Below are positions 1-64,000 of a stretch of DNA of 64,000 nucleotides, piece by piece. Source of the stretch: a virus. Location of the stretch: IMG/VR virus record IMGVR_UViG_3300003323_000790, positions 16,993 to 80,992 of that record; one strand, written 5' to 3'. How positions within the stretch are numbered: position 1 is the stretch's first letter; every line of letters begins with the position of its first letter. Under the pieces are notes generated by a model, which made no database searches, was not told the DNA's origin, and worked only from the letters and a program-made list of their open reading frames with translations. A program made the position numbers and the translations under genes.

Positions 1-21
1 AACTGGGTTAGGAGCTATTAC

Positions 22-567
22 GTGGGCGGTCAGCGCTATACAACCAAGGCAGACGTCGTCTGGAAGAACATACTGGCTCGCTGTATCCCTGGCGGCCCGT
101 ACCAGACAAGGGTGCCGAGCTATGTGGGCTGCACCAACGGCTTCGCAGATTTCCAGGAATTCGCTTCCTGGGCGACCTTGGCAGTCGGGTACGGCCGAGA
201 GCACTGGGTCATTGACAAAGATCTGTTGGCTGGTGGCCGAGGTAAAGTCTACTCGGCCGAGGTATGTCTTTTCATCCCGAGGGAGATCAATTCTTTCCTG
301 ACGAACGCTGCCGCAGTACGTGGAGATTTGCCCGTCGGTGTGGTGCGCGACACAGGTAAATGGGGCAGAACTGGTTACATGGCGCAGTTGCAAGATGGCA
401 CGCGGCGGAGAACTTTAGGGCGCTTCCACACAGCTAAAGATGCCTTTTCCGCCTACAAAGAAGCCAAAGAGGCTCGCGCGCGACAGCTTGCAGACCACTA
501 CGCGCCAAGCCTTGACGCCCGAGCTGTACAAGCTTTGCGAGATTTTCGCGTCCACTTCGACGCATAA
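22..567 (+). CDS. HNH-type homing endonuclease with C-terminal AP2-like domain (true start may lie upstream of window)
   Basis: W..IL.RC, DFQEFASW, IDKDLL...YSAEVCLFIPREIN nuclease core and LGRF.TA.DA..AY..AK AP2-like tail. Confidence 0.75.
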   Translation: MGGQRYTTKADVVWKNILARCIPGGPYQTRVPSYVGCTNGFADFQEFASWATLAVGYGREHWVIDKDLLAGGRGKVYSAEVCLFIPREINSFLTNAAAVRGDLPVGVVRDTGKWGRTGYMAQLQDGTRRRTLGRFHTAKDAFSAYKEAKEARARQLADHYAPSLDARAVQALRDFRVHFDA

Positions 568-593
568 CTACCTCAACATAAAGGACTGACAAA

Positions 594-1067
594 ATGGGAA
601 TCTTCTCCAGCATCCTGGAGGCCTTGGGCCTCAAGAAACGCAAGAGCCTAGCGCCGGCGTATCCGAAGTTTCCAGAGCCGACTCGGCCGGCCCCGCCGGT
701 GCCGAAGATCAAGGCCTTCCAGCCCCTGCGCAGCCCGCCGCCTCCCGAGCCGCCGGCGACGCGCCGCATTCGCGATGACCAGCCACCGCCAAAGCCCTCC
801 ACGGCCCCTACAGCGCGCGCTACGGCCGAGGAAACCCGTCGGCAGCAGGACGACCACTACAGCTGGCCCTACGGCCCTGGCGGGGTTCTGTACGACCGCA
901 CCGGGCACATGACGTCCAGCTTCGACAGCAGTCCGGCGCCGTCGCCAGCGCCGTCTTCGTACGATTGCCCGGCACCGAGCCCAAGTCCGAGCTACGACAG
1001 CCCATCACCATCTAGCGACTGTTCGCCATCGTCGAGCGATAGCTCGTCTTCCAGCAGCTGGGATTAA
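594..1067 (+). CDS. Pro/Ser-rich hypothetical protein
   Basis: AAGGA SD upstream; low-complexity C-terminus ending SSSDSSSSSSWD. Confidence 0.6.
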   Translation: MGIFSSILEALGLKKRKSLAPAYPKFPEPTRPAPPVPKIKAFQPLRSPPPPEPPATRRIRDDQPPPKPSTAPTARATAEETRRQQDDHYSWPYGPGGVLYDRTGHMTSSFDSSPAPSPAPSSYDCPAPSPSPSYDSPSPSSDCSPSSSDSSSSSSWD

Positions 1068-1078
1068 GGAGACAAGAA

Positions 1079-1384
1079 GTGAAACTGATCATCGAGACCC
1101 TCGACCGGCCGGGTCACGCCGGCGCCAGCCACCTCTACAAGATCAGCGGCTATGACAGTTCGCTCAATCCGGCGGAGGCGCGCCGGCTGCGCCCGGACAA
1201 GTTCACCGCCATCATGCTCCAGAGCGGCCCGACCAAGGAGACGCCCAACGGTGTCTCCATGACGGCGCTGCTGGCCGTCATGGAGCACCACATCACCAGC
1301 CGGTCCGACCGCGACAACCTGCACTATGCCCGCGCCCTGATGCACATGGAAGCGGCGCGCCATGAATTGGAGCAATTACCATGA
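1079..1384 (+). CDS. Tad1/Acb2-like (anti-defence sponge-like) protein, divergent
   Basis: AAGGAG SD; PGHAGASHLYKI...IMLQSGPTKE..NGVS..ALLAV...ALMHMEAA resembles the Tad1-family pattern GxGGAxHxY...FQxGP...NGV...LL...ALT..EEA. Confidence 0.5.
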   Translation: MKLIIETLDRPGHAGASHLYKISGYDSSLNPAEARRLRPDKFTAIMLQSGPTKETPNGVSMTALLAVMEHHITSRSDRDNLHYARALMHMEAARHELEQLP

Positions 1385-1698
1385 ACCTGCCACCAATGGT
1401 CACCTTGGAAGTGCGCATCGGGGAAATGCAGCACGGCATCAACGCGCTGCTCGATGCGCGCGAGCTGGATCTCAAGGCTCGCATCAGCGAGGTGCTTTCC
1501 ACGCACCTCACCGAAGACAAGCTCCAGGCGCTGATCTGGAAAACCACGACCGAGACGACCGACAAGATGATCACCCAGATCACCGAGCAGGCCGTCCGGA
1601 ATTTCTTCTACAACGACGGCGGCGCGGTGGTTGAAGCCGCCGTCAAGGCCAAGCTCCGGACGGAGATGGCCAAAATCCTGCAGGAGCCAGAAGCATGA
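1381..1698 (+). CDS. hypothetical protein
   Basis: ATGA overlap with upstream gene, GGAG SD. Confidence 0.65.
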   Translation: MNLPPMVTLEVRIGEMQHGINALLDARELDLKARISEVLSTHLTEDKLQALIWKTTTETTDKMITQITEQAVRNFFYNDGGAVVEAAVKAKLRTEMAKILQEPEA

Positions 1699-1985
1699 AG
1701 ACCATCTACAAATACCAGATCCCGCTCGACACCGACGCGCCGATTCTCGACCTGCCTGATGGCGCGCAAATCCTGCACGTCGACACCCAGACCGGCGAAG
1801 ACCTGTGTCTGTGGGCGCTGGTCGATCCGAGCCTGGACAGCTGCACGCGGCGCTTCCTGCACATCGTCGGCACTGGGCAGCCGGTGCCGCAGGTGAAGTA
1901 CGGCCTGGCCCACCTTGGAACGGCGCTGATGATGGGCGGCCGTCTCGTCATCCATGTTTTCGAGCATGTGTGCAATGAAACCTGA
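1695..1985 (+). CDS. conserved small phage protein (MKTIYKY...W..VD...GTG...LGT...HVFE type)
   Basis: Recognisable motif pattern of a widespread phage DUF; translational coupling. Confidence 0.7.
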   Translation: MKTIYKYQIPLDTDAPILDLPDGAQILHVDTQTGEDLCLWALVDPSLDSCTRRFLHIVGTGQPVPQVKYGLAHLGTALMMGGRLVIHVFEHVCNET

Positions 1986-2211
1986 TACCCTTTACGGCTT
2001 CTTCTATTGCAGCTGTATCTACGAAAGTGCCGATGCACTGCAGAGTCTGCACCGCACGAAAGCCGGAGCTTGGCACGCCTTGCGCGCTGCGTTGTTTGCC
2101 CGTGCGGTGCAGGAGCGCGAGGCCGCCTTGCGGTTCGGCCGTCACCTCACTGTAGAGCGGTGGTGGAAGTACGAGCGGTACACTGTTCACCCAATCGAGG
2201 TGCAGGAATGA
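1975..2211 (+). CDS. hypothetical protein
   Basis: Fills the gap in a tightly packed operon. Confidence 0.5.
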   Translation: MKPDTLYGFFYCSCIYESADALQSLHRTKAGAWHALRAALFARAVQEREAALRFGRHLTVERWWKYERYTVHPIEVQE

Positions 2212-2244
2212 AACCACTTAAACAACAAACGGAGGAATTTCTCA

Positions 2245-2535
2245 ATGGAGAAAATAAAGCTGCCAGAGAGCGTCGTGCAGCGCGCTGCGAATGCGGCGAA
2301 GGCGATGCGTGCCCAGGCCGCGCCGCCTGCCAGCGAGAGCTCGCAGAGTCGGGCGGCGTTCTACAGCCGCCGGTACGGCGGCGGCTACCGAACGGCACGT
2401 AAGGCCTTCACCTGCAACCAGTTCGGATGCTTCCGTCGCATCGAGCCCGGCACCAGCTATTTCGACACGATGGAAGTAACCGAATTCCCCAAGACCAAGC
2501 GAATCTGCGCAGCGTGCGCCGAGGAACACACATGA
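2245..2535 (+). CDS. hypothetical zinc-binding protein
   Basis: GGAGGA SD; RTARKAFTC...GC...I.PG..Y...RICAAC. Confidence 0.55.
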   Translation: MEKIKLPESVVQRAANAAKAMRAQAAPPASESSQSRAAFYSRRYGGGYRTARKAFTCNQFGCFRRIEPGTSYFDTMEVTEFPKTKRICAACAEEHT

Positions 2536-3152
2536 CCCAATCCGTCTACGACATTCTCGGCGTCAAGGCCACGGCCTCGCCGGCCGAGATCAAGAAAGCC
2601 TGGCGCAGGCTCGCGCAGGCGAACCATCCCGACAGAGGCGGCGATCCCAAGCTCTTCCAGAGCATCCAGCAAGCCTACGAAGTGCTGATCGACGTCGAGC
2701 GCCGCGCGCACTACGACCAGACCGGCTCCGACAAGGTGTCGGAGCCGGTCAGTAAGGAGCAGGTTCTGCTGGCCGAGGCCCAGCAGAACCTCGGCGTCTT
2801 GCTCAGTAGCCTGGTCGCGGCACACATCGACACCGTCCAGAGCCAGCCGCTCAAGTCGTTGCTGGTATTCGAGATCAAGGATCGGCTGGGCAAGGTGGGC
2901 AGGGACTTGGCACTCTTTGCCAAGGAGCGTTCAGCCCTGCTGGAAGTGGCGGATCGCTTTACCAGCAAGAGTGGTGCCTCGACGCTCTCCGACCTTGCCC
3001 GGTCGATCCTGTCAGGAGTGGACCAGAAGATTGATTCGGCGTCGAACTTCCGCCAGGTATGTGAGAAGATGCTGGAAATTGTCGAGCAGCACGAGTACCA
3101 CGCCGATCTGGCGTTGCCCGTCTCTGCGTCGACATGGTTTAGCCGGGTGTAG
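2532..3152 (+). CDS. J-domain (DnaJ-like) protein
   Basis: YDILGV...EIKKAWRRLAQANHPDRGG...IQQAYEVL with intact HPD motif; GAGG SD before ATG 2532. Confidence 0.9.
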   Translation: MTQSVYDILGVKATASPAEIKKAWRRLAQANHPDRGGDPKLFQSIQQAYEVLIDVERRAHYDQTGSDKVSEPVSKEQVLLAEAQQNLGVLLSSLVAAHIDTVQSQPLKSLLVFEIKDRLGKVGRDLALFAKERSALLEVADRFTSKSGASTLSDLARSILSGVDQKIDSASNFRQVCEKMLEIVEQHEYHADLALPVSASTWFSRV

Positions 3153-3158
3153 AAGAAG

Positions 3159-3182
3159 AAAGCCCGCCAAATGGCGGGCTTC
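3159..3182. terminator. intrinsic terminator between convergent genes
   Basis: AAGCCCGCC-AAAT-GGCGGGCTT hairpin; U-rich tail on the - strand. Confidence 0.75.
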
Positions 3183-3222
3183 AACTGCCTGAAGATGAGG
3201 GCCTGTTTCGGCAGGCCTTCAG

Positions 3223-3393
3223 CTAGCGACGATAGCTCTCATGCTCGGGCAGGTCGCTTTCGCTTATTTCCACAATCTCGTAGCTGCCCTCCGGAAACGG
3301 GCCGACGTCCTCGTTGAACTTGCTGTCGGCTTTCTCCTTGCTTTCTGCAGCGTAGTACAGGGTGAAGCCGGGGGCACTGATTTTGAAGTACAT
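3223..3393 (-). CDS. small hypothetical protein (56 aa, MYFKISAPGFTLYYAA...), absent from ORF track
   Basis: AGGAG SD 6 nt upstream of ATG, directly after the deacetylase-like gene. Confidence 0.6.
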   Translation of the reverse strand: MYFKISAPGFTLYYAAESKEKADSKFNEDVGPFPEGSYEIVEISESDLPEHESYRR

Positions 3394-3404
3394 GGTAAGC
3401 TCCT

Positions 3405-4757
3405 TTAAATATACACATCGGCGTCAAGAACCGCCTTCGATTGCGAGCATAGCACGTTCTGGAAGCCGTCCGTGAACTCTGCGGCCTTCATCAGTTCGCA
3501 CCACTGGTAGAACTGCGTCAGATCAATACCAAGTCCATCAGGTGGGCCGGACTTGGCAGTGTGCGTGAAGAAGTGCTGAAGGCCGCCGTGGAATTTAAGG
3601 GCTGCAATGCGATTCACCAGCTGCGTGTAAGCGGTTCCGGTATTCAGATTCGTACCGAGCAGCTGGTTTTGCCCCTGGCGCGTCATGCCGTCCACAAAAC
3701 TCGACCCGCCAGTACCGACACTGTTCAGCACCGGGCTGCCGCCGCCACGACGCCACACCACACCCTTGGATGCGAGAGTCGCATCGTTGGCGCGGTTGGA
3801 TGAGTTCAGTGGGTAGGCAAACACCTTGGGCGCTGGCAGACCAGCGGCCACGAAGTTGTCAACGCTGGCGAGCCAGTCCGCACCGATGTCGCGACCATTT
3901 GAGCTGTAGTCGGTATGCCCAATGCCTTGCGTACCCACTTCCCAGCCGTAGGTATTGATCAGGGTTTTCAGCATCGCCGCGTTGTTATTCACGGTGGCAG
4001 CGTCGCCGTCGATGAATGCTGTTGCTACCCAGCCGTTTGCTGCGAATGCAGGCGCAATAACGCTCAGGATTGTGGAGTCAGGGCTATCGGTCGAGAATGA
4101 CCAGCGCGGGATCCCCTTGGAGCCAACCACCAGCGAATCCAGCCAGCAAGTTTTGCTGGCCAGGCCGGTAAAGACAATCTCAAAATAGTTAAACGGATCA
4201 CCCCACGCCTGGCCGCCAGTGGAAACCCACGTCGTACCGGCCTGCGGCTCCATGGTGCCGTCTTCGCCAGCGCGCAAGGGAATAAAGTTCCAGCCTGGCC
4301 GGAAGTAAAAATTGGTCAGCGTGTAGGCAAGATTCTTGGTTGCCAAGGCATCCGAAGAAAACTTGATGATGGCAGTGGTGCTGCCAAAGGTAGGCTCATC
4401 GATGTAGACGGCCAACTTCATTTCCGTGCCGGACTGGATGTAAAACACCGTGCCGAACGTTTTCTTGATGCCGTCGTTGCTCGCACCGGCACCGAACACG
4501 CATTTGATTGCAGCCGAGCTACGCTGCGCTTTAGCCGCATCCGACGAACGGGTCACGCCGCCCGAGACAGCTGCCCAGTTCGCCGTATCGGAGAAGTCGA
4601 ACAGGACCGAAGCCTTGCGGTTACGTGGCTGTGGCACCAAGATTGGCGGCGCATTGGGGACCGCAAACCCTGGGGAATATCCTGTAGGGCTGCGCAAAGT
4701 CAGCGCAGGGGCCGAACCCTGCTGGATAACTGCATCTCGGCGAATCGTCGCACTCAT
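3405..4757 (-). CDS. putative virion-associated protein: beta-sandwich region plus degenerate polysaccharide deacetylase (CE4/NodB-like) domain
   Basis: WSFSTD...ATAFI...GWEVGTQGIGH...FAYP...FFTH order matches NodB-type motifs. Confidence 0.65.
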   Translation of the reverse strand: MSATIRRDAVIQQGSAPALTLRSPTGYSPGFAVPNAPPILVPQPRNRKASVLFDFSDTANWAAVSGGVTRSSDAAKAQRSSAAIKCVFGAGASNDGIKKTFGTVFYIQSGTEMKLAVYIDEPTFGSTTAIIKFSSDALATKNLAYTLTNFYFRPGWNFIPLRAGEDGTMEPQAGTTWVSTGGQAWGDPFNYFEIVFTGLASKTCWLDSLVVGSKGIPRWSFSTDSPDSTILSVIAPAFAANGWVATAFIDGDAATVNNNAAMLKTLINTYGWEVGTQGIGHTDYSSNGRDIGADWLASVDNFVAAGLPAPKVFAYPLNSSNRANDATLASKGVVWRRGGGSPVLNSVGTGGSSFVDGMTRQGQNQLLGTNLNTGTAYTQLVNRIAALKFHGGLQHFFTHTAKSGPPDGLGIDLTQFYQWCELMKAAEFTDGFQNVLCSQSKAVLDADVYI

Positions 4758-5104
4758 GCTGCACCCATACCAGAAGCCGCTGCCGTGACAGAAGCCGATA
4801 CCAGGCCGCCACCATTTACCGACACAACGTTAGCACGCACACGAGGGAAAGGCGCATTCGGATCGACGTCCGAGTTGGTCACCGGCACGGTCAAGGTGGA
4901 GGTGCCATCGAGATTAAACGTCAGGCGAGTCGCTGGAATGCCGTCATTGTTATCCACCTCGATAATAACCTTGGCGGTTACTGCTGCCGCCACACCCCCC
5001 AGGCTGATCACATAGCCGCGGTTCGACATTTCCGGATGCAAGGTGTGCCAGGCGCCAGGGCCGGTGGTGCCCTGCGCTGTCATAAGGGTTTTGGTCTGGG
5101 CCAT
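4754..5104 (-). CDS. small beta-rich putative virion protein
   Basis: AAGGAG SD, ATG at 5104; VRANVVSVNGG-type C-terminus; coupled to the next gene. Confidence 0.6.
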   Translation of the reverse strand: MAQTKTLMTAQGTTGPGAWHTLHPEMSNRGYVISLGGVAAAVTAKVIIEVDNNDGIPATRLTFNLDGTSTLTVPVTNSDVDPNAPFPRVRANVVSVNGGGLVSASVTAAASGMGAA

Positions 5105-5146
5105 GATGGAGAACTCCTTGGGTGGCGAGAAATTGGTATTCCCGAC

Positions 5147-5175
5147 ATTCTGGCATGAAACTTGCCCTGGGTCAA
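5147..5175 (-). promoter_or_regulatory. sigma70-like promoter, GCAA-spacer class
   Basis: TTGACC-17-CAGAAT with extended TG; spacer contains GCAA-N6-TGC. Confidence 0.65.
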
Positions 5176-5189
5176 AGAAGAAGTCCACA

Positions 5190-5218
5190 GTGACACAAAT
5201 GAGAAAGTTTGATAGATT
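5190..5218 (+). promoter_or_regulatory. sigma70-like promoter
   Basis: GTGACA-17-TAGATT with extended TG, divergent from the 5147-5175 promoter. Confidence 0.55.
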
Positions 5219-5248
5219 AAGTTCCTCAACCGTAACAAGGAGAACGAA

Positions 5249-5455
5249 GTGCAAGTACAGGTGAACAAAGACGTAGCATGGGAATACATTCAACCGGCAC
5301 CACTCAATAAGAAGCTGCTGCTCCTGACCAAGGACAACCAGTGCGTGGTGGGTGTTTTCAAAGGTGAGCCGTTGCCGGACAACCGCACCTATAAGGCGTG
5401 GCAAGGCCTCCCGGACCGCAACCGGGAAACCGAGCTGGCACTGGGCTACGCATGA
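5249..5455 (+). CDS. hypothetical protein
   Basis: AAGGAG SD; W...P.P...KLLLL...W..LP pattern common in phage small proteins. Confidence 0.65.
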   Translation: MQVQVNKDVAWEYIQPAPLNKKLLLLTKDNQCVVGVFKGEPLPDNRTYKAWQGLPDRNRETELALGYA

Positions 5456-5862
5456 GCGACCCAAAATTCACAGCCTTGATGGCCAAGCTGCAGCGCAACC
5501 CGCTCTGGTTTGGCCCTCGCGGGTGGACGTGGACGACGCCCGACGGGCAGGTCCAGACGTTAGAGAACATCGCTCGGCAGCTGCCGGGCATGGCCAACCT
5601 GCTGTGGCTCTCGCTGCCGCTGGAGCGCCCAGCCGAGTACGACGCCCGCAATAACAGCGTCTACATGTGGGTGCTAGCCATCGGCGGCACCTCCCATAAC
5701 GTAAAGCGCTGGCCGGCCGGAACCTGGGAGCAACTCGCCGAGGGCCTGACCCTGGAAGAGTTTATCGCGCTGCCGGTGCCGCCGGCCGGCAGCACGGCCG
5801 ACCACCTGCAACGCCTTGCCCTTATCAAGGAAACCCATGCCAAAGCCAAAACTCACACTTGA
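5452..5862 (+). CDS. hypothetical protein
   Basis: ATGA overlap, phage-like codon usage. Confidence 0.6.
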   Translation: MSDPKFTALMAKLQRNPLWFGPRGWTWTTPDGQVQTLENIARQLPGMANLLWLSLPLERPAEYDARNNSVYMWVLAIGGTSHNVKRWPAGTWEQLAEGLTLEEFIALPVPPAGSTADHLQRLALIKETHAKAKTHT

Positions 5863-8185
5863 GCAGGTGATGGAACGGTATCCGTTCCCCTTCGAGCTCA
5901 AGCCCAATCAGAAAGAGGACATTATCCAGCTGGCCGAGTGGGGCCGCGCGCTGGGCGACCTGCCGGTCGGTTACGGCAAGACAGCGATCGCCACGGCCGT
6001 GGCTTTAATGCTACAGCCGGACGTCACCGTTGTGCTGGTGCCGCCTATCCTGGTGCCGGACTGGGTGCACTGGCTAAACAGCATCCCGAACATCGGCAGG
6101 GTGGTGGCGTGGGACGGCTCGCCGAAAGTGCGCGCCACCTTGGACCCGCACTCCGACTGGCTGGTCATGTCGTACGGCGTATTCCTGAAGGACGCCGAGC
6201 GCCTGAAGAAGGCGCTTCGAGAGGTCAACTTGTTCACGATTGTGGACGAGTGCTTCCCAGAAGGCACGTCGGTGCTCACACCGGAAGGTGAGCGGCCGAT
6301 AGAGGCCCTACGGAGCGGAGATTTAGTGTTGACCTCGGCAGGCCCACAAAGTATCGTTGAAGTATTTAAAAATCTGGCTTTTCAACTTTACACCCTGGAG
6401 CTTACGAATGGTACTGAGCTTACTTGCACAGGAAATCACCCAATATTTACGGACCTTGGATGGGTTGCCGCACGAGATTGTGAAGGAAGACAGGTACTTC
6501 ATCACGCTCAGGTGTGTGATGTGTCAAACGGAGTTCGAAAAGAAGATCTCGCTCATGGCCTATGCGATGCGCCACAAGAAACCCCTTGGGACCGCTTGCT
6601 CGAAGACATGCAAAGCGCATCGCCGAGCCTTGTTGTACCCAGAAAGCTACAAAGCAGCTGGCCTGAAGATGAAAGGAATTCCAAAGCCGGGTCCGAGAGG
6701 GGCGGGGAAAACTCGGATGCCCCTGAGCGACGCACACCGTGCGGCAGTGTCCGCAACTCTGAAGGCCAAGAGCCACAGGCCGCCCGTGCGGAAGGGGAAC
6801 GGGACTGGAATGACTCCAATGGAGGCAAAGTTATGGCCCCTGCTGATCTCTCTGGGGTTTGTGTGGAACCACGCAGTGAGCCTGGGCGCCAAGCACGAGA
6901 AGGGGTATCCATTCTGCTACAAGCTGGACTTCGCCCTTCCGGACGAGAAGGTGGGTCTGGAGGTGGATGGCCTATCGCACAACCTGATTTCTCGGCAAGC
7001 ACAGGACAGGAAGAAAGTCGAGAAGCTGGCGGAGTTAGGGTGGCGCGTGTTTCGTGTCAAGAATTCTCAGGTGGAATCCCTGTCTTCAACCTCCACGTTG
7101 CTCGACGTCATGACTATTATGCCGGAGGAATTCTCGTCCATAATTGCCAGAACTTTAAGAACTATCAGTCCAAGCGGTACATCGAGCTCAAGGCCTTGAC
7201 CGATGGCCAAGCGGCCGCGCCGCTCATGATGTCAGGCACCATGCTCTCGTCGCCCGAGGACGCCTACGGCTACGTGAAGCTGACCAACCCGAGCGCCTAC
7301 ACCAGCTTCCTGCAGTTCCGCAACATCCACGTCGCCGAAGTGGACTTCTTCGGGCGCGTTACGAAGTGGCAGCAGCTGGACCTCATGCAAAAGAATCTGT
7401 CCTATCGCCGCGTACGTCGGCTGAAGGAAGAAGTGCACGCCCACTTGATCAAGCCCCTTGTAATTCCGATCTTCTACGACCTGCCCAAGGAGCACATGAA
7501 GCTCTACAAGGAGCTGATGAACGACCAGATCCTGCTGCTGGATGACGGAAGCAAGATTGATGCCAGCACCGCGCAGCGGCTTTACCACTACTCACAGCAG
7601 ATCATCACCAACTGGGGCTACTTCGCCGACGACCCGACGAAGCGCTCGGCCGTGTTCGACCTGATCGACCAGGTGTGCGAGCAGCTGCGGCTCGGCGAGC
7701 CCCCGGTGCCGGGCGTCGAGGCCGGCCCCGACGCCGAGAAGCTGATCCTCTGGACGATGTACAAAATGACCAGCCGCACCGTGCTGGGCTACCTACAGGA
7801 AAAGCTTAAGCCGCTGGGCAAGGAGGCTGTGGGCGCATGGTCCGAGACCGACAGTCGCAAGGCTGTGGCCGCTTTCATGCGCGATCCGGACACGGTCGGC
7901 ATGGCCGCCCAGCCGGGCTCGGTCGGCGCCGGCCTGAATCCGCAGTACGTGTGCCGGGCGATCGGTTACGTCGAGATCCCGACCCGCACGATTGGTTTCA
8001 TCCAGTCGTCGGGGCGCATCTATCGCGAGGGTCAAAAGTATCAGCCGCTGGTGTGGCTCTTTGTTGCGCGCGACACCATCCAGGAAAAGCTGCTGGAGAA
8101 CCTACAGACAAACGACGACCTTGTCAATAAAGTTTCCGGCACGAAGCAGGGGATCAGAAATATGATTTTCCCAAATGGAAGATAG
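5837..8185 (+). CDS. SNF2/SF2 DNA helicase, intein-containing
   Basis: Walker A PVGYGKT, Walker B IVDE|C, MSGT, GAGLN, QSSGRIYREGQ. Confidence 0.9.
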   Translation: MPKPKLTLEQVMERYPFPFELKPNQKEDIIQLAEWGRALGDLPVGYGKTAIATAVALMLQPDVTVVLVPPILVPDWVHWLNSIPNIGRVVAWDGSPKVRATLDPHSDWLVMSYGVFLKDAERLKKALREVNLFTIVDECFPEGTSVLTPEGERPIEALRSGDLVLTSAGPQSIVEVFKNLAFQLYTLELTNGTELTCTGNHPIFTDLGWVAARDCEGRQVLHHAQVCDVSNGVRKEDLAHGLCDAPQETPWDRLLEDMQSASPSLVVPRKLQSSWPEDERNSKAGSERGGENSDAPERRTPCGSVRNSEGQEPQAARAEGERDWNDSNGGKVMAPADLSGVCVEPRSEPGRQAREGVSILLQAGLRPSGREGGSGGGWPIAQPDFSASTGQEESREAGGVRVARVSCQEFSGGIPVFNLHVARRHDYYAGGILVHNCQNFKNYQSKRYIELKALTDGQAAAPLMMSGTMLSSPEDAYGYVKLTNPSAYTSFLQFRNIHVAEVDFFGRVTKWQQLDLMQKNLSYRRVRRLKEEVHAHLIKPLVIPIFYDLPKEHMKLYKELMNDQILLLDDGSKIDASTAQRLYHYSQQIITNWGYFADDPTKRSAVFDLIDQVCEQLRLGEPPVPGVEAGPDAEKLILWTMYKMTSRTVLGYLQEKLKPLGKEAVGAWSETDSRKAVAAFMRDPDTVGMAAQPGSVGAGLNPQYVCRAIGYVEIPTRTIGFIQSSGRIYREGQKYQPLVWLFVARDTIQEKLLENLQTNDDLVNKVSGTKQGIRNMIFPNGR
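6251..7144 (+). mobile_element. intein (298 aa) in helicase Walker B; no in-frame endonuclease
   Basis: Starts CFPEGTSVLT, block B TCTGNHP, ends VFNLHV...YYAGGILVHN followed by +1 Cys; splicing restores IVDE-CQNFK. Confidence 0.92.
6408..7199 (+). CDS. Vsr/DUF559-like (EDxHD-type) endonuclease overprinted in the +1 frame of the intein
   Basis: GGAG SD 7 nt before ATG 6408; CVMC...CSKTC zinc site, NUMOD3-like LSDAHRAAVSATLK, YKLDFA...GLEVDGLSH...DRKK...LGWRVFRV. Confidence 0.85.
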   Translation: MVLSLLAQEITQYLRTLDGLPHEIVKEDRYFITLRCVMCQTEFEKKISLMAYAMRHKKPLGTACSKTCKAHRRALLYPESYKAAGLKMKGIPKPGPRGAGKTRMPLSDAHRAAVSATLKAKSHRPPVRKGNGTGMTPMEAKLWPLLISLGFVWNHAVSLGAKHEKGYPFCYKLDFALPDEKVGLEVDGLSHNLISRQAQDRKKVEKLAELGWRVFRVKNSQVESLSSTSTLLDVMTIMPEEFSSIIARTLRTISPSGTSSSRP

Positions 8186-8226
8186 GCTAGAATTCCATTC
8201 TCAACTGAAACACTTACGAGGCAACA

Positions 8227-8739
8227 ATGGTTACCGATAAAGAAAAAGAACAGCGAGCCAAAGAGGCCGCCTGGAACATCGCCGCCCTGGCTGGCTCTCC
8301 TGATCTGCAGGCCTACCGCATGCTGGCTTCCAAGGTGCGCGGCCTGGCTCGACATAACTCCGCGCTGGCGGTATGGGAGATCCAGGACGGCGAGATTTAC
8401 GTCCGTAACCGCTACTTCGTCATCAACGCGGCGGCCACACTGGAGCACGGCATGCGCCTGTTCCTGCGGGAGGAAATGACCCGCGCAACCTTGGAGATCG
8501 GCCACATCCCCACCCGCCTGCCCGGCACCGACTGCTTTGTGTGGGTCCCACGCCACACCGACGCGCGCTTCTGCCCGTCGGACCCGGCGGACGTGACCAG
8601 CCACACCCGGCTCTCAATGGGCATTATGTTCGGCTGCCCGGCGCGCATCGGCACCCTGGTGGAGGGCAAGGAATACCTGACCCTTGCCCGAGACATCGAA
8701 TCTTACCGACAACAGCTGGGAGCATTGGCACATGCCTAA
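8227..8739 (+). CDS. hypothetical protein
   Basis: GAGG SD; overlaps the primase start. Confidence 0.65.
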   Translation: MVTDKEKEQRAKEAAWNIAALAGSPDLQAYRMLASKVRGLARHNSALAVWEIQDGEIYVRNRYFVINAAATLEHGMRLFLREEMTRATLEIGHIPTRLPGTDCFVWVPRHTDARFCPSDPADVTSHTRLSMGIMFGCPARIGTLVEGKEYLTLARDIESYRQQLGALAHA

Positions 8740-11700
8740 TTTCATCTACTACCAAGTCAAGGGTGGTGAAGAGCGCTGGACGGTCGGACCAGCCTCGCAG
8801 GTAGAGCGCATTCGCGACGAATTCAACCCTATGTTCATCACGGCCCTGTCGGTGGCCAAGATGCCTGAAGAGCTGGAGTACGACGAGAAGCTGAAGCTGG
8901 CCTACTACGGTCCGCTCTATTTCGACTGGGATTCCGAGGACGGCGCCCACGTGATCGAGAAGGTCAACGAGATGCTCGACAACCTCGAAGAGCTAGGCCT
9001 GGACCTGCATGCCTGCCGGCTCTACGCCACCGGCGGGCGAGGCTATCACCTGGAGATCCCACCCTATCTCTTCATCGACAAAGACCCGTCCAACCGCGGC
9101 GTGGTGATGCTGCCGGCGATCTACCGCGAAATGGCGCTGGACTTGGCCGTCGACACCCTTGACCTGACGATCTATTCGACCGGGCGCGGCCGCATGTGGC
9201 GCCAGCCTAACGTCGAGCGCCAGAACGGCCGCTATAAGGTGCCGATCACGGTGGACGAAATGCGCTCGATGACCGTCGAGCGTTGCGAAGAGCTGACCTC
9301 CAAGCCGCGCTCCTTGGAAGCACCGACCAAGGCCGAGTTGTGCCTGAAGCTGAACATCAAGTACGAAGAGGCCAAGCAAAAAGTCGAGGCGCTGATGAAG
9401 CGTCGCGGCAAATTCAAGGCCGATCCGAAGGCCAAGGAGAAGGCGAATGGCCTGTCGGTCGAGATGATGCTGGCCGGCCTGGGTATCAAGGAAGGTTCGC
9501 ACTTCCAGCAGATCGCCACGCAGCTGGCGATCGTGGCGCACACGGCCGGCTGGTCGGAGAGCGATCTGGTCGAGAAAGCGCAGGGGTTGGTGAACAGCCA
9601 CCAGAGCGACGGCAATCGCTACAACAGTCCGGAGAAGCGCAACAATGAGCTGCGCCGCATGTGGCGCTACATGTACGACAACGTCTGCTACGAATTCAGC
9701 ATCGGCGCCCTGAAGGCGCTGATGTCACACTCGGCGCCCGACTTGGACAACATCCCAACGACGCGCGAAGAGCTGGAGCAGACCATCAAGGAAGAGGCGG
9801 CGGCCGAGGCGGAATCGGAAGATCAGGAGATCGACGAATACGCCGACGTCGCCGCCGGCATTTCGCTCACCAAGTACGGCGTGTACATGCAGACCGCCAC
9901 CGAAGGCAAGAAGCGCATCTGCGCTGTCTCCTTCGAGACATCGGCGGTGCTGTTCTCCACTGAGTCCGGCCAGATCGTGGCCTTCGAGGCCGAGGTGCTG
10001 GTCAACGGGCGGCCGTCGGGCCGCCAAACCCTTGAGCTGGATGTGTTCTCCGGCCTTGTGCAATTCAATCGCTTTGTGGCCCGCTACGGGCACTCATTCC
10101 AAGGCACAGATCTTCAAGTACGGACGGTTATGATGCGCTTTGTCGAGCAAGCAAAAAAGAAAGGCGAGAGCCTGTACATCGTGAAGCGGGAAGGACTTGA
10201 CCTCGTCAACATCCAGCACCACGAAAACGAACTCTACCGCAAGCCCTTCCTGGTGTGGGCTGACCACCACCAAGTCGTGCTGCAAAAAGAAATCGCCGAG
10301 TCGGGCCTGAACCTCGTCTTCACCGGCTTCCCTGATCCGCAGGGTGAGTTCAAAACCGACCTGTCACAGGCGCCGGTGCTCAAGGAGTGGATCGAAGAGC
10401 CTGGCAATAAGGAAAAGCTGCGCGACGTGCTGCAGGCGGCGATGACCTGCCAGAAGTCGGAGCTGATCGGCAAGTACATCGGCTGGTATGTGGCCTGCTT
10501 CTGGAAGCCGCTGTTCCAGGCGGCGTACGGCAAGTTCCCGCTGCTGCACGTGAACGGCGCGGCGGGCGCCGGGAAATGTATGGGGTTCAACACTCCGGTG
10601 ATCATGGCCGACGGCACCACGAAAATGGTACAGGACGTGCAGGTTGGCGACCAGTTGCTCGGACCGGACGGCGGCGTACGCAACGTGCTGTCGCTGGCGC
10701 GCGGCCGGGAGCTGATGTACCGCGTGACCCCGGTAAAGGGTGACTCGTATGTTGTAAATGCGTCACACATCCTGAGCCTGAAACGTTCAGATCGCTCCTG
10801 CCGGCTGTCGGACGGGACTCAGGTTACCGCGGCAGATGACGTCGTGAACGTCAACGTCGAGGTCTACGCACACAGTTCGGCTGCCGCCCGCAAGGCGTTG
10901 AAGGGGTGGCGCAGCGACGCGGTGGAATTCCACCGCGAGGCAGAAGACCTGCCGCTGGACCCTTACTGGCTGGGCGTATGGTTGGGCGACGGCAAGCACG
11001 ACCTGCCGCAGATCACGAAGCCAGCAGATACGAACATGGTGCGCTGGTGGATTGCCCACGCTGAGCAACATGGCCATCTGGTCTCTCGCCATGAGTATGA
11101 TGATCGCTGCCCGAGCTGGGCGGTACGCTCTAAGGACGGGCGCTGGGATGCACAAGGCAACCAGTTCACGCAGCGCCTGCAGGCCCTCGGCCTGCTGGGC
11201 AACAAGCATATTCCGGCGGCATACAAGTTCGCGCCGATGGAAGACCGCTTGCGTCTGCTGGCCGGCCTGATTGACTCCGACGGCTCCCTGGACAAGGCGG
11301 GCTACGACTGGGTCAGCAAAGACAAGTCACTGGCGGAAGATTTTGCCTTCCTCTGCCGCTCGGTCGGCCTGGCCGCTTATGTCAAGGAGTGCACGAAAGG
11401 TATCCAGTCGACTGACTTTGTGGGCACCTACTGGCGCGTGAGCGTCAGTGGGGACTGCGACAAGATCCCTTGCCTGGACAAGAAGGCGCCGCCACGCAAG
11501 CAGGCAAAGCGTGTGACGGTGACTGGCATCTCGGTGGAGCCTATCGGCGTGGACAACTACTACGGTTTCCAGATCGACGGCGATCATCTGTTCTTGCTGG
11601 GCGACTTCACGGTCACCCACAACACCGACATGACCAAGTCCTTCTCCTGCTTCTTCTACCACCAGCGCGAGCCGTACTCGACGTCGCCGACCTCGACCGT

Positions 11701-12730
11701 CTTCTCGATCACCCAGCAGATCTCCAGCACCTCGTCGATCCCCTTCGTACTGGACGAGTACAAGCCGCACGCGCTGCAGGGTGACATGGTCAACAAGTTG
11801 CGCGCGATCTTCCGAGACAGCTACAACCAGACGATGATGGCGCGCGGCGGCGGCACACGCGAGAACGACGACTACCGCCAGCTCCAGCGCACTCAGCTGT
11901 CGGCGCCGGTGGTATTCATCGCCGAGGCGGCCGAATCCGAGCCGGCCGTCATGGAGCGCGTGGTGCTGGCCACCGTGGTGCCGCCGCCGGCGTCGATGAA
12001 GAACACGTGGCGCGCGCGGTTCCAGCTGTTCCGCCAAAACCGCGAGCTGCTGGGCATCCTGGGCCAGTACCTGGCCGCCAAGGTCGTGCAGTCCTATTCG
12101 GTGGACCGCCTGCGCACGGAGTTCAACGACCTGTACGAAGAGGCTGCCAACACCTACATGCTCAACGCCGACGACATCGAGCGCATGAAGGCCGGCGACC
12201 TGGACGAAGAGCTGTCGCTCAAGGCCAACGCCAAGGAGCGCTCGGTGTACAACCACACGGTGGCCAAGTTCGGATTCCAGCAGTTCAGGAGCCTGATTAA
12301 CCAACTCTTGGGACCTGTGCTTGATGACCTGATGGGCGAACTTGAGTCCGGTCTCTACGCGCGCATGTCCGACTTGCAGGCCTCGACCACACCGGAAATT
12401 GTCCGCGTGCTGGAGACGATGTCGCGCATGACCTATGCGACGGAGGACACCCGGCCGGATGCGTTGCGCGAGAACTACGAATATGCGATTGCCGGCGACA
12501 CCTTGGAGCTGGACGCTTACTCGGCCTACACGCGTTATCGCATCTTCATGCGCCAGGCTGCCTTGCAGCCGCTCTTCCCTGACGTCTATCCATTCCTGCA
12601 GGCGATGAAGGACTTGGAGGCGTACAAGTCGACGGCGACGGGCGATCACTTGAAGCGGCCGCAGGTGATTGTGCTGTCGATCAACGCGCTGACCCGCGCC
12701 GGCGTGCCGCCATTTAAAGGCGGCAAATAA
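8732..12730 (+). CDS. primase-helicase (AEP-like primase plus P-loop ATPase), intein-containing
   Basis: LYFDWD and TGGRGYH AEP motifs; Walker A GAAGAGK|T; Walker B VLDEY. Confidence 0.85.
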   Translation: MPNFIYYQVKGGEERWTVGPASQVERIRDEFNPMFITALSVAKMPEELEYDEKLKLAYYGPLYFDWDSEDGAHVIEKVNEMLDNLEELGLDLHACRLYATGGRGYHLEIPPYLFIDKDPSNRGVVMLPAIYREMALDLAVDTLDLTIYSTGRGRMWRQPNVERQNGRYKVPITVDEMRSMTVERCEELTSKPRSLEAPTKAELCLKLNIKYEEAKQKVEALMKRRGKFKADPKAKEKANGLSVEMMLAGLGIKEGSHFQQIATQLAIVAHTAGWSESDLVEKAQGLVNSHQSDGNRYNSPEKRNNELRRMWRYMYDNVCYEFSIGALKALMSHSAPDLDNIPTTREELEQTIKEEAAAEAESEDQEIDEYADVAAGISLTKYGVYMQTATEGKKRICAVSFETSAVLFSTESGQIVAFEAEVLVNGRPSGRQTLELDVFSGLVQFNRFVARYGHSFQGTDLQVRTVMMRFVEQAKKKGESLYIVKREGLDLVNIQHHENELYRKPFLVWADHHQVVLQKEIAESGLNLVFTGFPDPQGEFKTDLSQAPVLKEWIEEPGNKEKLRDVLQAAMTCQKSELIGKYIGWYVACFWKPLFQAAYGKFPLLHVNGAAGAGKCMGFNTPVIMADGTTKMVQDVQVGDQLLGPDGGVRNVLSLARGRELMYRVTPVKGDSYVVNASHILSLKRSDRSCRLSDGTQVTAADDVVNVNVEVYAHSSAAARKALKGWRSDAVEFHREAEDLPLDPYWLGVWLGDGKHDLPQITKPADTNMVRWWIAHAEQHGHLVSRHEYDDRCPSWAVRSKDGRWDAQGNQFTQRLQALGLLGNKHIPAAYKFAPMEDRLRLLAGLIDSDGSLDKAGYDWVSKDKSLAEDFAFLCRSVGLAAYVKECTKGIQSTDFVGTYWRVSVSGDCDKIPCLDKKAPPRKQAKRVTVTGISVEPIGVDNYYGFQIDGDHLFLLGDFTVTHNTDMTKSFSCFFYHQREPYSTSPTSTVFSITQQISSTSSIPFVLDEYKPHALQGDMVNKLRAIFRDSYNQTMMARGGGTRENDDYRQLQRTQLSAPVVFIAEAAESEPAVMERVVLATVVPPPASMKNTWRARFQLFRQNRELLGILGQYLAAKVVQSYSVDRLRTEFNDLYEEAANTYMLNADDIERMKAGDLDEELSLKANAKERSVYNHTVAKFGFQQFRSLINQLLGPVLDDLMGELESGLYARMSDLQASTTPEIVRVLETMSRMTYATEDTRPDALRENYEYAIAGDTLELDAYSAYTRYRIFMRQAALQPLFPDVYPFLQAMKDLEAYKSTATGDHLKRPQVIVLSINALTRAGVPPFKGGK
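10577..11623 (+). mobile_element. intein (349 aa) with LAGLIDADG homing endonuclease, in Walker A
   Basis: CMGFNTPV start, VNASH block B, YWLGVWLGDG and LLAGLIDSDG, ends YYGFQI...VTHN with +1 Thr. Confidence 0.95.
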
Positions 12731-12732
12731 TA

Positions 12733-12761
12733 GTGACACTTAGAAAAATTCGTGATACGAT
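12733..12761 (+). promoter_or_regulatory. sigma70-like promoter
   Basis: GTGACA-17-TACGAT with extended TG. Confidence 0.6.
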
Positions 12762-12842
12762 GGTTTCTCACTTTTCATGAGTGACGCGACGCTCCGGCGA
12801 TACTGGGGCATAAATGTAAATTCAACTGTAAAGGCAAATATC

Positions 12843-13709
12843 ATGGCACTGAACAAGAGCGCAGCAGCAGCACCAAAATTCGAAAACCCAGAAGACGGCG
12901 ACGGCTTCCCAGGCGCCGGTGAAGGTGCTGGTGACGAGGAAGACGAAGACGCGGTTGAGGTGGTTGAAACCCCGCAGGCGACCGGCAAGGACAAGCTGGC
13001 AGAAGCCCGCCGCCAAGCCGCGGCGCACGCCGAGAAGGAAGCGGCAGCTGCAGCCAAGGCCGAAGCACAGCCAGCCAAAACCACCGCACTGGCGGCCAAG
13101 GCCGGCGGCGCAGTAGCGGTCACCAAGATCGCGGACCTGGACCCGTTCAAGCAACTGGAAAACCAGTTCGTGGTCGAGTTCAACACCTTCCCGCAGATCA
13201 AGGTCAACCAGGGCGCCTTCCGCCTGGCCGACGGCGACAAGAACATGGGTGACACCATCGCGATGGAAGTCATCTCGTGGCAGAAGCAGTGGCAGCTGGC
13301 GCCGGGCGATATCGACAATCCGAAAGCAAAGGAATTCCTGCGCTACTCGAAGGACGGTATCACCGCTGAAAACGGCGACGACATGAAGGAAATCCTCGCG
13401 CTGGCGAAGTCGAACGGCTTCCCGAACGCGAAGATCAGCGAGCGTGTGATCGTGGTCGGCCAAGTCATCGACGGCGGCAAACAAGCCAAGTCGACCAACA
13501 GCAAGATCCACCAGATCGACCTGTCGAGCACCTCGGTGGCCAACTTCAACCGTCACCGCATCGGCGTGGCGTTGCAGGCCAGCAAGGGTCAGCTGCCGGA
13601 CGACTTCAACGCTTCGCAAGTGAAGATGTTCGCCAAGGCCAAGGCGCAGGGCCAGAAGTCCTGGACCGAAGTCCTGTTCGGCGACATGAGCGCCGTCTTC
13701 GAAGACTAA
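12843..13709 (+). CDS. hypothetical replication-module protein (possible ssDNA-binding/annealing protein)
   Basis: AAGG SD; strongly biased codons; acidic/Ala-rich N-terminus; own promoter and terminator. Function inferred from context only. Confidence 0.6.
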   Translation: MALNKSAAAAPKFENPEDGDGFPGAGEGAGDEEDEDAVEVVETPQATGKDKLAEARRQAAAHAEKEAAAAAKAEAQPAKTTALAAKAGGAVAVTKIADLDPFKQLENQFVVEFNTFPQIKVNQGAFRLADGDKNMGDTIAMEVISWQKQWQLAPGDIDNPKAKEFLRYSKDGITAENGDDMKEILALAKSNGFPNAKISERVIVVGQVIDGGKQAKSTNSKIHQIDLSSTSVANFNRHRIGVALQASKGQLPDDFNASQVKMFAKAKAQGQKSWTEVLFGDMSAVFED

Positions 13710-13727
13710 GCGCTTAGCCGCTTAACC

Positions 13728-13754
13728 AAGAGCAGCCTCCGGGCTGCTCTTTTT
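13728..13754 (+). terminator. intrinsic terminator
   Basis: AAGAGCAGCC-TCCG-GGCTGCTCTT followed by T run. Confidence 0.85.
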
Positions 13755-13767
13755 ATAGGAGTTTCAC

Positions 13768-14517
13768 ATGGAACAAACCACCGCACCGATGCGCTTCCTG
13801 ATCGGCGACACCGAGACCTGCGGGATCGGCCCCAACAACAAAGCCTGCGAGATCGCCTGGATCGAAATCGATCCGGTCACCTTGGAGATCATCAACGAAG
13901 ACGTGTGCCAGCTGATCGACCCGCAGTGGGAAATCACGCCCGGCGCGCAGGAGATCCACGGCATCACGCAGGAGATGGTCGAGCACGAGCCAACCTTGCA
14001 GGAGTTCAAGGATCTGATCCTGGGCGACCGCTACGCCGGCTGTGATGTGACGCTGATCGGCCACAACATCAGCTTCGACTTGCCCGAGCTGGGCAAGGTG
14101 CTGCCGGTGGCGCGCACCGTCTGCACCTTGGCCTGGGCGCGCCGCCTGATCACCGACTCGGCCAACCATAAGCTGGGCACCTTGCGCGAGCACTTCGGCT
14201 ATCCGGAAGGCGAAGCGCACCGCGCGCTGGCCGACTGCTACACCACGCGCCGCGTGCTCAAGGAGCTGCTGCAACGCTCCGGCTTCACGCTGGAGCAGTT
14301 CGCTCGCAACGGCGAGCACACCATCTACGTCATGCCGTATGGCAAGCACAAGGGCACGCTGATGGCCGCCGTGCCGGTGCCGTATCTGAAGTGGTTGTGG
14401 GACCGCGAAGAGCTGGAGCCGAACATGCGCGAGTCGGTCAAGAAAGCATTGAAGACCAATGGCGTCGACGTGCCAAAGAAGGGCGGTAAGTTCAACCCAG
14501 AAGGAGCAGTAGCATGA
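13768..14517 (+). CDS. DEDDh 3'-5' exonuclease (ExoX/DnaQ-like)
   Basis: DTET, HGIT, GHNISFD, AHRALADC; C-terminal MPYGKHKG domain. Confidence 0.9.
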   Translation: MEQTTAPMRFLIGDTETCGIGPNNKACEIAWIEIDPVTLEIINEDVCQLIDPQWEITPGAQEIHGITQEMVEHEPTLQEFKDLILGDRYAGCDVTLIGHNISFDLPELGKVLPVARTVCTLAWARRLITDSANHKLGTLREHFGYPEGEAHRALADCYTTRRVLKELLQRSGFTLEQFARNGEHTIYVMPYGKHKGTLMAAVPVPYLKWLWDREELEPNMRESVKKALKTNGVDVPKKGGKFNPEGAVA

Positions 14518-15050
14518 GCCAATTTTCAGCAGACATCAAAGCTTTCAACGAAATGTACGGCATGCCGGTCAACCAGTTGCCGACGCTGATCAGCGCGCAG
14601 CGCCTGCGCGACTTCAAGTCGATCCTGGGCAAAGAGCTGGACGAGATTGACGAGATTATTGAAGATCTCGCAATCTACGAGATTGCGTCGGCCGGTGAAG
14701 CTGAGCGTCTGGCCATCCTGACCAAACTGGCCGACCTGCTGGGCGACCTCCAAGTCTACTGCGCCAGCGAAATGGCCAAGTGGGGCCTGCCGCGGGACAT
14801 GGTGCTGGCGGTCATCATGCAGTCGAACTTCAGCAAGATGGGTGCCGACGGCAAGCCGATCTACGACGGCGAGGGCAAGTTGCAGAAGGGGCCGAACTAC
14901 TGGAAGCCCGAACCGAAGATCCACCTGGCGCTGCAGATGGTCAGCCTGCGGTCCTTGGCTTTGGCCAAGGCGGAAGAAGCCGCCGCGCTGGGCGCTGCGG
15001 CTGAGAAGATGTACGAAGACATCTTCCCGTCCGCTTCGACGGAAGCCTGA
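14514..15050 (+). CDS. MazG-like nucleotide pyrophosphohydrolase
   Basis: KELDE...LADLLGDL.VY...SNFSK.GADGKPIY..GK..KGPNYWKP. Confidence 0.8.
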   Translation: MSQFSADIKAFNEMYGMPVNQLPTLISAQRLRDFKSILGKELDEIDEIIEDLAIYEIASAGEAERLAILTKLADLLGDLQVYCASEMAKWGLPRDMVLAVIMQSNFSKMGADGKPIYDGEGKLQKGPNYWKPEPKIHLALQMVSLRSLALAKAEEAAALGAAAEKMYEDIFPSASTEA

Positions 15051-15051
15051 T

Positions 15052-16074
15052 ATGCGGCAAGGTCTCTCCACTGCCGTGCAGAGCCTTGTCCGCCTGGTCG
15101 GCGTCGCTTTTCAGCGCGCCGACCTGCCGGGCGATGCACTTCAAACGCCGATCGTGTACCGCGACCTGCCGTGGCAGTGCCCGCCGCTGGTCACCGACAT
15201 GATGTTCGAGCGCATGCCGTTGCAGACCTTCCTCGACTTCCCGATCCGCGCCGCCTCGGCCGAGGCATTGTACAGCTGGTGGGCGCGTACACTGGAAACG
15301 ATGTACTACAGCCCGTCGCGTTTGGTCGACCGTGGCGCGCTGGTTGGCTCAGGCAGCGTCTTTGTCGGCAGCCGGCTCGGCGCCCGCGCACTGCGCTTCT
15401 CGATCCCGGCCAACTGCCCGGAGCCGCTGGATCGCATGTCGGGCATCGTCTTCTCGCTCGAGGCGGCGCACGCTGCGCACCTTGCGCTCCCCGGCGCCGT
15501 GCTGATCAAGAGCGACGACAGCTATTACGTGGAAGTCGGCGGTTTGGTGATTGGCGTGCGCGAGGGTCGTCCGGCGGCCGGCCCGGACTGGGAAGTGACG
15601 GCTGAGGGCTTCGTGCCGGAACTGCTCACCATGCCGCGCGGCGAGCGCATGCACGAATGCCACTTCGACTCGCTGGCCAAGGCCCGCTCGCTGCTGCACG
15701 AGCACCCGAGCCGCTTCCCGGAGTTCGCCACCTTGGATACGGTCCTGCAGGCATTGCGCTACATGACTTGGGGCTCGATCGCACCGAACGTCCTGCAGCA
15801 GATGACGATCGCCCGGCAGATGCGCCCGCGCGCCGAAGAGCACATCCGCAAGCTGCAGCGCTCGCTGGAGCTGCTGGACGACCCAGCCGTGTCGGACCGG
15901 GCCAAGCTGGTCCAGATGCACGGCACCTTGGTGCCCGACATCATCTCGCCGACGGCGTTCCGGAACATCTTCCACCACGGCCCGCCCTTCCCTTACGTCG
16001 CGCGGCCGGAGAAAATGCTGCGGATTAAACAAGAGCTCGAAGAGCGAATTTCAAAACTAGAAAGGGGCAAATAA
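15052..16074 (+). CDS. hypothetical protein
   Basis: Long ORF abutting both neighbours. Confidence 0.65.
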   Translation: MRQGLSTAVQSLVRLVGVAFQRADLPGDALQTPIVYRDLPWQCPPLVTDMMFERMPLQTFLDFPIRAASAEALYSWWARTLETMYYSPSRLVDRGALVGSGSVFVGSRLGARALRFSIPANCPEPLDRMSGIVFSLEAAHAAHLALPGAVLIKSDDSYYVEVGGLVIGVREGRPAAGPDWEVTAEGFVPELLTMPRGERMHECHFDSLAKARSLLHEHPSRFPEFATLDTVLQALRYMTWGSIAPNVLQQMTIARQMRPRAEEHIRKLQRSLELLDDPAVSDRAKLVQMHGTLVPDIISPTAFRNIFHHGPPFPYVARPEKMLRIKQELEERISKLERGK

Positions 16075-16295
16075 TGCAAACACGTAAGCAGTCTGCAGTC
16101 GAGGTGGGCATCTCGACGCTGCTGGCGTTTTTGATCAGTGCCGCGTTGCAGCAGTGGGTAGTTACTCCACTGTTCAACCTGGACACGACACATGCGCAGA
16201 ATCTCTTGATCACGGTGTTCTTCACCGTCGTTTCCCTCGTGCGGTCGTATGTCTTCCGCCGAGCATTTAATTACCTGCATAGGAGCAAAGCATGA
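16074..16295 (+). CDS. small two-TM membrane protein
   Basis: QTRKQSAVE...FFTVVSLVRSYVFRR.F pattern typical of a phage DUF. Confidence 0.7.
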   Translation: MQTRKQSAVEVGISTLLAFLISAALQQWVVTPLFNLDTTHAQNLLITVFFTVVSLVRSYVFRRAFNYLHRSKA

Positions 16296-16636
16296 CCGAA
16301 AAAGACCCAAATGGCGTCTCGCCAAATCAACCCGGCGCCAAGCTCGACGCTGGCAAGTCCCCCGTGCGTCGTGGCCTGCTGGAGTATTTCCCGCGTGCCT
16401 GCATGGCAGTAGCCGACGTGTCGGCGGCCGGCGCCAACAAATACACCTGGGGCGGTTGGCAGACGGTGCCGGGCGGCGTCGATCGTTACGGCGACGCAGA
16501 AGCGCGGCATATTTGCAAGGCTGCCATTGAGGGCGACGTCGACAAAGATTTCGGCCTGCTGCATGCGGCGCACGAGGCCTGGAATGCGATGGCACGCCTG
16601 GAGCTGATCCTGCGCGAGAAAGAGGCCGCCAAGTGA
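16292..16636 (+). CDS. dATP/dGTP diphosphohydrolase-like (DUF5664-type) protein
   Basis: GAKLDAGK...GANKY...W...Y.DA..RH...D.DFGLLH.AH.AWNA. Confidence 0.75.
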   Translation: MTEKDPNGVSPNQPGAKLDAGKSPVRRGLLEYFPRACMAVADVSAAGANKYTWGGWQTVPGGVDRYGDAEARHICKAAIEGDVDKDFGLLHAAHEAWNAMARLELILREKEAAK

Positions 16637-16887
16637 GCGAGAAATTCTCCGACCCGATCGACGCGGCCGCCGCGTCAGCACAACACTCCAACGACGTGGC
16701 CGAGCAGCAGCGGCAGATCGCCGAGCGGCGCCGCCTGCTCGAATACCAGCGCCACCTGGATGACGGCGACATCGACGGCGTACACTGCATGGACTGCGAC
16801 ATCGAGCTGCCGACGCTGCGCCAGCAGGAAAAGCGCCTGCGCTGCACAGCGTGCCAAACCACACACGAGAAGAAAGGTAAGCGATGA
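16633..16887 (+). CDS. TraR/DksA C4 zinc-finger protein
   Basis: DPIDAA N-terminus; CMDC...RC.ACQ. Confidence 0.8.
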   Translation: MSEKFSDPIDAAAASAQHSNDVAEQQRQIAERRRLLEYQRHLDDGDIDGVHCMDCDIELPTLRQQEKRLRCTACQTTHEKKGKR

Positions 16888-19800
16888 AACGACAGCTGCT
16901 AGGCGTAGATGGAGCGTCCTTTCTCTGGCGCGGCCTGCGCAAGGGCAAGGACACCGAGAACGGCTACAACGTCCACCGCGACGGCAAGGACATCTGGATC
17001 AACAGCGCCATCTACGGCTTCGAGAACGCCCTGAACTACCTGCACACCGTGCTGAAAGAATTCAAAATCTCGCCGATCAATCTGATCCTGGTGACCGAGG
17101 GCAAGCAGAGCAAGTCGCGCCGCCAGCTGATCAGCCTCAAGTACAAGGCCTCGTCCGACAAGGCTGAGGAAGAGTACGTCGAGTTCCACAAGGCGCGCGA
17201 CCTGCTGGTGCGCTTCGTGCTGGACCTTGGCGGCCAGGTGCTGACGCAGCCGTTTGCTGAGGGCGACGACACCTTGGGCTGGCTGGCCGAAAACACGGAA
17301 GTCGATCTGGCGATCGCCACCTACGACAACGATATCTCGGTGCTCAACGGCGTCAACGAGTATGGCGCCAGCGTGCAGGTCTGGAATGATGGTGTCATCG
17401 GCGGCAACAAGTATGGCACCTTTCCGCACAAGCTGATCACGTTGTACAAGGGGTTGGTGGGCGACCCGAGCGATAAGATTCCCGGCGCCTACAAGTTTGG
17501 TGAGGCTGCCTTCCTGGAGGTGGCGAACGCCTACGGCATCGATGGTCTGTGGGAGCTGGACTCGATGTGCCGCGCGCAGGACCTGTCGCCCCTGGCCGCC
17601 CTGGCCGAAGATCCGAAAAACAAGAAGCTCAAGCTGATCTATGAGCAGGCACCCAACGTGATCGACTCGTACAACATGGCGCGCATCCGTCCGGACTGGG
17701 TCGACACGCTGGACGATCCGTTGGAGTGGCAGGCCGGCATGGTGCGCCCGCTGCGCGCCGACGACGACCCGCGCTTCAAGCACTGGTATGGCCGTCAGCG
17801 ACTGGTGACCGGCGACATTTTCGACCAGGTGGTCGAGTGGGCCAAGCCGCTGATCCTCAAGTCGCCTGAAGTGGCGCTGGATATCGAGACCTCGTCCTGC
17901 GACGAGTCCGATGACTGGCTGGCCGCGCAGTCGAAATCGGGCGACGCTGACGAAGGTGGCATCGACGTGCTGGCGCACCGCCTGACCGGCTTGTCCATCA
18001 CGTTCGGCGACAACAACCAGCAGAGCCTGTACTTCAGCGTTGACCACGCCCGCACGCGCAACTGCGACAGTGAGAAGCTGCGCCAATTCATCGCGTGGAT
18101 CACGGCGCAAGGCAAGGATCTGATCATCCACAACATGAACTTCGAGCTGGTGGTGCTGTTCCAGGAATGGGGTCAGCGCCAGCTGGACAACGACTTCCAC
18201 GGCTTCTTGCCGAACGTGCTGGACACGCAGCTCTCCTGCGCCTACGTCGACGAGAACAGCCCGCGCGGCCTGAAGTTCCGCAGCGAGACGGTGCTCAAGT
18301 ACCAACAGCAGACCTACAAGGAGACGACCGAGCTGTCGGGCTTTGAAGGCACGCTGCCACCGGGTGGGCGCGAGATCATGGTGACCGAGCCGACTTACCT
18401 GACCGAGCATGTCGGCACCGGAAAGTTCGAGCCGATCTTCGACGAAGTAACAGGCGAAATCATCGGCGCCGGGCCTGAGATCACCAAAGAGGTCTTCGTA
18501 CTGGACGAGGCCGGCGAGAAGATCGTCAAGACGCCGCCGGTGCACACGCGCCGCTACCGCATGAACGAGCTGACCGGCAAGCACGTCACGTCCTACGGCT
18601 GCGACGACACCATCTGCACGATGGCCCTGCACAACTACAACCGCCTGCGCTGCGAGCTGGAGCACCAGTGGCAGGTGTACAAGGACGTGGAGATCGCGGC
18701 CGGCTACCTGCACGCCAAGAACTTCCTGGACGGGATCAAGGTGTCCCTGGGAAAGCTGCGGGAGCTGTCGAAAGAGGATGACGCAATCCACGACAGCTCC
18801 TGGGCCACCTTGCGCCAGTATTTGATCGACAGCGGCTGGGACGGCACCAACCCTCCGGTGTACCGGGCGCCGCTGGAGCCGGCGGACATCAAGGAAGCGT
18901 ACCAGATCGTGACCGGCCGCAAGCTCATCACGCAGGTGCGCACGCCGTCGAAGTTCATTCCGCTGCTGGAAGACGACGGCTGCCCAGACCCGCGCTTCAT
19001 GAGCCACCTGAAGCTGGCAATCGAAGGCGGCGACGCCGAGGTGGCCGCCTTCACGCGCTACGTGCAGTCACACTTCAAAGGCGAGCCGAGCTTCAACAAC
19101 GGCTCGTTCGTGCAGAAACAGCGGCTGTTCTACGAAGTGATGGGCCTGCCGATTCGCGTGCGCAACGCGCCGACCGAAGAGATGCGTAAAAAGGGCATCC
19201 GCGACGGCGGCCCGAAGACCGACTCGCTGGCGATCGCCTACGGCTTGCAGGACTGCGCGCCGGAGCTTAAGCCAGTGCTGAAGGCGATCCTGCTGATGGG
19301 CATGGTGGAAACGCGGCGCAAGCTGTTCTACAAGCCGTACCCATACTTCGTGCACTGGAAGACCGGCAAGATTCACCCGTCACACCGCCAGTCGTCCACC
19401 AACACGCGGCGCGCGTCGGTGAGCAAGCCGAACTTCCAGCAGATGAGCAAGCACCCTAAGGTGCCCGGTTACGACCCTCGCATCCGCGAGGTCGTGGTGC
19501 CGCACCGCGCCGACGCTGTCGTGGTGTCGATCGACTTCAAGGCGCAGGAGCTGCGCATCATCGCCGAGTGGTCGCAGGACCCGGTCATGCTGTCGATGTA
19601 CATCGGCGACGACAAGAAGGACCAGCACCACTTGACCGCCCTTGCAATCGCGCAGAAGAAGCAGCCCGACTACGGCTGGAGTTACGAGAAGCTTGCGAAT
19701 GTCCTTGAACACAAGTCGCACGTCGACTATGCTTGGACTAAGGAAACTCGCAATCTTGCCAAAAAGCTAAATTTCACCGCTGAATATTTGGCAAGAGCAC

Positions 19801-20393
19801 CGAAAGTCGCAATAACCTTAATGATTACCAAGGAAGAGGCCCAAGAATATTTGGACGCTCGGGAGGGTCTTTATGTTGTTGCCTCGGCCTGGAAGACGCA
19901 GGTGATCAAGGAAGCCAAGATCACTGGCAAGGTTCGTTCGCTGCTGGGCTCGGTGCGCCACCTTGGCCCGGCCTTCACCTCGCCCGACAAGTTCCGCGTG
20001 GCTAAGGCCGAGCGCCAGGCCGTGAACTTCAAGGTTCAAGGCTCGGCCGGTGAGCAGACCAAGCTGGCCGAGGGTCGGATGTGGAAGGACAATCTGTTCT
20101 TCGACTTCGACGCCGTGTGTTACGGCCCGGTGCACGACGAGGTGGTTTCCTCGACGCGCATCCCGGACCTGTACGAGTTCATCCCTCGCATGCACGCCGC
20201 CATTGTGGCGAACTACGCCAACATGGGCGTGCCGATCGAGGGCTCGATCAGCTTTGGGTTGTCATTTGGCCATCAAATTGAAATAGGTGAGCAGCCGACC
20301 GTCGAAGCCATCAACCACGGCTTATCGTTCCTGTGGGACGAAGAGTTTTACCGCAAGAGTTCGTATGTGTACCCGAAGTTAGCTATAATGTGA
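16884..20393 (+). CDS. family A DNA polymerase with 5'-3' and 3'-5' exonuclease domains
   Basis: EGDD and LVGDPSDKIPG (5' nuclease); LDIET, HNMNFE, YGCDD (exo); DFKAQELR, R..AKK.NF, VHDE (pol motifs A-C). Confidence 0.95.
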   Translation: MKRQLLGVDGASFLWRGLRKGKDTENGYNVHRDGKDIWINSAIYGFENALNYLHTVLKEFKISPINLILVTEGKQSKSRRQLISLKYKASSDKAEEEYVEFHKARDLLVRFVLDLGGQVLTQPFAEGDDTLGWLAENTEVDLAIATYDNDISVLNGVNEYGASVQVWNDGVIGGNKYGTFPHKLITLYKGLVGDPSDKIPGAYKFGEAAFLEVANAYGIDGLWELDSMCRAQDLSPLAALAEDPKNKKLKLIYEQAPNVIDSYNMARIRPDWVDTLDDPLEWQAGMVRPLRADDDPRFKHWYGRQRLVTGDIFDQVVEWAKPLILKSPEVALDIETSSCDESDDWLAAQSKSGDADEGGIDVLAHRLTGLSITFGDNNQQSLYFSVDHARTRNCDSEKLRQFIAWITAQGKDLIIHNMNFELVVLFQEWGQRQLDNDFHGFLPNVLDTQLSCAYVDENSPRGLKFRSETVLKYQQQTYKETTELSGFEGTLPPGGREIMVTEPTYLTEHVGTGKFEPIFDEVTGEIIGAGPEITKEVFVLDEAGEKIVKTPPVHTRRYRMNELTGKHVTSYGCDDTICTMALHNYNRLRCELEHQWQVYKDVEIAAGYLHAKNFLDGIKVSLGKLRELSKEDDAIHDSSWATLRQYLIDSGWDGTNPPVYRAPLEPADIKEAYQIVTGRKLITQVRTPSKFIPLLEDDGCPDPRFMSHLKLAIEGGDAEVAAFTRYVQSHFKGEPSFNNGSFVQKQRLFYEVMGLPIRVRNAPTEEMRKKGIRDGGPKTDSLAIAYGLQDCAPELKPVLKAILLMGMVETRRKLFYKPYPYFVHWKTGKIHPSHRQSSTNTRRASVSKPNFQQMSKHPKVPGYDPRIREVVVPHRADAVVVSIDFKAQELRIIAEWSQDPVMLSMYIGDDKKDQHHLTALAIAQKKQPDYGWSYEKLANVLEHKSHVDYAWTKETRNLAKKLNFTAEYLARAPKVAITLMITKEEAQEYLDAREGLYVVASAWKTQVIKEAKITGKVRSLLGSVRHLGPAFTSPDKFRVAKAERQAVNFKVQGSAGEQTKLAEGRMWKDNLFFDFDAVCYGPVHDEVVSSTRIPDLYEFIPRMHAAIVANYANMGVPIEGSISFGLSFGHQIEIGEQPTVEAINHGLSFLWDEEFYRKSSYVYPKLAIM

Positions 20394-20415
20394 GGTAACT
20401 ACCTTCGGAGGCTTT

Positions 20416-21096
20416 ATGCGTAATTTAGAAATCCCGGTCGGGGCGGTATTCGGGAGATTGACGGTAATCGGCCCTGCGATCTCCACTGCACATCACAGGC
20501 GCATACCAGTAGTGTGCGCCTGTGGCGAATTGCTGGCGCCAGCAGCGACAGGGCTCAGAAGAGGCAACAATCGGTCGTGCGGATGCTTGAAGTTAGAGAA
20601 ATCCATAGCCAGAATTTTGCTGGCCAGGAAGCCTAAAAAGTACCCTGCAGGCTCTGAAAGGAGTGTCGGAGTGTGGAAGCAAATGCTGGACAGGTGCAGC
20701 AACCCGCAGAATAAATTTTGGCACCGCTATGGAGGTCGCGGCATTGCAGTAAGCGAAAGTTGGCTGAACTTTGACAGCTTCTACGCGGACATGGGGACAG
20801 CACCAAAAGGCTATCATCTCGACCGAATTGACAACGACGGCCCGTACTGCAAAGAGAACTGTAAGTGGGTGACCGTAGCTGACTCCCTCAAAAACCGGAG
20901 CCTCACACTCTGGGTAACCTACCAAGGAGAAAAGCTTTCTTTGAAAGAGCTGTCAGTGCGACTGGGTATTCCTTATGACCCGATCTACCGACGATACGCG
21001 AGTATGCGAGGCAATATAGACATGGAAAAATTAACAAAGCCACTGGCGAAAAGGAGAAAGAAAGATGCCCAAGTTGCAACTGACAAGTGCGATTAA
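20416..21096 (+). CDS. free-standing HNH-type homing endonuclease
   Basis: FGRLTV, CACG, SCGC, W..M..RC, YGGRGI.V, LDRIDNDGPYCKENCKW. Confidence 0.85.
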   Translation: MRNLEIPVGAVFGRLTVIGPAISTAHHRRIPVVCACGELLAPAATGLRRGNNRSCGCLKLEKSIARILLARKPKKYPAGSERSVGVWKQMLDRCSNPQNKFWHRYGGRGIAVSESWLNFDSFYADMGTAPKGYHLDRIDNDGPYCKENCKWVTVADSLKNRSLTLWVTYQGEKLSLKELSVRLGIPYDPIYRRYASMRGNIDMEKLTKPLAKRRKKDAQVATDKCD

Positions 21097-22114
21097 AGAC
21101 TCGTGGAGCCCTGAAAAGCTCGAATTCCCCTGCATGTCGTTCAGGAAAATCGATGGCGTGCGCGCCGGCCACCTGCACGGCTTCCTGCACGGCCGCAGCC
21201 TTGACCCCTTCAAGAACACGGCGCTGAACGCCAAATTCGCCGACAAGATCTACACCGGCTTCGACGGCGAGCTGACCATCGGCGGCGCGCTGACCGACAA
21301 GGCGCTGAAGGCGATGATCGCCGGCGGCCGCATCGTCACCGACGAGCCTGACAGTTCCTTGTGCAGCTTGACCACCGGCTTGACCAATCGCTCGAAGTTG
21401 AAGCCCGGCGAGCTGGCGCTGCCGGACAACGCCGTGTGGAACCTGTTCGACTACTTGCACGACGACGTGATCGATCTCGAATACCTGCAGCGCTACGAAG
21501 CGCTGGAGCGCTACCTCGACAAGCATGCGCCGCCGCACGTGCGTCTGCTGCCGTTCAAGTGGATTCGCACACCAGAAGAAGCAGCGGCCTGGGTCGAAGA
21601 GTGCCTTGAGCTGACGTTCGAAGGCGCCATCTTCCGCAATCCTCGGGCAAAGCACAAGTCGGGCCGCGCCACGGCGAAGCTGGGTGACTTCTGGCGCTAC
21701 AAGCCCAAGTCGGACAAGGACGGCGTGATCGTCGGCTACGAGGCGGCCTTGGCCAACAACAACGAAGCCACCATCAACAGCCGCGGCCATACCGAGCGCT
21801 CGTCGCACAAGGAGAACAAGGTGGCCAAGGACGAGATCGGAAAATTTTCAGTGTACGACCTGGAGTCTGACCGGGTCATCCTTGTCGGGCCGGGCACCAT
21901 GTCGCTCCAGGATCGTCGAAATTACTGGGCAGATCCGGCAGCATTACTGGGGCACCCGATGAAATATAACAGCCTGGATACGGGAGTCAAAGATAAGCCG
22001 CGGCAGGCGTTTTTCCATAGTCTGCGTAGCTGGGAAGACATGGATAAGCTGTCTGAGTATCAGAAAACCCGAGTAGCTGAGATGATAAAGGCATTTATTG
22101 ACTCCAGCGTCTGA
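21065..22114 (+). CDS. ATP-dependent DNA ligase
   Basis: KIDGVR, FDGEL, LFD, FEGAIFR motifs. Confidence 0.9.
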   Translation: MPKLQLTSAIKDSWSPEKLEFPCMSFRKIDGVRAGHLHGFLHGRSLDPFKNTALNAKFADKIYTGFDGELTIGGALTDKALKAMIAGGRIVTDEPDSSLCSLTTGLTNRSKLKPGELALPDNAVWNLFDYLHDDVIDLEYLQRYEALERYLDKHAPPHVRLLPFKWIRTPEEAAAWVEECLELTFEGAIFRNPRAKHKSGRATAKLGDFWRYKPKSDKDGVIVGYEAALANNNEATINSRGHTERSSHKENKVAKDEIGKFSVYDLESDRVILVGPGTMSLQDRRNYWADPAALLGHPMKYNSLDTGVKDKPRQAFFHSLRSWEDMDKLSEYQKTRVAEMIKAFIDSSV

Positions 22115-22126
22115 TTACACTAGAGT
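22098..22126 (+). promoter_or_regulatory. sigma70-like promoter for the HNH gene; -10 lies inside a short inverted repeat
   Basis: TTGACT-17-TAGAGT; ATTACAC-TAGA-GTGTAAT palindrome. Confidence 0.55.
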
Positions 22127-22148
22127 GTAATTTTCATTGGAGGGACAT

Positions 22149-22814
22149 ATGCCGACAAAGCTAAACTTGCTGGGTCAGCGATTCGGTCGTTTGGTAGTCC
22201 TGCGCCAGACTGCGGATCGAGGTAAAGGTACTGTGTGGGAGTGCCAGTGCGATTGCGGCCTGACGCTGACCGTTAAGGCTGGCCCTCTGCGCACCGGGCA
22301 CACGAAATCTTGCGGTTGTTTGGTTCGAGAAAGGGTCCGTACGCTGCACACATTTCATAAAAACGTGGTAATCCACGGCGGCGCGCGGAAGGGAAATGAT
22401 GGTAGCTATAGGATCTGGCGGCTGATGTTTTTACGCTGCGAAAATCCTGATAACATCTCCTACCCCCTGTATGGTGCCCGAGGCATCTCTGTCTGTGAGC
22501 GGTGGAGGAGTTTTCCCGCGTTTAGGGAGGACATGGGGCCACGACCTCCAGGGCTTACCCTGGAGCGTGTGGACAATGAAGGCGACTACACACCTGAAAA
22601 TTGTGTGTGGGCCACGCTGTCACAGCAAGCTAGGAATAAGCGCAATACTGTGCTTATGACTTATTTGGGGCGCACGCAAAGTTTGCGAGACTGGGCGGAT
22701 GAGTTGGAGGTTTCGTTTAATAGCCTTTACTACAATTTCCGGAAACGGGGGGCTTCCCCAGAAGCAGCGGTGGCGAAGGCCGTAGCGTACGCCGAAACGA
22801 GAGCTACGAAATGA
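22149..22814 (+). CDS. free-standing HNH-type homing endonuclease
   Basis: FGRLVV, W.C.CDCG, KSCGC, YGARGI.VC, LERVDN.GDY.PENC.W. Confidence 0.85.
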   Translation: MPTKLNLLGQRFGRLVVLRQTADRGKGTVWECQCDCGLTLTVKAGPLRTGHTKSCGCLVRERVRTLHTFHKNVVIHGGARKGNDGSYRIWRLMFLRCENPDNISYPLYGARGISVCERWRSFPAFREDMGPRPPGLTLERVDNEGDYTPENCVWATLSQQARNKRNTVLMTYLGRTQSLRDWADELEVSFNSLYYNFRKRGASPEAAVAKAVAYAETRATK

Positions 22815-23026
22815 ATGATGCACTGAAGAGAACGCCTGAAGAGATCTGCCGCAGCAAGAAGGTGTACCGATCGAAGTCTGTCGCGCGCGAGTTTGGGCGC
22901 GCAGCGCTGCAGTACCGGGATACGCCGCTCTGGGTGTACCAATGTGCCGTCTGTAATCGGTGGCACCTAACCTCACAGCCGCAGCCTGCACCCAGCTCGG
23001 CTGTGACCTACGAAAGGAAGAAGTGA
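22811..23026 (+). CDS. small zinc-binding hypothetical protein
   Basis: C..KK.Y...YQC.VC..WHLT. Confidence 0.7.
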   Translation: MNDALKRTPEEICRSKKVYRSKSVAREFGRAALQYRDTPLWVYQCAVCNRWHLTSQPQPAPSSAVTYERKK

Positions 23027-23253
23027 TGCACATCGAAAAGCCCATACCCGAGCCGGAAGTGGTCGTCCTGACGGTGTCGGAAATTCAGGAAGCCGTGCGC
23101 GACTTGGTCCGGATACAAACCGGCCGAGAGATCGCTTATATGGCGGCCTGCGATATCCAGCCCTACCAAACAATCGGTGTTCGGCAGGTCAACTACACCG
23201 GCGCCGTGCGCTTTGCACTCAAACCTAAAGCTGAAGGAGCAGTAAATGAATGA
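23026..23253 (+). CDS. hypothetical protein
   Basis: AAGGA SD; coupled to neighbours. Confidence 0.55.
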   Translation: MHIEKPIPEPEVVVLTVSEIQEAVRDLVRIQTGREIAYMAACDIQPYQTIGVRQVNYTGAVRFALKPKAEGAVNE

Positions 23254-23929
23254 CCCTATCAAAGTTCTCGATCACGGCCACGTCCGCCTCGTCGAAAGCA
23301 TGGGCAGCGACCTGTCCATCGTGCGCAATGCTCGCGTGTCGTATGACGCCGACTGGCGCACCGGGGAAGACGAGGGCAAGGATGCCAAGCTGCTCGAATA
23401 CTTGGTGAAGAACCGCCACACCTCACCGTTCGAATCGTGCGTCTTCACTTTCGACGTCAAGGCGCCGATCTTCGTATTCCGCCAGTGGCATCGCCACCGC
23501 ACCTGGAGCTTCAACGAGATCAGCGCGCGCTACGCCGAGCTGCCGGAAGAATACTACGTGCCAGCGGTCGACAAGATCACGACGCAGTCGACGTCGAATA
23601 AGCAGATGCGCACCGACGAGCAGCTGGAAGATGCAGTCCGCGTGGCGGAGATGATTGACCGCGTCAATCACGAAGCCTTCCGAACCTACAAATACATGCT
23701 GGACATCGGCGCGCCACGCGAGCTGGCCCGCAGCGTGCTGCCAGTTGGCACCTACAGTCACATGTTCGCCACGGTTGACTTGCACAACCTGATGCACTTC
23801 CTGAAGCTGCGCCTGCACTCGCACTCCCAGTACGAAATCCGCGTCTACGCTGAAGCGATGCTGCAGCTGATCGAGCCGATCGTCCCGGTGTCGGTGGCAG
23901 CCTTCCGGCGCCACGTGCTGGAGGCGTGA
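23246..23929 (+). CDS. thyX: flavin-dependent thymidylate synthase
   Basis: H.SPFE, RQWHRHRTWSFNEISARY, ARSVLP, SQYEIR. Confidence 0.97.
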   Translation: MNDPIKVLDHGHVRLVESMGSDLSIVRNARVSYDADWRTGEDEGKDAKLLEYLVKNRHTSPFESCVFTFDVKAPIFVFRQWHRHRTWSFNEISARYAELPEEYYVPAVDKITTQSTSNKQMRTDEQLEDAVRVAEMIDRVNHEAFRTYKYMLDIGAPRELARSVLPVGTYSHMFATVDLHNLMHFLKLRLHSHSQYEIRVYAEAMLQLIEPIVPVSVAAFRRHVLEA

Positions 23930-24283
23930 ATGCCCAAGGTCTGTCCTGAAGCCACGGCCGGCGGCCGGTGCCGTCACCCTAAGTCCGACCGCACGCTGTG
24001 CGTGCTGTTGGACTCGCGCGCGGTCGACTGTAAGTTGCGGCGCGCGATGGAGCGCGTCGAGCCCCTCGTCTACGCGCCGCGTGCGCCGAAGGTGCATGCC
24101 ACCGTCGGCCTGAAGGGGCGGCCTGAATTCGTCGGGCCACCAAAGCCTGTGCAGGCATTGCGCAACGAGCGCCGGCGACTTGAGCGCGCGGCGCGGAAGG
24201 CACAGGCAGAATCTGCTCAGCCGGCGGCGCCGCAGAGTCTGGCCACACCATTCGACGTACTTTTGAAAGGAACAAAATCATGA
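23930..24283 (+). CDS. hypothetical protein
   Basis: GGAGG SD. Confidence 0.55.
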   Translation: MPKVCPEATAGGRCRHPKSDRTLCVLLDSRAVDCKLRRAMERVEPLVYAPRAPKVHATVGLKGRPEFVGPPKPVQALRNERRRLERAARKAQAESAQPAAPQSLATPFDVLLKGTKS

Positions 24284-24786
24284 GCGGAGCAGCTAACAGA
24301 GGTCGCTATGCTGAAAATAAGGTGCGCGAACACCTCAAAGCCATCGAAGCGCGATGGTCCAATTTCACCTTCAATCGCAACCAAGATGCACATGCCGCCC
24401 GCGGCGCTTTCGTGGCAGTGCCAGGAGACTTCCAGGCGTTCAAGGGGTGGTCCGACGATGCTGGACAGCCGAGGCATGAATCGTATATATTAGAGGTGAA
24501 GGAAGTTGCTCATGCCTCACGGCTGCCGTATAAAAATTACAGCGCGGACAAAGTTGCACGAATTCGTGTCCGTGAATTGTGTAATTGCCGGTGTCTGGTG
24601 CTGGTCTGCCACCGAGCTGGTGGGAAAATATTTTGGCGTGCGGTACCTCAAAATTTCTTCTACACCCGCAACGAACAAACCCCTTCAGGAAGCTGGGACC
24701 TCAGCGAATTTCCTATAGTTGATTTTCGAGTGGCAATAAATAATCTAGTCGGGCTGGAGCTGGACAATGGTGAGAAGAAACTTTAA
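24280..24786 (+). CDS. RecU-like Holliday junction resolvase (PD-(D/E)XK)
   Basis: NRG..AE...PGDF...ILEVKE. Confidence 0.7.
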   Translation: MSGAANRGRYAENKVREHLKAIEARWSNFTFNRNQDAHAARGAFVAVPGDFQAFKGWSDDAGQPRHESYILEVKEVAHASRLPYKNYSADKVARIRVRELCNCRCLVLVCHRAGGKIFWRAVPQNFFYTRNEQTPSGSWDLSEFPIVDFRVAINNLVGLELDNGEKKL

Positions 24787-25444
24787 AGATCCATCAGAAT
24801 ACATAGGTCAGGCGTTCCACCGTCTGATCATAATTGGTCACGGCAAAAAAGACCGCCGAGGGCAGCAGCTATGGGCCTGCCGATGCGCCTGCGGGAAAGA
24901 GCTGGACGTGCCTTACCACCGCCTTCGGTAGGGGCAAACAAAATCTTGCGGATGTTTCCAGAGGGACGAGGCTCGACGCCGGGCCAAAGAAAGCGCGGAG
25001 CATGGGCTCTGTGTCAACTCTACCTCGGAGGTGAAGCGCACCTGGCTGACGTGGTCAGCGATGTTACAACGCTGCAACGATCCGAAGAATTCGGCGTGGC
25101 CAGACTATGGCGGCCGAGGCATCACCGTATGTGAGAAGTGGCACAAATTCTCAGGCTTCTTGGAAGACATGGGTTTTCGTCCGGAAAAGTTGACGCTGGA
25201 TAGGTTAGACAACAGCCAAGGGTATTGTCTATCAAACTGCGCCTGGGTGCCTCGGCCATATCAGAGTATCAACACGCGCAAGACCATCCGCCTAGAGTAT
25301 TCCGAGCAGGAGTGGTGCTTAAAAAGACTTTCACAATTTCTGCAGGTGCCGTACATGAAAGCTTACCACGCGTATCGAAAGGGCAATCTAGACGCTGTGT
25401 TTGGATTGCCTCCCGGCAGCATTACCATAAAGGAAAAGAAATGA
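24767..25444 (+). pseudogene. HNH-type homing endonuclease interrupted by an in-frame TAG
   Basis: MVRRNFK...FHRL...W.C.CACG...RLR*GQTKSCGC...YGGRGI.VC...LDRLDNSQGYC.SNC.W; TAG at 24929-24931. Confidence 0.85.
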
Positions 25445-26478
25445 CCCTAGCTATTTTTAACGATGTGCACGCAGGGGCCAATCGCACCGGCGGCACCACG
25501 CCACAAACCGCATGGCAGATCCGCCAGGATCTGCTGCAGCAATTCGAAGAAGCCCTGTACCAGGTCGACGGCGACTTGATGATCCTGGGTGATCTGTTCG
25601 ACGGCCCGGACATTCCGAAGCCGGACTTCCTGCGCACCTTCCTCGTACTGCAGGACTGGCTCAATCGTACCTCTGGGCAACTTTACTTACTCCCAGGCAA
25701 CCATGACCTCTCCAAGTCCAGCACCACGATGTCGGCCTTCCAGCTGCTCGGCGCGCTGCTGGGCGCTGCCGGCGGCGAGCGGGTGAAGTACATGGCCGAG
25801 CCGGGCGCCACGCCGTACGGCTATGTGATTCCCCACTTGGCCAACCAAGACCTCTTCAACGCCGCGCTGGCCCAAGTCCCGAAGAGCCCGCTGCTCTTCG
25901 TGCACTGCAACTACGACAACAAGTTCGCCGTCGAGAGCGACCACAGCTTGAACCTGAGCCGCGAGCAGGCAGAAAAGCTGCCGGTCGAGCACATCGTCTT
26001 CGCCCACGAGCACATCGGCCGCGAAGAGCTGGGCGACAAGGTGGTGATCATCGGTAACAATTGGCCTAGCAGCGTGAGCGACTGCCTGGGCAACGCCACC
26101 AAGCGCCGTCTGGTGGTCGACATCGACGCCGCCGGCGAGCCTCAGCTCTCCTTCGTCGAGACCTGGCGCGCCGAGGGCGACTACAGCGAGCAGGACTGGC
26201 GCGAGCTGGAAGACAAGGGTCGCTTCATTCGCGCGGTTGGCAGCGCCACGGCGGCCGAAGCCGACCTGCTGGTGAAGACCTTGAGCCGCTTCCGGCGCGA
26301 CGCCAAAGCGTTGGTGATCACCAACGCCGTGAAGCTGGAGGGCGTGGCCGACGCCGCGCAGCTGCAGCTCTCGCACGAAGAGGTCACCAACTTCAACGTG
26401 CGCGAGGCGCTGCGTGAGCTGCTGGAGCCGGCCGAGAACGAAAAAATTGACCGCTTACTGGAGAAACACTCATGCTGA
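25441..26478 (+). CDS. Mre11/SbcD-like nuclease
   Basis: NDVH, GDLFD, GNHD, AHEH metallophosphoesterase motifs. Confidence 0.9.
   Translation: MTLAIFNDVHAGANRTGGTTPQTAWQIRQDLLQQFEEALYQVDGDLMILGDLFDGPDIPKPDFLRTFLVLQDWLNRTSGQLYLLPGNHDLSKSSTTMSAFQLLGALLGAAGGERVKYMAEPGATPYGYVIPHLANQDLFNAALAQVPKSPLLFVHCNYDNKFAVESDHSLNLSREQAEKLPVEHIVFAHEHIGREELGDKVVIIGNNWPSSVSDCLGNATKRRLVVDIDAAGEPQLSFVETWRAEGDYSEQDWRELEDKGRFIRAVGSATAAEADLLVKTLSRFRRDAKALVITNAVKLEGVADAAQLQLSHEEVTNFNVREALRELLEPAENEKIDRLLEKHSC
26457..26478 (+). repeat. 22-bp direct repeat, copy 1
   Basis: ACTGGAGAAACACTCATGCTGA, identical to 27176-27197. Confidence 0.95.
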
Positions 26479-27197
26479 CCTTGCACTGCGGCCGCGCAGA
26501 AGATCTATTCAAGCTGGTGCCGGACCATAGCGTGCATGCCGTGATCTGCGACCCTCCCTACGGAGTCACCCGAAATAAGTGGGATGCTATCATTCCCCTC
26601 GACTTGATGTGGCAGGAACTGGACCGAATACTCACTCCAAACGGAGCAGCCATCTTTACAGCCAGCCAGCCCTTCACCAGTCAGTTGGTGGTATCGAACC
26701 TAAGCGGTTTCCGCCACGAGTGGATCTGGCGCAAGAATAAAGCAAGTGGGCATCTAAACGCCAAGCGGGCGCCGATGAAAGCCCACGAGTCGATCTTGGT
26801 GTTCGCCGCGAACGGGCTGACCTACACCCCGCAGATGGAGCTTGGGCACGCGCCGATGAACGCTTACTACACGAGCCACTCGGGGCAAAACTACGGCGGC
26901 GCCAAGGTGATGGCTGGTGGTGGCTCTACGCAGCGCTACCCGAAATCCGTGCTGGACTTCGCGGTGGTCAACAACAGCGATCCGGAGAAGTTCCACCCCA
27001 CGCAGAAACCGGTCAGCATGTTGGAATACCTCGTGCGCACGTACACTTTGGAGGGCCATACTGTACTCGATTTCGCTATGGGAAGCGGCAGTACAGGCGA
27101 AGCCTGCCTCAACACTGGCAGAGAATTTATCGGCTTCGAGCTGGAAGAGGATATGTTCCAACTTGCCAAACAACGACTGGAGAAACACTCATGCTGA
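26472..27197 (+). CDS. DNA amino-methyltransferase (beta class, m6A/m4C)
   Basis: DPPY, then HPTQKP and LDFAMGSGST. Confidence 0.92.
   Translation: MLTLHCGRAEDLFKLVPDHSVHAVICDPPYGVTRNKWDAIIPLDLMWQELDRILTPNGAAIFTASQPFTSQLVVSNLSGFRHEWIWRKNKASGHLNAKRAPMKAHESILVFAANGLTYTPQMELGHAPMNAYYTSHSGQNYGGAKVMAGGGSTQRYPKSVLDFAVVNNSDPEKFHPTQKPVSMLEYLVRTYTLEGHTVLDFAMGSGSTGEACLNTGREFIGFELEEDMFQLAKQRLEKHSC
27176..27197 (+). repeat. 22-bp direct repeat, copy 2
   Basis: ACTGGAGAAACACTCATGCTGA. Confidence 0.95.
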
Positions 27198-29377
27198 AAA
27201 AAGTCCGCCTGCAAAACTTCGGCCGGCACGCTGACCTGACCGTCAACTTCACTGAAGGCGTCAACGCCATCCGTGGCTCCAATGAAGCAGGCAAGTCCAC
27301 GGTGCTTCAGGCTATCGGCTACGCCCTGTTCGGCGCCAGCGCGCTGTCGCGGCCGATCGACCGCGTCGTCACCTACGGCGTGCCGGTCTCCAAGCTCCGC
27401 GTCGAGCTGGACTTCGAGTACCTGGGCATCGAATACAGCCTGTACCGGGCCAAGTCCGGCGCCGAGCTGACCTTCTTGGGCGAGCGCATCACCGGCCAGA
27501 CCGAGGTCACCAAGTACGTCGAGAAGCTGTTCAAGGCCGACGCCAAGATGGCCGGCCAGCTGATGATCGCCGCCCAGAAGAAGCTGGCCGGCGAGATGAC
27601 CACGGGCAGCGTCGGCGCGGCGCGCCTGATCGAGGCCTTGGCCGACTTCGATCTGCTGGACGTGATCAAGGACTTGATCCAGGAGCACCTGCCGAGCGGG
27701 AATACAGCCAGCTTGGAGGGGCGCATTGCCACGCTAACAGCACAGGCCGAGCCAACTGCCTTGGAGGACGTGGCGCCGCTGCAGGAAGCTTTCCAAGCGG
27801 CTGCCGCAGCGCATGCGAAGGCAGCCGAGGCCGTGCAAGATGTGCGCTCGCAGCTGACTGACCTGCGTGCCAAAGATCCAGCCAAGGTACTGGCCGAGCT
27901 GAAGGCGGCGCGCGCGGCCGAAAGCAATTTGCGTGCCAAGGTCGAGGACCTGAAGGCCCGCGCCGCCGTGCCGACACCGGCGGCACCGTCCGACGCCGAG
28001 ATGGATAAGCTGATCGCCGCGCACGAGGCGTCGAAGCGTGTGACGACGGCGCTGGTGCTGCACACCGAGCTGCAGGCGGCCGACACCACGATGCTGTGGG
28101 ACGAGCCGCGCGCGGCGCTGGACGCCGAAGTGCTGGCGGCTCGTGCGCGCTTGGAGGCGCTGTCCGCTCGTGAGGCCGAGCAGGCTTGGACCAACCGGAA
28201 CATCGCAGGCAGCAACCATATCCGCGATCTGCAGGAAGCGATCAAACTGGCCAAGATGAAGATCATCCAGGACAACACCTGCGCGTTCTGCCAGAAAGAC
28301 CTGACCGACGTGCCCGAGGTGGTGAAGATCAATACCGACGCTGCGCGTGAGATCCAGCTGCTCGAAGAGCAGCTAGCCGCGTTCAAAGCCACGCTGACCC
28401 TTGAGCTGGACGCTCTGCAGAAAAAGCTAGCGGAGGTCAATTCTAAGATCCTCGAACAGCTGGAAGAGTGCAAGGCACTGGACAACGTGGTCAAGGTAGC
28501 CGACCGCCTGGCACCGCTCTACGCCAAGGCAGCCGAATACATCGAGCTGGATGAGAGCGTGGTGCCTGCGCAGTGGAAGTGGATCGGTCCGACGTCCGGC
28601 AACACCGACGCCGCCGAGAAGCGTTTCGCCGCCGAGAAGGCGCGCCGTGAGGCGGAAGCGCACCGCGGCGCTGTGGCCGAGGCCCAGCGCCAACTGACCG
28701 CCGTGCAGGGCGAGCTGGCCGAGGTCGCCACGCAGGTGGCCGCCCTGGCCGAGAAGGAAGACGAAGCTGAGATGCAAATGTCTCTGCTGGCCGACTTGGC
28801 TGACAAAGAGGATACGTTAAGGCTCCTGCATACCACTGCCAACGTGGCAATGGTCGAGGCTCAGCGAGCGCTCCAGCGTGCCGAAGTGAGCAACGCCGCC
28901 GTCGTGAAGGCGATGGGGCTGGCCAAGGAGCAGCTCGCCGCCGCCCACACCGAGCTGGCCGAGACCCAGGCCAACAACCTGCTGGTGAAGAAAGTCGCGG
29001 CCGCGCGCCCGACGATTACCGATAAGCTGTGGAATATGGTGCTCGGCGCCGCGTCGACCTACCTGTCGGCCATGCGCGGCGAGGTGTCGGCCATCACGCG
29101 CGCCGACGGCGAGTTCCTCGTCAATGGTCGGCCGGCCAGCGACCTGTCCGGCTCCGGCGAGGATTGCTTTGGCCTGGCTTTGCGTGTAGCCTTGACCCGG
29201 ACTTTCATTCCGACGGCGCCGTTCCTGATCTTGGACGAGCCTGCGGCGGCGTGCAGCGCGGAGCGTGAGGTGGCGATGCTGGGCCAGATCGCCGCGCTGG
29301 GCTTCGATCAGACCATCGTGATCACCCACTCGGACCTGTGCGAAAGCTTCGCCAACAACCTGATCATCATTGAATAA
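27191..29377 (+). CDS. Rad50/SbcC-like SMC ATPase
   Basis: GSNEAGKST, coiled coils with CAFC hook, LSGSG, ILDEP, ITH. Confidence 0.92.
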   Translation: MLKKVRLQNFGRHADLTVNFTEGVNAIRGSNEAGKSTVLQAIGYALFGASALSRPIDRVVTYGVPVSKLRVELDFEYLGIEYSLYRAKSGAELTFLGERITGQTEVTKYVEKLFKADAKMAGQLMIAAQKKLAGEMTTGSVGAARLIEALADFDLLDVIKDLIQEHLPSGNTASLEGRIATLTAQAEPTALEDVAPLQEAFQAAAAAHAKAAEAVQDVRSQLTDLRAKDPAKVLAELKAARAAESNLRAKVEDLKARAAVPTPAAPSDAEMDKLIAAHEASKRVTTALVLHTELQAADTTMLWDEPRAALDAEVLAARARLEALSAREAEQAWTNRNIAGSNHIRDLQEAIKLAKMKIIQDNTCAFCQKDLTDVPEVVKINTDAAREIQLLEEQLAAFKATLTLELDALQKKLAEVNSKILEQLEECKALDNVVKVADRLAPLYAKAAEYIELDESVVPAQWKWIGPTSGNTDAAEKRFAAEKARREAEAHRGAVAEAQRQLTAVQGELAEVATQVAALAEKEDEAEMQMSLLADLADKEDTLRLLHTTANVAMVEAQRALQRAEVSNAAVVKAMGLAKEQLAAAHTELAETQANNLLVKKVAAARPTITDKLWNMVLGAASTYLSAMRGEVSAITRADGEFLVNGRPASDLSGSGEDCFGLALRVALTRTFIPTAPFLILDEPAAACSAEREVAMLGQIAALGFDQTIVITHSDLCESFANNLIIIE

Positions 29378-29388
29378 GGAGTAACATC

Positions 29389-29589
29389 ATGTACGTCAAT
29401 CTGGAGTCGCTGGTCAATAAATTCGCCCTGGACGAAATGGCCGTGCGGCGCGCCATGTCCAAGGGTCAGCTGATCCGCGGGGAGCATTTCTCGTCGGAGA
29501 ACGGCACGACGACCGTTTTCGATGAAAGCAAGGCTGTTGAGCGTCTGAAGGAGCTCAACATCCTGAAAGCGCCAGACCGTCTGGCGTGA
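29389..29589 (+). CDS. hypothetical protein
   Basis: AAGGAG SD. Confidence 0.6.
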   Translation: MYVNLESLVNKFALDEMAVRRAMSKGQLIRGEHFSSENGTTTVFDESKAVERLKELNILKAPDRLA

Positions 29590-29633
29590 CCGTTGCGGCT
29601 CCGGTTGAGCCGTATTTTCTATGGAGTATTACC

Positions 29634-29924
29634 ATGAGCTATTCGTTCCGCGTCCAAGGTGCCGACAAACGCGCCGCCGCTGCCTTGGCGGAGGAGAAAT
29701 TCGATGAAGTGATCGCCAACCAAGCAGTGCACGCGCGAGACAAGGACGCTGTCATGTCCAACATCGACGCCGTGCTGGCCCTGCTGGCCGACGACGACAC
29801 CAAGGACGTTGCGATCAACGTCAATGGCTACGTCAGTTGGCTGAATCCGCCTGATCAGGAGCCTGTGTTCAGCTCCGTCTCCGTGTGCGCCTCGGCCGGA
29901 CACATCGAACGGATGGTGAAGTAA
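29634..29924 (+). CDS. hypothetical protein
   Basis: GGAG SD before ATG 29634. Confidence 0.65.
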   Translation: MSYSFRVQGADKRAAAALAEEKFDEVIANQAVHARDKDAVMSNIDAVLALLADDDTKDVAINVNGYVSWLNPPDQEPVFSSVSVCASAGHIERMVK

Positions 29925-29927
29925 TAA

Positions 29928-29951
29928 CAGCCTGCCCTCAGCGGCAGGCTG
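29928..29951. terminator. hairpin at the convergence of replication and lysis operons
   Basis: CAGCCTGCC-N6-GGCAGGCTG. Confidence 0.55.
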
Positions 29952-30492
29952 CTTCTATTGTGCGGTAGTGGGCAAGGAGGTCGTTGAAAGCTTGCACGTC
30001 TCCTGCACTGTCTCCGGCGATGCGGAGAATAGCTGCAGCAACCTCTGGCATGATGTCGGCTGTTTTGGCTGGCTCAGCGTGATGGGCAGTTGCGGCAGTG
30101 TCACCTTCGGCTGATCCAGCAACCTCACTGGCTGGATATCGGACTTCGACGCGCAGGCGCTCAACGCCAGACAGCACAGCAGCAGTGTGTTTTTCCAAGG
30201 TAAGCTCATGATCTTTCTCCCATTTCGCGGACTGCGCCGCCAGTTTCGCATCCTCTTCGGCCAGGGCCTTCTGCCTGGCCAATGCCGCCTCCAGCTTCTT
30301 CGTGTAGGCCGCCTCGGCCGCCGCGCTGATGGCCTTTTCCTTCGCCGCCCACTCCGCCGTCACCTCGGTGCGCACGCGTGCTTCGATCTTCCCCTCCCAC
30401 CAGAAATACCCACCGACCAGCGCGGCCAGTGCGAGCAAGCTCAGCAGCGGTCGGCGCCAACGTACAAACAGTTCCAGAGCAGCGAGCATCAC
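29938..30492 (-). CDS. Rz-like inner-membrane spanin
   Basis: N-terminal TM, coiled coil, follows endolysin. Confidence 0.85.
   Translation of the reverse strand: MMLAALELFVRWRRPLLSLLALAALVGGYFWWEGKIEARVRTEVTAEWAAKEKAISAAAEAAYTKKLEAALARQKALAEEDAKLAAQSAKWEKDHELTLEKHTAAVLSGVERLRVEVRYPASEVAGSAEGDTAATAHHAEPAKTADIMPEVAAAILRIAGDSAGDVQAFNDLLAHYRTIEAACR
29955..30209 (-). CDS. Rz1-like outer-membrane lipoprotein spanin embedded in Rz
   Basis: Lipobox LALSAC, Pro-rich mature part, alternate frame within Rz. Confidence 0.75.
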   Translation of the reverse strand: MSLPWKNTLLLCCLALSACASKSDIQPVRLLDQPKVTLPQLPITLSQPKQPTSCQRLLQLFSASPETVQETCKLSTTSLPTTAQ

Positions 30493-31094
30493 AGCACCTG
30501 TAAGGCAAGGTTGCGGATAGCGAGGCGCTTGGCGTAGCCAAGGCTGTCACCTACCTTTTCAGTCTTCCTGCCGAGGTTGACCAGATCGCACTGCTTGTCG
30601 AAGTCGGCCACGGCCGCGCTGATGTTGCGCGCCTTCCAGAAGTCACCGGCGCTCCAGATCGCTCCGCCTGGCGTACGGATCCAGTCCGCAAACTGCTCGA
30701 CCGGCATGCCGCGTCGGCGCGCGCCAGCTTCATAGTTCGCCTTGAACGTCAGCTGGATACCGCCGCCGCCGCGATACTTATAGCCCTCGGCCGGGCCATT
30801 ACCGTACCGGCCGCCGTAAATGGTATTGCCGATGGCGACCGGATTGCCGGCCAGCGCAGCGGCACTAGCCGGCGTGAAGCGCGTCGGGAATACCTCCAGC
30901 AGCCGCTGCGCAGAGTAGTTCAGGTTCTCGCTCAGCTGGGTCAACTCCGCTGTCTCGGCGCCGACGTTGCCCAAGAAGGCTGCCTGATCCGCCTTGCTCG
31001 TGATGCCGAACTCGGCAAAGCAGGCGTTGAGCAGGGGTGTAAAAATAGCCGCGTCGCAACGCGGCATGATCTTTTTGAGCTGCTCCGGGGTCAT
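30489..31094 (-). CDS. endolysin, GH19 chitinase-like
   Basis: AAFLG...E...L.ENLNYS...G.KYRG.G.IQLT...NY. Confidence 0.88.
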   Translation of the reverse strand: MTPEQLKKIMPRCDAAIFTPLLNACFAEFGITSKADQAAFLGNVGAETAELTQLSENLNYSAQRLLEVFPTRFTPASAAALAGNPVAIGNTIYGGRYGNGPAEGYKYRGGGGIQLTFKANYEAGARRRGMPVEQFADWIRTPGGAIWSAGDFWKARNISAAVADFDKQCDLVNLGRKTEKVGDSLGYAKRLAIRNLALQVL

Positions 31095-31324
31095 TTTGCT
31101 TCCTCGTCAGGTTTCTCTGGCAGGACGTTCGGCTGCGCGATGACGCGGCCCAAGATGCCGGCAACAAAAGTTGCCAAGGCGGCATACTGCACCCATTCTG
31201 GGGGGATCGCTGATTTGAACTCTTGCGGCAGCGCCAAGTAGCCGGCGGTTACCGAAGCGCCGACGGCGCTTAGCTGAACGGACAGCAACTTCCACGAGAG
31301 GTGCCAGTTATCAATTAGTTTCAT
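31091..31324 (-). CDS. holin
   Basis: 77 aa, two TM segments, MKLIDNW..SW...SVQ...R.IAQP; immediately upstream of endolysin. Confidence 0.75.
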   Translation of the reverse strand: MKLIDNWHLSWKLLSVQLSAVGASVTAGYLALPQEFKSAIPPEWVQYAALATFVAGILGRVIAQPNVLPEKPDEEAK

Positions 31325-31692
31325 GATTGGGTCCGGTCCCGCACGATGGCGATAAGTTGCTGCATATTCTGCGACAAGTTGGCATTGGCGGCGAGCATTT
31401 CTTTTCTCAGCTCGGAAACACTTACCTGAACTTGGCTGATCTGTCCCTGCAGGGCGTCGATCTCGCGATCCTGTCGACGATGGATCTCAGCCAGCTGCTC
31501 GCGGAATTGGGCGCGCAGCTCACGGATCTCTTCTCGATGCAGCTCCTTGACCTCAGCCAGAGCTTCTGTAGAGGCCTTTTTCTCCAAGGCCAGCTCATAC
31601 CTCTTGGACTCCTGGCGCAGCAGGCCCCAGATCACTAACAGGAGAGCCCCGGCCACAGAGAGTGCATAGACCAGCATTTGACTTTCAGACAT
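31321..31692 (-). CDS. single-TM coiled-coil membrane protein (lysis cassette)
   Basis: One N-terminal TM plus coiled coil. Confidence 0.7.
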   Translation of the reverse strand: MSESQMLVYALSVAGALLLVIWGLLRQESKRYELALEKKASTEALAEVKELHREEIRELRAQFREQLAEIHRRQDREIDALQGQISQVQVSVSELRKEMLAANANLSQNMQQLIAIVRDRTQS

Positions 31693-32119
31693 GACCGGCC
31701 TCTTTCATAAAGCGGCGCATGGTACGCCTTTGTTGTATTTTCGTGACACTATCGGACAGCACGATGCAGACTAACAACTGAGCTGTCTCGAACATAGGCT
31801 GGGTGATTTTGTAGACGCCGAGACCTTCGGAAGGGCCAAAGATGGCACCGAAAATATGCCCGGCAGACAGGAATGCGGACAGCACAGCTACCCAGCAGCT
31901 GGCGCGCACTTGGAGGGCAATTGCCAGAACCATGAGCACTAGCTCGATTACCAGCCACTCTACATACCAAATCCAAGTGGGCCAGACCCATGGGAGTTCG
32001 GTCAGCAGAACGGCAGCGACGCTGCCGGACAAGAGCATACCGCGCCCGCAGGCGCGATTGAGCCACAGGGCTGCGCAGAGCAGCACCACATAGGCAATGT
32101 GCAGCCCTGTGTAAAACAT
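31685..32119 (-). CDS. multi-pass membrane protein
   Basis: About 4-5 hydrophobic segments, basic C-terminal tail. Confidence 0.75.
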   Translation of the reverse strand: MFYTGLHIAYVVLLCAALWLNRACGRGMLLSGSVAAVLLTELPWVWPTWIWYVEWLVIELVLMVLAIALQVRASCWVAVLSAFLSAGHIFGAIFGPSEGLGVYKITQPMFETAQLLVCIVLSDSVTKIQQRRTMRRFMKEAGHV

Positions 32120-32122
32120 GGC

Positions 32123-32197
32123 TTACTGCGACGGCGGTTTTGGTGGGGTTGGTGGCGGCTCGTTACCGTTACCGCCCAGGCAGATAAATGGGTTCAT
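32123..32197 (-). CDS. 24-aa proline-rich peptide MNPFICLGGNGNEPPPTPPKPPSQ
   Basis: GGAGAG SD; stop codon 3 nt before the next ATG; local promoter upstream. Confidence 0.65.
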   Translation of the reverse strand: MNPFICLGGNGNEPPPTPPKPPSQ

Positions 32198-32198
32198 T

Positions 32199-32259
32199 TT
32201 GCTCTCCAGAAATTGACTATCTGGAGAGCAATTCTACTAGGAAACGAACTCAGCAGCAA
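32199..32259 (-). promoter_or_regulatory. RBS-sequestering 12-bp hairpin plus overlapping promoter
   Basis: TTGCTCTCCAGA-N9-TCTGGAGAGCAA contains the SD; TTGCTG-17-TAGAAT at 32259-32231. Confidence 0.7.
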
Positions 32260-32262
32260 ATT

Positions 32263-34452
32263 TTATGCCAGGTGCAGGCACTGAATCGTCAGGGTTGCGG
32301 ATGGGTTAGGGCCGGCGGCGGCCCAAACCGTATCTTGGTAGTTCGCACTGACATTCAACGCGCGGCTGTTGGCTGCCGTGTTGATCAGTCGTACAGGGAT
32401 CGACGTCGGCTCGGCCCAGCCATAGTTGCTGTACTGCAAGGAGGGCTTGGCGCCGTCAAGTACGGTCAATGCCCGTGCTGTGCTGCGCAACAGATTACGC
32501 GGCTTCGTGGCCTTGATGTCCGAGTTGTCCAGCGGCGTAGCCGTCTGAGCGTATGTAGCTGCTCCTGGCATCCTCCAGTCATCCGGGTAGGTGCCAAATC
32601 CATAAGACGGAGCAACCATGGTCACTTCCGTTGCCGTAGCAAGTTGCCAGCGTCCATCGTTGACATATACGGCAGTTGCAGCCGCATCGGTGTAGACCAG
32701 GGCGCTGGCGTTACCTGTCGGGATGCCGCTGAGGAAGCCGACCGACCAGAATTCGGTGACCGGCCGCGAGGATACCGTGCCCGTTACGGCGATGTAGAAG
32801 GGTGAGCCGGCGAGGTCGGCATTGCCGCCCCCGTAAGCTGCCGTAAGCGAAGTGACCGTACCTTGGAACACCACCGAAGTAGAGAATGCCGCGGCGGGTG
32901 CGGCACTTACTGTCAGGGCGGCCACACGCACCGTCGTATTGACGAGCATCACTGCCCACAGCGCATTACTGCTGTCGTAGCGCACTGCCAGATAGGTAAC
33001 AGCCGTGGTCGTTGCGGTCGCTACGGTTCCCAGCGTCAGCGCGCCGCCCGCTCCAACGGTATAAGGGCGAGCGGCGATCTGCGTTGCACTGGCCGCCAGC
33101 AATAGAGTAACCACATTGTCGCTGGTGCGTGGGAGCTGCGTAACGACAGACGAAACGATAGTGTTGGTCACTGCCGTCCCGGCGACAAGGGTGGCGCCGG
33201 AGATTTCCAGCCCATACGAAACGCAGCTGGTAGCCGAGGTCAGGCCGGTAATCATAAAACGCCCCGATCCCAGGCCGGCCGGAACCATGTCCTGGATCTT
33301 CGTCCAAGCGGTGCCGAGCGTAATGGAGAGCGGAGTGCCTAGTGTGATGGTACTCGCCGCGATGGTCAGGCGCACCACTTGCAGCGCCGTGCCATTGACC
33401 GAGGCCACGATCACATCGTTCGATCCGTCATTCACCATGCAGGCGTAGACGCTGCCGTCGTCGCCGGCGGCGACTAGACCAGTGCGAATTTGTGCCGGCG
33501 ACTGCAATGTCGCCGGGAAATTAGCCGGGTCGTACAGTACTGCATGCAGGCTGGCTCCGTGCACAAGCACCAGTTGCGTGGAACCGGTCAGCAGCAGTGA
33601 TTTGGTGTACAGGCCGCCGGTCCCGGCCACAGCCGAAGAGAATGTGACCTTATCCATCATGACCGTACCGTACGGGCGCGTTTCCCCTGAAATGTCCCAC
33701 TCTGCCGTGCCGCCATTCAACTCGGCTTGGCGGTCCGGAGGCAGATAGCAATCGGTGCCGGAGAATGCGTTGATGGCCACGTCATAGCCATAGCCATACC
33801 CGCCAGGACCTGCTTGGTTACGCAGTGAAAAGACATTCGGCCCCTGTTGCTGAGTAGCTGCCGCGGTAACGGAGAAGGCCGCGCCGGCGCCTGCCGGCTT
33901 ATTGACCTGATATCTATTGCTTGTGGTGCCCACCAGCATCACTGCGCTGGACGAGGTGACTTGGCCTGTGTCGGGTACGCCGGGCGCCGAGGCACTGATG
34001 GTCCAAGTGCTCGACGCGCCGGTGCCGCGTGCGCGAGTAACCGCCACGGTCGTGGAGCCGGTGCCAGAGTTGTAAGCCGTGATGGGGCCGTTCATCCAGC
34101 GCGTCGAGGGCGTAGTGGTGTCCGCGACGGTAACCCACATGCCAACCACCCAAGTCTTGCCGGTCTGGGAAGTGAATGTTTTGCTGGCCACCGATGGCGT
34201 CAGGCTAGTCGTAGACGTGCCGTTGGTATTCGGCGTGGCGATGGCCGAAGCAGCAGATGCCGCCGCATTGGCGGCAGCAGCATTTGCGGAGGCCAAAGTG
34301 GCATCCGCGTATGCCCGGTCTGCATTGGTCTCGACCATGATGTCCGATAGCATCGGCAACAGGCGAACGCGAAAACCGCCGTTCCCCATGCCGGTGACTG
34401 GATCGTCATCGTCGGTATAAGTATGGCCATTGGCGATAACAGTGGTGGTCAT
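32263..34452 (-). CDS. tail fiber / receptor-binding protein
   Basis: Thr/Ala/Gly-rich beta repeats, last gene of the tail module. Confidence 0.7.
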   Translation of the reverse strand: MTTTVIANGHTYTDDDDPVTGMGNGGFRVRLLPMLSDIMVETNADRAYADATLASANAAAANAAASAASAIATPNTNGTSTTSLTPSVASKTFTSQTGKTWVVGMWVTVADTTTPSTRWMNGPITAYNSGTGSTTVAVTRARGTGASSTWTISASAPGVPDTGQVTSSSAVMLVGTTSNRYQVNKPAGAGAAFSVTAAATQQQGPNVFSLRNQAGPGGYGYGYDVAINAFSGTDCYLPPDRQAELNGGTAEWDISGETRPYGTVMMDKVTFSSAVAGTGGLYTKSLLLTGSTQLVLVHGASLHAVLYDPANFPATLQSPAQIRTGLVAAGDDGSVYACMVNDGSNDVIVASVNGTALQVVRLTIAASTITLGTPLSITLGTAWTKIQDMVPAGLGSGRFMITGLTSATSCVSYGLEISGATLVAGTAVTNTIVSSVVTQLPRTSDNVVTLLLAASATQIAARPYTVGAGGALTLGTVATATTTAVTYLAVRYDSSNALWAVMLVNTTVRVAALTVSAAPAAAFSTSVVFQGTVTSLTAAYGGGNADLAGSPFYIAVTGTVSSRPVTEFWSVGFLSGIPTGNASALVYTDAAATAVYVNDGRWQLATATEVTMVAPSYGFGTYPDDWRMPGAATYAQTATPLDNSDIKATKPRNLLRSTARALTVLDGAKPSLQYSNYGWAEPTSIPVRLINTAANSRALNVSANYQDTVWAAAGPNPSATLTIQCLHLA

Positions 34453-35303
34453 AGCAGTTCCTTAATTTCGTAAGCCTTGGAATTTGTGTTGTAGTAAGGA
34501 TACTTGATAGGGCTCAACTGCCGCAAGCGGCCGAGGAATCGCCGCCGGTATTGGTGCGTGGTGTCCGCAGTGTCCTGCACCCACAGCACCTCTTGATCGA
34601 TACCTGCTTGACGATCCATATCAAATGCGCGCGAGAGTGCCTCATCCACTCCCATGTAGTCCAAGGTGAACCTGGTCGACCGGAATGACAGCCGACGATC
34701 AAACGTCTCGGCGCCGCCGAGCGCTTCTTGTACATCGGTCGTCGTCTCCCAGCCCAGCTCCAAGTCGAAGCTAGGATTCTTGCTCGGCACCCAGCCGGGG
34801 CCGAAAAAGACCCGCCCAGCTTGAATGTAGCCGGCGGAATTATTCGTATCGTCCACCTCTAATTTCCAGTATCGCGAGTACTTGACACTAGGCAGAAGAA
34901 TAATCAGGTTGCGGTAGCTGCCAGCCAAGTCCTCTTCAAGATACTTACCGGACCACCAACGATCGTCTTCCCATTCCAGCACTGGGTAGGGGTAGATGAC
35001 TGGCCACACATCGACCCAACCGCTGTCATAATCCGTGGTGGTGAACGTCGAATCGTCGCTACCTCGCAAACGGTATTTCCCGGCCGTGGAGATGTTGTTG
35101 TTCACCAAGGCAAATACCTGGACCTGTCGCTGCCGCCCAAAATCAAGAGAAAATTGCGTGCTGGTTAAGGCAGCATTCGTACTGCGCGCGACCCTCCCGA
35201 TGGTGCGTTGCTGCAGGTTGGTGACCGGCAAGGAAGAGCGCCACGATCCTCCAGAGAGGGTTGCGGTATCGATTCGGTTCGGGAAGCCGATCATGCAGCT
35301 CAT
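34449..35303 (-). CDS. tail tip protein
   Basis: Synteny; D.GW.DVWP...RYW..E..D..N..GY...GRVF.G pattern. Confidence 0.65.
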   Translation of the reverse strand: MSCMIGFPNRIDTATLSGGSWRSSLPVTNLQQRTIGRVARSTNAALTSTQFSLDFGRQRQVQVFALVNNNISTAGKYRLRGSDDSTFTTTDYDSGWVDVWPVIYPYPVLEWEDDRWWSGKYLEEDLAGSYRNLIILLPSVKYSRYWKLEVDDTNNSAGYIQAGRVFFGPGWVPSKNPSFDLELGWETTTDVQEALGGAETFDRRLSFRSTRFTLDYMGVDEALSRAFDMDRQAGIDQEVLWVQDTADTTHQYRRRFLGRLRQLSPIKYPYYNTNSKAYEIKELL

Positions 35304-35304
35304 A

Positions 35305-36837
35305 TCATCCCCATAAGCTAAGCGTCACTTGATAAGATTTCAGCTGATAGGAAATACCGATCAGTCGAAATAGTTTACCAGAGGACATACCATAACGGTC
35401 GATTAACAGCTCGACCACGTCCATGAAGTTCATGGCCGCCGGCAGGAGGCTGATAGGGATCGTTACCTCAAAAATGTCTCGCCGGGGGTTGTAGAGCTGA
35501 TACTGCCGGAACGCTTCCGCAGTGGCGTCAGCTTGCTGTGTGAACAAGCTCTCCACCTCCAGCTTCGTGGCCAGCTTATGCAGTTGCTTGGCTGTAGCAT
35601 CTTGGTAGGCCGCTGTGCGGAAGTCCTGCGCAAGATAGGCCTTAAACGCCGCCTGCGCGCCGGCGGCACCCGCAATATCAGTCTGCACCGTCCAGACCTT
35701 GGCGTATTTGAGGCTGACCCACCAAACGGGGATATTGTTGTCATACGCCGACAGCCGCTGGATCGAATTCGCCACGTCGAAATCCTGCAGCGAAAGCACC
35801 GGCGTGCCTGCCGGGTTGGTGAGGCGCCCCATCCGAAGCAGGCCGGTGCCATCGAACCCAAACCATGCGCCTACCGAGGCGGCCACGGTATCCATAAGAC
35901 TCAAGTACGTTGTGCTGGTATCCTGCACATAAACGCCGATCTCCCCCGGCGCAGCAAGGTCCAGCGCCGCCACGTCCGGCGCGGAGACGCTACCGGGATC
36001 TACTCCGGACGCCAGGGCGATCGAGCGCAGCACCTGTGCGACGGTACGGGACGTCGGCGTGCCTTGGACCACATCGGCCGTCACTGTGCCTGCAGGGCTG
36101 GAGCCCAGTTGGAACAGGCCCTCTGCCAAGCAGGTATTGTAGCTGCCTGCTGCCGGAGTCGACGCCAGCAAGAGTGCGTTATTGGCGAAATCTGCGCCGA
36201 GGGTGAGAATGACACCTCGGTCGTACACCAAAATCGACTGCACCGGACCATCATTAACTTGGTGCGTCAGTTTCGAGGTGTTGACTTGTATGGCGCTGAT
36301 CTGAAAAACCGAACCCCAAACGCGCGGCTTGGCTTTGCCGGCGATGTCATTCACCGTGCCGTCGATACCGTTTGGCAGGGCGTTGGTGCCTCCGTAGAGA
36401 TTTGGCTGCGCTGGGACCTCCAGCACATACTGTGCGTCTCGCAGGCGCAGGCTCAAGGTGCGCCAGTCGGCTGTGTCAATATTCTCCGCTGTGCCGTTAA
36501 ACAGGGTCGTCCATGCGGCCGGGTACGGTGTGCCTGGGTCCCCGGACCGAATCACCACTTTCTGCCCGTCGAACCCGTAATCGAGCAAGTAGTCGAGCGC
36601 TCCGTCCGCATTTGACAAGGTGGTCTCGCCGATCTCCAACTTAACTCCGCCCCCGGTAGTCGTCTGCCCTGACGCATAGGCATGCAGACTGATGCTGCCG
36701 GGGTCAATCAGGCGTGGTTCAAACGCCACATCCGGCGGCGCGTCTGTCGGGGACGTAACAAACGCCCCGCTACTGAAATACAGCGTAGTTAGGGTGCCGT
36801 GAATATCTGTCGCGGCGGTCAGTTCAAGTACGATCAT
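35305..36837 (-). CDS. tail tip / hub protein
   Basis: Directly after tape measure; GK.KP..WG.V motif. Confidence 0.7.
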   Translation of the reverse strand: MIVLELTAATDIHGTLTTLYFSSGAFVTSPTDAPPDVAFEPRLIDPGSISLHAYASGQTTTGGGVKLEIGETTLSNADGALDYLLDYGFDGQKVVIRSGDPGTPYPAAWTTLFNGTAENIDTADWRTLSLRLRDAQYVLEVPAQPNLYGGTNALPNGIDGTVNDIAGKAKPRVWGSVFQISAIQVNTSKLTHQVNDGPVQSILVYDRGVILTLGADFANNALLLASTPAAGSYNTCLAEGLFQLGSSPAGTVTADVVQGTPTSRTVAQVLRSIALASGVDPGSVSAPDVAALDLAAPGEIGVYVQDTSTTYLSLMDTVAASVGAWFGFDGTGLLRMGRLTNPAGTPVLSLQDFDVANSIQRLSAYDNNIPVWWVSLKYAKVWTVQTDIAGAAGAQAAFKAYLAQDFRTAAYQDATAKQLHKLATKLEVESLFTQQADATAEAFRQYQLYNPRRDIFEVTIPISLLPAAMNFMDVVELLIDRYGMSSGKLFRLIGISYQLKSYQVTLSLWG

Positions 36838-36845
36838 TGGTTGCC

Positions 36846-39800
36846 TCAGTTTTTAGAGTTGTTGCTGCGCGCGACGCGCTGAGCTCTGCGCTGCTCGTCC
36901 AAGTCCGCGGCCGCCAGCTCTTCTTCTCGTTCGGCGATTGCTGCGCGCTGTGCGTTAGCTGCTTGCGCTTCCCGTACGAGGCTTTCCAACAACTGCCGCG
37001 CGACAGGGTCATAGCTTGCTTGTGGGCCCCGGGCAAACATGCCAGCGGTTTGCGCGGCTGGGTAGACTTGCGCTGGGTGCGTAAAGTCGACCAGTTCTGG
37101 CCCCCGCTCGCCGACCAAACTGACACCGTAAGCCATGCCGCCTTTGGCGTGACTATGCTTGGAGAGGTACTCATCGGACTTGTAAAAGTCCGAAGCAATC
37201 GTATCTAGGCTAACCCCCTTGTTGTAGGCCTCTATCCAGTTGGCCAGGCCTGGCGCATCCGGCTCCCGCTCCAAAATATTCCTATAGAACGAAGTGATCG
37301 CCAACTCAATAGCGCTGTGACTTGCCTGGCTCGGGTCTCCGGACGGAGTCTTGATGTCTTTCGTGGAATTAAGCGTAGCAATAGCCTGGCCCAGGGCCTT
37401 AACAGCGTCCGCCACGGCTTGCAGTCCACTAGCCGTAGTGGACGTCTGCAGACCCAAAGCATCCAGTTGCGCCTTCGCAGTGGCCAGAATGTCTTTTTGC
37501 ACACTGATCTGGCTGCGAGTCGAGGTCGCCAGCTTAGTGATGTCGTTTTGTACTCTTGTGGCATCCGCAGCGTAAGTCGGGTTGCTGGCGTTATACGCAC
37601 GGCTGGCCTTAAGGTAATCCTGAGCCACCGAGCTTAAATTGCCTTGGGCAGTCTCGTCGCCGGCTATCGCCTTGGCCACGGTATCTTCATACGTCACCTT
37701 AGCCTTAGCCAGCTTTTGCTCTGGCGTAAGGGTGCTGAGGTCGCCTTGGTTCAGCGTCTGCTGCAGGTTGTCAAGGCTGTCAGCGAACTTAGTTAAAGCG
37801 TCCACAGCCGACTGCGACTTGGTCACCAAGTCTTGGTAGGCGTCCGTCACACCTTTTGACGCCTGTGCCACGTACAGCTCTTTGTTCAGTGCGGCGAGCG
37901 CCGGCGTCAGGCCTTGCAGCTGCAGGGTCTGAATTGCGATTTGTGCGGCAGCCTTGCCGGCCGAGTTCCCCAAGGCTTCACTGATCTGACTTTGCAGCTG
38001 CAGCTCAGAGAGCATATCCTGAGTGCGCTGCTGGTTGGCTTGCTGACTAGCTTGCGCCGCCCAAGTGGCTTTCGTCGCCTCGGCCAGCGCTGCGCTCATG
38101 TCTTTCAGGGCGAGCTGGTGCTGCTGCTCCAGCACAGCGGCGGCAGCTGCCTTGTCTCCGGTGATTTCGTAGAGTTGGGCCTGCTGCTCCAAAATCGCCT
38201 TCTGCTCGTCTAACGCTTCTTTCTTTGCAGCTTCGGCCTTTTGTGCGTCCCACACAGCTTGGGTAGCAGCCGCCAGCTCGACGCTCATGTTTTGGAGGGC
38301 AAGTTGATGTTGCTGCTCCAATACGGCCGCCGCGGCTGTCTTGTTCCCGGTGATTTCGTAGAGTTGCGCTTGCTGATCAAGGATAGATTTTTGGTCTTCC
38401 CGCGCAGCGGTGGCCTTCTGCGCACCCCACACAGCTTGGGTGGCAGCAGCCAATTCGGCGCTCATACCCTTCAAGGCGAGCTGGTGCTGCTGCTCCAGTA
38501 CTGCGGCCGCTGCAGCTTTGTCTCCCGTCAGCTCATAGAGCTGGGCCTGCTGAGACAAGATGTTAGCAGTCTCTGCAGCCTTATCTACAGCCGGCGTAAC
38601 TTGCGCAAATGCCGCCTGCAGGTCCATCAGAGAGTTGAAGGTGCTCACTTGGGCGGCATCCGTCAAATCCAGCCCACTGACCAGCGCTTTAAACTCCTCG
38701 CGGGTAGTCGGGACCTTTACGTTCAACTTCGCAAATTCGGCGTTCAGTGCGGCTATAACCGGCGCATTCTGCTCCTGCGTCGTCAGGTAATTCTGCGAGT
38801 AGCTGGTGAGCTTACTCGACAGGGCATCAATGCCGCCCGACATATTAATGAATTGCTCCCGCGCGGTGAGCGAGGCGATGCCGATGGCGCCAAAAGCTTG
38901 CACACCCGTCTTGCCCAGCAGCTGCGCAATGGTGTCAGTAGATTTATAGTCGCCTGCCAAGCGCTGCAGCGTAGCGCTGGCAGCCTCGCCAACTTTACTA
39001 AAGCTGGCGATGCTCGGCAGCAACTTGGTCGATAGCTCATCCCCCACCTGCGCAAAGAACGCTGTGATGGCGTCGGTATTTTTCGTCTGGTCCGAGCCCA
39101 AGGAGATGTCGAACGCCTTGGTGTAGTCCTTCAGTACATCCGTAGACAGGCCCAGCACTGCCGCATAGCCAGCCGCCGCGACTTTCACTTGCGTGAAGCC
39201 GGACACCAGCGAATTGCTGAAGTCGCTCGGCAGTGCGGCGGTATTGGTGTAGCGCTTGTCGCTGCGGAACCAGCCACCCTTTTCCAAGATGTTGGCATAC
39301 GACTCGCCACCGGCGATGCCGGTATCCGAGATCGTGCCGCGTACACCTTGGCTCGTCACTACCGGGTCGGCGCGACCGAACAACTTGGTGTTAATGGCCG
39401 CGCCGGACAGAATATTGGCCAAGGTGCTGCCTACGCCCAGCTTGCTCAGCGAGCTGTAGACAAGATTCGTGGGCGCGGAGATCGCCTTGAAAATCGGATT
39501 GGTAATGGTGCCGTTGTTCGGGGTGAACCCCTGCTTCATGAAGCTGTTGGCCGCCTCCATACCTGCGATGATCCACCCCACAATCGGGATCGCCTTGGCC
39601 GCACCAGCGCCATAGCTCGCGGCCGCTGAGCCGGCATAGCCGCTAGACGCAGATGCAGTACCGGCACCCAAGGCGCCGCCTTGCATGCCTGCGCCAAAAG
39701 CGGATAAGGCCTCCGAGCCAAACAGTGAGCCGGCCGACGAGATCGAAGAGGCCAGGCTGCCAGTGATGCCGGAGGTCAGACCGCCATAAATTGCCTTACC

Positions 39801-42800
39801 GATCGTGAAGAGGTTGCTGGCGCCTCCTAGAATACTGGCCATGGTCGAGCTGCCGCCGGCTGCGCCAGTACTTTCCGACGAGCCACCCAACAGTGTGGAC
39901 AGGGCGCTGCCGCCGCTCGTGATAGAGCTCAGTGCGCCAGTCACATTGGTGCTGATCTCGATGATCCATTTTTTGATGGTCAGCTGGTACAGCATGTCAA
40001 GGATCGAGGTCTTGATGGCCTCTTTGATCTTTTTCATCGTGTCTACACCGGACTTACCCCAGCTCACAAACGCGTCGTGTGCTGATTGGTCGACAGTTTT
40101 CCAAATCGATTTCCAGGTATCCCCGAAAGGCTTAGTGGCCTTTTCCAGCGTATTGACTTGCTGCTGGTATTTCTTGTTAATCTCTTCGAACGCTTTCGCC
40201 AGCTCTGGGTTGTTGCTAGTCTCGGCGATCGCCTTGAGCTGGGCCCACAGCTCCTTGGTCGTCGGAAGCAACTTACGTTGGATACTTTCCGCAGCGTCTG
40301 AAACACCCAACATGCCGGCAAGGCCACCTTCCTCAGTACCCTTGGCCTGTGCCTCCTGCACCGCCCCCTGGATCGAATTGATCAAGGTGTCGAACTGAGT
40401 CTTCAGTTGCGCGAACAAGGCCGTATCGACGCCGGCCGAGCGGCGCTGGCTGATGGCGTTGAGTGCCGTGTTCAACTTGCCCAGCTTCTCCAGCAAGTCG
40501 TCCACGTTGGACGTGTCGCCGCTCTCCAGCGCTTTCGTGATGTCGCTTTCCAAGGCCTTGATATTCGACTGCAGGCCACTGACGGTCTGCGAGGTGTCGG
40601 CCTCGAACTTGAGCAAGTAGGCGTCCACCAGCTGGCCTCGCGCTTGCAGGGCGTCCGCCTGGCGCGTCAGGTTTTCCTTGTCCAGCTGAGTGAAATAGGC
40701 CTGTTCAGCCGCTGCCTGTTGGATCAGCAGCTGTTTGCCCTTCTCGATAGCGTCGTTTGCTTGGTTGGTGTACTTCTGCTCGGCACCACGTTTCTTGTCG
40801 GCGGCCGACATCAGCGCCGCCTCGCTCATTGCGGTGTCGTAGGCGACGGTCAGGCTCTGCCGCTCCAAGGTGGTCTTTTGCCGTAGGTATTCCAGCTCAC
40901 CTACGCGACCGGCGGCACGGGCAGCGTCCAGCTCCAGCGTTTTGGTGCGCTGCTGGATATCGAACAGCTGCTTGGCCCCCTGCAACTGCTGCACCTGCGC
41001 GTTCAGCTCGTCATTGGTGGCTGTCTTCGGGCGATCTTGCAGCGAGGCGTTGTAGTCGCGACGCGTCTCAGTGTACGCGGCCAAGGCTTGCGTGTAGGTC
41101 AGGCTATTGGACTTGAACTTCTCCAGGATATCGAGGGCTTCAGCCGCCTTGCCGCGCGCGGCCTCGTTCGACTGGTCTTCAACAGCCACGTCTTTGCCGC
41201 CGATGGTCTTGATGACCTCCGACTTCTTGGCCAGGTCTTCCAGCTGCTTGATCAGTGCAGCGCGGTCGTTCAGCGTTTTCTGCTCGGCATTGAGCCCCTT
41301 GTTCGCGGTTTCCGCCGCAGACAACTTGTAGTAGTTGGCCTGTGCCTCTTCCGCCTGCTTACTCAAGTTGGCGTAGTTCGCCAGCATCTCCTTGGTAGGG
41401 GACATGGCGTTATCGACCGTCTTCTTCGCAGCGGCGGCAGCCGCGTTCAGACGATTCATCGCCTCCGCAGCTGCTTGCAGGGTGGTCGGCGCCGCCGGTT
41501 GGTCGCCTTTGTCGCCCTCCAGGCGCAGCTTTTCCCGGATCAGTTCGATCCGCTTCTCCAGTGACTTGTTCTCTGAATCGAGCATATCGATTCGGGTGCG
41601 CGTGCTGTTCTGGATCTTCTGGTTGGCCTGCTCTTGCTTATCGATCTCAGCGTTGTAGAGCTGATACGCAAGTGTGAGACCGCCGATCAGCAGCGCCAGC
41701 GGGCCGAGCACACCCATCGCCAGGCGGGTGGCGGTGGTGAAGGTGATGGTCGCTGCTTCCGCGCCGGCCAGGGCCGTGGTGTAGAGCGTCGTGGCGCCGG
41801 TCCAGGCCTTCATGCCCAAGGTCACGGTCGACACGGCTGCCACCAGCACGCCGATCTCCTTGGCGCTGCTGACGGCACCTTGCGCCAGCGATACCGTGCC
41901 GGCGGCCAGATTGGTCAGGATGCGCGTTGCGCCCTCGCTACGCGCAACCTGCGCCAGCCCGTCCACGAGCGCCTGCAGGGCCGGCTGCGATTGCGAGAAC
42001 GCACGGATGAACGTCTCGTCCATCGAGTTCTTCAGGCGCTTGAACGCGCCTTCCGTAGAGTCGCCCAGCGTGGTCACCGCGTCCGACATGAAGCCGGTCG
42101 CGTCGCGCGCTTCTTGGATCTTTTTCTCGTAATCGTCGAGATACTGCAGCAGCGTCGATACGGCCTTGGCGCCGCGGTTATTGGTGATGTCGCCGATGTA
42201 GTTGGCCTGCGCCGACTCGTTGTATTTGGACAACGCGTTGCGCAGCTCGGCCAGCAGCACGGAAGAGTTCTTCAGTGAGCCGTCTACATTCTTGGCGGAC
42301 ACACCCAGCTCGTCCAGCGCTTTGGTCGCCTGCTTGGTCGGCGCGTACAGGCTGGTCAGCAGGTTGCTGTAAGCCGTACCGGCTTGGCTGCCGACAATGT
42401 TGATCTTGGCCAAGGTGCCCAGCGCGGCACTAGTTTCTTCGATTGACACGCCGTAGAGCGAAGCCGCAATCGAACCCTGCTTGAGCGATTCGGTCATCGC
42501 GGCGACGCTGGTGTTCGACGACGCGGCCGTCTTGGCCAGGATGTCACCGACGCGCTCGATGTCGCCGATCTGCAGGCCGAAGGCCGACAGCGCGCCGGTG
42601 GCAGCCAAGGCCGCCTGCTCGACGCCCATCTCGCCGATGGTGGCCAGATTCAGCACGGCCGGCAGCACGGCGAGCGAGTCCTTCACGCTCAGGCCGTTCT
42701 GCGCCAGCGCGCGCATACCCTCAGCAGCATCCTTGATACCAACGACGGTGCCGCCTGAAATGGCGAGGAAGTTGTCCAACGGCACAGCCTCTTGGCTCAG

Positions 42801-43817
42801 CGCCTGCACGAACTTGAGCTGGTACTCGACTTCTTTGCCGACGGTCACCACATTCTTGAGGGACGCGGCCAGCGCGGCGCCAGCCGCCAGCGGGATCAGG
42901 CTGCCGTAGGTCAGCCACAGGCCGCCCAAGGAGCCCGCCAAGCCGCGCGCCAGTGCGTGGCCTTCGGCCATTGCTTCGTTGTGCGCGGCGATCGCCGCCG
43001 TGCTGGAGGCGGCCGCCGGCGGCATGGCAGCCAGTTGGCGCCGCAGCTCTGCCAGGTTGGCGCCGGCGGCGGCGCTGCCGTAGCGCTCCGATGCGTTGCC
43101 GCCGAGGCTGCCATAGACGGCCGCCTTCTCGGCCGTGGCGATTTGGCTGGCCAGGCTGGAGGTGGTGAAGTTGGTGTTGAGCACGCGCTGCTTTTCAGCG
43201 GCAGCGGCCTTCTTGGCTTCCAGATCGAGCGTATTCTGCCAAGAGGCGGCAGCCGCTGCTTCTTCCAGTGCGCGCCGCTTGCGAAGCTCGGCTTCCAAGG
43301 TAGCGGTCTTCTTGGCTTCGAAGCTGAGCAAGGTTTGCCACGAGGCTGCAGCGGCGGCCTCGCTGATAGCAGCAGCGCGGTCATAGCTGGCTTGCAGCGC
43401 GGCGGCGCGCTTGTTCTCAGCCGCCATCTCGGCTTCCAGCTCCTTCATAGCCGTGGCGGTTGCTTTATTGATCCGGGCCGAGGCAGCGGCCTCCTGCGCT
43501 GCCTCGGCGGCGGCGTAGAACTTGTTGCGGTCAAACAGCATCTTGTCGAGACCCTTCTCGACAGCGGAAGCTTCTTCGGCTGCGGCGGCTTTGGCGCTGG
43601 CTACGCGCCGGCCCTGGGCGGCCGTCTGGACGGAAAGGATCTCGGTGAGAGAGGTGGAAATGGTCTTGACCATCGCCTCCATTTGCTGGGTGAGCGAGGC
43701 CAGCGCGGTCTCGCGCGCGGCAAGCTTGTCGAACGACGAGGCGACCCGATCGATGGCATCTGCCATTCGCTTTAGGTCGTCTGCGCCGCTGGCATTGATG
43801 CTGTTGTTCTCGTCCAT
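36846..43817 (-). CDS. tape measure protein (2323 aa) with C-terminal DUF4214-like domain
   Basis: TP901-type core (D.LA.TA..SN...GSQAGT); Ala-rich helices; FYRNILEREPD..GL..W...F.KS.EY near the C-terminus. Confidence 0.92.
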   Translation of the reverse strand: MDENNSINASGADDLKRMADAIDRVASSFDKLAARETALASLTQQMEAMVKTISTSLTEILSVQTAAQGRRVASAKAAAAEEASAVEKGLDKMLFDRNKFYAAAEAAQEAAASARINKATATAMKELEAEMAAENKRAAALQASYDRAAAISEAAAAASWQTLLSFEAKKTATLEAELRKRRALEEAAAAASWQNTLDLEAKKAAAAEKQRVLNTNFTTSSLASQIATAEKAAVYGSLGGNASERYGSAAAGANLAELRRQLAAMPPAAASSTAAIAAHNEAMAEGHALARGLAGSLGGLWLTYGSLIPLAAGAALAASLKNVVTVGKEVEYQLKFVQALSQEAVPLDNFLAISGGTVVGIKDAAEGMRALAQNGLSVKDSLAVLPAVLNLATIGEMGVEQAALAATGALSAFGLQIGDIERVGDILAKTAASSNTSVAAMTESLKQGSIAASLYGVSIEETSAALGTLAKINIVGSQAGTAYSNLLTSLYAPTKQATKALDELGVSAKNVDGSLKNSSVLLAELRNALSKYNESAQANYIGDITNNRGAKAVSTLLQYLDDYEKKIQEARDATGFMSDAVTTLGDSTEGAFKRLKNSMDETFIRAFSQSQPALQALVDGLAQVARSEGATRILTNLAAGTVSLAQGAVSSAKEIGVLVAAVSTVTLGMKAWTGATTLYTTALAGAEAATITFTTATRLAMGVLGPLALLIGGLTLAYQLYNAEIDKQEQANQKIQNSTRTRIDMLDSENKSLEKRIELIREKLRLEGDKGDQPAAPTTLQAAAEAMNRLNAAAAAAKKTVDNAMSPTKEMLANYANLSKQAEEAQANYYKLSAAETANKGLNAEQKTLNDRAALIKQLEDLAKKSEVIKTIGGKDVAVEDQSNEAARGKAAEALDILEKFKSNSLTYTQALAAYTETRRDYNASLQDRPKTATNDELNAQVQQLQGAKQLFDIQQRTKTLELDAARAAGRVGELEYLRQKTTLERQSLTVAYDTAMSEAALMSAADKKRGAEQKYTNQANDAIEKGKQLLIQQAAAEQAYFTQLDKENLTRQADALQARGQLVDAYLLKFEADTSQTVSGLQSNIKALESDITKALESGDTSNVDDLLEKLGKLNTALNAISQRRSAGVDTALFAQLKTQFDTLINSIQGAVQEAQAKGTEEGGLAGMLGVSDAAESIQRKLLPTTKELWAQLKAIAETSNNPELAKAFEEINKKYQQQVNTLEKATKPFGDTWKSIWKTVDQSAHDAFVSWGKSGVDTMKKIKEAIKTSILDMLYQLTIKKWIIEISTNVTGALSSITSGGSALSTLLGGSSESTGAAGGSSTMASILGGASNLFTIGKAIYGGLTSGITGSLASSISSAGSLFGSEALSAFGAGMQGGALGAGTASASSGYAGSAAASYGAGAAKAIPIVGWIIAGMEAANSFMKQGFTPNNGTITNPIFKAISAPTNLVYSSLSKLGVGSTLANILSGAAINTKLFGRADPVVTSQGVRGTISDTGIAGGESYANILEKGGWFRSDKRYTNTAALPSDFSNSLVSGFTQVKVAAAGYAAVLGLSTDVLKDYTKAFDISLGSDQTKNTDAITAFFAQVGDELSTKLLPSIASFSKVGEAASATLQRLAGDYKSTDTIAQLLGKTGVQAFGAIGIASLTAREQFINMSGGIDALSSKLTSYSQNYLTTQEQNAPVIAALNAEFAKLNVKVPTTREEFKALVSGLDLTDAAQVSTFNSLMDLQAAFAQVTPAVDKAAETANILSQQAQLYELTGDKAAAAAVLEQQHQLALKGMSAELAAATQAVWGAQKATAAREDQKSILDQQAQLYEITGNKTAAAAVLEQQHQLALQNMSVELAAATQAVWDAQKAEAAKKEALDEQKAILEQQAQLYEITGDKAAAAAVLEQQHQLALKDMSAALAEATKATWAAQASQQANQQRTQDMLSELQLQSQISEALGNSAGKAAAQIAIQTLQLQGLTPALAALNKELYVAQASKGVTDAYQDLVTKSQSAVDALTKFADSLDNLQQTLNQGDLSTLTPEQKLAKAKVTYEDTVAKAIAGDETAQGNLSSVAQDYLKASRAYNASNPTYAADATRVQNDITKLATSTRSQISVQKDILATAKAQLDALGLQTSTTASGLQAVADAVKALGQAIATLNSTKDIKTPSGDPSQASHSAIELAITSFYRNILEREPDAPGLANWIEAYNKGVSLDTIASDFYKSDEYLSKHSHAKGGMAYGVSLVGERGPELVDFTHPAQVYPAAQTAGMFARGPQASYDPVARQLLESLVREAQAANAQRAAIAEREEELAAADLDEQRRAQRVARSNNSKN
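38060..38570 (-). repeat. three tandem ~55-65-aa repeats inside the tape measure gene
   Basis: IL.QQAQLYE.TG.K.AAAAVLEQQHQLAL..MS..LA.AT.A.W.AQ x3. Confidence 0.85.
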
Positions 43818-43821
43818 AGAA

Positions 43822-43871
43822 GAAGCCCCTCAGTAGATACGGATTATCGCTGAGGGGCTTCCTATTGGCAA
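43822..43871 (-). promoter_or_regulatory. hairpin covering the tape measure RBS with a promoter -10 in its loop
   Basis: GAAGCCCCTCAG-N16-CTGAGGGGCTTC; TTGCCA-17-GATAAT. Confidence 0.65.
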
Positions 43872-43875
43872 CAAC

Positions 43876-44271
43876 TTATGCCTTCATCGTGACGCCGGCG
43901 GCCTTACGCATTTCGTCTAGGCTGCCTGATTTGGCATGCTTGGCCGCGTGGCGCTCCCGGAATACTTGATCCATGTTCTGGACGTACAGCAACAACTCTG
44001 CATACTCGTCCGGATCAAATATCCCAAGGGCCCAGCAATGCGCCTGAACTTCTGAGACAGGGACTGCCAGAGGCTGGCCTTGGTCGAATCGCCGGCTGTG
44101 GCTGAGTTCTCGGTATATCTGCGCAAAGTAGCTTTGCCGGAACGTCAGGACTGGGCGGCGGTCCAGATAGGCTGGCCTGGGAATCCCTGATTTTGCCAGG
44201 TATTCTAGGTCAGCTGCACTGTGCTTTCCGCCCCAGTCAAGTTCCCACTCGATGTGGGCACGGAGTTTTTT
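43876..44271 (-). CDS. tail assembly chaperone, -1 frameshift extension (gpT-like)
   Basis: -1 frame is open from slippery GCA AAA AAC (about 44265-44271) to TAA at 43878-43876: KLRAHIEWELDWG...RPVL...Y.ELS.SRR...P.SEV. Confidence 0.8.
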   Translation of the reverse strand, partial: KKLRAHIEWELDWGGKHSAADLEYLAKSGIPRPAYLDRRPVLTFRQSYFAQIYRELSHSRRFDQGQPLAVPVSEVQAHCWALGIFDPDEYAELLLYVQNMDQVFRERHAAKHAKSGSLDEMRKAAGVTMKA

Positions 44272-44705
44272 GCGTTTTCATCCTCCTGCTGAACCAGGAA
44301 GCTGCGATGGCTTTCTGCGATGCGAGTGATCACCGCGCGGAAGTCTTTGATGGCCAGCAGCTCTTCTGCTGCTTCCGTCGAGTAGGGCAGTGGGTTGCCC
44401 TTACGGTCGGTCATGCCGGCCCAGTTCAGCAGCACGGTCTTGGCCAGCGCGGTACCTACCAGCTTGAAAGCCAGATCGTCGCCAGCCTTGCGCTCTTCCT
44501 CGGTTGCGTCATCCGCTTGACCACGCTTCAGAGTTTCTTCGTTGGCCTTCCACATAGCCGACAGCAGGCGGGAGTAGGCGCGATTGCCGGCGCGCGCGAT
44601 GGTGCAGGTGACGCCTGGGCCAAAACCCAGCTCTTTATCGAATACGCGGCCCTTTTCCTCTGCAGTCAGGTCGGTCTCGAAAGCTTTGAAGGGGTTGAAA
44701 GACAT
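44205..44705 (-). CDS. tail assembly chaperone (gpG-like)
   Basis: AGGAG SD; IARAGN..Y...VLLNW.G......LPYS.E.A; lies between tail tube and tape measure. Confidence 0.85.
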   Translation of the reverse strand: MSFNPFKAFETDLTAEEKGRVFDKELGFGPGVTCTIARAGNRAYSRLLSAMWKANEETLKRGQADDATEEERKAGDDLAFKLVGTALAKTVLLNWAGMTDRKGNPLPYSTEAAEELLAIKDFRAVITRIAESHRSFLVQQEDENAKNSVPTSSGNLTGAESTVQLT

Positions 44706-44734
44706 TGAAATTCTCCTAGGAAATGTGTCCTCTG

Positions 44735-44763
44735 AGAATATCATTCTTTTCTGAAAGTGTCAA
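44735..44763 (-). promoter_or_regulatory. sigma70-like promoter
   Basis: TTGACA-17-TATTCT with extended TG. Confidence 0.7.
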
Positions 44764-44832
44764 AAAGAAGTGCCGACGGGACATCCACACCGCCAGCACC
44801 TAAACCCTAGAAGCTCAGCATACGACTAAAAT

Positions 44833-44861
44833 AAAAAAGGCGCAACCTGAAAGGTTGCGCC
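44833..44861 (-). terminator. intrinsic terminator after major tail gene
   Basis: GGCGCAACCT-TTC-AGGTTGCGCC plus T run on the - strand. Confidence 0.85.
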
Positions 44862-44876
44862 AAACCCACGACAGAA

Positions 44877-46115
44877 TTAGAACAGGTTAGGCACCGCAAC
44901 GCCGACGCGATCGATGAACAGCGTCTGGCGCAAGGTTGCGTCAGCATTGCCCATGTCGCCGTAGGCTTCGTATTCAAACGATAGCATCATGTCGCCGTCC
45001 TTGGCTTCCGCGTTCACCTTGCCCGAGGTCAGGTTGACGCGTGGCAGGCTGAATACATAGCCGTTGCCTGCGGTGTCCTGCACCGACAGAACCACCGAGG
45101 TGTAAGCGTCCGAAATGAACTTGGTGTAGATCGCGGCGTCGGCGAAGTAGACTTCCATCGAACCCTTCACCATGAAGGTGCCCACGCCGATACCTGCGTA
45201 GCCCAGCGTACCGATCGCCTCTTGACCACGCAGGCTATTGTCGATGTCCAAGGTCATCGACTTGATCGCCGTGCCGGTGATCGGCGCACCACCTTCCCAC
45301 ACCTGAGCCACGCCCGACACCGCGTTGGTGATGTCGTAGGGCTTCGAGGCGACGGTCGTGCCTGGCATCGAGGTGACCGTGGTCGGCGCGCCCGACGACT
45401 TGCCCATGAACGAGAAGGTCGCTTCCACCAGTGAGCCCGAGGCAAACGAAGTCGAGAATTTCGACACGGCCATACCAGTGAAGGTGAAGAACTGGCCGAC
45501 GTCGGCTGCGGCACGCTCGAAGGAGAACGTCGGCATCGTCACGCCGTTCGACAGGCGGCTGGACTGGATAGCGCAGTTGGCCACGGCCGAAGCGACAGCT
45601 GCCGGCGTGCCTGCGTCCAGGGTGATCACCGTCGCGGTTGGTGCCGTAACCGTCGAGACGCGCAGCAGTCGGCCATTGTTCGCGTTGCTCGGCGCCAGCA
45701 GGCGGAACCACTGGCCTTTTTTCAGGTTGGTGAACGCATTAGCTCCGGTGGTGGCCACCGAAGCGGTGATGGTGGTGGCGGTGAAGTCCGCAGTGAAGGT
45801 CGTGCCGACACCATTGGTGCCGAACATGACCCAGTCGTTCTGCATCAGGCCGGCGAGCAGCGGATCGTATTCGGCGTACTGCATGTGGACTTTCAGATCA
45901 CCGGCGGCGTTCGCGCTGACCGTGGTGGTGGACGACAGCTGGCGGTCCGAGCGGATCTCTTTGTCGGCCTGCTTGGTCAGGTTCCAGTTGAAGGTCTCGC
46001 CGGTCATGCGCAAATATGCGCCGTTGCCCGAGGTAGGCAACACACCGAAGTCGCTTTCCTTGATGTAGGTTAGCTGGGCACGGTTGGTCGAGGAAAAGTG
46101 GTTAGCAGCGGTCAT
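44877..46115 (-). CDS. major tail tube protein
   Basis: Y.KE..FG..P...LR.TGE...EIRSDRQ...G...YF.D; synteny. Confidence 0.85.
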   Translation of the reverse strand: MTAANHFSSTNRAQLTYIKESDFGVLPTSGNGAYLRMTGETFNWNLTKQADKEIRSDRQLSSTTTVSANAAGDLKVHMQYAEYDPLLAGLMQNDWVMFGTNGVGTTFTADFTATTITASVATTGANAFTNLKKGQWFRLLAPSNANNGRLLRVSTVTAPTATVITLDAGTPAAVASAVANCAIQSSRLSNGVTMPTFSFERAAADVGQFFTFTGMAVSKFSTSFASGSLVEATFSFMGKSSGAPTTVTSMPGTTVASKPYDITNAVSGVAQVWEGGAPITGTAIKSMTLDIDNSLRGQEAIGTLGYAGIGVGTFMVKGSMEVYFADAAIYTKFISDAYTSVVLSVQDTAGNGYVFSLPRVNLTSGKVNAEAKDGDMMLSFEYEAYGDMGNADATLRQTLFIDRVGVAVPNLF

Positions 46116-46184
46116 GGCAGCCTCTCTGGTTGAATTTCAGCAAGTTTAGCAGCGAAATTGTGACAGTTGGGCAAAAAGTATGAC

Positions 46185-46601
46185 CTACTCCCAAATATAG
46201 TAGAACGGAATGATTAACGGCTGGTAATACCACTCCTTCTCCTTGCGTGGCTTCTGCAGGGAAATGGCAAAGCAACGCACCGTAGCAAAATCCTTCATGC
46301 TGAAATATGGTGCGATGAAGTCCAGCAGATCTTCGATGTCACCGGTGCCCTTGCCTTGCTTGGCGGCGATCGCAAGTTGGATTTGTCCGTACTGGCGTGT
46401 GCGCGGCGCAGCGCCAAGGTCGAGCTGCTCCCCGGATAAGTTGATGATCGAGGCGCAGATAAATGGATTCGTTTGACTGGCCAGGTCGACAATGTCCCGG
46501 TTGTCGGTCTCGATCAGCAAGGTGTAGTTTGTCCAGTCTGCCTTGACCTGTGCGAACACTGCGCGGATCTCGCCGGCGGCGGCGGAAAAAGGTGTGCTCA
46601 T
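46185..46601 (-). CDS. tail terminator protein
   Basis: Size and synteny. Confidence 0.6.
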   Translation of the reverse strand: MSTPFSAAAGEIRAVFAQVKADWTNYTLLIETDNRDIVDLASQTNPFICASIINLSGEQLDLGAAPRTRQYGQIQLAIAAKQGKGTGDIEDLLDFIAPYFSMKDFATVRCFAISLQKPRKEKEWYYQPLIIPFYYIWE

Positions 46602-47083
46602 AGGCCGCCTCCAAATCGACTCTGCATGTAAGCCTTGATGGTTTGGCCGCTGCTGATCACATTCTCGGGCCGCAGTGGCCGAGTGACACCATCCGGGCCA
46701 GTCACGTCAGTACCAGTGAAATGCAGCGGTGTCGGATTAACGAAGTAAATTTTATCGTTGTAGCTGAAGGGCTTGCGCACCACCGCCTCGCGCGCGACCA
46801 GGATGGCCGGCGCGTCGCCGGCGCGATGCGGTTGAATCGCTCGCCCAAGGAGGAAGTCCACCTGCGTGGCGTTCTTCTCTGGGCTCTCCACGTAGCTCGG
46901 CATGCTGTCGGCTTGCGTGATGATGCGCCAGTTACTGGTGAAGTCGCCAGAGAACTGGTAGCTCACCAGCAGCATTTCCTCGAACATGTAGTAGACGCGT
47001 TTGCGGTAGGCGCGGTTGCCTCGCTCCACCCAAGCCTTCTTGGTAGCGCCTAGCCATCGCTTGTTGATGGAGATGTTGATCAT
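46598..47083 (-). CDS. tail completion / neck protein
   Basis: SGDF.SNW motif; synteny. Confidence 0.6.
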   Translation of the reverse strand: MINISINKRWLGATKKAWVERGNRAYRKRVYYMFEEMLLVSYQFSGDFTSNWRIITQADSMPSYVESPEKNATQVDFLLGRAIQPHRAGDAPAILVAREAVVRKPFSYNDKIYFVNPTPLHFTGTDVTGPDGVTRPLRPENVISSGQTIKAYMQSRFGGGL

Positions 47084-47904
47084 GCCAGCCTCGTGTTCAA
47101 GGCCCAGCAATCCAGCTCCAGTGCAGCGGTGCGAATGCGGTACTCCGCGCCCAGCCATACGACCGACTGACCTACCTTCGGCGTAACCTCGGCTTGCGGC
47201 ACCAAGAAGACTGTGTCGCCAGGGCGATAGTCGCTGTCCGACTGCACCTCATACCGGTAAAATTTACCCAAGTCCATGCGAATTGCGTGGATCAGGGTAG
47301 AGGTGTCGCTTTCCTTATCCGTGACGGGGTCGATAAGCTTACCGAAAAGGCTGGCCGTGCGTGGCCCGTCATCAAGTTCGTCGCACTCGGCGATCCAAAG
47401 CAATTCTTGTGCCAGATAGGTGTTGCGAATGCGTAACAGCTTGCCAGCTGCGCGCAGGAATTTACCCTTCGCTGGCGCCTCGCTGCCGGCGATGAACACA
47501 TTCCACATGGTGTTGTATTCTGACGACGTCATCGCGTCGAACTGGTCTCGATACCATTCACGCCGAATATAGGCTTGCATGCCGGTCTGTGACAGGCATG
47601 CCTGCGATGGGCTCAGCAAGTTGGCCAGATCGGTCACCTTTTTGAGGTCATAGCTGCGACGGATAGGCTCACCCTTGTAATGATCAAGGTTGTTGGTGCC
47701 GACCAGCCAGTAGTCGTCCAGCGCCTTGACCACGGCGCGCGGTGGTGCCGTAGTGGCCGGGTCGGTGGTCATGGTGCGACGTCGACTGGTCGCGCCGGAC
47801 GAACTGTGGTCGTCATGCGACGCCAACCGTGCATAGAAAAGCAGGCTGTTCGAATACCCGTCGTAGATGGGCGTTTTCGAAAATCGCTGGGCCGACTTAA
47901 GCAT
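47080..47904 (-). CDS. head closure / head-tail joining protein
   Basis: Synteny. Confidence 0.55.
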   Translation of the reverse strand: MLKSAQRFSKTPIYDGYSNSLLFYARLASHDDHSSSGATSRRRTMTTDPATTAPPRAVVKALDDYWLVGTNNLDHYKGEPIRRSYDLKKVTDLANLLSPSQACLSQTGMQAYIRREWYRDQFDAMTSSEYNTMWNVFIAGSEAPAKGKFLRAAGKLLRIRNTYLAQELLWIAECDELDDGPRTASLFGKLIDPVTDKESDTSTLIHAIRMDLGKFYRYEVQSDSDYRPGDTVFLVPQAEVTPKVGQSVVWLGAEYRIRTAALELDCWALNTRLA

Positions 47905-47907
47905 GGT

Positions 47908-48393
47908 TTAGCCCGTCACAGGATCAACGGCAAGGCCTGCCGCGGCGCCGCTGATAGGTGTAGCGGTGCCCAGCACCTCAGCGGCCGGGAACAGGTCCAG
48001 GTAGGCGTCAGTCAGCTTGCTCAGCACGTAGGCCATCGTCGCTTGGATATTCTCGCGCAGGTTCTTGAAGGGGTCGTCCACGCGGATATCCGAGGTGCGG
48101 TCATCCTTCATTTCTTTGAGGGCAAACAGCGGGGCGCTGGTCACCAGCTGCAGCGCGACGGCGTAAGTGGCGTAGAGACCTGCCAGGTCGATCAGGTGCT
48201 GCTGGTCGGCGGTCGGCGTGCCTGCGATCAGTGCGTCCAGGTCCGTCTTGAAGGTCGGGCCGACGCTACGCAGCGCGGCGCCCATGGCCACCTCATATAG
48301 CTTGAGGTTCAGGGTGTCGTCCGAAATGTCGTCGCTAGACACGCCGATGGCGGCGCGCACTTGATCGACGTCGGTATAGGGAGTGAGGGCCAT
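47908..48393 (-). CDS. head-tail adaptor
   Basis: YT....VRA.IGVS..DI.D; GGAG SD; synteny. Confidence 0.6.
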   Translation of the reverse strand: MALTPYTDVDQVRAAIGVSSDDISDDTLNLKLYEVAMGAALRSVGPTFKTDLDALIAGTPTADQQHLIDLAGLYATYAVALQLVTSAPLFALKEMKDDRTSDIRVDDPFKNLRENIQATMAYVLSKLTDAYLDLFPAAEVLGTATPISGAAAGLAVDPVTG

Positions 48394-48420
48394 GAGATGC
48401 TCCAGAGCAGGATTTCTCTC

Positions 48421-48449
48421 ATTATGGCACGCTCTTTGCTACAAAGCAA
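48421..48449 (-). promoter_or_regulatory. sigma70-like promoter, GCAA-spacer class
   Basis: TTGCTT-17-CATAAT; opposite strand reads TGGCACGCTCTTTGCT. Confidence 0.7.
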
Positions 48450-48478
48450 AAACCGGACCAATGGTCCGGTTTTTGCTT
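48444..48478. terminator. long perfect inverted repeat / bidirectional terminator
   Basis: AAGCAAAAACCGGACCA-A-TGGTCCGGTTTTTGCTT. Confidence 0.8.
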
Positions 48479-48881
48479 ACTTCTTGCCTTTTGGCTCGGC
48501 TGGCGCCGGGGCCGGTTCGGTGGCAGGCTCGGTGGCAGGCTCGGCTGGGGCCGGTGGCTCGCTCAAGGCTGGTGCGTCCGGGTGGGCCTCGTTATAGGCT
48601 TCCCGCAGAGTGGTCATGTCCTTGGTGACGTTCGGCTCCTGTACCAGCGCCAGCACGCCTTGGTCTTCGTCGTCGGTCTTGAGCATGACGGGCTGATCGA
48701 TCATCCACTGCGTCGGGTTGATCTTGTACTTGATGCCCGGCTCGAAAGGGAAATTGGTCTGGTTCTCCGGACCGGCTTCCTGATCTTGGTGGACCTTGCG
48801 GGTCGGGTCGACCATACGATATGCCGCAGTGTTGATGTACCACTGTGCATTAGGTCCAGTGTCAATTACCTTGAGCTCCAT
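48477..48881 (-). CDS. hypothetical head-module protein with PA(T)E repeat tail
   Basis: AGGAG SD; PAPAEPATEPATEPAPAPAEP. Confidence 0.7.
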   Translation of the reverse strand: MELKVIDTGPNAQWYINTAAYRMVDPTRKVHQDQEAGPENQTNFPFEPGIKYKINPTQWMIDQPVMLKTDDEDQGVLALVQEPNVTKDMTTLREAYNEAHPDAPALSEPPAPAEPATEPATEPAPAPAEPKGKK

Positions 48882-48988
48882 GATTTCTTACTCCTGTGGT
48901 GGGTGATTTCAGGGAAGATACAGTAGGTCTTGTTTTTCCGCAAGTGACATGCTAGAGTGTCTTTACATTCACTTTCGTGGAGATTTAT

Positions 48989-49141
48989 ATGAGTACCTTA
49001 ATTAATTTCCGAGTGTCGCCGGAGCTGTTAGAAGAGGCTAAAGCACTAGCAGCTTCGATGGACCGCTCACTCGCTTGGGTGATCAGGGACTTGCTGAAGA
49101 AAGCAATCGCCGCTTCGGAGGAGAAGAGTGATGCCCAGTAA
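48989..49141 (+). CDS. ribbon-helix-helix (Arc/CopG-like) protein, 50 aa, absent from ORF track
   Basis: GGAG SD; MSTLINFRVSPELLEEAKALAASMDRSLAWVIRDLLKKAI. Confidence 0.8.
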   Translation: MSTLINFRVSPELLEEAKALAASMDRSLAWVIRDLLKKAIAASEEKSDAQ

Positions 49142-50120
49142 CTACCGCACCGAAGATCCTGCAGATGTCTTGGCTGTCGGCCAGTGGGCTCCACTGGCCG
49201 ACGCCGCAAGGCGTGTGCCCTGCGGCGCCGGCTTATACATCGTAAGGCACAGGGCGTCTGGCAAAGAGTATGTCGGCCTCAGTAAGAATGTCTACACTCG
49301 GCTGGACTCTCATCGCCGAGCTGCTTCGGGGTCGTTCCTTCACCGCGCAATCCGCTGCTATGGTGTAGACGCCTTCGAGGCGTGCTTATACATTCAGGCA
49401 GAGCCAGACGATCTCGGCGAGCTGGAACGCATGCTAATCGAAGAGCGTAACACTGCCGCTCCGAACGGATACAATCTGACCCTTGGTGGAGACGGTCTCT
49501 GGGGCTACACTCCTTCAACCGAAACCCGGCAGAAACTGCGCATGGCGCTTCTGGGTCGAGAAGTGTCGGAGTCCGTACGTCTAGCGGTCGCTGAGTCCAA
49601 TCGGCGTCGGGGTCAGACACCTGAAGCACGTGCAAAGATAGCCGCCTATGGCAGGACCAGAACTGCTTCGCCAGAAACACGGGCGAAGATGAGCCGGTCG
49701 CAGATGGGCCACGCGATCACTGAAGAAACCAAGCGGAAAATCGCCGCAACAAAAATCGGTATCCCACTCTCAGAAGAGCATCGACGTAAAATGTCGGAAG
49801 CCTTGAAGGGTCGCATAATCTCTGAGGAACACTGTCGAAACCTCAGCGCCGCGCTGAAAGGCAAGCCCAGGTCTGCCGAGGCTCGCGCAGCTTACTGTCT
49901 AGCTAAACAGAGACAGTTACGAGACGATCCCGCAACGTTCAGCCACCTGAACGGCGGCGGTGCTCGGCCGGTGGTTGTCACCGAACTTGATGGACAAGAG
50001 TTAGAATTCACGTCAGGCAAAGCTGCCAGCATCCACTATGGGCTTGGTCGGCACTACGTGCCCGTCAGTATTCGGATTGGGCGTAAACTGCCTGGAGGGC
50101 AGAGCGTACGGTGGAAATAA
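49131..50120 (+). CDS. GIY-YIG homing endonuclease with NUMOD3 repeats
   Basis: GLY.V....GKEYVG.S.N...R...H, NGYNLT.GG, repeated S.E.R.KMS motifs. Confidence 0.9.
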   Translation: MPSNYRTEDPADVLAVGQWAPLADAARRVPCGAGLYIVRHRASGKEYVGLSKNVYTRLDSHRRAASGSFLHRAIRCYGVDAFEACLYIQAEPDDLGELERMLIEERNTAAPNGYNLTLGGDGLWGYTPSTETRQKLRMALLGREVSESVRLAVAESNRRRGQTPEARAKIAAYGRTRTASPETRAKMSRSQMGHAITEETKRKIAATKIGIPLSEEHRRKMSEALKGRIISEEHCRNLSAALKGKPRSAEARAAYCLAKQRQLRDDPATFSHLNGGGARPVVVTELDGQELEFTSGKAASIHYGLGRHYVPVSIRIGRKLPGGQSVRWK

Positions 50121-50148
50121 AACAGCCCGCCGAAGCAGGCTGTTTCTT
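50119..50148. terminator. terminator between convergent GIY-YIG and capsid genes
   Basis: AAACAGCC(C)GC-CGAA-GCAGGCTGTTT plus T-rich tail. Confidence 0.7.
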
Positions 50149-50161
50149 TACTTTCAACGGC

Positions 50162-51403
50162 TTACGAGATAGTAAGCACGTCAAAAGGAGTCAGATCATT
50201 GTCAGAATATAAACGTGCGACCTCTTCCGACCAGTGCCAGACGGCCGTGGTCGTGCGCTTGAGTGCAAACGCTTCCGAGGCTTGGTAATCCGCTTCAGTG
50301 TTCTTCAGGAACATGAACGCTTGCGCCTTGTCCAGCGCCCACACGGTGTTCGCTGGCACTGGGCCGCCGTCGGTCGCAGCATCCACGATCACCCACTGCA
50401 CGTCGCCGCCAAAGGTCGGGTTGCCCGGCAACAGTTGAGGGTCAATACGGGCCAGGGTCGGGTCGTAGTTGTTCGTGCCTGGGCGGCCCGTGCGGGACTC
50501 AATCTTGAGATAGGAGTCCAGATCCGCTATTACGTGAGTGATGCGGCGTTTCTTGCGATTGCGGGCCAGGAACTTCAGCCAGGCCTTGTGGGTCATCACG
50601 CCGCCGGTGGCATTGCTGTCCAGCGAGTTCGAGGTGACGGCCGACACGGCGCCGATGTTCATGTCCAGGTCGCCGGCGAACAAGTTGGTCAGGTAGCGGT
50701 ACGCGCGCTTGTCTTTCTCGATTTGCATGAAGCGAGAAATTGTCAGAGTGAAAAGATCCAGGGTTGTATTTTTTACAGCATCATCGGTCATTTCGACGCC
50801 GATACCGTAGGTTGGGATCTTTTTGTAGCGATCCGACGTGCCCAGGAACAGAACGACCGGCACGTTGGCGCCTTGCACGAAGCGCGACTCGCCTGCACCG
50901 AAGGCGCCGGTGTTGGCACCGCCTGCGTTCTGGTAGCTCAGCACAGGTTGGGTGAAGGTCGAGCCGATGATCGGCACGGTCATCGCAGCCATCGCCTGCA
51001 CGTTGGCGTAGTCGGTCACGCGATCAGGCTGGATCGAGTCTTCGATCGCCTGGATCACGAAAGCTGGGAACAGCGAACGCGACTGCACACCGAACGGATC
51101 GGTTTTGCGGCCCACGTTGGTTGCTGCTTGCACGCCAGCCTTACCTTCGAAGATATCGTGCAGCGAGACCGAACCGGTGCCGGTGCCGAAGTAGTCTTTC
51201 TGGGTCGACAGCTGCAAGCCGTTCGAAGCGCAGATCTGCTCGAACGCCGAGCCGTACGCGCGGTCGGCGTCCGGGAACATACGGTTGATTAGCTGCGGTA
51301 CGGTGACGCGAGCGGTTGCCGCTTCACTGTACAGGTGGGCGTGGATCTTGTCGTCCGGGATTTCTTGGCGGCCGCCAGTGGCCGCGTCCATGATGAAAGT
51401 CAT
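50162..51403 (-). CDS. major capsid protein
   Basis: Size 413 aa, AAGGAG SD, synteny after protease and decoration genes. Confidence 0.8.
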   Translation of the reverse strand: MTFIMDAATGGRQEIPDDKIHAHLYSEAATARVTVPQLINRMFPDADRAYGSAFEQICASNGLQLSTQKDYFGTGTGSVSLHDIFEGKAGVQAATNVGRKTDPFGVQSRSLFPAFVIQAIEDSIQPDRVTDYANVQAMAAMTVPIIGSTFTQPVLSYQNAGGANTGAFGAGESRFVQGANVPVVLFLGTSDRYKKIPTYGIGVEMTDDAVKNTTLDLFTLTISRFMQIEKDKRAYRYLTNLFAGDLDMNIGAVSAVTSNSLDSNATGGVMTHKAWLKFLARNRKKRRITHVIADLDSYLKIESRTGRPGTNNYDPTLARIDPQLLPGNPTFGGDVQWVIVDAATDGGPVPANTVWALDKAQAFMFLKNTEADYQASEAFALKRTTTAVWHWSEEVARLYSDNDLTPFDVLTIS

Positions 51404-51418
51404 TTTATTTCTCCTTGA

Positions 51419-51958
51419 TTACAGTTTGCGGCCGACAGGGGCGATCACGATCAGGGTGCCGACGGCGCCGGTGCCAACTGGACCGAGCGAGACGACACGC
51501 CATGCGCCAGCGCGCAGCAGATCGGCTTGGCGACCAGCGCCCGCTAGGTCGGCAGGAGCTACGCCCAGCTGCACAGTCGACTTGCAGACCTTCGCGTATG
51601 GGGCGGTGGACGACAGGGCGGTGTTGCGCGCCACGACGGTGCCGACGCAGACATAATCGCCTACGGCCAGGGTGCCGGTGCCCGGCGTGGCCTGCAAGCC
51701 GTCGGCAATCGCGAAGATGCGGTCACGGTCGGCAATGTTGCCGATGGTGAAGCCGCCCGAAGTGGCTTCGTCGATCTTGGCCACGACCGCTTCGATCGGG
51801 TCACCTGCGGCGGCCAGGTCATACTGCGATTCGCTGGTGGACAGCTTCACGAACTTCCACAGATCGGTGTAGTTGAAGGTGGTGGCCGTGCCGCCCAGAC
51901 GGACGGTGACCATGTCCGACGATGGGCCAGTCGGCTGGATGCGGTGTGCTTGCGACAT
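51419..51958 (-). CDS. head decoration / cement protein
   Basis: Synteny between protease and capsid; Gly/Ala/Val beta-rich. Confidence 0.65.
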   Translation of the reverse strand: MSQAHRIQPTGPSSDMVTVRLGGTATTFNYTDLWKFVKLSTSESQYDLAAAGDPIEAVVAKIDEATSGGFTIGNIADRDRIFAIADGLQATPGTGTLAVGDYVCVGTVVARNTALSSTAPYAKVCKSTVQLGVAPADLAGAGRQADLLRAGAWRVVSLGPVGTGAVGTLIVIAPVGRKL

Positions 51959-51969
51959 GATGTTGCTCC

Positions 51970-53433
51970 TTATTTAGCGGCACGGGCCGCAGCAGCGCGG
52001 GCCAGCTGTTCAAACTGCGGGGATACCTGAACCTTGGTATTCTTGTCGTCGGTCTTCGCTGCGGCTGCAGCGGCGCCGCCGATCGGGAAGGCGGCCTCGA
52101 AGGCGGCCTTGGCTTTCGGGTATTCGGCGATCACGGTGGCAGCGTCCATCGCGGCTGCGGCGTCTTTCGAACCACCCATCGGGATGTACATTTTGGTGAT
52201 GCCTTCGCGGGCCAGCGCCAACAGGCCGGAATGGGTTGCTTCCATCGCGGTCATCTTGGCCTTCAGGGTCGCGTTTTCGGCGGCCAGGCGGGTGGCTTCC
52301 TCGGTCTTGGCGGTCACCTGGGCGATCAGCTGCGCGGTAACGTCCGGCGGCGCGGCGGCTGGATTTGCGGCCAGCTTCGCGGCGGCCTCGGCGGCGGCCT
52401 TTGCGGCAGCTTCGTTCGCGGCGGCGAGCGCAGCCGCTTGGCCTTTGTCGTCCGCGGCGGCGGCAGCGGTTTCAGCGCGTACGGCTTCGTGGTGGGCTGC
52501 GATCTGCTCGGCGGAGAAACCCAAGGATTCCAGGGTCGCGCCGGCGGCGATGGCAGCTACTTGCGTTTCGTTCAGAGTGATTTTCATGGCAGCACCTTTT
52601 GAATTGGAGGAAGTATCTTTCTTGACAGAATTCTTGTCAAGCAATTTTAATGCCTGCTCGAAATTTGCAACGCGATCAACCAAGCCGGCCTTCACGGCAG
52701 CCTGCCCGAGGAAGGTTCGACCATCGGTTGCAGTTTCGAGTTGTTTGGCCGTCAGGTTCGGGCGGCCGGCCTGGACTTGCGCGACGAACATGTCGTGCAG
52801 CTGCCCAAGTTGTTCGAGAGCGTAGGCTTCAGCTTCGCTGCTGAGCGGCTCGTAGGCGTTCATGCGTGCCTTCATCGGCACGCTGCGCAGCACCTTGACG
52901 GTCACGCCCGCGTCGGCCAGTTGCTTGCTGCGTTCCATTGCGATTTGCAGCACGCCGATCGAGCCGATCTCGGCCGTCGGGCCGGCGGTCTTGAGGCCAT
53001 TGATGGAGCTCATCAGCCAGTAGCCGGCGCTGCCAACTAAGCTGGAGCCGTGCGCGGCTGATGGCTTGGCCTTGGACACGGCGCCCAGCAGATTGCCAAG
53101 GTCGGCCACGCCTGCCACTTCGCCGCCTGGCGAGGTGATGTGGAACATGATCTGCTTGACTTCGGGATCGGCGGAGATTTCCGCCACTGCGTTGGCGATG
53201 TCGGCGTAGCCTAGCACGCCGAACAGCTGGCCCCAGCCGGCCGAGCCGTTAATGAGGCTGCCCTTGATGTTCATGACGGCCGTGCTGCCCACTTTCTGCC
53301 ACAGAGGCGGCAGGTCAGTTTTTGCCGGGCTGGCATCCCAACGCCCGGCCAGACGGCCTTCAGCCACCATCTTCATGGTGGCCTGGGCGCTTTCAAATGA
53401 GGCTTCAGTGCCGAGCCAGTATTGGTAGTTCAT
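51970..53433 (-). CDS. prohead protease (S49) fused to scaffold
   Basis: ITSPGG.V.G, GSAGYWL, EIGSIGV; Ala-rich helical C-terminal half. Confidence 0.9.
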   Translation of the reverse strand: MNYQYWLGTEASFESAQATMKMVAEGRLAGRWDASPAKTDLPPLWQKVGSTAVMNIKGSLINGSAGWGQLFGVLGYADIANAVAEISADPEVKQIMFHITSPGGEVAGVADLGNLLGAVSKAKPSAAHGSSLVGSAGYWLMSSINGLKTAGPTAEIGSIGVLQIAMERSKQLADAGVTVKVLRSVPMKARMNAYEPLSSEAEAYALEQLGQLHDMFVAQVQAGRPNLTAKQLETATDGRTFLGQAAVKAGLVDRVANFEQALKLLDKNSVKKDTSSNSKGAAMKITLNETQVAAIAAGATLESLGFSAEQIAAHHEAVRAETAAAAADDKGQAAALAAANEAAAKAAAEAAAKLAANPAAAPPDVTAQLIAQVTAKTEEATRLAAENATLKAKMTAMEATHSGLLALAREGITKMYIPMGGSKDAAAAMDAATVIAEYPKAKAAFEAAFPIGGAAAAAAKTDDKNTKVQVSPQFEQLARAAAARAAK

Positions 53434-54965
53434 TGCTTGGTCCCTTTCGGCGCCTGCGCCGGCTTATTACGGTTGCTTCCGATATTCGAGGTGGTGCTGG
53501 TGGCGTTCGGATCGGCGTTAGGGTCGGCCGGCGCGGCGCCGTCCATGAAGTAGGTGCCCGAGCGCGGCTTGAATCCGGGTGTCGGCAGCGCGCCCGTTGT
53601 GCGCAAGCAGTATTCCTCGTCGGTGATGTAGCCGTCCGACAGCTTCTGGCGCCAGAACGCGTCTTCCATCTGGCGATAGGCCCACAGTTCGCTCTTCGGG
53701 CGCAGCTCGATCTCGTCATAGATGAACTCGACCGTCACGTCCAGGCCCATCAAGCGGCAGGCCAAGGTGAGCCACTTGCTGTGTAGCTCCATCAGCTTGA
53801 CGCGGATCATACCGTTCACGGAGGCCAGGAACATCTGGACTTCCGCGTTGGCCGCTGAGGCGCTGCTGGCGCCGGTGCCGAGCACGGAAGCCGGCGTCTT
53901 GGTGGCCACGGCGATCTTGCTCGTGTAGATGTCCGGGATCGTGTTGAGCAGCTCGGGCGTGTCGGTCTGGTCGCCTTCGATGTAGGTGACTTTGAAAAAG
54001 TCGTAGTGCACCAGCGCGTCTTCCACGCCCAGTGTCTCGATCAGCGAGGTCAGCTCCTGCAGCTGCTGATCCATCCAGGCCTTGTGCTTGGTCGGGTCGA
54101 CCGCGATCTGCGGTGGCACACGCTTGGTCAGCTTCTCTTCGTCGATGCTGATGTCGAAGCGCTTGTAGATGTGCCGCGCGCACAGCCGGCGCAAGTCGGA
54201 TAAGAAGGTTGCCGAGGCCAAGGTTGGCTGGATGGCGCTTTCCATCGGGCTCTGCGGGTAGGCGTCCAGCAGGTCCGGGTCCACCGCGACGCGGAAATAG
54301 GTCGGCACGTCGAGGTCGATCTCGTCGCCGCCGATGCGCTGCACTGGCTTGATCGCCTTGTCGTCTTCGTAGAAGTAGACGTGCTCTTCGGCCACCGGCT
54401 GCAGTGCGAACGGCATGCGCTGCTTGTCTAGCACCAGCTCAAGGCCGGCCGCGCCGTTTTGCCACAGCTGGATGCCCAAGGCCTCATCTACGCTGCGCAT
54501 GCTGGCGACGTGGCTAAAACCATTCTCGTAGTCCGAGATGTAGTTCATGCGGCCGAGAAGCTGCAGCGCCAGGCGCGTGGCGTCCACGTTGAAGCTGTTG
54601 TCCGGATTGCGCGCGATGGCGATCCGGCCTTCCGGAATGCCTAGGCGGATGTGCGCCGCCCGGCTGGCGGCCATTTCCGGCACCGCGCGCGTCAGGTTGC
54701 GGATGATGGTGACATTGTCCGCGCCGGTGCGATAGGTGCTGGTGATGTCGACGTTCGCTACATCGAAGCTTTTCTTGGCGATGCGCGCAGGGTTCGGCGC
54801 CGTGTTGGTCCGCCAGTCTGGATACGTCTCGCCGCCCGGTGCGGTCGGCTTTGGCGGTGCGATGGGCGGAAGTTGCGTTGCCGCCAGGCGATCAGGCTTA
54901 CTGGCCCGATCCTTGGGAGGATCGGGCAACATGAAGGTTCCGATGGCTTTGAGCAATTTTCGCAT
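53430..54965 (-). CDS. portal protein
   Basis: 511 aa between terminase and protease. Confidence 0.8.
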   Translation of the reverse strand: MRKLLKAIGTFMLPDPPKDRASKPDRLAATQLPPIAPPKPTAPGGETYPDWRTNTAPNPARIAKKSFDVANVDITSTYRTGADNVTIIRNLTRAVPEMAASRAAHIRLGIPEGRIAIARNPDNSFNVDATRLALQLLGRMNYISDYENGFSHVASMRSVDEALGIQLWQNGAAGLELVLDKQRMPFALQPVAEEHVYFYEDDKAIKPVQRIGGDEIDLDVPTYFRVAVDPDLLDAYPQSPMESAIQPTLASATFLSDLRRLCARHIYKRFDISIDEEKLTKRVPPQIAVDPTKHKAWMDQQLQELTSLIETLGVEDALVHYDFFKVTYIEGDQTDTPELLNTIPDIYTSKIAVATKTPASVLGTGASSASAANAEVQMFLASVNGMIRVKLMELHSKWLTLACRLMGLDVTVEFIYDEIELRPKSELWAYRQMEDAFWRQKLSDGYITDEEYCLRTTGALPTPGFKPRSGTYFMDGAAPADPNADPNATSTTSNIGSNRNKPAQAPKGTKQ

Positions 54966-54974
54966 AATGGGCGC

Positions 54975-55003
54975 ATTGTGGCATGGAATTTGCTACGGAT
55001 CAA
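54975..55003 (-). promoter_or_regulatory. sigma70-like promoter, GCAA-spacer class; near-leaderless portal mRNA
   Basis: TTGATC-17-CACAAT, 9 nt before ATG, no SD. Confidence 0.6.
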
Positions 55004-56724
55004 CCTCGGCGTACCGGCACCTGACCGCCCATCTTGCAGCGGAAGGCTAGGGAGAAGCCCTCGGCGGGCAAGCTCCAGGAGGCGGTGGGTGCTAGGCGAC
55101 ATGCCACGTGCAGGTAGCCGACTGAATGCCAGAAGTGGTCTTGCGCCATTTTTGATTTTTCCCACGTGTAGGCCATGCCGCCGTCTTTTTTGAAAATTTG
55201 CCCGCGCGTCATGTCAAGGCAGTGGCCGACAAAGACGGCGTCGTCTTCCGTGGTTGTGGAGGCCCAGCGCACACGACCGGCCTTGAACATGAACATGATC
55301 TCGTCGAAATTGAGGTCGCGGTGGATCTTGGCTTGGCTGACCGGCAGCTTGCCCTTGGCGGCTTCTGCCTCCACTTTCTTTAGCTCATAGGTCGCCAGTT
55401 GGGGATTGTCGTGGTAGACCCCGCCCCACAGATTCTGGTCAACCAGTTGCATCTGCATGACCATGTAGGTTTCCGGGAAGGCGTCGATGACAGTCATGAC
55501 GACGCTGTACTGGATCATCAGCTCGATTTTACGCGTCGGTAGGTTGGCTAAGCTGCAACGTTCTTTGTGGACAATCAGCAACATACCGTCTTGCGTGATC
55601 CGGCCGACCGAAATGTGGCAAGTCTGACCGACGTCGATCCCCATGCAGTGCACTTCGCTTGACCGCATGCTGCCTTGTGGCAGGACGGAGCCCATCAAGT
55701 CGGTTTCCGTCAGGCTGCTGTTATCCGAGTTGGAAGTTTCACCTAGCGCTTGGTTCTGGAATTCGGCCCAGCTCTCGTAGTTGGTGATCTCTTCGACCAG
55801 CTTGGGGATGGTGACGATGTTCGGGAAGGCAAAAGGCGTGACAAAATAGCCGATATCGATGTGGTTTTCGTTCACATTTTCGACCACCCAGTTGCGGTGC
55901 TGGCGCTGCAAGGATGGGACTTTGTCACATTTCGGGCAATGCACGGACGCTTTCTTGTAGTTGAGCATCTGCAGCATGTGACGTGTGATGTCCTCTTTTT
56001 TGCCCTCGAAGCCTGGAATGCGCACGTGATCGTGAAAATTCGGTAAAAACCAGTGGTTGCAGTGGTTGCATTTGGTCAAGTAATGTCGGCGCATGGAGGT
56101 TTCCATGTACTTGGCAATACCGCGCTTGGCCGCTGTCGGCGTGCCGAACCGGCGCGTCATCTGGAATTTGCCGTGTTTCAGGCGCGACTGATACTGGCCC
56201 AAGGTGGCGCGGTCACTCCGGTCCACTTCGTCGTGGATCAGCAGCTCGGCCGGCACCGAGAGCGCCGTCGTGTTGCCGATAGTGCCCTTGAAGTACATGT
56301 AGCTGGTGCCGATCGACTTCAGCTCTGAATTATCGATGTTGCGATCCAGCAGCTCGCGCAGTGCCGGGCTCTCGGTCAGGATTGGATCGATACGTGTCCG
56401 GACAAAATTGCTGGCGTCGGTCGCGCTCGGCATGGTCTGGATGACGTTAAAGTAGGGCAGCATGGCCGCCAGGCCAAGCCCGTAGCGGGACATGGCTTCG
56501 GACATACCGACCTGTGCGCATTTTTGGACGTTCACTACCTTATTGGTGTCGGATAGGATGTCCGCCTGCACTTCGTGGTCCTTGAAGCTGAACCGACTGC
56601 CTTGGAGGAAGGTCTTGTCTTCCAGAAACTTGACCACGTCCTTCAGGTCATAGGTGTTCAGGACGTCGGTTTTGAGCTTGCTGAGGTGAGTCAGCAGCTT
56701 TTTGTCACTGGCCAGGTGGTCCAT
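55000..56724 (-). CDS. terminase large subunit (lambda gpA-like)
   Basis: KCAQVGMSE, IHDEVD, FGTPT, CxxC pairs, MGIDVG. Confidence 0.9.
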   Translation of the reverse strand: MDHLASDKKLLTHLSKLKTDVLNTYDLKDVVKFLEDKTFLQGSRFSFKDHEVQADILSDTNKVVNVQKCAQVGMSEAMSRYGLGLAAMLPYFNVIQTMPSATDASNFVRTRIDPILTESPALRELLDRNIDNSELKSIGTSYMYFKGTIGNTTALSVPAELLIHDEVDRSDRATLGQYQSRLKHGKFQMTRRFGTPTAAKRGIAKYMETSMRRHYLTKCNHCNHWFLPNFHDHVRIPGFEGKKEDITRHMLQMLNYKKASVHCPKCDKVPSLQRQHRNWVVENVNENHIDIGYFVTPFAFPNIVTIPKLVEEITNYESWAEFQNQALGETSNSDNSSLTETDLMGSVLPQGSMRSSEVHCMGIDVGQTCHISVGRITQDGMLLIVHKERCSLANLPTRKIELMIQYSVVMTVIDAFPETYMVMQMQLVDQNLWGGVYHDNPQLATYELKKVEAEAAKGKLPVSQAKIHRDLNFDEIMFMFKAGRVRWASTTTEDDAVFVGHCLDMTRGQIFKKDGGMAYTWEKSKMAQDHFWHSVGYLHVACRLAPTASWSLPAEGFSLAFRCKMGGQVPVRRG

Positions 56725-57172
56725 TGCGTAGCTCTTCGATGTTTTGGGACGTCAGGTACTCGCCGTAGAGGTCGATGTAGGCTTCGCGCATTTCTGTCGG
56801 CGCCTTGGCCAAGGTGAGGCGGATTGCGGCCTCATAGCGCTTTAGGCGCTCTTGGCTCAGCACCGCATCGCGCGTTTCGGCCAGCATTTTTAGCATGTTG
56901 GTGACCTGGTTGAGGGTTGCCGTGCGGTCTTTCATGCCGGATTCGCTGTCGGACTCCATAGCTTCGGCCTGCAGCATTTTGGCGTTACGAAATTGGTGGT
57001 CTAGCTCTTCCAAGAGGTCGATGTTGGCGGCGCCGAGGTTAAGTCTGGCACTCAGCAGCGAGTGCAAGGTCAGAGCATCAGCCTCGTTGAGGTTTTTGAC
57101 GAGCGTCTTGAGGTCGGCCAAGTCGTAATAAGAGGTGCTTTTTTGGTTGTTTTTCAGGCTGTAGTCTTCCAT
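56705..57172 (-). CDS. putative terminase small subunit
   Basis: GGAGG SD; helical; overlaps TerL start. Confidence 0.6.
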   Translation of the reverse strand: MEDYSLKNNQKSTSYYDLADLKTLVKNLNEADALTLHSLLSARLNLGAANIDLLEELDHQFRNAKMLQAEAMESDSESGMKDRTATLNQVTNMLKMLAETRDAVLSQERLKRYEAAIRLTLAKAPTEMREAYIDLYGEYLTSQNIEELRNGPPGQ

Positions 57173-57462
57173 TTGGCCCTCCAACGGTAGATGGATCGTT
57201 TTGAGAGGCCCGTTACGCGCATGGCTTTTTCCATGTCAAGCGTGGTGGCGGACTCACCTCGGAATTGTTTTCGGGCCGCGGTCAGGCGCTTTTTCGCGTT
57301 TAGGCGCTCTTGGCTTTGTCCGGGCACTTTTTTGATCCCGAGCTGGCGCAGCGTGCGCGAAATGGTCTCTGGGCTGCAGCCGATTTCGGCGGCAACCTCC
57401 AGATTTGTCCTCTTGCGGCCTTGCAGATCGCTAAGGAAGGGGATGATTTTTTCGCGGACCAT
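57154..57462 (-). CDS. double-HTH DNA-binding protein
   Basis: TNLEVAAEIGCSPETISRTL and AMRVTGLSKRSIYRW. Confidence 0.75.
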   Translation of the reverse strand: MVREKIIPFLSDLQGRKRTNLEVAAEIGCSPETISRTLRQLGIKKVPGQSQERLNAKKRLTAARKQFRGESATTLDMEKAMRVTGLSKRSIYRWRAKWKTTA

Positions 57463-57469
57463 AGCAAGG

Positions 57470-57498
57470 AGTGTGCCAGCGTTGTTGCCGGGTGTCAA
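57470..57498 (-). promoter_or_regulatory. sigma70-like promoter, GCAA-spacer class; predicted leaderless mRNA
   Basis: TTGACA-17-CACACT, 7 nt before ATG 57462; overlaps TGGCACACTCCTTGCT. Confidence 0.55.
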
Positions 57499-57723
57499 AT
57501 TGCTAGGTAGATTGATGTTGTCTTTTTGATAACAAAACCTGTAGAAATATTGCGGCGGTGTCGGGGTCACCTGGTGCTGGCGGGCACCGCCCCAAATGCC
57601 AAAACCCTATACGTCACCGCCTACCACATCTCCCCCGCCCCGTCAATGACACGGCAATGACCATGGCGTAAATACAACAAACAACAGCTTTTAGAGGATT
57701 TCCTCTAATTACCAAAATTCTGG

Positions 57724-57752
57724 TTGCTAAACACAATAGATCGGATCATAAT
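57724..57752 (+). promoter_or_regulatory. early sigma70-like promoter
   Basis: TTGCTA-17-CATAAT. Confidence 0.6.
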
Positions 57753-57826
57753 ATGTTCATGTCATCGCCGATGACGCAGCGCCCGCACTGCGCGCTGACT
57801 GTTCTACTTACTTTGGAGTCACTACC

Positions 57827-58612
57827 ATGAACAAAGCCCCTACCAAAGCCGAGCGCGCCGCCGTGCACAAGGCTGCTTCCCCGTTCAGCGCCAATCAGTC
57901 GCTGAGCGACATTATCCGCCTCGTCGCTGGCCACGCTGAGGCCAAACAGGATGTCATCCTCGGCGCTGTGCACAGCGCGTACTATCAGGCGTTGAAGCAC
58001 GGCAACAAAGCTCAGCTGCAAGGCCGCGCCAACAGCCTGTACGAGCAAGCCAAGATGTACAGCACGGCAACCAACGCCAAAGCCGCCGGTTTCGCTAAGC
58101 CCCAGACCGCCGCCACCGTCTACGCCGCGCACCTGTCGGCGCTGGACATCGTTGGCATTCCCGGCAAAGCCAGTGCTGATCAGCTGGTGGACGACGACGG
58201 CAACGTCGTCAGTGTGGAAACGCTGGCCGAGGGCATGGCGCTGGCGTATATGGACGCTGTGACCGCCTATGTTGCCGAGGTGGAACAGGCCAAAGCCGAC
58301 AAGCGCGCCGCCAGCAAGGCCGCACAAGCCAAAGCCGCACCCTCACCAGAAGCGGTGGAAGCGGTGGCTGATGCCAAGGAAGCCGCTGCACAAGCAAATT
58401 CCGTGCCAGTGGTTACGCTGACCATGGCGGAGATGGTTGCGGCTGTGGCGGCGGCGCTGCGCACCGGTACGCTGGACGCCGACCTGCACAACCAGATCGC
58501 GGACGCCGCCGCTGAGTACTCCGAGCTGGAAGCGCTGCGCGAGCAAGTCCCTCCGGCGCTGGCAGCCATGACCATGCCAGCCGGTGAAGTAGCAGCGGCG
58601 CTGGCATCCTGA
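57827..58612 (+). CDS. Ala-rich hypothetical early protein
   Basis: GGAG SD; strong codon bias. Confidence 0.75.
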   Translation: MNKAPTKAERAAVHKAASPFSANQSLSDIIRLVAGHAEAKQDVILGAVHSAYYQALKHGNKAQLQGRANSLYEQAKMYSTATNAKAAGFAKPQTAATVYAAHLSALDIVGIPGKASADQLVDDDGNVVSVETLAEGMALAYMDAVTAYVAEVEQAKADKRAASKAAQAKAAPSPEAVEAVADAKEAAAQANSVPVVTLTMAEMVAAVAAALRTGTLDADLHNQIADAAAEYSELEALREQVPPALAAMTMPAGEVAAALAS

Positions 58613-59520
58613 GCGCTGTAGGACTGGCGCACCACAGCGCCAGTCCCTACAGGCATGCGCGTACCGCGCCCATGCCTGTAGTAAGAAGCCACGGGCAATA
58701 GCCGCCCGTGCTGTGAAAGCCACTGCCTCTATAGCAGTCCCTCCCTTGCTTCGCGCTTGGTTGGCTCTCTGTAGTCGCTATGGTCAGTAGCACCGTTCCT
58801 TAACAATCTGACAACCTCAAACAGTCCTCGCGGCGATTGCCTGCGCGGCCGTCCCTTGCTTGCTTCGTGCTCGCTTGGCTTGGCTGCGCTCGCTCTAACG
58901 CGGCGTGGATATGCGAGTGTTGTATGAGAGTAATGACATGTGGGCCGCCCGATAGCGGTTTCGCAAGGTAAGACGGTCCCGCGTGGCTGTCGACTAAGCA
59001 GGTGCTGTAGTTCGCCCTAGCAAGCGGGGATGCTTGCTGTAGCAGGGCAGCGCCGACGTTCTCCAAACGGCTGGATGTGCTTTGCGAATCACTGGCGCTG
59101 TCGCCAATCCACATGACGTAATCCCCTCCACGGGATGAACTGGCTGGACCAAAGTAAGCTATTGAGAACACTGACTTGATAGCAGCGCTGGCCGGACGTA
59201 GACGCCTAGCCCGATGGCGTAGTAATCGGGCCTGGCAGTGTGATTAGTGTTGGCAGGATGACAATTGTCGTCGCTGAAATTGAGTGAGGCGGTGGATCAT
59301 CACGCCCCTAGTCATGTTGCTAAATGAACAATGCGCCCCTTGGATGTGTCGGCGCAGAATGAGTACACGTCCCACAGTGTTGCATCGGCGCAACACTGTA
59401 AATCTTGCGCCTTGGGAAACAGGGCGCACACTTAAGCCGCTTGGCTACAGGTAGCTTAATTGTAAATTCGGTTGAATAGGCAGTTCACAATCATTTTACA
59501 TAATACGGTTTCGCGCGTAT
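58613..59520 (+). ncRNA. candidate large structured non-coding RNA / antitermination leader
   Basis: No credible ORF; many hairpins, a boxA-like site and a predicted pseudoknot. Confidence 0.45.
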
Positions 59521-59721
59521 TTTTAGCGCAGTTTCATGGTACGTCTAAAAGTTGTAATTTAACAACATTTCTAGGGAGGCAATCATGTTTATCGTCTGGC
59601 TTTCGTTCCACGGCGTAGAGCACCGCGTGGATGTTGTCGCTACCTCGCGCGGCAACGCCGTCCAGCAGATCCGCGACAGCGCCAAATACCGCGGCTACAA
59701 CATCGATGGTGTGGTGCGGGC

Positions 59722-59934
59722 ATGAAAGCCGCACTGATCGCCCAAATCGCGCTGGCAGCGCTGATCTTGGGCATCTGCCGGGCACTGTGCCCGGCCAAAG
59801 TCGGCCAGGTAGCCGCTGAACTGATCGGCTGGAGCGCCGCCGCGTGGGCCGTGGCGGCGCTCCTGTACTGCTGGCCTATGCTGGTTTTGTTACAGGCATT
59901 GGCGACTGGCCTTCTGGCAGCTTCTCGTAAATGA
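59722..59934 (+). CDS. small hydrophobic membrane protein
   Basis: 70 aa, almost entirely hydrophobic. Confidence 0.45.
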   Translation: MKAALIAQIALAALILGICRALCPAKVGQVAAELIGWSAAAWAVAALLYCWPMLVLLQALATGLLAASRK

Positions 59935-60715
59935 TAGGCAGCCGCTTGCAATACTCGTGCTCACAGTGAGCCTTGTGCTCCAAGACGGCTTGCAAGCTCC
60001 AAGGTGTCACGGCCGCAACCCGGCCGTGCTCCTCGCTCCAACGCATCGCGAATGCGCCCAATTCCTCAAAGGCATGACAGCGCACGATGTAATCATCCAT
60101 CGGATGCACCGGCGCTGTGGTGCGCAGCCACTGGAACGTGCGAAAGTGCCACTTATAGCCAGGCTCTGCTTTAGGTGGCGTCGGCCGGCTGCGGCGCTGG
60201 CGCAACAGCGCCACCGTCTTGGCCGTTTTCCGGATGTCCGCCGCCGCGCGGCGCGCCATTACCTGCGGATCAATACGGTAGGCATCCGCCTCACGGCGAT
60301 CCTTCAAATACACCTGCGCCGAGCGGGTGCCGTAGAGCTTCACTAGGCAGTCACGCCACGCCGCCAAGCAAGCCTCTGGCGTCGTGTAAGTGCGGGTTTC
60401 AAGTGGGTGGGTGTAAGCCCCCTGCGCGCCGGATTGCAGGTAACGATGATTCGCTCCTGTGAGCGCCAGCAGATTGTCGGCCACGAGATTGCGATAGTCC
60501 CCGTCCTTGGGGATCACGCGATATTCGGGGATGGCAAGGGTTTGCAAGGTCCAGGCCAAGGAGGCAGCATCGTACTCTTTGCCTTGGAACATCACGTAAA
60601 GCACACCTCGCCGGAAATACCCGACTTCTTTCAGATCAGCACCTACGCGCTTTTTCAAGTGGCCGTGCTCGATCACAAACGTATGGAAGAAAGCATCAAC
60701 GTCAAAACGGTTCAT
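59876..60715 (-). CDS. degenerate HNH-like protein
   Basis: AGGAG SD; Y.A..LAW......P...V...DGD..N...DNL with His residues missing. Confidence 0.55.
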   Translation of the reverse strand: MNRFDVDAFFHTFVIEHGHLKKRVGADLKEVGYFRRGVLYVMFQGKEYDAASLAWTLQTLAIPEYRVIPKDGDYRNLVADNLLALTGANHRYLQSGAQGAYTHPLETRTYTTPEACLAAWRDCLVKLYGTRSAQVYLKDRREADAYRIDPQVMARRAAADIRKTAKTVALLRQRRSRPTPPKAEPGYKWHFRTFQWLRTTAPVHPMDDYIVRCHAFEELGAFAMRWSEEHGRVAAVTPWSLQAVLEHKAHCEHEYCKRLPIIYEKLPEGQSPMPVTKPA

Positions 60716-61250
60716 TTTGTTGCTCCTAAAATAAAAATTACCATATCTTTCTGGTCGTTACTCACCACCCCCTGAAAAAAGAGACCATAGACCGATTTCC
60801 ATTTCAAAAAATAGAACTAAGGTACAAATTATTGTAATAACGTCCGTTGAGTTATGGTAATTTGTTTTGAAATCCCGGTTTTGGGGTGGGGGAGGGTCTT
60901 CCGGGCCAACCCTTGCATAATAATGGAAAACCAGTACATCGTACAGTTTATTGTAGGTGATATTCACCAACCTACCAAAACCCTTGCTAAACGTACATCA
61001 AAATAAATTACAGCAAGTCTATCCTTAGCTAGACAAAAGATTCCGTACGGCAACGCGAAAATCGCCAAAAAGGTCAACTAAGCCACGTGATCCTAGGCGG
61101 GTCTGTTGGGCGTGTTGTCGTCGAATTTTGGTCATTTTTGTACGTTCCACTCCACCGAACAAGTATTCCAAAATTCCTTGCTTGAGCACTTCAAGAATTT
61201 TTGGACCGTACTAGCGACCATGAACTTACCATTTCGTTAGGAGAAGCGCC

Positions 61251-61664
61251 ATGTCCCTCAAAGCCCTCGCCCACGCCATCCTCACCCTCCCACCGCCTCA
61301 TGAGGACGTCGCCAGAGGTATCTGCGACGCCACTTGGCGAGCCCTCGTTGCCTCTCCAGACCTGCGCGACCACGCCACCACTATGCGCACCTTCCTCGAC
61401 GGTCAGCTCAGTGGGCGCCGTGTCGGCTCCTATTGCACCATCGACAATCTGGTCGACACGGTCGTCAACGGCTTCAAGCCCTACAACCTGCGCCGCGAAG
61501 GCGACTACTCCACCCTCTGCTGGGCCGACCCAGGCACGCCCATCCGCAACACCGCCAACCACATCCGCGAAGCCTGGCTCAGGCAGGTCGCTGAAACCGG
61601 CGAGCTCCCACCCTTGCCCACCGACGTGGAAATCATCACCATCTACAAATCACTGGAGCAATAA
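61251..61664 (+). CDS. hypothetical early protein (R..WL paralog family)
   Basis: AGGAG SD; ICDA...IREAWL...LPPLP. Confidence 0.7.
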   Translation: MSLKALAHAILTLPPPHEDVARGICDATWRALVASPDLRDHATTMRTFLDGQLSGRRVGSYCTIDNLVDTVVNGFKPYNLRREGDYSTLCWADPGTPIRNTANHIREAWLRQVAETGELPPLPTDVEIITIYKSLEQ

Positions 61665-61665
61665 C

Positions 61666-62067
61666 ATGACCAAACTGCAATTTCTCGAAGCTGTGAGGCA
61701 GACGCTGATTGCCTGGCGTGACCATGGCACCGGCGAATCCGCCATCTGTGACGCCGCCTACTATGTAGCAGCCAAGTACGGCATCCGCGAGGCTCGCGTG
61801 TGGCTGGTTGAGCACGTCAGCCGCCAGCTGGGTAAGCTCGGCCACAGCTTCGCCTCTATCGCCGCTTTCGAGGTAGTGTTCGACCACCTGGAAGTGGACG
61901 AGGTATTGAAGTACGAGGCAGGCCTCATGACGCGCGGCCCTCTTGGCACCGCCATCCGCCTGCTGTGGGTCGACCAGTTCATCCACGCCACCGAGCGCGC
62001 ACTGCCGCTGCCGCCCTTCCCGAGCAAGGAAGACCTGCTCCCGCTGTTCCAACCTTGGATGAAATAA
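61666..62067 (+). CDS. hypothetical early protein (R..WL paralog family)
   Basis: GGAG SD; ICDA...IRLLWVD...LPLPP. Confidence 0.7.
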   Translation: MTKLQFLEAVRQTLIAWRDHGTGESAICDAAYYVAAKYGIREARVWLVEHVSRQLGKLGHSFASIAAFEVVFDHLEVDEVLKYEAGLMTRGPLGTAIRLLWVDQFIHATERALPLPPFPSKEDLLPLFQPWMK

Positions 62068-62068
62068 C

Positions 62069-62368
62069 ATGAACGACAGACAGCTAATGGCCGACGCCCT
62101 GCGAGATATCTTGAACGCAGCCAGCAACGGACAGCCTTACTCCCTGCAAGACCTGCAAGGGGCAGACTTTGTCGAGGCATTCGACGCTGCGGGACGTAAA
62201 ACCAGCGACTCCGAACCTCAGCCGGCCTACGCTGTGTCGGTAGGCAACCCATACGACGGCATGACGCTGTATGGTCCATTCGACAGCCCCGAAGAGGGCG
62301 GCGAGTTCGCCTCCACCCAAGAAGAGTGTCACCTGGTGACGCTGAACCCGCCGGATGACGCAAAATGA
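62069..62368 (+). CDS. hypothetical protein
   Basis: GNP.DG..LYGPF motif. Confidence 0.65.
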   Translation: MNDRQLMADALRDILNAASNGQPYSLQDLQGADFVEAFDAAGRKTSDSEPQPAYAVSVGNPYDGMTLYGPFDSPEEGGEFASTQEECHLVTLNPPDDAK

Positions 62369-62778
62369 CCTGCGCCGAACTGATCCTCGCCACCTTCCTC
62401 GCGGTGGGCCGGCAGGCCCAAGCCGTCTACCCAGACACGCCGCTCCGGCCCATCCTGGAAGATGGCCCTGTCCTGCCCAAAGCGGACGCCCAGACCACGC
62501 CGGTGACGCAGCGCTTTAACCGCATCGCCACCACGCGCTACTACGTCCGCATCCACGAGCGCTTGTGCAAGAACCCGGCCTACCTCAAGGCCGTCGTGGC
62601 GCACGAGTTCGGCCACATGCTGGCGCATGCCAAAGACTACAAGGACAGCGAGCAGCTGGCCACCACCTTGGGCGCCACGCTGCTGACCGACGAAGAAAAG
62701 CAGGCCACGCTGTCTTACTTAGAGGAAAACCTCTACACAGACCACTTGCGCATGTGGCAGTATGCTACGGCTAAGTGA
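62365..62778 (+). CDS. HEXXH zinc metallopeptidase-like protein (ImmA/IrrE-like)
   Basis: VAHEFGHML...E..A......LL. Confidence 0.7.
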   Translation: MTCAELILATFLAVGRQAQAVYPDTPLRPILEDGPVLPKADAQTTPVTQRFNRIATTRYYVRIHERLCKNPAYLKAVVAHEFGHMLAHAKDYKDSEQLATTLGATLLTDEEKQATLSYLEENLYTDHLRMWQYATAK

Positions 62779-62794
62779 CAGAAAGGAATAAATC

Positions 62795-63136
62795 ATGACC
62801 ATCACCGAATTCCTGCAACACGTCAAAGAGATCAAGCTGCAGCACATGGAGTCAGATCGCGGCCTGTGCTGGTGCGCCGAGAAGCCCGGCAACCCAATCC
62901 ACCCCGTAATCGCCCTCAGGGAGCACATGGGAGCCTGGCTCGGCGACGCCGACGGCTGGATCTCCGACAAGGTGGAAGATATCGACAAGGGCCAGGCAGA
63001 GCACCGCTTCTACATGGCCATCGCCAACCAGATCCGCATCGACTGGCTCGACGCGTCCATCGCGCTGGGCGCCTTCGCGGCCCTGCCGACCGACGACGAG
63101 GTCAAGGAGATGCTACGCAAAGCGAGGGCTGTATGA
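62795..63136 (+). CDS. hypothetical early protein (R..WL paralog family)
   Basis: AAGGA SD; GLCW...IRIDWLD...ALP. Confidence 0.7.
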   Translation: MTITEFLQHVKEIKLQHMESDRGLCWCAEKPGNPIHPVIALREHMGAWLGDADGWISDKVEDIDKGQAEHRFYMAIANQIRIDWLDASIALGAFAALPTDDEVKEMLRKARAV

Positions 63137-63381
63137 AGCCCGCAGAGCTCATCCACGCCTACCAGACCATCGCCAACCTCATGCAGATGCGTAAGGAAGG
63201 CCGGTCCGCGCAAAAGGCTTTCGACTCGGCGGTGACATGTGCGCACGCCATCGGGCTGACCACCTTGGGCATCGAGCTGCACCGCTTGCACATCCCGGAA
63301 GACCAGCACCTCGCTTGGCTCCAAGCCCGTATCCGAACTCTTCAAATATGTGAGACAGCTACATGCGCCCCCAATACATAA
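63133..63381 (+). CDS. hypothetical protein
   Basis: ATGA overlap; HLAWL. Confidence 0.55.
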   Translation: MKPAELIHAYQTIANLMQMRKEGRSAQKAFDSAVTCAHAIGLTTLGIELHRLHIPEDQHLAWLQARIRTLQICETATCAPNT

Positions 63382-63656
63382 GCCAGGTCATCAAGCACCT
63401 GAATCACGACACCATCAGTTTGCAAAATGCCTGCCTGATGGCCTACGAGACGCTCGGCCCCGACTTCGGGCCGGACTACACCCAGCTGCTCAATCACATC
63501 TCTAAAACCTTGGGCACCATGAGTTTCGCCAGCCACTACGCGAAGCTCTTCGGTAAGAAGGGCGCCGACCTGCAAGCCAAGCGGATCCAGTGGATGGCCG
63601 CCTGCCTTGCAAGCACAATCGCCGAGCTGCCCACCTTGCCGCCAGTTCTGGAGTAG
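63363..63656 (+). CDS. hypothetical early protein (R..WL paralog family)
   Basis: ACLM...HI.KTL...KRIQWM...LPTLPP. Confidence 0.65.
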   Translation: MRPQYISQVIKHLNHDTISLQNACLMAYETLGPDFGPDYTQLLNHISKTLGTMSFASHYAKLFGKKGADLQAKRIQWMAACLASTIAELPTLPPVLE

Positions 63657-63659
63657 GAA

Positions 63660-64000
63660 ATGGACAACCACACCTTGCAGCACTTCTTCGCGAGGGCGCG
63701 CCTTTATCTGCAGAACACGGCGAGCCGTAGTTGCAGCGGACCCTACCTCTGCAACGCGCTGATGTTTTCGGCGCAGACCAGCAGCGAACAGCTACTGTTC
63801 CGCCGCCTGGAAAAGCAGATCGAGTTGGCCCTGCACGCCGAGATGCCGATGTTGGCGGGCTCCCGGTGCACCTACGACAAGTTCGCCAAGGCGCAGGGCT
63901 ACGCCACGTCGGCCGAGTGGCGCGCCGGGCGCCTGCTCTGGCTCGACCAGATCGAAGACGCCGTCATCAATAACAAGTCGTTCCCTCCACCTCCCATACC
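63660..64000 (+). CDS. hypothetical early protein (R..WL paralog family), runs off window
   Basis: GGAG SD; YLCNAL...QI.LAL...GRLLWLD...FPPPP. Confidence 0.65.
   Translation, partial: MDNHTLQHFFARARLYLQNTASRSCSGPYLCNALMFSAQTSSEQLLFRRLEKQIELALHAEMPMLAGSRCTYDKFAKAQGYATSAEWRAGRLLWLDQIEDAVINNKSFPPPPI

What the first reader, a model, noticed from the sequence alone, without database searches (positions are those of the whole stretch)
6251..7199. Intein whose homing endonuclease is overprinted in a different reading frame
Seen: a complete intein (C1, TxxH block B, HN/C) splits the helicase DE|C Walker B. Its central ~180 residues look like shadow-frame sequence (R/G/S/E-rich, no nuclease motif). 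The +1 frame is open from ATG 6408 (GGAG SD, 7-nt spacing, inside the N-terminal splicing domain) to TGA 7199, past the intein end. It encodes a zinc site, a NUMOD3-like helix and a Vsr/DUF559-type nuclease (LDFA...LEVDGLSH...DRKK...GWRVFR). About 790 nt are stop-free in both frames. Known: intein endonucleases are normally in-frame, as in the second intein here, and Vsr-like EDxHD nucleases such as I-Bth0305I act as homing enzymes. Inference: a dual-coding selfish element in which the nuclease is translated independently of the host protein and of splicing, while the intein frame tolerates the insert as a loop.
Basis: partly seen in the sequence, partly recalled or inferred. Interest (0 to 1): 0.9.

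Follow-up and report, generated by a model that had tools for sequence, protein, structure and literature searches.

The report
Helicase intein with out-of-frame homing nuclease
A phage helicase gene carries a self-splicing intein, and a separate DNA-cutting enzyme, probably the one that spreads the intein, is written one base out of step over the same DNA; the layout is real and kept by selection, but this design has already been described for other inteins.

Summary
The SNF2-type helicase ORF 5816..8185 holds a 298-aa intein (6251..7144) at the Walker B DE|C site. Its +1 frame holds a 263-aa ORF (ATG 6408 to TGA 7199) that passes Pfam's DUF559 cut-off.

It is not an assembly artefact. In 83 of 84 sequences examined the nuclease lies +1 inside a long stop-free host ORF. 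Across 66 distinct overprinted ORFs the host frame has 0 stops, against 5.2-19 expected after synonymous recoding.

Purifying selection switches frame. It acts on the host frame over the splicing domains and on the nuclease frame in the middle.

A sister helicase clade has intein-less alleles. One free-standing nuclease copy sits beside an intein-less target gene.

Translation, splicing and cleavage are inferred, not shown. The NUMOD3 claim was not supported.

The design is already in print: Gorbalenya 1998 as cited, and Gogarten-lab papers of 2025-26. In the text I could read I did not find this same-strand +1 Vsr-like family.

This scan has noted the same layout before on other DNA: 139 notes in at least 105 genomes.

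The parts
5816..8185 (+). Host gene: SNF2-type DNA helicase ORF (789 aa, precursor including the intein). The start codon is not settled; TTG 5816 is the first start in the ORF.
   Evidence: ORF; SNF2-rel_dom, DEAD; phrog_62 DNA helicase, E 2.4e-50
6251..7144 (+). Intein, 298 aa, in the helicase frame, inserted at Walker B ..VDE|C..
   Evidence: C1, block B TGNH, terminal VHN followed by Cys; Hint_2 34.9 bits (cut-off 28.4)
6251..6499 (+). N-terminal splicing domain (blocks A and B; TGNH at 6428..6439). The downstream border is approximate.
   Evidence: invariant T60, H63, G70-W71-V72; host frame is the selected frame here in relatives
6500..7069 (+). Host-frame linker: stop-free, polar, no recognisable domain. 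It is the shadow of the nuclease frame. Borders are approximate.
   Evidence: no Pfam hit in this part; poorly alignable
7070..7144 (+). C-terminal splicing domain (blocks F and G, ..IPVFNLHV..HDYYAGGILVHN)
   Evidence: (host frame selected in the tail region)
6408..7199 (+). Overprinted +1 ORF, 263 aa: zinc-Cys N-terminal part plus a DUF559/Vsr-like nuclease. It runs 55 nt into the C-extein because the usual stop in block G is missing here.
6397..6400 (+). GGAG Shine-Dalgarno-like motif 7 nt before ATG 6408. The same start and SD occur in the closest relative, L004.
6513..6611 (+). CxxC ... CxxxC motif (C36, C39, C64, C68 of the +1 product), a probable zinc site
   Evidence: C36, C39, C68 invariant, C64 in at least 90% of 62; weak match to zinc-binding L24e, E 0.005; scattered treble-clef hits
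6813..7079 (+). DUF559 / Vsr-like nuclease domain of the +1 product (residues 136-224; E185, D187, H191, D200)
   Evidence: 3hrl, E 1.3e-10; 62 of 62 members hit DUF559
6329..6357 (+). Promoter-like site TTGACC-17-TATCGT (9 of 12). It is not above chance, so no own promoter is shown.
   Evidence: 1 found against 0.4 +/- 0.8 in shuffles

Best explanation
The phage's SNF2-type helicase gene is interrupted at the Walker B DE|C codons by a contiguous intein that can probably still splice. Only the two splicing domains are meaningful in the helicase frame. The roughly 190 codons between them are a stop-free polar spacer.

The same DNA, read one base downstream (+1), is a separate 263-aa gene. It encodes a four-Cys (zinc) DNA-binding part and a DUF559/Vsr-like nuclease.

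Inferred steps, none shown:
- The nuclease is made by internal initiation (ATG 6408, GGAG 7 nt upstream) on the helicase mRNA.
- It cuts intein-less helicase alleles near the Walker B codons during co-infection.
- Repair then copies intein and nuclease together (homing).
- The helicase is rescued by protein splicing, with the spacer looping out.

Shown: the architecture, its conservation, complete stop avoidance, frame-switching purifying selection, and intein-less alleles in a sister clade.
For: Architecture.

Same +1 layout in isolate phages. In each, match start minus annotated helicase CDS start, modulo 3, equals 1: Pseudomonas phage MR14, Vibrio phages 159E43-1b and 1.088.O, Corynebacterium phage phi673 and Vibrio phage CP-T1.

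Conservation. In 83 of 84 sequences (the window, 3 phage records, 80 IMG/VR loci, the best 80 of 107 found) the host frame is open across the whole nuclease match, inside ORFs of 448 to more than 2255 aa. The nuclease frame is never fused to the host (185-308 aa). The third frame is always short (2-60 aa).

Stop avoidance. In 66 distinct overprinted ORFs there are 0 host-frame stops, against a mean of 11.4 expected. At most 0.45% of recodings stay open. T-ending codons before AA/AG/GA codons: 0 of 4063, against 22.4% elsewhere. The free-standing relative has 8 stops in that frame.

Selection (rates per possible change). In the central region, changes silent in the nuclease but not in the host run at 0.105, against 0.032 for the reverse (9 independent pairs: 0.0715 against 0.0219). 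The order reverses over the N-terminal (0.033 against 0.077) and C-terminal (0.0375 against 0.064) splicing domains.

Integrity. The window's product keeps all 19 family-invariant residues, and all 62 members hit DUF559.

Start. A start codon with SD lies at the same place in the window's clade. In other clades an ATG lies 1-3 codons before the first Cys, often only 4-11 codons after an in-frame stop.

Mobility.
- Four host protein families are involved, and the intein N-flanks printed mostly read ..DE|C.
- All 80 fetched helicase relatives of the L005 clade lack the intein (..VVDE|ANAYKN..), one of them 91% identical in the C-extein.
- A free-standing copy lies directly upstream of an intein-less homologue of one host gene.
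Against: There is no expression, splicing or cleavage data.

The selection test used relatives only. The window's nearest relative is 50% identical, so recent inactivation of this particular copy cannot be excluded.

The window's copy is atypical in two ways:
- It lacks the usual stop inside block G and reads 55 nt into the extein, the only one of 64 to do so.
- Its middle region is the most divergent in the four-sequence alignment.

The start codon is not settled; 13 of 64 representatives showed neither start pattern. The promoter-like site is at chance level. The sequence link to the characterised homing enzyme I-Bth0305I (3r3p) is weak, E 0.092. No NUMOD motif was found.

The 83 loci share one origin, so they show maintenance of the layout, not repeated invention (tree).
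Confidence: 0.8

Rival explanations
1. Assembly artefact: two compensating indels hide an ordinary in-frame nuclease domain.
For: Taken alone, a shift into +1 after block B and back before block F would give a canonical-looking intein.
Against: The same +1 offset occurs in 5 independently sequenced isolate phages and in 79 of the 80 IMG/VR loci (the exception, L082, is free-standing). None of the 84 has the nuclease in frame. The nuclease ORFs have their own starts and stops, and the stop lies inside block G in 63 of 64.
Confidence: 0.01
2. The +1 ORF in this window is a decaying relic. The family is functional, but this copy no longer makes an active nuclease and the intein is merely inherited.
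For: This copy has lost the canonical stop. Its middle region is divergent. It has no close relative with which to test selection on it (nearest 50% identical).
Against: All 19 invariant family residues are kept. DUF559 scores above the cut-off. The ORF is intact over 263 codons, with start and SD as in L004.
Confidence: 0.08
3. The nuclease is reached by programmed +1 ribosomal frameshifting from the helicase frame, giving an N-extein/N-intein/nuclease fusion, rather than by internal initiation.
For: Both frames are open upstream of the nuclease domain in the window (from 6333). The start is not settled.
Against: In many relatives an in-frame stop lies only 4-11 codons before an ATG that directly precedes the first Cys. 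That leaves little room for a shift site and fits an independent start. I did not look for a slippery site.
Confidence: 0.04
4. The +1 nuclease is functional but serves something other than homing of this intein, such as competition between co-infecting phages or cutting host DNA.
For: No target site has been tested. DUF559 proteins are widespread outside mobile elements (recalled, not tested here).
Against: Nuclease clades track the host-gene family: 6 label changes on the tree, against a minimum of 5 and a mean of 28.6 when labels are shuffled. That is as expected if each clade recognises its own insertion site. The free-standing copy sits next to the intein-less target gene.
Confidence: 0.07

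Closest known systems
Non-canonical actinobacteriophage inteins whose homing endonuclease lies in a separate reading frame (Gosselin, Arsenault and Gogarten, bioRxiv 10.1101/2025.01.02.630785; passages read)
   Same: A contiguous intein in the extein frame. The endonuclease slot gives no recognisable structure in frame. A separate overlapping ORF encodes the endonuclease. They propose origin from a free-standing endonuclease gene, jumps between genes through shared nucleotide-binding-site sequence, and note that annotation pipelines miss these ORFs.
   Different: They report antisense LAGLIDADG, antisense VSR-like and same-strand frame-3 endonuclease VII-like cases, in DNA polymerase, minor capsid, terminase and thymidylate synthase. 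Here the nuclease is DUF559/Vsr-like, on the same strand, in +1, in helicases and two other host types.
Cyanobacterial dnaX intein with a LAGLIDADG endonuclease in a +2 ORF (Phillips, DeSimone and Gogarten, bioRxiv 10.64898/2026.09.14.751524; abstract and sections 10 and 17 read). It credits Gorbalenya 1998, 'Non-canonical inteins', which is not held.
   Same: A same-strand out-of-frame endonuclease inside a contiguous intein. Selection is frame-dependent (low omega in the endonuclease frame, high in the host frame). There is a Shine-Dalgarno motif before the inner start, and intein-free alleles coexist.
   Different: The nuclease fold differs (LAGLIDADG), as do the frame offset, the host gene (dnaX) and the setting (bacterial chromosome rather than phage).
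Fractured genes: split inteins with a free-standing Vsr-like or GIY-YIG endonuclease gene between the halves (Dassa et al. 2009, PMC2677866; passages read)
   Same: A Vsr-like nuclease gene sits at the endonuclease slot of an intein in phage replication or packaging genes, on the same strand, with its 3' end overlapping the C-terminal intein part.
   Different: There the host gene is broken: a stop after the N-half, 27-51 nt of non-coding DNA, and a new start for the C-half. Here the host frame has no stop at all (0 in 66 ORFs) and the overlap covers the whole nuclease gene.
I-Bth0305I, prototype of the EDxHD (Vsr-like) homing endonucleases (Taylor et al. 2011, PMC3239194; passages read)
   Same: A C-terminal Vsr-type catalytic domain with conserved E, D, H and D residues, and a separate N-terminal DNA-binding part. 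It cuts next to the insertion site of its mobile element.
   Different: I-Bth0305I is encoded in a group I intron and has NUMOD motifs and no zinc. Here there are four conserved Cys, no NUMOD hit, and only a weak profile match to 3r3p (E 0.092). The best solved relative is the DUF559 protein 3hrl (E 1.3e-10).
ShiLan-type out-of-frame HNH endonuclease insertions in phage methylase genes (Arsenault et al. 2025, PMC11855218; passages read)
   Same: A homing-type nuclease gene hidden in another frame of a host ORF that stays stop-free. The host-frame translation is predicted to loop out.
   Different: It has no intein splicing domains, an HNH nuclease, and lies in the third frame.

Membership tests
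Intein (Hint-fold protein-splicing element) | Cys/Ser at position 1, block B TxxH, C-terminal HN followed by Cys/Ser/Thr | tested here: met
   C1 at 6251, TGNH at 6428..6439, VHN|C at 7136..7147. These positions are conserved in the alignment and the C-terminal HN|C/S junction is found in all 83 host ORFs.
Intein (Hint-fold protein-splicing element) | Profile match to a Hint or intein model above the curated cut-off | tested here: met
   Hint_2 scores 34.9 bits against a cut-off of 28.4. Intein_splicing scores 29.3, below its cut-off of 35.8.
Intein (Hint-fold protein-splicing element) | Protein splicing actually occurs | not testable with these tools
   Inferred only, from motif integrity and the likely need for an intact Walker B motif in the helicase.
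[quoted passage not shown] | The host frame is contiguous through the intein while the endonuclease is a separate overlapping ORF | tested here: met
   0 host-frame stops; nuclease ORF 6408..7199 in +1.
[quoted passage not shown] | Purifying selection on the endonuclease frame in the overlap and on the host frame in the splicing domains | tested here: met
   on relatives (34 pairs, 9 of them independent). Not testable on the window's own copy.
[quoted passage not shown] | The in-frame translation of the endonuclease slot has no fold | tested here: inconclusive
   No Pfam domain in the slot and poor alignment there.
DUF559 / Vsr-like (EDxHD) homing endonucleases | Vsr-type catalytic domain by profile | tested here: met
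   DUF559 at 31.5 bits against a cut-off of 20.6; 62 of 62 family members hit it; PDB 3hrl at E 1.3e-10.
DUF559 / Vsr-like (EDxHD) homing endonucleases | Conserved E, D, H, D active-site residues | tested here: inconclusive
   E185, H191 and D200 are invariant and D187 is in at least 90% of 62 sequences. Their equivalence to the I-Bth0305I residues rests on a weak match (3r3p, E 0.092).
DUF559 / Vsr-like (EDxHD) homing endonucleases | N-terminal NUMOD DNA-binding motifs, as described for I-Bth0305I and some fractured-gene members | tested here: not met
   0 of 62 members hit a NUMOD model at E<=0.01. A four-Cys motif is present instead.
DUF559 / Vsr-like (EDxHD) homing endonucleases | Site-specific cleavage of the element-free allele | not testable with these tools
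   Inferred from intein-less alleles and from the way nuclease clades track host families.
Fractured gene with split intein (Dassa 2009) | Host gene broken into two ORFs: a stop after the N-intein half, a spacer, and a new start for the C-half | tested here: not met
   The host frame is uninterrupted in the window and in 83 of 84 sequences.

The most novel reading that the evidence does not exclude
This is not an accidental nesting. It is a co-adapted composite that persists only in the overprinted state.

- The nuclease start sits inside the N-terminal splicing domain.
- In 63 of 64 relatives its stop is built into intein block G, in 42 of them as a TAG across the Leu-Val codons. Nuclease and intein therefore cannot easily be separated.
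- The pair has spread among Walker B (..DE|) sites of unrelated P-loop proteins: two helicase families, a helicase-methylase fusion and a packaging-type ATPase.

On this reading it would be the stable 'third state' between free-standing or fractured-gene endonucleases and canonical in-frame inteins.
Probability: 0.4. Interest if true: 0.55.

Novelty: new member of a known kind. Interest (0 to 1): 0.4.

Why it matters
- It shows that overprinting of an intein's homing nuclease is the normal, selected state of a large phage-borne family, not a rare accident. In the five annotated isolate records I opened, only the helicase CDS is listed over this stretch.
- Inteins scored as 'mini' or 'decaying' may therefore hide active nucleases.
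- It links the Vsr-like endonucleases of fractured genes to contiguous inteins.
- It points to cultured carriers for testing how an embedded +1 gene is translated: Pseudomonas phage MR14, Corynebacterium phage phi673 and several Vibrio phages.
- If splicing is confirmed, the roughly 190-residue unselected spacer would be a natural example of a long loop tolerated between intein halves.

The general design is already published, so the gain is in scope and detail, not in principle.

Tried and rejected
Structure. Prediction of the +1 product was asked for once.

Reads. The look-up of sequencing runs listed no run and no RNA holder.

Near-identical DNA. Megablast of the helicase gene against phage records found nothing.

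Intein-less alleles of the window's own helicase.
- The single-protein scan found no relative.
- An 18-sequence extein alignment was too diverse to search with.
- A narrower alignment of the L005 clade worked, so the intein-less alleles shown belong to a sister clade, not to the window's own lineage.
- The intein-bearing loci fetched earlier did not reappear in that list. The share of occupied alleles therefore cannot be computed from it.
- No co-conversion tract was visible between L005 and the intein-less L086: about 70-87% nt identity in all 60-nt windows.

Extra selection on the host-frame spacer for hydrophilicity: rejected. Against stop-free synonymous recodings, the observed spacer is no more polar (mean z for hydropathy +0.65; polar fraction 0.658 against 0.661; 64 ORFs).

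Own promoter (the claim of note e1-6128176): one weak site, at chance level.

NUMOD3: no hit.

Host family 3 stayed unnamed by Pfam and PHROGs. 'Packaging-type ATPase' is my reading of its Walker motifs, not a tool result.

Literature. These searches found nothing relevant: intein + 'different reading frame', + overprinting, + DUF559. The search with 'out-of-frame' found the prior work. Gorbalenya 1998 is not held and is cited second-hand. My statement that this family is not in print rests and on the passages read.
Full report
WHAT IS THERE. The window is part of an 80,992-base IMG/VR virus record that CheckV rates complete. ORF 5816..8185 (+, 789 aa) is an SNF2-type helicase. After ..GTG GAC GAG (Walker B, VDE) a 298-aa intein begins with Cys (TGC 6251). 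It has block B, T-G-N-H, at 6428..6439. It ends ..GGILVHN (CAT AAT 7139..7144) before Cys 7145. Pfam sees only Hint-type models, on the two ends of the intein (Hint_2 34.9 bits, cut-off 28.4). It sees nothing in the roughly 190 residues between them.

The +1 frame is open from 6333. From ATG 6408 (GGAG at 6397..6400, 7-nt spacing) to TGA 7199 it encodes 263 aa. These match DUF559 at 31.5 bits (cut-off 20.6). The third frame has 17 stops over the same span. The second intein it mentioned, in ORF 8684..12730, indeed has an in-frame LAGLIDADG domain.

NOT AN ARTEFACT, NOT CHANCE. A tblastn search with the +1 product hit 41 phage records and 43 at a looser threshold. In the five records I opened, the hit lies under one continuous annotated helicase CDS. 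In each, match start minus CDS start, modulo 3, equals 1. The five are Pseudomonas phage MR14, Vibrio phages 159E43-1b and 1.088.O (with ORFs checked), Corynebacterium phage phi673 and Vibrio phage CP-T1. A profile scan of IMG/VR found 107 relatives, of which the best 80 were kept.

Across the window, 3 phage records and these 80 loci, 83 of 84 have the frame that is -1 to the nuclease open over the whole nuclease match. That frame belongs to ORFs of 448 to more than 2255 aa, and all end the insert with ..HN|C/S. The nuclease frame is never fused to the host (185-308 aa). The third frame is always short (2-60 aa).

Of the 84, 67 nuclease spans are distinct. In the 66 overprinted ones the host frame has 0 stops. 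Synonymous recoding with each locus's own codon usage gives 5.2-19 stops (mean 11.4) and leaves the frame open in at most 0.45% of 2000 trials. The signature is sharp. A T-ending nuclease codon never precedes a codon starting AA, AG or GA (0 of 4063), although 22.4% of codons end in T elsewhere. The one free-standing relative (L082) has 8 stops in that frame.

WHICH FRAME IS SELECTED WHERE. I used pairs of relatives 80-99.5% identical in the central region (34 pairs, 9 of them sharing no sequence). Each single-base difference was classed by its effect in both frames and scaled to the number of possible changes.
- Between the first zinc Cys and the GWxVxRF motif, changes silent in the nuclease but not in the host occur at 0.105. 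The reverse class occurs at 0.032 (independent pairs: 0.0715 and 0.0219).
- Upstream, over the N-terminal splicing domain, the order reverses (0.033 against 0.077).
- In the tail over blocks F and G it also reverses (0.0375 against 0.064).

So each stretch of DNA is read for function in one frame. The other frame is constrained mainly to avoid stops. A test for further selection on the spacer, for example for hydrophilicity, was negative.

These pairs do not include the window, whose nearest relative is 50% identical. What can be said for the window's own copy is narrower: it keeps all 19 residues invariant in 62 family members, including C36, C39, C68, E185, H191 and D200.

THE NUCLEASE. All 62 aligned members hit DUF559. 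The family profile matches the solved DUF559 protein 3hrl (E 1.3e-10). It matches the I-Bth0305I catalytic domain 3r3p only weakly (E 0.092). The N-terminal CxxC...CxxxC motif is conserved and weakly resembles zinc-binding L24e (E 0.005).

START AND STOP. In the window's clade a start codon with a GGAG/GAGG/GGAGG motif 6-7 nt upstream lies 34-36 codons before the first Cys. It is ATG in the window and in L004, and TTG in most others. In other clades an ATG sits 1-3 codons before that Cys, often only 4-11 codons after an in-frame stop. This fits independent internal initiation better than frameshifting. However, 13 of 64 representatives showed neither pattern, and nothing here shows translation.

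The stop lies inside the intein in 63 of 64. In 43 it ends 8 nt before the intein end, and in 42 of those it is a TAG formed across the Leu-Val codons of block G. The window is the single exception. Its Leu codon is CTC, so the ORF runs 55 nt into the C-extein, adding about 20 residues.

The promoter-like site at 6329..6357 is no more than chance gives.

MOBILITY. The host ORFs fall into several groups:
- SNF2 helicases: 44 sequences, the window among them.
- ResIII/DEAD-type helicases: 22.
- An ATPase not named by Pfam or PHROGs: 9.
- Helicase-methylase fusions: 5.
- Three singletons.

The intein N-flanks printed mostly read ..DE|C. A few differ (for example L058), and I made no formal count. 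Nuclease clades follow host families: 6 label changes on the tree, against a minimum of 5 and a mean of 28.6 for shuffled labels (quick tree). This is what one expects if each clade recognises its own site, and it means the loci share one origin.

All 80 fetched relatives of the L005-clade helicase lack the intein (..VVDE|ANAYKN..). Of these, 73 are complete and 7 are cut upstream, and one is 91% identical in the C-extein. Their +1 residue is Ala in 75, Cys in 4 and Gly in 1, whereas occupied alleles have the Cys that splicing needs.

L082 carries a free-standing copy (2752..3405). It lies directly upstream of, and overlaps by 11 nt, an intein-less homologue (about 50% identity on both sides of the site) of the unnamed ATPase host. 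On the tree it sits within that host's nuclease clade, with modest support.

A distant intein-less homologue of the window's helicase (527 aa, Vibrio phage K478b) lies between primase and polymerase genes.

WHAT IS KNOWN. Dassa et al. 2009 described Vsr-like endonuclease genes between the halves of split inteins. There the host gene is broken, with a non-coding spacer and only a 6-69 bp overlap. They proposed that loss of the flanks could put the nuclease in frame. Taylor et al. 2011 characterised I-Bth0305I and named the EDxHD family.

Inteins whose endonuclease lies in another frame or strand are in print:
- Gosselin, Arsenault and Gogarten (bioRxiv 2025) report antisense LAGLIDADG, antisense VSR-like and same-strand frame-3 endonuclease VII-like cases in actinobacteriophages. 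They state that VSR-like endonucleases had otherwise been reported only with split inteins.
- Phillips, DeSimone and Gogarten (bioRxiv 2026) show a LAGLIDADG gene in a +2 ORF of the cyanobacterial dnaX intein, with frame-dependent selection. They credit Gorbalenya 1998 for the first proposal.
- Arsenault et al. 2025 describe out-of-frame HNH genes in methylases without an intein.

The design is therefore known. In the text I could read I did not find a same-strand +1 DUF559/Vsr-like family in helicase Walker B inteins. The supplements were closed, and Gorbalenya 1998 is not held.

EARLIER NOTES OF THIS SCAN. After my own tests I looked up earlier notes. The same layout has been noted 139 times in at least 105 genomes. 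Several follow-ups reached the same verdict: real, selected, common, design already described. They agree with what I found independently and did not change it. A second first-reader note on this same stretch adds 'its own promoter', which one search does not support.

VERDICT. The element is an out-of-frame-endonuclease intein, a new member of a recently described kind. Its function as a homing unit is well supported by comparison but untested at the bench.

Noticed in passing
window 8684-12730: A second intein, with an in-frame LAGLIDADG endonuclease (Hom_end_hint 72 bits, LAGLIDADG_3), sits in the 1348-aa replication protein just downstream. Two different intein designs lie 1.5 kb apart.
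   Followed up: partly
window 7130-7199: The window's nuclease ORF is the only one of 64 representatives that lacks the stop inside intein block G. Its Leu codon is CTC, where 42 others form a TAG across the Leu-Val codons. It therefore reads 55 nt into the C-extein.
   Followed up: yes
window 6300-6450 and 7050-7200: GC content falls to 0.44-0.47 at both ends of the intein, against 0.60-0.69 in the exteins. The element's composition differs from that of its host gene.
   Followed up: no
L082 2752-5215: A free-standing copy of the nuclease gene overlaps by 11 nt the start of an intein-less homologue of the unnamed ATPase that hosts the intein in L052 and eight other loci.
   Followed up: yes
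L086-L165 (helicase junction): Intein-less alleles read ..VVDE|A.. in 75 of 80, with C in 4 and G in 1. Occupied alleles always have Cys at +1, so insertion goes with an Ala-to-Cys change in helicase motif II.
   Followed up: partly
L056 996-4703; L064 614-4783: These host ORFs appear to carry two inteins each (two Intein_splicing or Hint stretches in Pfam).
   Followed up: no
L036 3-6767: An ORF of more than 2255 aa, open at both ends of the locus, combines a DarB-like antirestriction region and a helicase (PHROGs) and carries the same overprinted intein.
   Followed up: no
phage records MT104474.1, OZ196825.1, MG592463.1, NC_042354.1, JQ177061.1: In all five annotated isolate genomes only the helicase CDS is listed over the nuclease ORF. 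The +1 gene is unannotated.
   Followed up: yes

What the first reader, a model, noticed from the sequence alone, without database searches (positions are those of the whole stretch)
31321..32270. Unannotated polyproline micropeptide plus membrane protein heading the lysis cassette, with hairpin-gated translation
Seen: a 24-aa ORF MNPFICLGGNGNEPPPTPPKPPSQ (32197-32123) with a good SD. Its stop is 3 nt from the ATG of a 4-5-TM protein lacking a clear SD, followed by a TM coiled-coil protein, holin, endolysin and spanins. The SD lies in the 3' arm of a perfect 12-bp hairpin. A TTGCTG-17-TAGAAT promoter would start inside the 5' arm and free the SD, whereas read-through from the tail operon would be silenced. 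Known: T4 controls lysozyme e this way, and PPP motifs stall ribosomes without EF-P. Inference: a lysis-timing module, either a peptide signal with a membrane receptor/exporter or an EF-P/proline-sensing leader coupling lysis to translation status.
Basis: partly seen in the sequence, partly recalled or inferred. Interest (0 to 1): 0.75.

Follow-up and report, generated by a model that had tools for sequence, protein, structure and literature searches.

The report
Conserved polyproline leader peptide heading phage lysis operons
A tiny proline-rich gene in front of a membrane-protein gene at the start of this phage's cell-bursting genes is real and conserved in many unrelated uncultured phages, and it probably controls how fast or when those genes are translated.

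Summary
The 24-aa ORF (32197-32123, minus strand) has a GGAG Shine-Dalgarno (SD) sequence inside the 3' arm of a perfect 12-bp hairpin (-19.7 kcal/mol). It ends 3 nt before an SD-less ~5-TM protein. Then follow a TM/coiled-coil protein, a DUF7940 holin, an endolysin and Rz/Rz1.

The main result is new. The peptide plus membrane-protein pair is a conserved module in 19 IMG/VR virus records (13 distinct peptides, about 9 lineages).
- All 8 records found through the membrane protein carry such a peptide.
- A DNA scan for the peptide motif alone returned 16 loci; in 13 of them the motif lies in a short ORF abutting a member of that membrane-protein family.
- The core [A/T]GNG[N/D]PPPK is better conserved than the membrane protein (23-58% identity), with freely varying third codon positions.
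- The pair always sits between the tail-fibre genes and a lysis cassette, with four endolysin types and two holin types.
- Most lineages have a near-consensus sigma70 promoter just upstream.

The hairpin gate occurs only in this window. Function is inferred: most likely a cis-acting polyproline leader that throttles coupled translation of a lysis-timing membrane protein. No Pfam or PHROG family, cultured phage or paper matched.

The parts
32254..32259 (-). -35-like hexamer TTGCTG (3 of 6 matches to consensus)
   Evidence: Read from the sequence. Weak on its own. Relatives carry TTGACC/T/G at the equivalent position.
32231..32236 (-). -10-like hexamer TAGAAT, 17 nt after the -35-like hexamer and 33 nt before the leader ATG
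   Evidence: The same TAGAAT hexamer lies 30 nt before the ATG in L027, L030 and L012-L016.
32199..32231 (-). Perfect 12-bp hairpin with a 9-nt loop. The 3' arm contains the leader SD. The 5' arm starts at the last T of the -10 hexamer.
   Evidence: I17; in MFE and centroid; -19.7 kcal/mol. SD unpaired probability is 0.10 in the long RNA and 0.47 with a 26-nt 5' UTR. No other copy in the window.
32202..32207 (-). Shine-Dalgarno GGAGAG of the leader ORF
   Evidence: -6.4 kcal/mol duplex with the anti-SD.
32123..32197 (-). 24-aa leader micropeptide ORF, MNPFICLGGNGNEPPPTPPKPPSQ, stop TAA
   Evidence: Homologues in 18 other virus records. Alignment A10.
32147..32173 (-). Core motif G-N-G-N-E-P-P-P-T (residues 9-17; PPP codons at 32158-32150). 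This is a divergent version of the family core [A/T]GNG[N/D]PPPK.
31685..32119 (-). 144-aa membrane protein with about 5 hydrophobic segments and no SD. Member of a novel phage family with conserved N21, Y52, H88, Y103, E111 and C118.
   Evidence: No Pfam or PHROG family.
31321..31692 (-). 123-aa protein with an N-terminal TM segment and a coiled coil. Its start overlaps the stop of the membrane-protein gene by 8 nt. Homologues sit at the same position in L020, L028 and L032.
   Evidence: (weak Rz-like hits, 3e-4).
31091..31324 (-). 77-aa holin (DUF7940 / phrog_1356); ATGA overlaps at both ends
30489..31094 (-). 201-aa endolysin (phrog_181)
   Evidence: about 70% nucleotide identity over 117 nt to Pseudomonas phage endolysin genes.
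29938..30492 (-). Rz-like i-spanin (184 aa). An embedded Rz1-like ORF lies at 29955-30251 (likely start at 30209, followed by a lipobox-like LSAC).
29928..29951 (.). Terminator-like hairpin where the converging plus-strand and minus-strand operons meet; marks the end of the lysis operon

Best explanation
The 24-aa ORF is a genuine leader micropeptide gene, and it is the only ribosome entry point for the next gene.

Shown:
- The peptide belongs to a conserved family with core [A/T]GNG[N/D]PPPK. The window's version, GGNGNEPPPT, is divergent.
- Its stop always lies -4 to +5 nt from the start of an SD-less, roughly 5-TM protein of a previously undescribed phage family.
- The pair heads the lysis operon, upstream of holin, endolysin and spanins.
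- In most lineages it directly follows a near-consensus sigma70 promoter.

Inferred:
- Ribosomes load at the leader SD and must translate the polyproline motif. PPP is an intrinsically slow step that depends on EF-P.
- The whole nascent chain, 13-27 residues long, is still inside the exit tunnel at that point.
- Ribosomes then terminate and re-initiate at the membrane-protein start codon.
- The leader therefore acts in cis as a throttle or sensor. It sets the rate or timing of synthesis of a membrane protein that tunes holin-dependent lysis, and perhaps of the overlapping genes behind it.
- In this window only, an extra layer exists. A -19.7 kcal/mol hairpin buries the leader SD in read-through transcripts from the tail operon. 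That lowers their translation. Transcripts starting at the TAGAAT promoter-like site, if it is used, would escape the hairpin.
For: Conservation of the pair:
- Searches anchored on the membrane protein found 8 IMG/VR records, and 8 of 8 have a short Pro-rich ORF abutting its ATG.
- A scan anchored on the motif alone (GNG[ND]PPPK as degenerate DNA) returned 16 loci. In 13 the motif lies in a 27-47-aa ORF that ends -4 to +5 nt from a 122-133-aa protein. Those proteins match the family HMM at 1e-38 to 2e-54. Ten of the 13 were not in the HMM.

Selection acts on the peptide:
- Third positions of the Gly, Asn, Pro and Lys codons vary freely across lineages.
- Among L012-L016 there are 4 variable codons, all synonymous.
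- L009 and L010 differ by 5 synonymous and 4 non-synonymous codons plus one in-frame codon indel, all after the motif.
- The motif occurs twice in three lineages.

Coupling:
- The peptide SD duplex is -3.2 to -7.4 kcal/mol in 12 of 12 loci.
- The membrane-protein gene scores +0.7 to -4.5 in the same 12.

Lysis context:
- Holins are DUF7940 or LydA-type.
- Endolysins are phrog_181, phrog_3108, Phage_lysozyme or GH108.
- Rz/Rz1 follow.

Promoter:
- 7 of 12 loci have a match of at least 10/12, against 2.1% of control windows.
- In the two whole records G010 and G007 it is one of only 3 such sites on both strands.

Precedents:
- Polyproline stalls relieved by EF-P (abstract starts of PMC11611912 and PMC6544042).
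- Polyproline stalls uncouple transcription from translation, and the proline-rich leader mgtL is discussed in the same paper (passages of PMC5021804).
- mgtP and mgtL leaders are under EF-P control (abstract starts of PMC3641672, PMC6460261 and PMC5299641).
Against: - No stalling, translation or expression data exist. No sequencing run could be listed.
- The distance from the last PPP to the membrane-protein start varies from 10 to 88 nt. A stalled ribosome therefore cannot act at a fixed distance on that start.
- No conserved alternative RNA structure was found.
- With normal EF-P, PPP pauses are short, so the throttle could be weak.
- The invariant A/T-G-N-G-N/D stretch before PPP is more than an EF-P pause needs. 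It would fit a binding motif of a mature peptide equally well.
- The function of the membrane protein is unknown. It has no family and no informative fold match (TM-score at most 0.51).
Confidence: 0.5

Rival explanations
1. The micropeptide is a functional mature product, not only a leader. It would be a short cytoplasmic linear motif ([A/T]GNG[N/D]PPPK). It would bind the cytoplasmic face of the adjacent membrane protein or a conserved host protein. That could make it a small regulatory subunit, such as an antiholin-like partner or an inhibitor.
For: - The 9-residue core is more conserved than the membrane protein itself.
- The motif is duplicated in three lineages, which would give bivalency.
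- The membrane protein has a conserved charged loop, N-R-x-D-x-R-M-L, after its first hydrophobic segment, a possible docking site.
- Adjacent, translationally coupled genes are consistent with products that act together (my inference, not a tool result).
Against: - No fused peptide plus membrane-protein form appeared among the 20 representatives plus 29 cluster proteins. The one longer protein, P0049, does not carry the motif in frame.
- The flanks of the motif are short, variable in length and charge, and evolve fast. That is typical of leader peptides.
Confidence: 0.28
2. T4 gene e-type gate, the reader's model, applying to this window only. Read-through transcripts from the tail operon are translationally silent because the hairpin buries the leader SD. 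Transcripts from the TTGCTG-17-TAGAAT promoter start inside the 5' arm and are translated.
For: - The geometry is exact. The 5' arm begins at the last base of the -10 hexamer, so a start about 7 nt downstream removes most of that arm.
- SD accessibility is 0.10 in the long RNA and 0.47 with a 26-nt UTR.
- A promoter at the homologous place is well supported in relatives.
- The T4 e precedent is documented (PMC3014915 passage).
Against: - The window's -35 matches only 3 of 6, and the site is not above chance on its own.
- The hairpin is absent from the 6 relatives folded.
- Silencing late read-through while relying on a weak promoter gives no obvious benefit at the end of a late operon.
- A simpler role fits equally well: the hairpin may just lower translation of lysis genes relative to structural genes, or protect an RNA end.
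Confidence: 0.3
3. Transcription attenuation. The C/A-rich, G-poor leader RNA would act as a Rho loading site. When the ribosome pauses at PPP or fails to translate the leader, transcription and translation uncouple. Rho then terminates before the holin gene.
For: - The leader regions have 23-40% C against 18-26% G, and only 8-17% T.
- PMC5021804 (passages) shows that polyproline stalls allow Rho-dependent termination in an efp mutant. It also notes that PPX-coding sequence is C-rich like rut sites.
Against: - The C excess is modest, and Pro, Asn and Lys codons explain it. In L020, G exceeds C.
- The conservation is at the amino-acid level, not the nucleotide level.
- No terminator-like element lies between the leader and the membrane-protein gene.
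Confidence: 0.1
4. The ORF is a chance open frame in an intergenic spacer, or it encodes a secreted arbitrium-like signal peptide.
For: - The ORF has only 24 codons in a 143-nt gap of a 60% G+C genome.
- Gene callers did not report it.
Against: - Position, SD, junction and amino-acid motif are conserved in 19 records.
- No N-terminal signal sequence or lipobox is present in any of the 13 peptides.
- No receptor-type gene is present. The neighbouring genes are membrane proteins, holin and endolysin.
Confidence: 0.03

Closest known systems
Proline-codon leader ORFs mgtP and mgtL of the Salmonella mgtCBR and mgtA operons
   Same: Both are short ORFs in the 5' leader of a membrane-protein operon. 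Both carry consecutive Pro codons whose translation speed, dependent on EF-P or proline, controls downstream expression. Sources: abstract starts of PMC3641672, PMC6460261 and PMC5299641; a passage of PMC5021804.
   Different: - mgtP and mgtL act through alternative stem-loops, and for mgtL through Rho, well upstream of the regulated gene. Here no conserved alternative structure was found.
- Here the leader stop abuts the SD-less start of the next gene, which indicates direct termination and re-initiation.
- Here a 9-residue amino-acid motif is conserved, not just the Pro codons.
- The context is a phage lysis operon.
Regulatory ribosome-arrest peptides (SecM, MifM, VemP, TnaC, Erm leaders). 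Names and properties are recalled, not taken from a call.
   Same: Both are short upstream ORFs with a conserved amino-acid motif ending in Pro residues at the presumed stall point. Both regulate an adjacent gene, often for a membrane or secretion protein. Here the nascent chain would still be inside the exit tunnel at the stall, as I recall is the case for the short leaders TnaC and Erm.
   Different: Arrest has not been demonstrated here. No RNA structure occluding the downstream start and opened by the stalled ribosome was found. The GNGNPPPK motif matches no arrest motif known to me.
T4 gene e (lysozyme) translational gate
   Same: In the window, the SD lies in a hairpin whose 5' strand overlaps a promoter-like site, so only the shorter transcripts would be translated (PMC3014915 passage).
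   Different: The gated gene here is a leader ORF, not the endolysin. The promoter-like site is a weak sigma70-like site, not a T4 late promoter. The hairpin is not conserved in relatives.
Lambda pR'-tR' late leader in front of S-R-Rz (recalled, not from a call)
   Same: A strong constitutive sigma70 promoter sits directly in front of the lysis genes, with a short leader as the control point.
   Different: Lambda controls this point by Q antitermination of a non-coding 6S leader. Here the leader is a translated polyproline ORF, and no terminator was found.
Accessory lysis membrane proteins, such as antiholins or P2 LysA-type multi-TM lysis-timing proteins (recalled, not from a call)
   Same: A small multi-pass membrane protein is encoded inside the lysis cassette next to a recognisable holin. 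It is dispensable in related cassettes: DUF7940 holins occur without it.
   Different: There is no sequence or family relationship. No known antiholin is preceded by a coupled polyproline leader.

Membership tests
Polyproline / EF-P-dependent leader ORF (mgtP or mgtL type) | Short translated ORF in the 5' leader of the regulated gene | tested here: met
   24-47-aa ORFs with an SD in 12 of 12 loci. Synonymous-only variation among L012-L016.
Polyproline / EF-P-dependent leader ORF (mgtP or mgtL type) | Conserved consecutive proline codons | tested here: met
   PPP is present in all 13 distinct peptides, with varied Pro codons.
Polyproline / EF-P-dependent leader ORF (mgtP or mgtL type) | Alternative RNA structures selected by ribosome position | tested here: not met
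   No conserved structure in 7 loci folded. The distance from PPP to the next start varies from 10 to 88 nt for the last PPP.
Polyproline / EF-P-dependent leader ORF (mgtP or mgtL type) | Downstream expression depends on EF-P or proline supply | not testable with these tools
   Needs an efp mutant host and reporter fusions.
Ribosome arrest peptide | Amino-acid motif, not RNA, conserved next to the stall site | tested here: met
   Core [A/T]GNG[N/D]PPPK with free third codon positions.
Ribosome arrest peptide | Demonstrated elongation or termination arrest | not testable with these tools
   Needs toeprinting or ribosome profiling. No sequencing run was listed.
T4 gene e-type hairpin and promoter gate | SD or start codon sequestered in a stable helix in long transcripts | tested here: met
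   Met in the window only. 12-bp stem of -19.7 kcal/mol; SD unpaired probability 0.10.
T4 gene e-type hairpin and promoter gate | Promoter placed so that its transcripts lack the 5' strand of the helix | tested here: inconclusive
   The geometry fits. The site matches only 8 of 12 positions and is not above chance on its own. The transcript start is unknown.
T4 gene e-type hairpin and promoter gate | Arrangement conserved in related phages | tested here: not met
   In 6 relatives the SD is 0.52-0.68 unpaired in the long RNA and 0.41-0.68 with shortened 5' ends.
Holin (for the 144-aa membrane protein) | Small membrane protein encoded in the lysis cassette, with a charged C-terminal tail | tested here: met
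   About 5 hydrophobic segments and a basic C-terminus. Always upstream of an endolysin.
Holin (for the 144-aa membrane protein) | Membership of a described holin family, or being the only holin candidate | tested here: not met
   No Pfam or PHROG hit. A recognisable holin (DUF7940 or LydA-type) is also present in most loci. In L032 no annotated holin lies between it and the lysozyme gene.
Secreted phage communication peptide (arbitrium type) | Precursor with an N-terminal signal sequence | tested here: not met
   The N-terminal parts before the motif are 7-18 residues long and show no signal-peptide-like hydrophobic core.
o-spanin (Rz1-type proline-rich lipoprotein) | Lipoprotein signal with a lipobox cysteine | tested here: not met
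   No lipobox in any of the peptides. Separate Rz/Rz1 pairs are present.

The most novel reading that the evidence does not exclude
[A/T]GNG[N/D]PPPK defines a new class of phage-encoded ribosome-pausing or arrest leader peptide. By making passage through one polyproline site the rate-limiting, initiation-independent step, it would work as a translational metronome or host-translation sensor (EF-P status, proline supply). That would set the holin clock of self-contained, constitutively transcribed lysis operons in virulent phages.
Probability: 0.3. Interest if true: 0.85.

Novelty: new variant of a known kind. Interest (0 to 1): 0.72.

Why it matters
How transcription and translation of the lysis genes are scheduled is known for only a few model phages. 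This is a compact, conserved and easily testable module: promoter, polyproline leader and coupled membrane protein. It precedes different holins and endolysins in about nine lineages of uncultured phages of apparently Gram-negative hosts, judging by their Rz/Rz1 spanins.

If the leader pauses ribosomes, two things follow. It would add a phage example to the small set of natural polyproline or arrest-peptide regulators. It would also link lysis timing to the translational state of the host. In addition, the module defines a new membrane-protein family tied to lysis, and it shows that a gene of 24-47 codons, missed by annotation, can be the best-conserved element of a cassette.

Tried and rejected
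Searches that found nothing:
- No close phage by DNA: only a 117-nt endolysin match in 14 Pseudomonas phage records.
- tblastn of three family members (P0003 and the L027 and L028 proteins) against 50,697 cultured-phage records: no match.
- Scans with the window-branch membrane protein: viral, metagenome and genome contigs. No relative was found, so the hairpin and promoter could not be checked in close kin.
- The TM/coiled-coil protein found no viral relative.
- The holin gave 3 loci and a tail protein gave 3 loci. The records of five of these six (L004 was not searched) lack the membrane-protein family.
- A viral scan with the alignment of another family branch (A9): nothing.
- Sequencing runs: none was listed and no RNA holder was listed.
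- Rfam: only two sub-threshold chance hits.
- Pfam on 21 family members: nothing.
- ESM Atlas: look-alike clusters are unnamed viral proteins, and structural hits are generic helical bundles with TM-score at most 0.51.
- Papers: no paper holds the strings GNGNPPP, NGNPPPK or GNGDPPP. Searches for polyproline/EF-P/phage/lysis and for arrest peptide/holin/uORF listed nothing on such a module. Supplementary files were not consulted.

Readings considered and rejected:
- Stop-codon read-through fusion. The two ORFs are in frame in the window, but the stop-to-start offsets in relatives are -4, -1, 0, +1, +2 and +5, so the frame is not conserved.
- Repeated operator. The half-site does not recur above chance: 6 matches at up to 2 mismatches against 5.4 expected.
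- Intrinsic terminator. There is no U tract, and the scanner did not list the hairpin.
- Moron expressed on its own. The genes overlap in an unbroken chain down to the endolysin.
- Temperate phages. 0 of 5 type II records have a tyrosine integrase, with positive controls in 14 of 14 genomes.
- Phage RNA polymerase. The search found none, but it had no positive control, so it is uninformative.

Full report
**Setting.** The window is part of an 80,992-bp IMG/VR virus record that CheckV rates 100% complete. It has 59.7% G+C. A long minus-strand late operon runs from about 57.5 kb down to 29.9 kb. It carries the terminase, head genes, a 2,323-aa tape-measure protein, tail genes and a 729-aa fibre-like protein at 34452-32263. 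It meets the plus-strand replication genes at a terminator-like hairpin, 29928-29951. The finding lies at the very end of that operon.

**Observation check.** All the features exist where stated.
- After the fibre gene's TAA (32265-32263) there is a 143-nt gap.
- The gap holds TTGCTG (32259-32254), a 17-nt spacer and TAGAAT (32236-32231).
- It also holds a perfect 12-bp inverted repeat with a 9-nt loop, arms 32231-32220 and 32210-32199, of -19.7 kcal/mol.
- GGAG lies at 32207-32204, inside the 3' arm.
- The ORF is ATG 32197 to TAA 32125-32123, encoding MNPFICLGGNGNEPPPTPPKPPSQ.
- Three bases later comes the ATG (32119) of a 144-aa membrane protein with about five hydrophobic segments.
- The hairpin is in both the MFE and the centroid fold. 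The 191-nt region has z = -3.2.
- The downstream genes overlap one another in a chain. They are:
  - a 123-aa N-terminal-TM plus coiled-coil protein;
  - a 77-aa DUF7940 / phrog_1356 holin;
  - a phrog_181 endolysin;
  - an Rz-like spanin with an embedded Rz1-like ORF.
- The promoter-like site matches the consensus at only 3/6 + 5/6. The scanner did not report it. In related loci, 16% of random 100-nt windows score as well.

**Is the small ORF real?** The membrane protein has no Pfam or PHROG family. It does have relatives:
- one homologue at 57% identity;
- 20 remote representatives among 1.84 billion proteins;
- 29 clusters found with a profile search. All are 107-166 aa, and none is named.

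Scans of IMG/VR with family alignments gave 8 records in four lineages. In 8 of 8, a short ORF ends 0-1 nt before the membrane protein's ATG and carries a related motif:
- MLRIKLSINQTGNGDPPPKK... (L009);
- MRKQLFAGNGNPPPKD...AGNGNPPPKDQN (L011);
- MCADPKPVPTPDPVPTPQTGGGTEPPPKPPK (L012-L016).

I then reversed the test. I scanned IMG/VR for the peptide motif alone, GNG[ND]PPPK written as degenerate DNA.
- Of 16 loci, 13 have the motif inside a 27-47-aa ORF.
- That ORF stops -4 to +5 nt from the start of a 122-133-aa protein.
- These proteins match the family HMM at 1e-38 to 2e-54. Ten of the 13 were not in the HMM.
- The other three loci look like background. L022 has no in-frame ATG, L024 is a giant-virus MAG, and L026 lies in a long Arg-rich frame.

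In total the module is present in 19 virus records, with 13 distinct peptides in about nine lineages.

**Level of selection.**
- The core [A/T]GNG[N/D]PPPK is nearly invariant, whereas the membrane proteins share only 23-58% identity between lineages.
- Across lineages the Gly, Asn, Pro, Lys, Ala and Thr codons of the core use different third bases.
- Among the five L012-L016 records, the ORF has four variable codons, all synonymous.
- L009 and L010 differ by five synonymous and four non-synonymous codons plus one in-frame codon indel. All of these lie after the motif.
- Three lineages carry the motif twice.
- The window's version, GGNGNEPPPT, has an inserted Glu and Thr in place of Lys, so it is a divergent member. 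L012-L016 share the inserted Glu.

**Translational coupling.** The peptide ORF has an SD in 12 of 12 representative loci, with duplex energies of -3.2 to -7.4 kcal/mol. The membrane-protein gene scores only +0.7 to -4.5, and +0.7 in the window. Twelve of the 14 other late genes of the window examined score between -4.9 and -9.3. The stop-start junctions are TAAgccATG, TAAcATG, TAAATG, TAATG and GTGA. The membrane protein is therefore most likely made by ribosomes that have just finished the leader.

**Context.** The module always lies between tail-fibre genes and a lysis cassette. Two layouts exist.
- Type I (window, L020, L028/L032):
  - gene order: leader, membrane protein, a homologous TM/coiled-coil protein, DUF7940 in the window and L020, then the endolysin;
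  - endolysin type: phrog_181 here, Phage_lysozyme in L020 and L032.
- Type II (L009, L011, L013, L021 scanned against families; L027, L029 and L031 show the same ORF layout):
  - gene order: leader, membrane protein, a phrog_20672 membrane protein, a LydA-type holin, then the endolysin, with Rz/Rz1-like ORFs after it where the locus extends that far;
  - endolysin type: phrog_3108, Phage_lysozyme or GH108 plus PG_binding_3.

The module thus travels with four endolysin types and two holin types. DUF7940 holins also occur without it. It is an accessory, lysis-associated module rather than the core holin. In L032, however, no other annotated holin lies between it and the lysozyme gene.

**Promoter.**
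- Seven of 12 representative loci have a sigma70 match of at least 10/12, for example TTGACC-17-TAGAAT, TTGACT-18-CATAAT or TTGACC-18-TACAAT. It ends 26-47 nt before the leader ATG. Only 2.1% of control windows reach that score.
- In two complete records, G010 and G007 (each about 43 kb), this site is one of only three matches of at least 10/12 on both strands.
- The type II phages show no tyrosine integrase (0 of 5). The search for a phage RNA polymerase found none but lacked a positive control.
- A promoter in front of the leader is therefore a conserved trait. The window's site shares the TAGAAT hexamer and its position but has a poor -35.
- An earlier first-stage note on another genome (e1-3274451) independently described TTGACC-17-TAGAAT followed by a 36-aa Pro-rich ORF and three membrane proteins. 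I verified the same on L027, L029 and L030.

**Hairpin.**
- In the window, the SD is 0.10 unpaired in a 140-nt RNA that includes upstream sequence.
- It is 0.47 unpaired when the RNA starts 26 nt before the ATG, roughly where a TAGAAT-driven transcript would start.
- In six relatives the SD is 0.52-0.68 unpaired in the long RNA and 0.41-0.68 with shortened 5' ends.
- The half-site does not recur in the window.
- The T4 gene e analogy is correctly recalled (passage of PMC3014915) and fits the geometry. It is a lineage-specific addition, not the conserved logic.
- A plainer role, lowering translation of lysis genes from the long late mRNA, fits as well.

**Mechanism.**
- Shown: a conserved, translated, polyproline-containing leader ORF is the only SD-bearing entry point to an SD-less lysis-cassette membrane-protein gene, usually behind its own promoter.
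- Inferred: passage through PPP limits or senses the flow of ribosomes that re-initiate on the membrane-protein gene.
  - PPP is slow and EF-P-dependent (abstract starts seen).
  - Such stalls have effects on transcription-translation coupling (passages of PMC5021804).
  - The third Pro of the first motif is residue 13-27, so at the pause the whole nascent chain is inside the exit tunnel. I recall the same being true of short regulatory leaders.
  - Sequence after the motif is free to vary.
- Against a fixed-geometry model: the last PPP lies 10-88 nt from the next start, and no conserved alternative fold exists.
- The strict conservation of A/T-G-N-G-N/D is not explained by an EF-P pause alone. 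It keeps open two readings: a stronger, sequence-specific arrest, and a mature peptide with a linear binding motif.

**Comparison with known systems.**
- The nearest known kinds are the proline-codon leaders mgtP and mgtL (abstract starts; passage), regulatory arrest peptides (recalled) and, for the hairpin, T4 gene e.
- The module fails the defining 'alternative RNA structure' feature of the mgt leaders. It cannot yet be tested for arrest.
- I found nothing equivalent in print or in cultured phages.
- I rate it a new variant of a known kind: a translated regulatory leader, here in phage lysis operons, with a new peptide motif and a new partner protein family.

**Verdict.** The lasting result is the conserved leader plus membrane-protein module, not the hairpin gate. 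My confidence that the ORF is real and coupled is about 0.9. My confidence that it acts in cis through polyproline pausing is about 0.5.

Noticed in passing
window 32119-32197: In this window the leader ORF and the membrane-protein ORF are in the same frame, separated only by TAA-GCC. Relatives have other offsets, so read-through is not a conserved feature.
   Followed up: yes
window 43817-43880 and 44744-44770 (minus strand): Two better sigma70-like sites lie inside the late operon: TTGCCA-17-GATAAT just before the tape-measure gene start and TTGACA-17-TATTCT before the 179-aa gene. A perfect 12-bp inverted repeat at 43822-43861 lies next to the first. Internal promoters may subdivide the late operon.
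   Followed up: no
window 48444-48478: A perfect 17-bp inverted repeat with a 1-nt loop (AAGCAAAAACCGGACCA / TGGTCCGGTTTTTGCTT) lies between two minus-strand head-region genes. It looks like a bidirectional terminator or an RNA-end hairpin.
   Followed up: no
L012 2806-3132 and L013 3499-3825: The 108-aa protein just upstream of the leader in the L012-L016 phages ends in its own polyproline-rich tail (…PDVPPPTEFPPPGDMP.QP…). It has no family match.
   Followed up: partly
L009 4388-4842, L011 4383-4835, L013 4339-4794, L021 9909-10358: A conserved ~150-aa membrane protein (phrog_20672 at 3e-10 and 3e-9 in L011 and L013; function unknown) sits between the new membrane protein and the LydA-type holin. 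It shows conserved motifs such as RLQDQF, DWTP and CYAAQP. It is another unstudied component of the lysis cassette.
   Followed up: partly
protein P0049 (JGI, 166 aa): This is the only longer family member. It has a 35-residue Arg-rich N-terminal extension that looks like an upstream start called in the wrong frame across a leader region, not a true fusion.
   Followed up: no
L012-L014, about 30 nt before and across the leader ATG: An 8-bp stem pairs GCGTACAT in the 5' UTR with ATGTGCGC at the leader start codon. It leaves the SD in the loop. This is a different, lineage-specific structure at the same place as the window's hairpin.
   Followed up: partly
window 31321-31692; L020 1011-1319; L028 10734-11054; L032 473-796: The TM/coiled-coil proteins of type I cassettes share a C-terminal motif, NLSxxIDLVIQLL (NLSQNMQQLIAIV in the window). 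They give only weak Rz-like PHROG hits, although a separate Rz/Rz1 pair exists in the window.
   Followed up: partly
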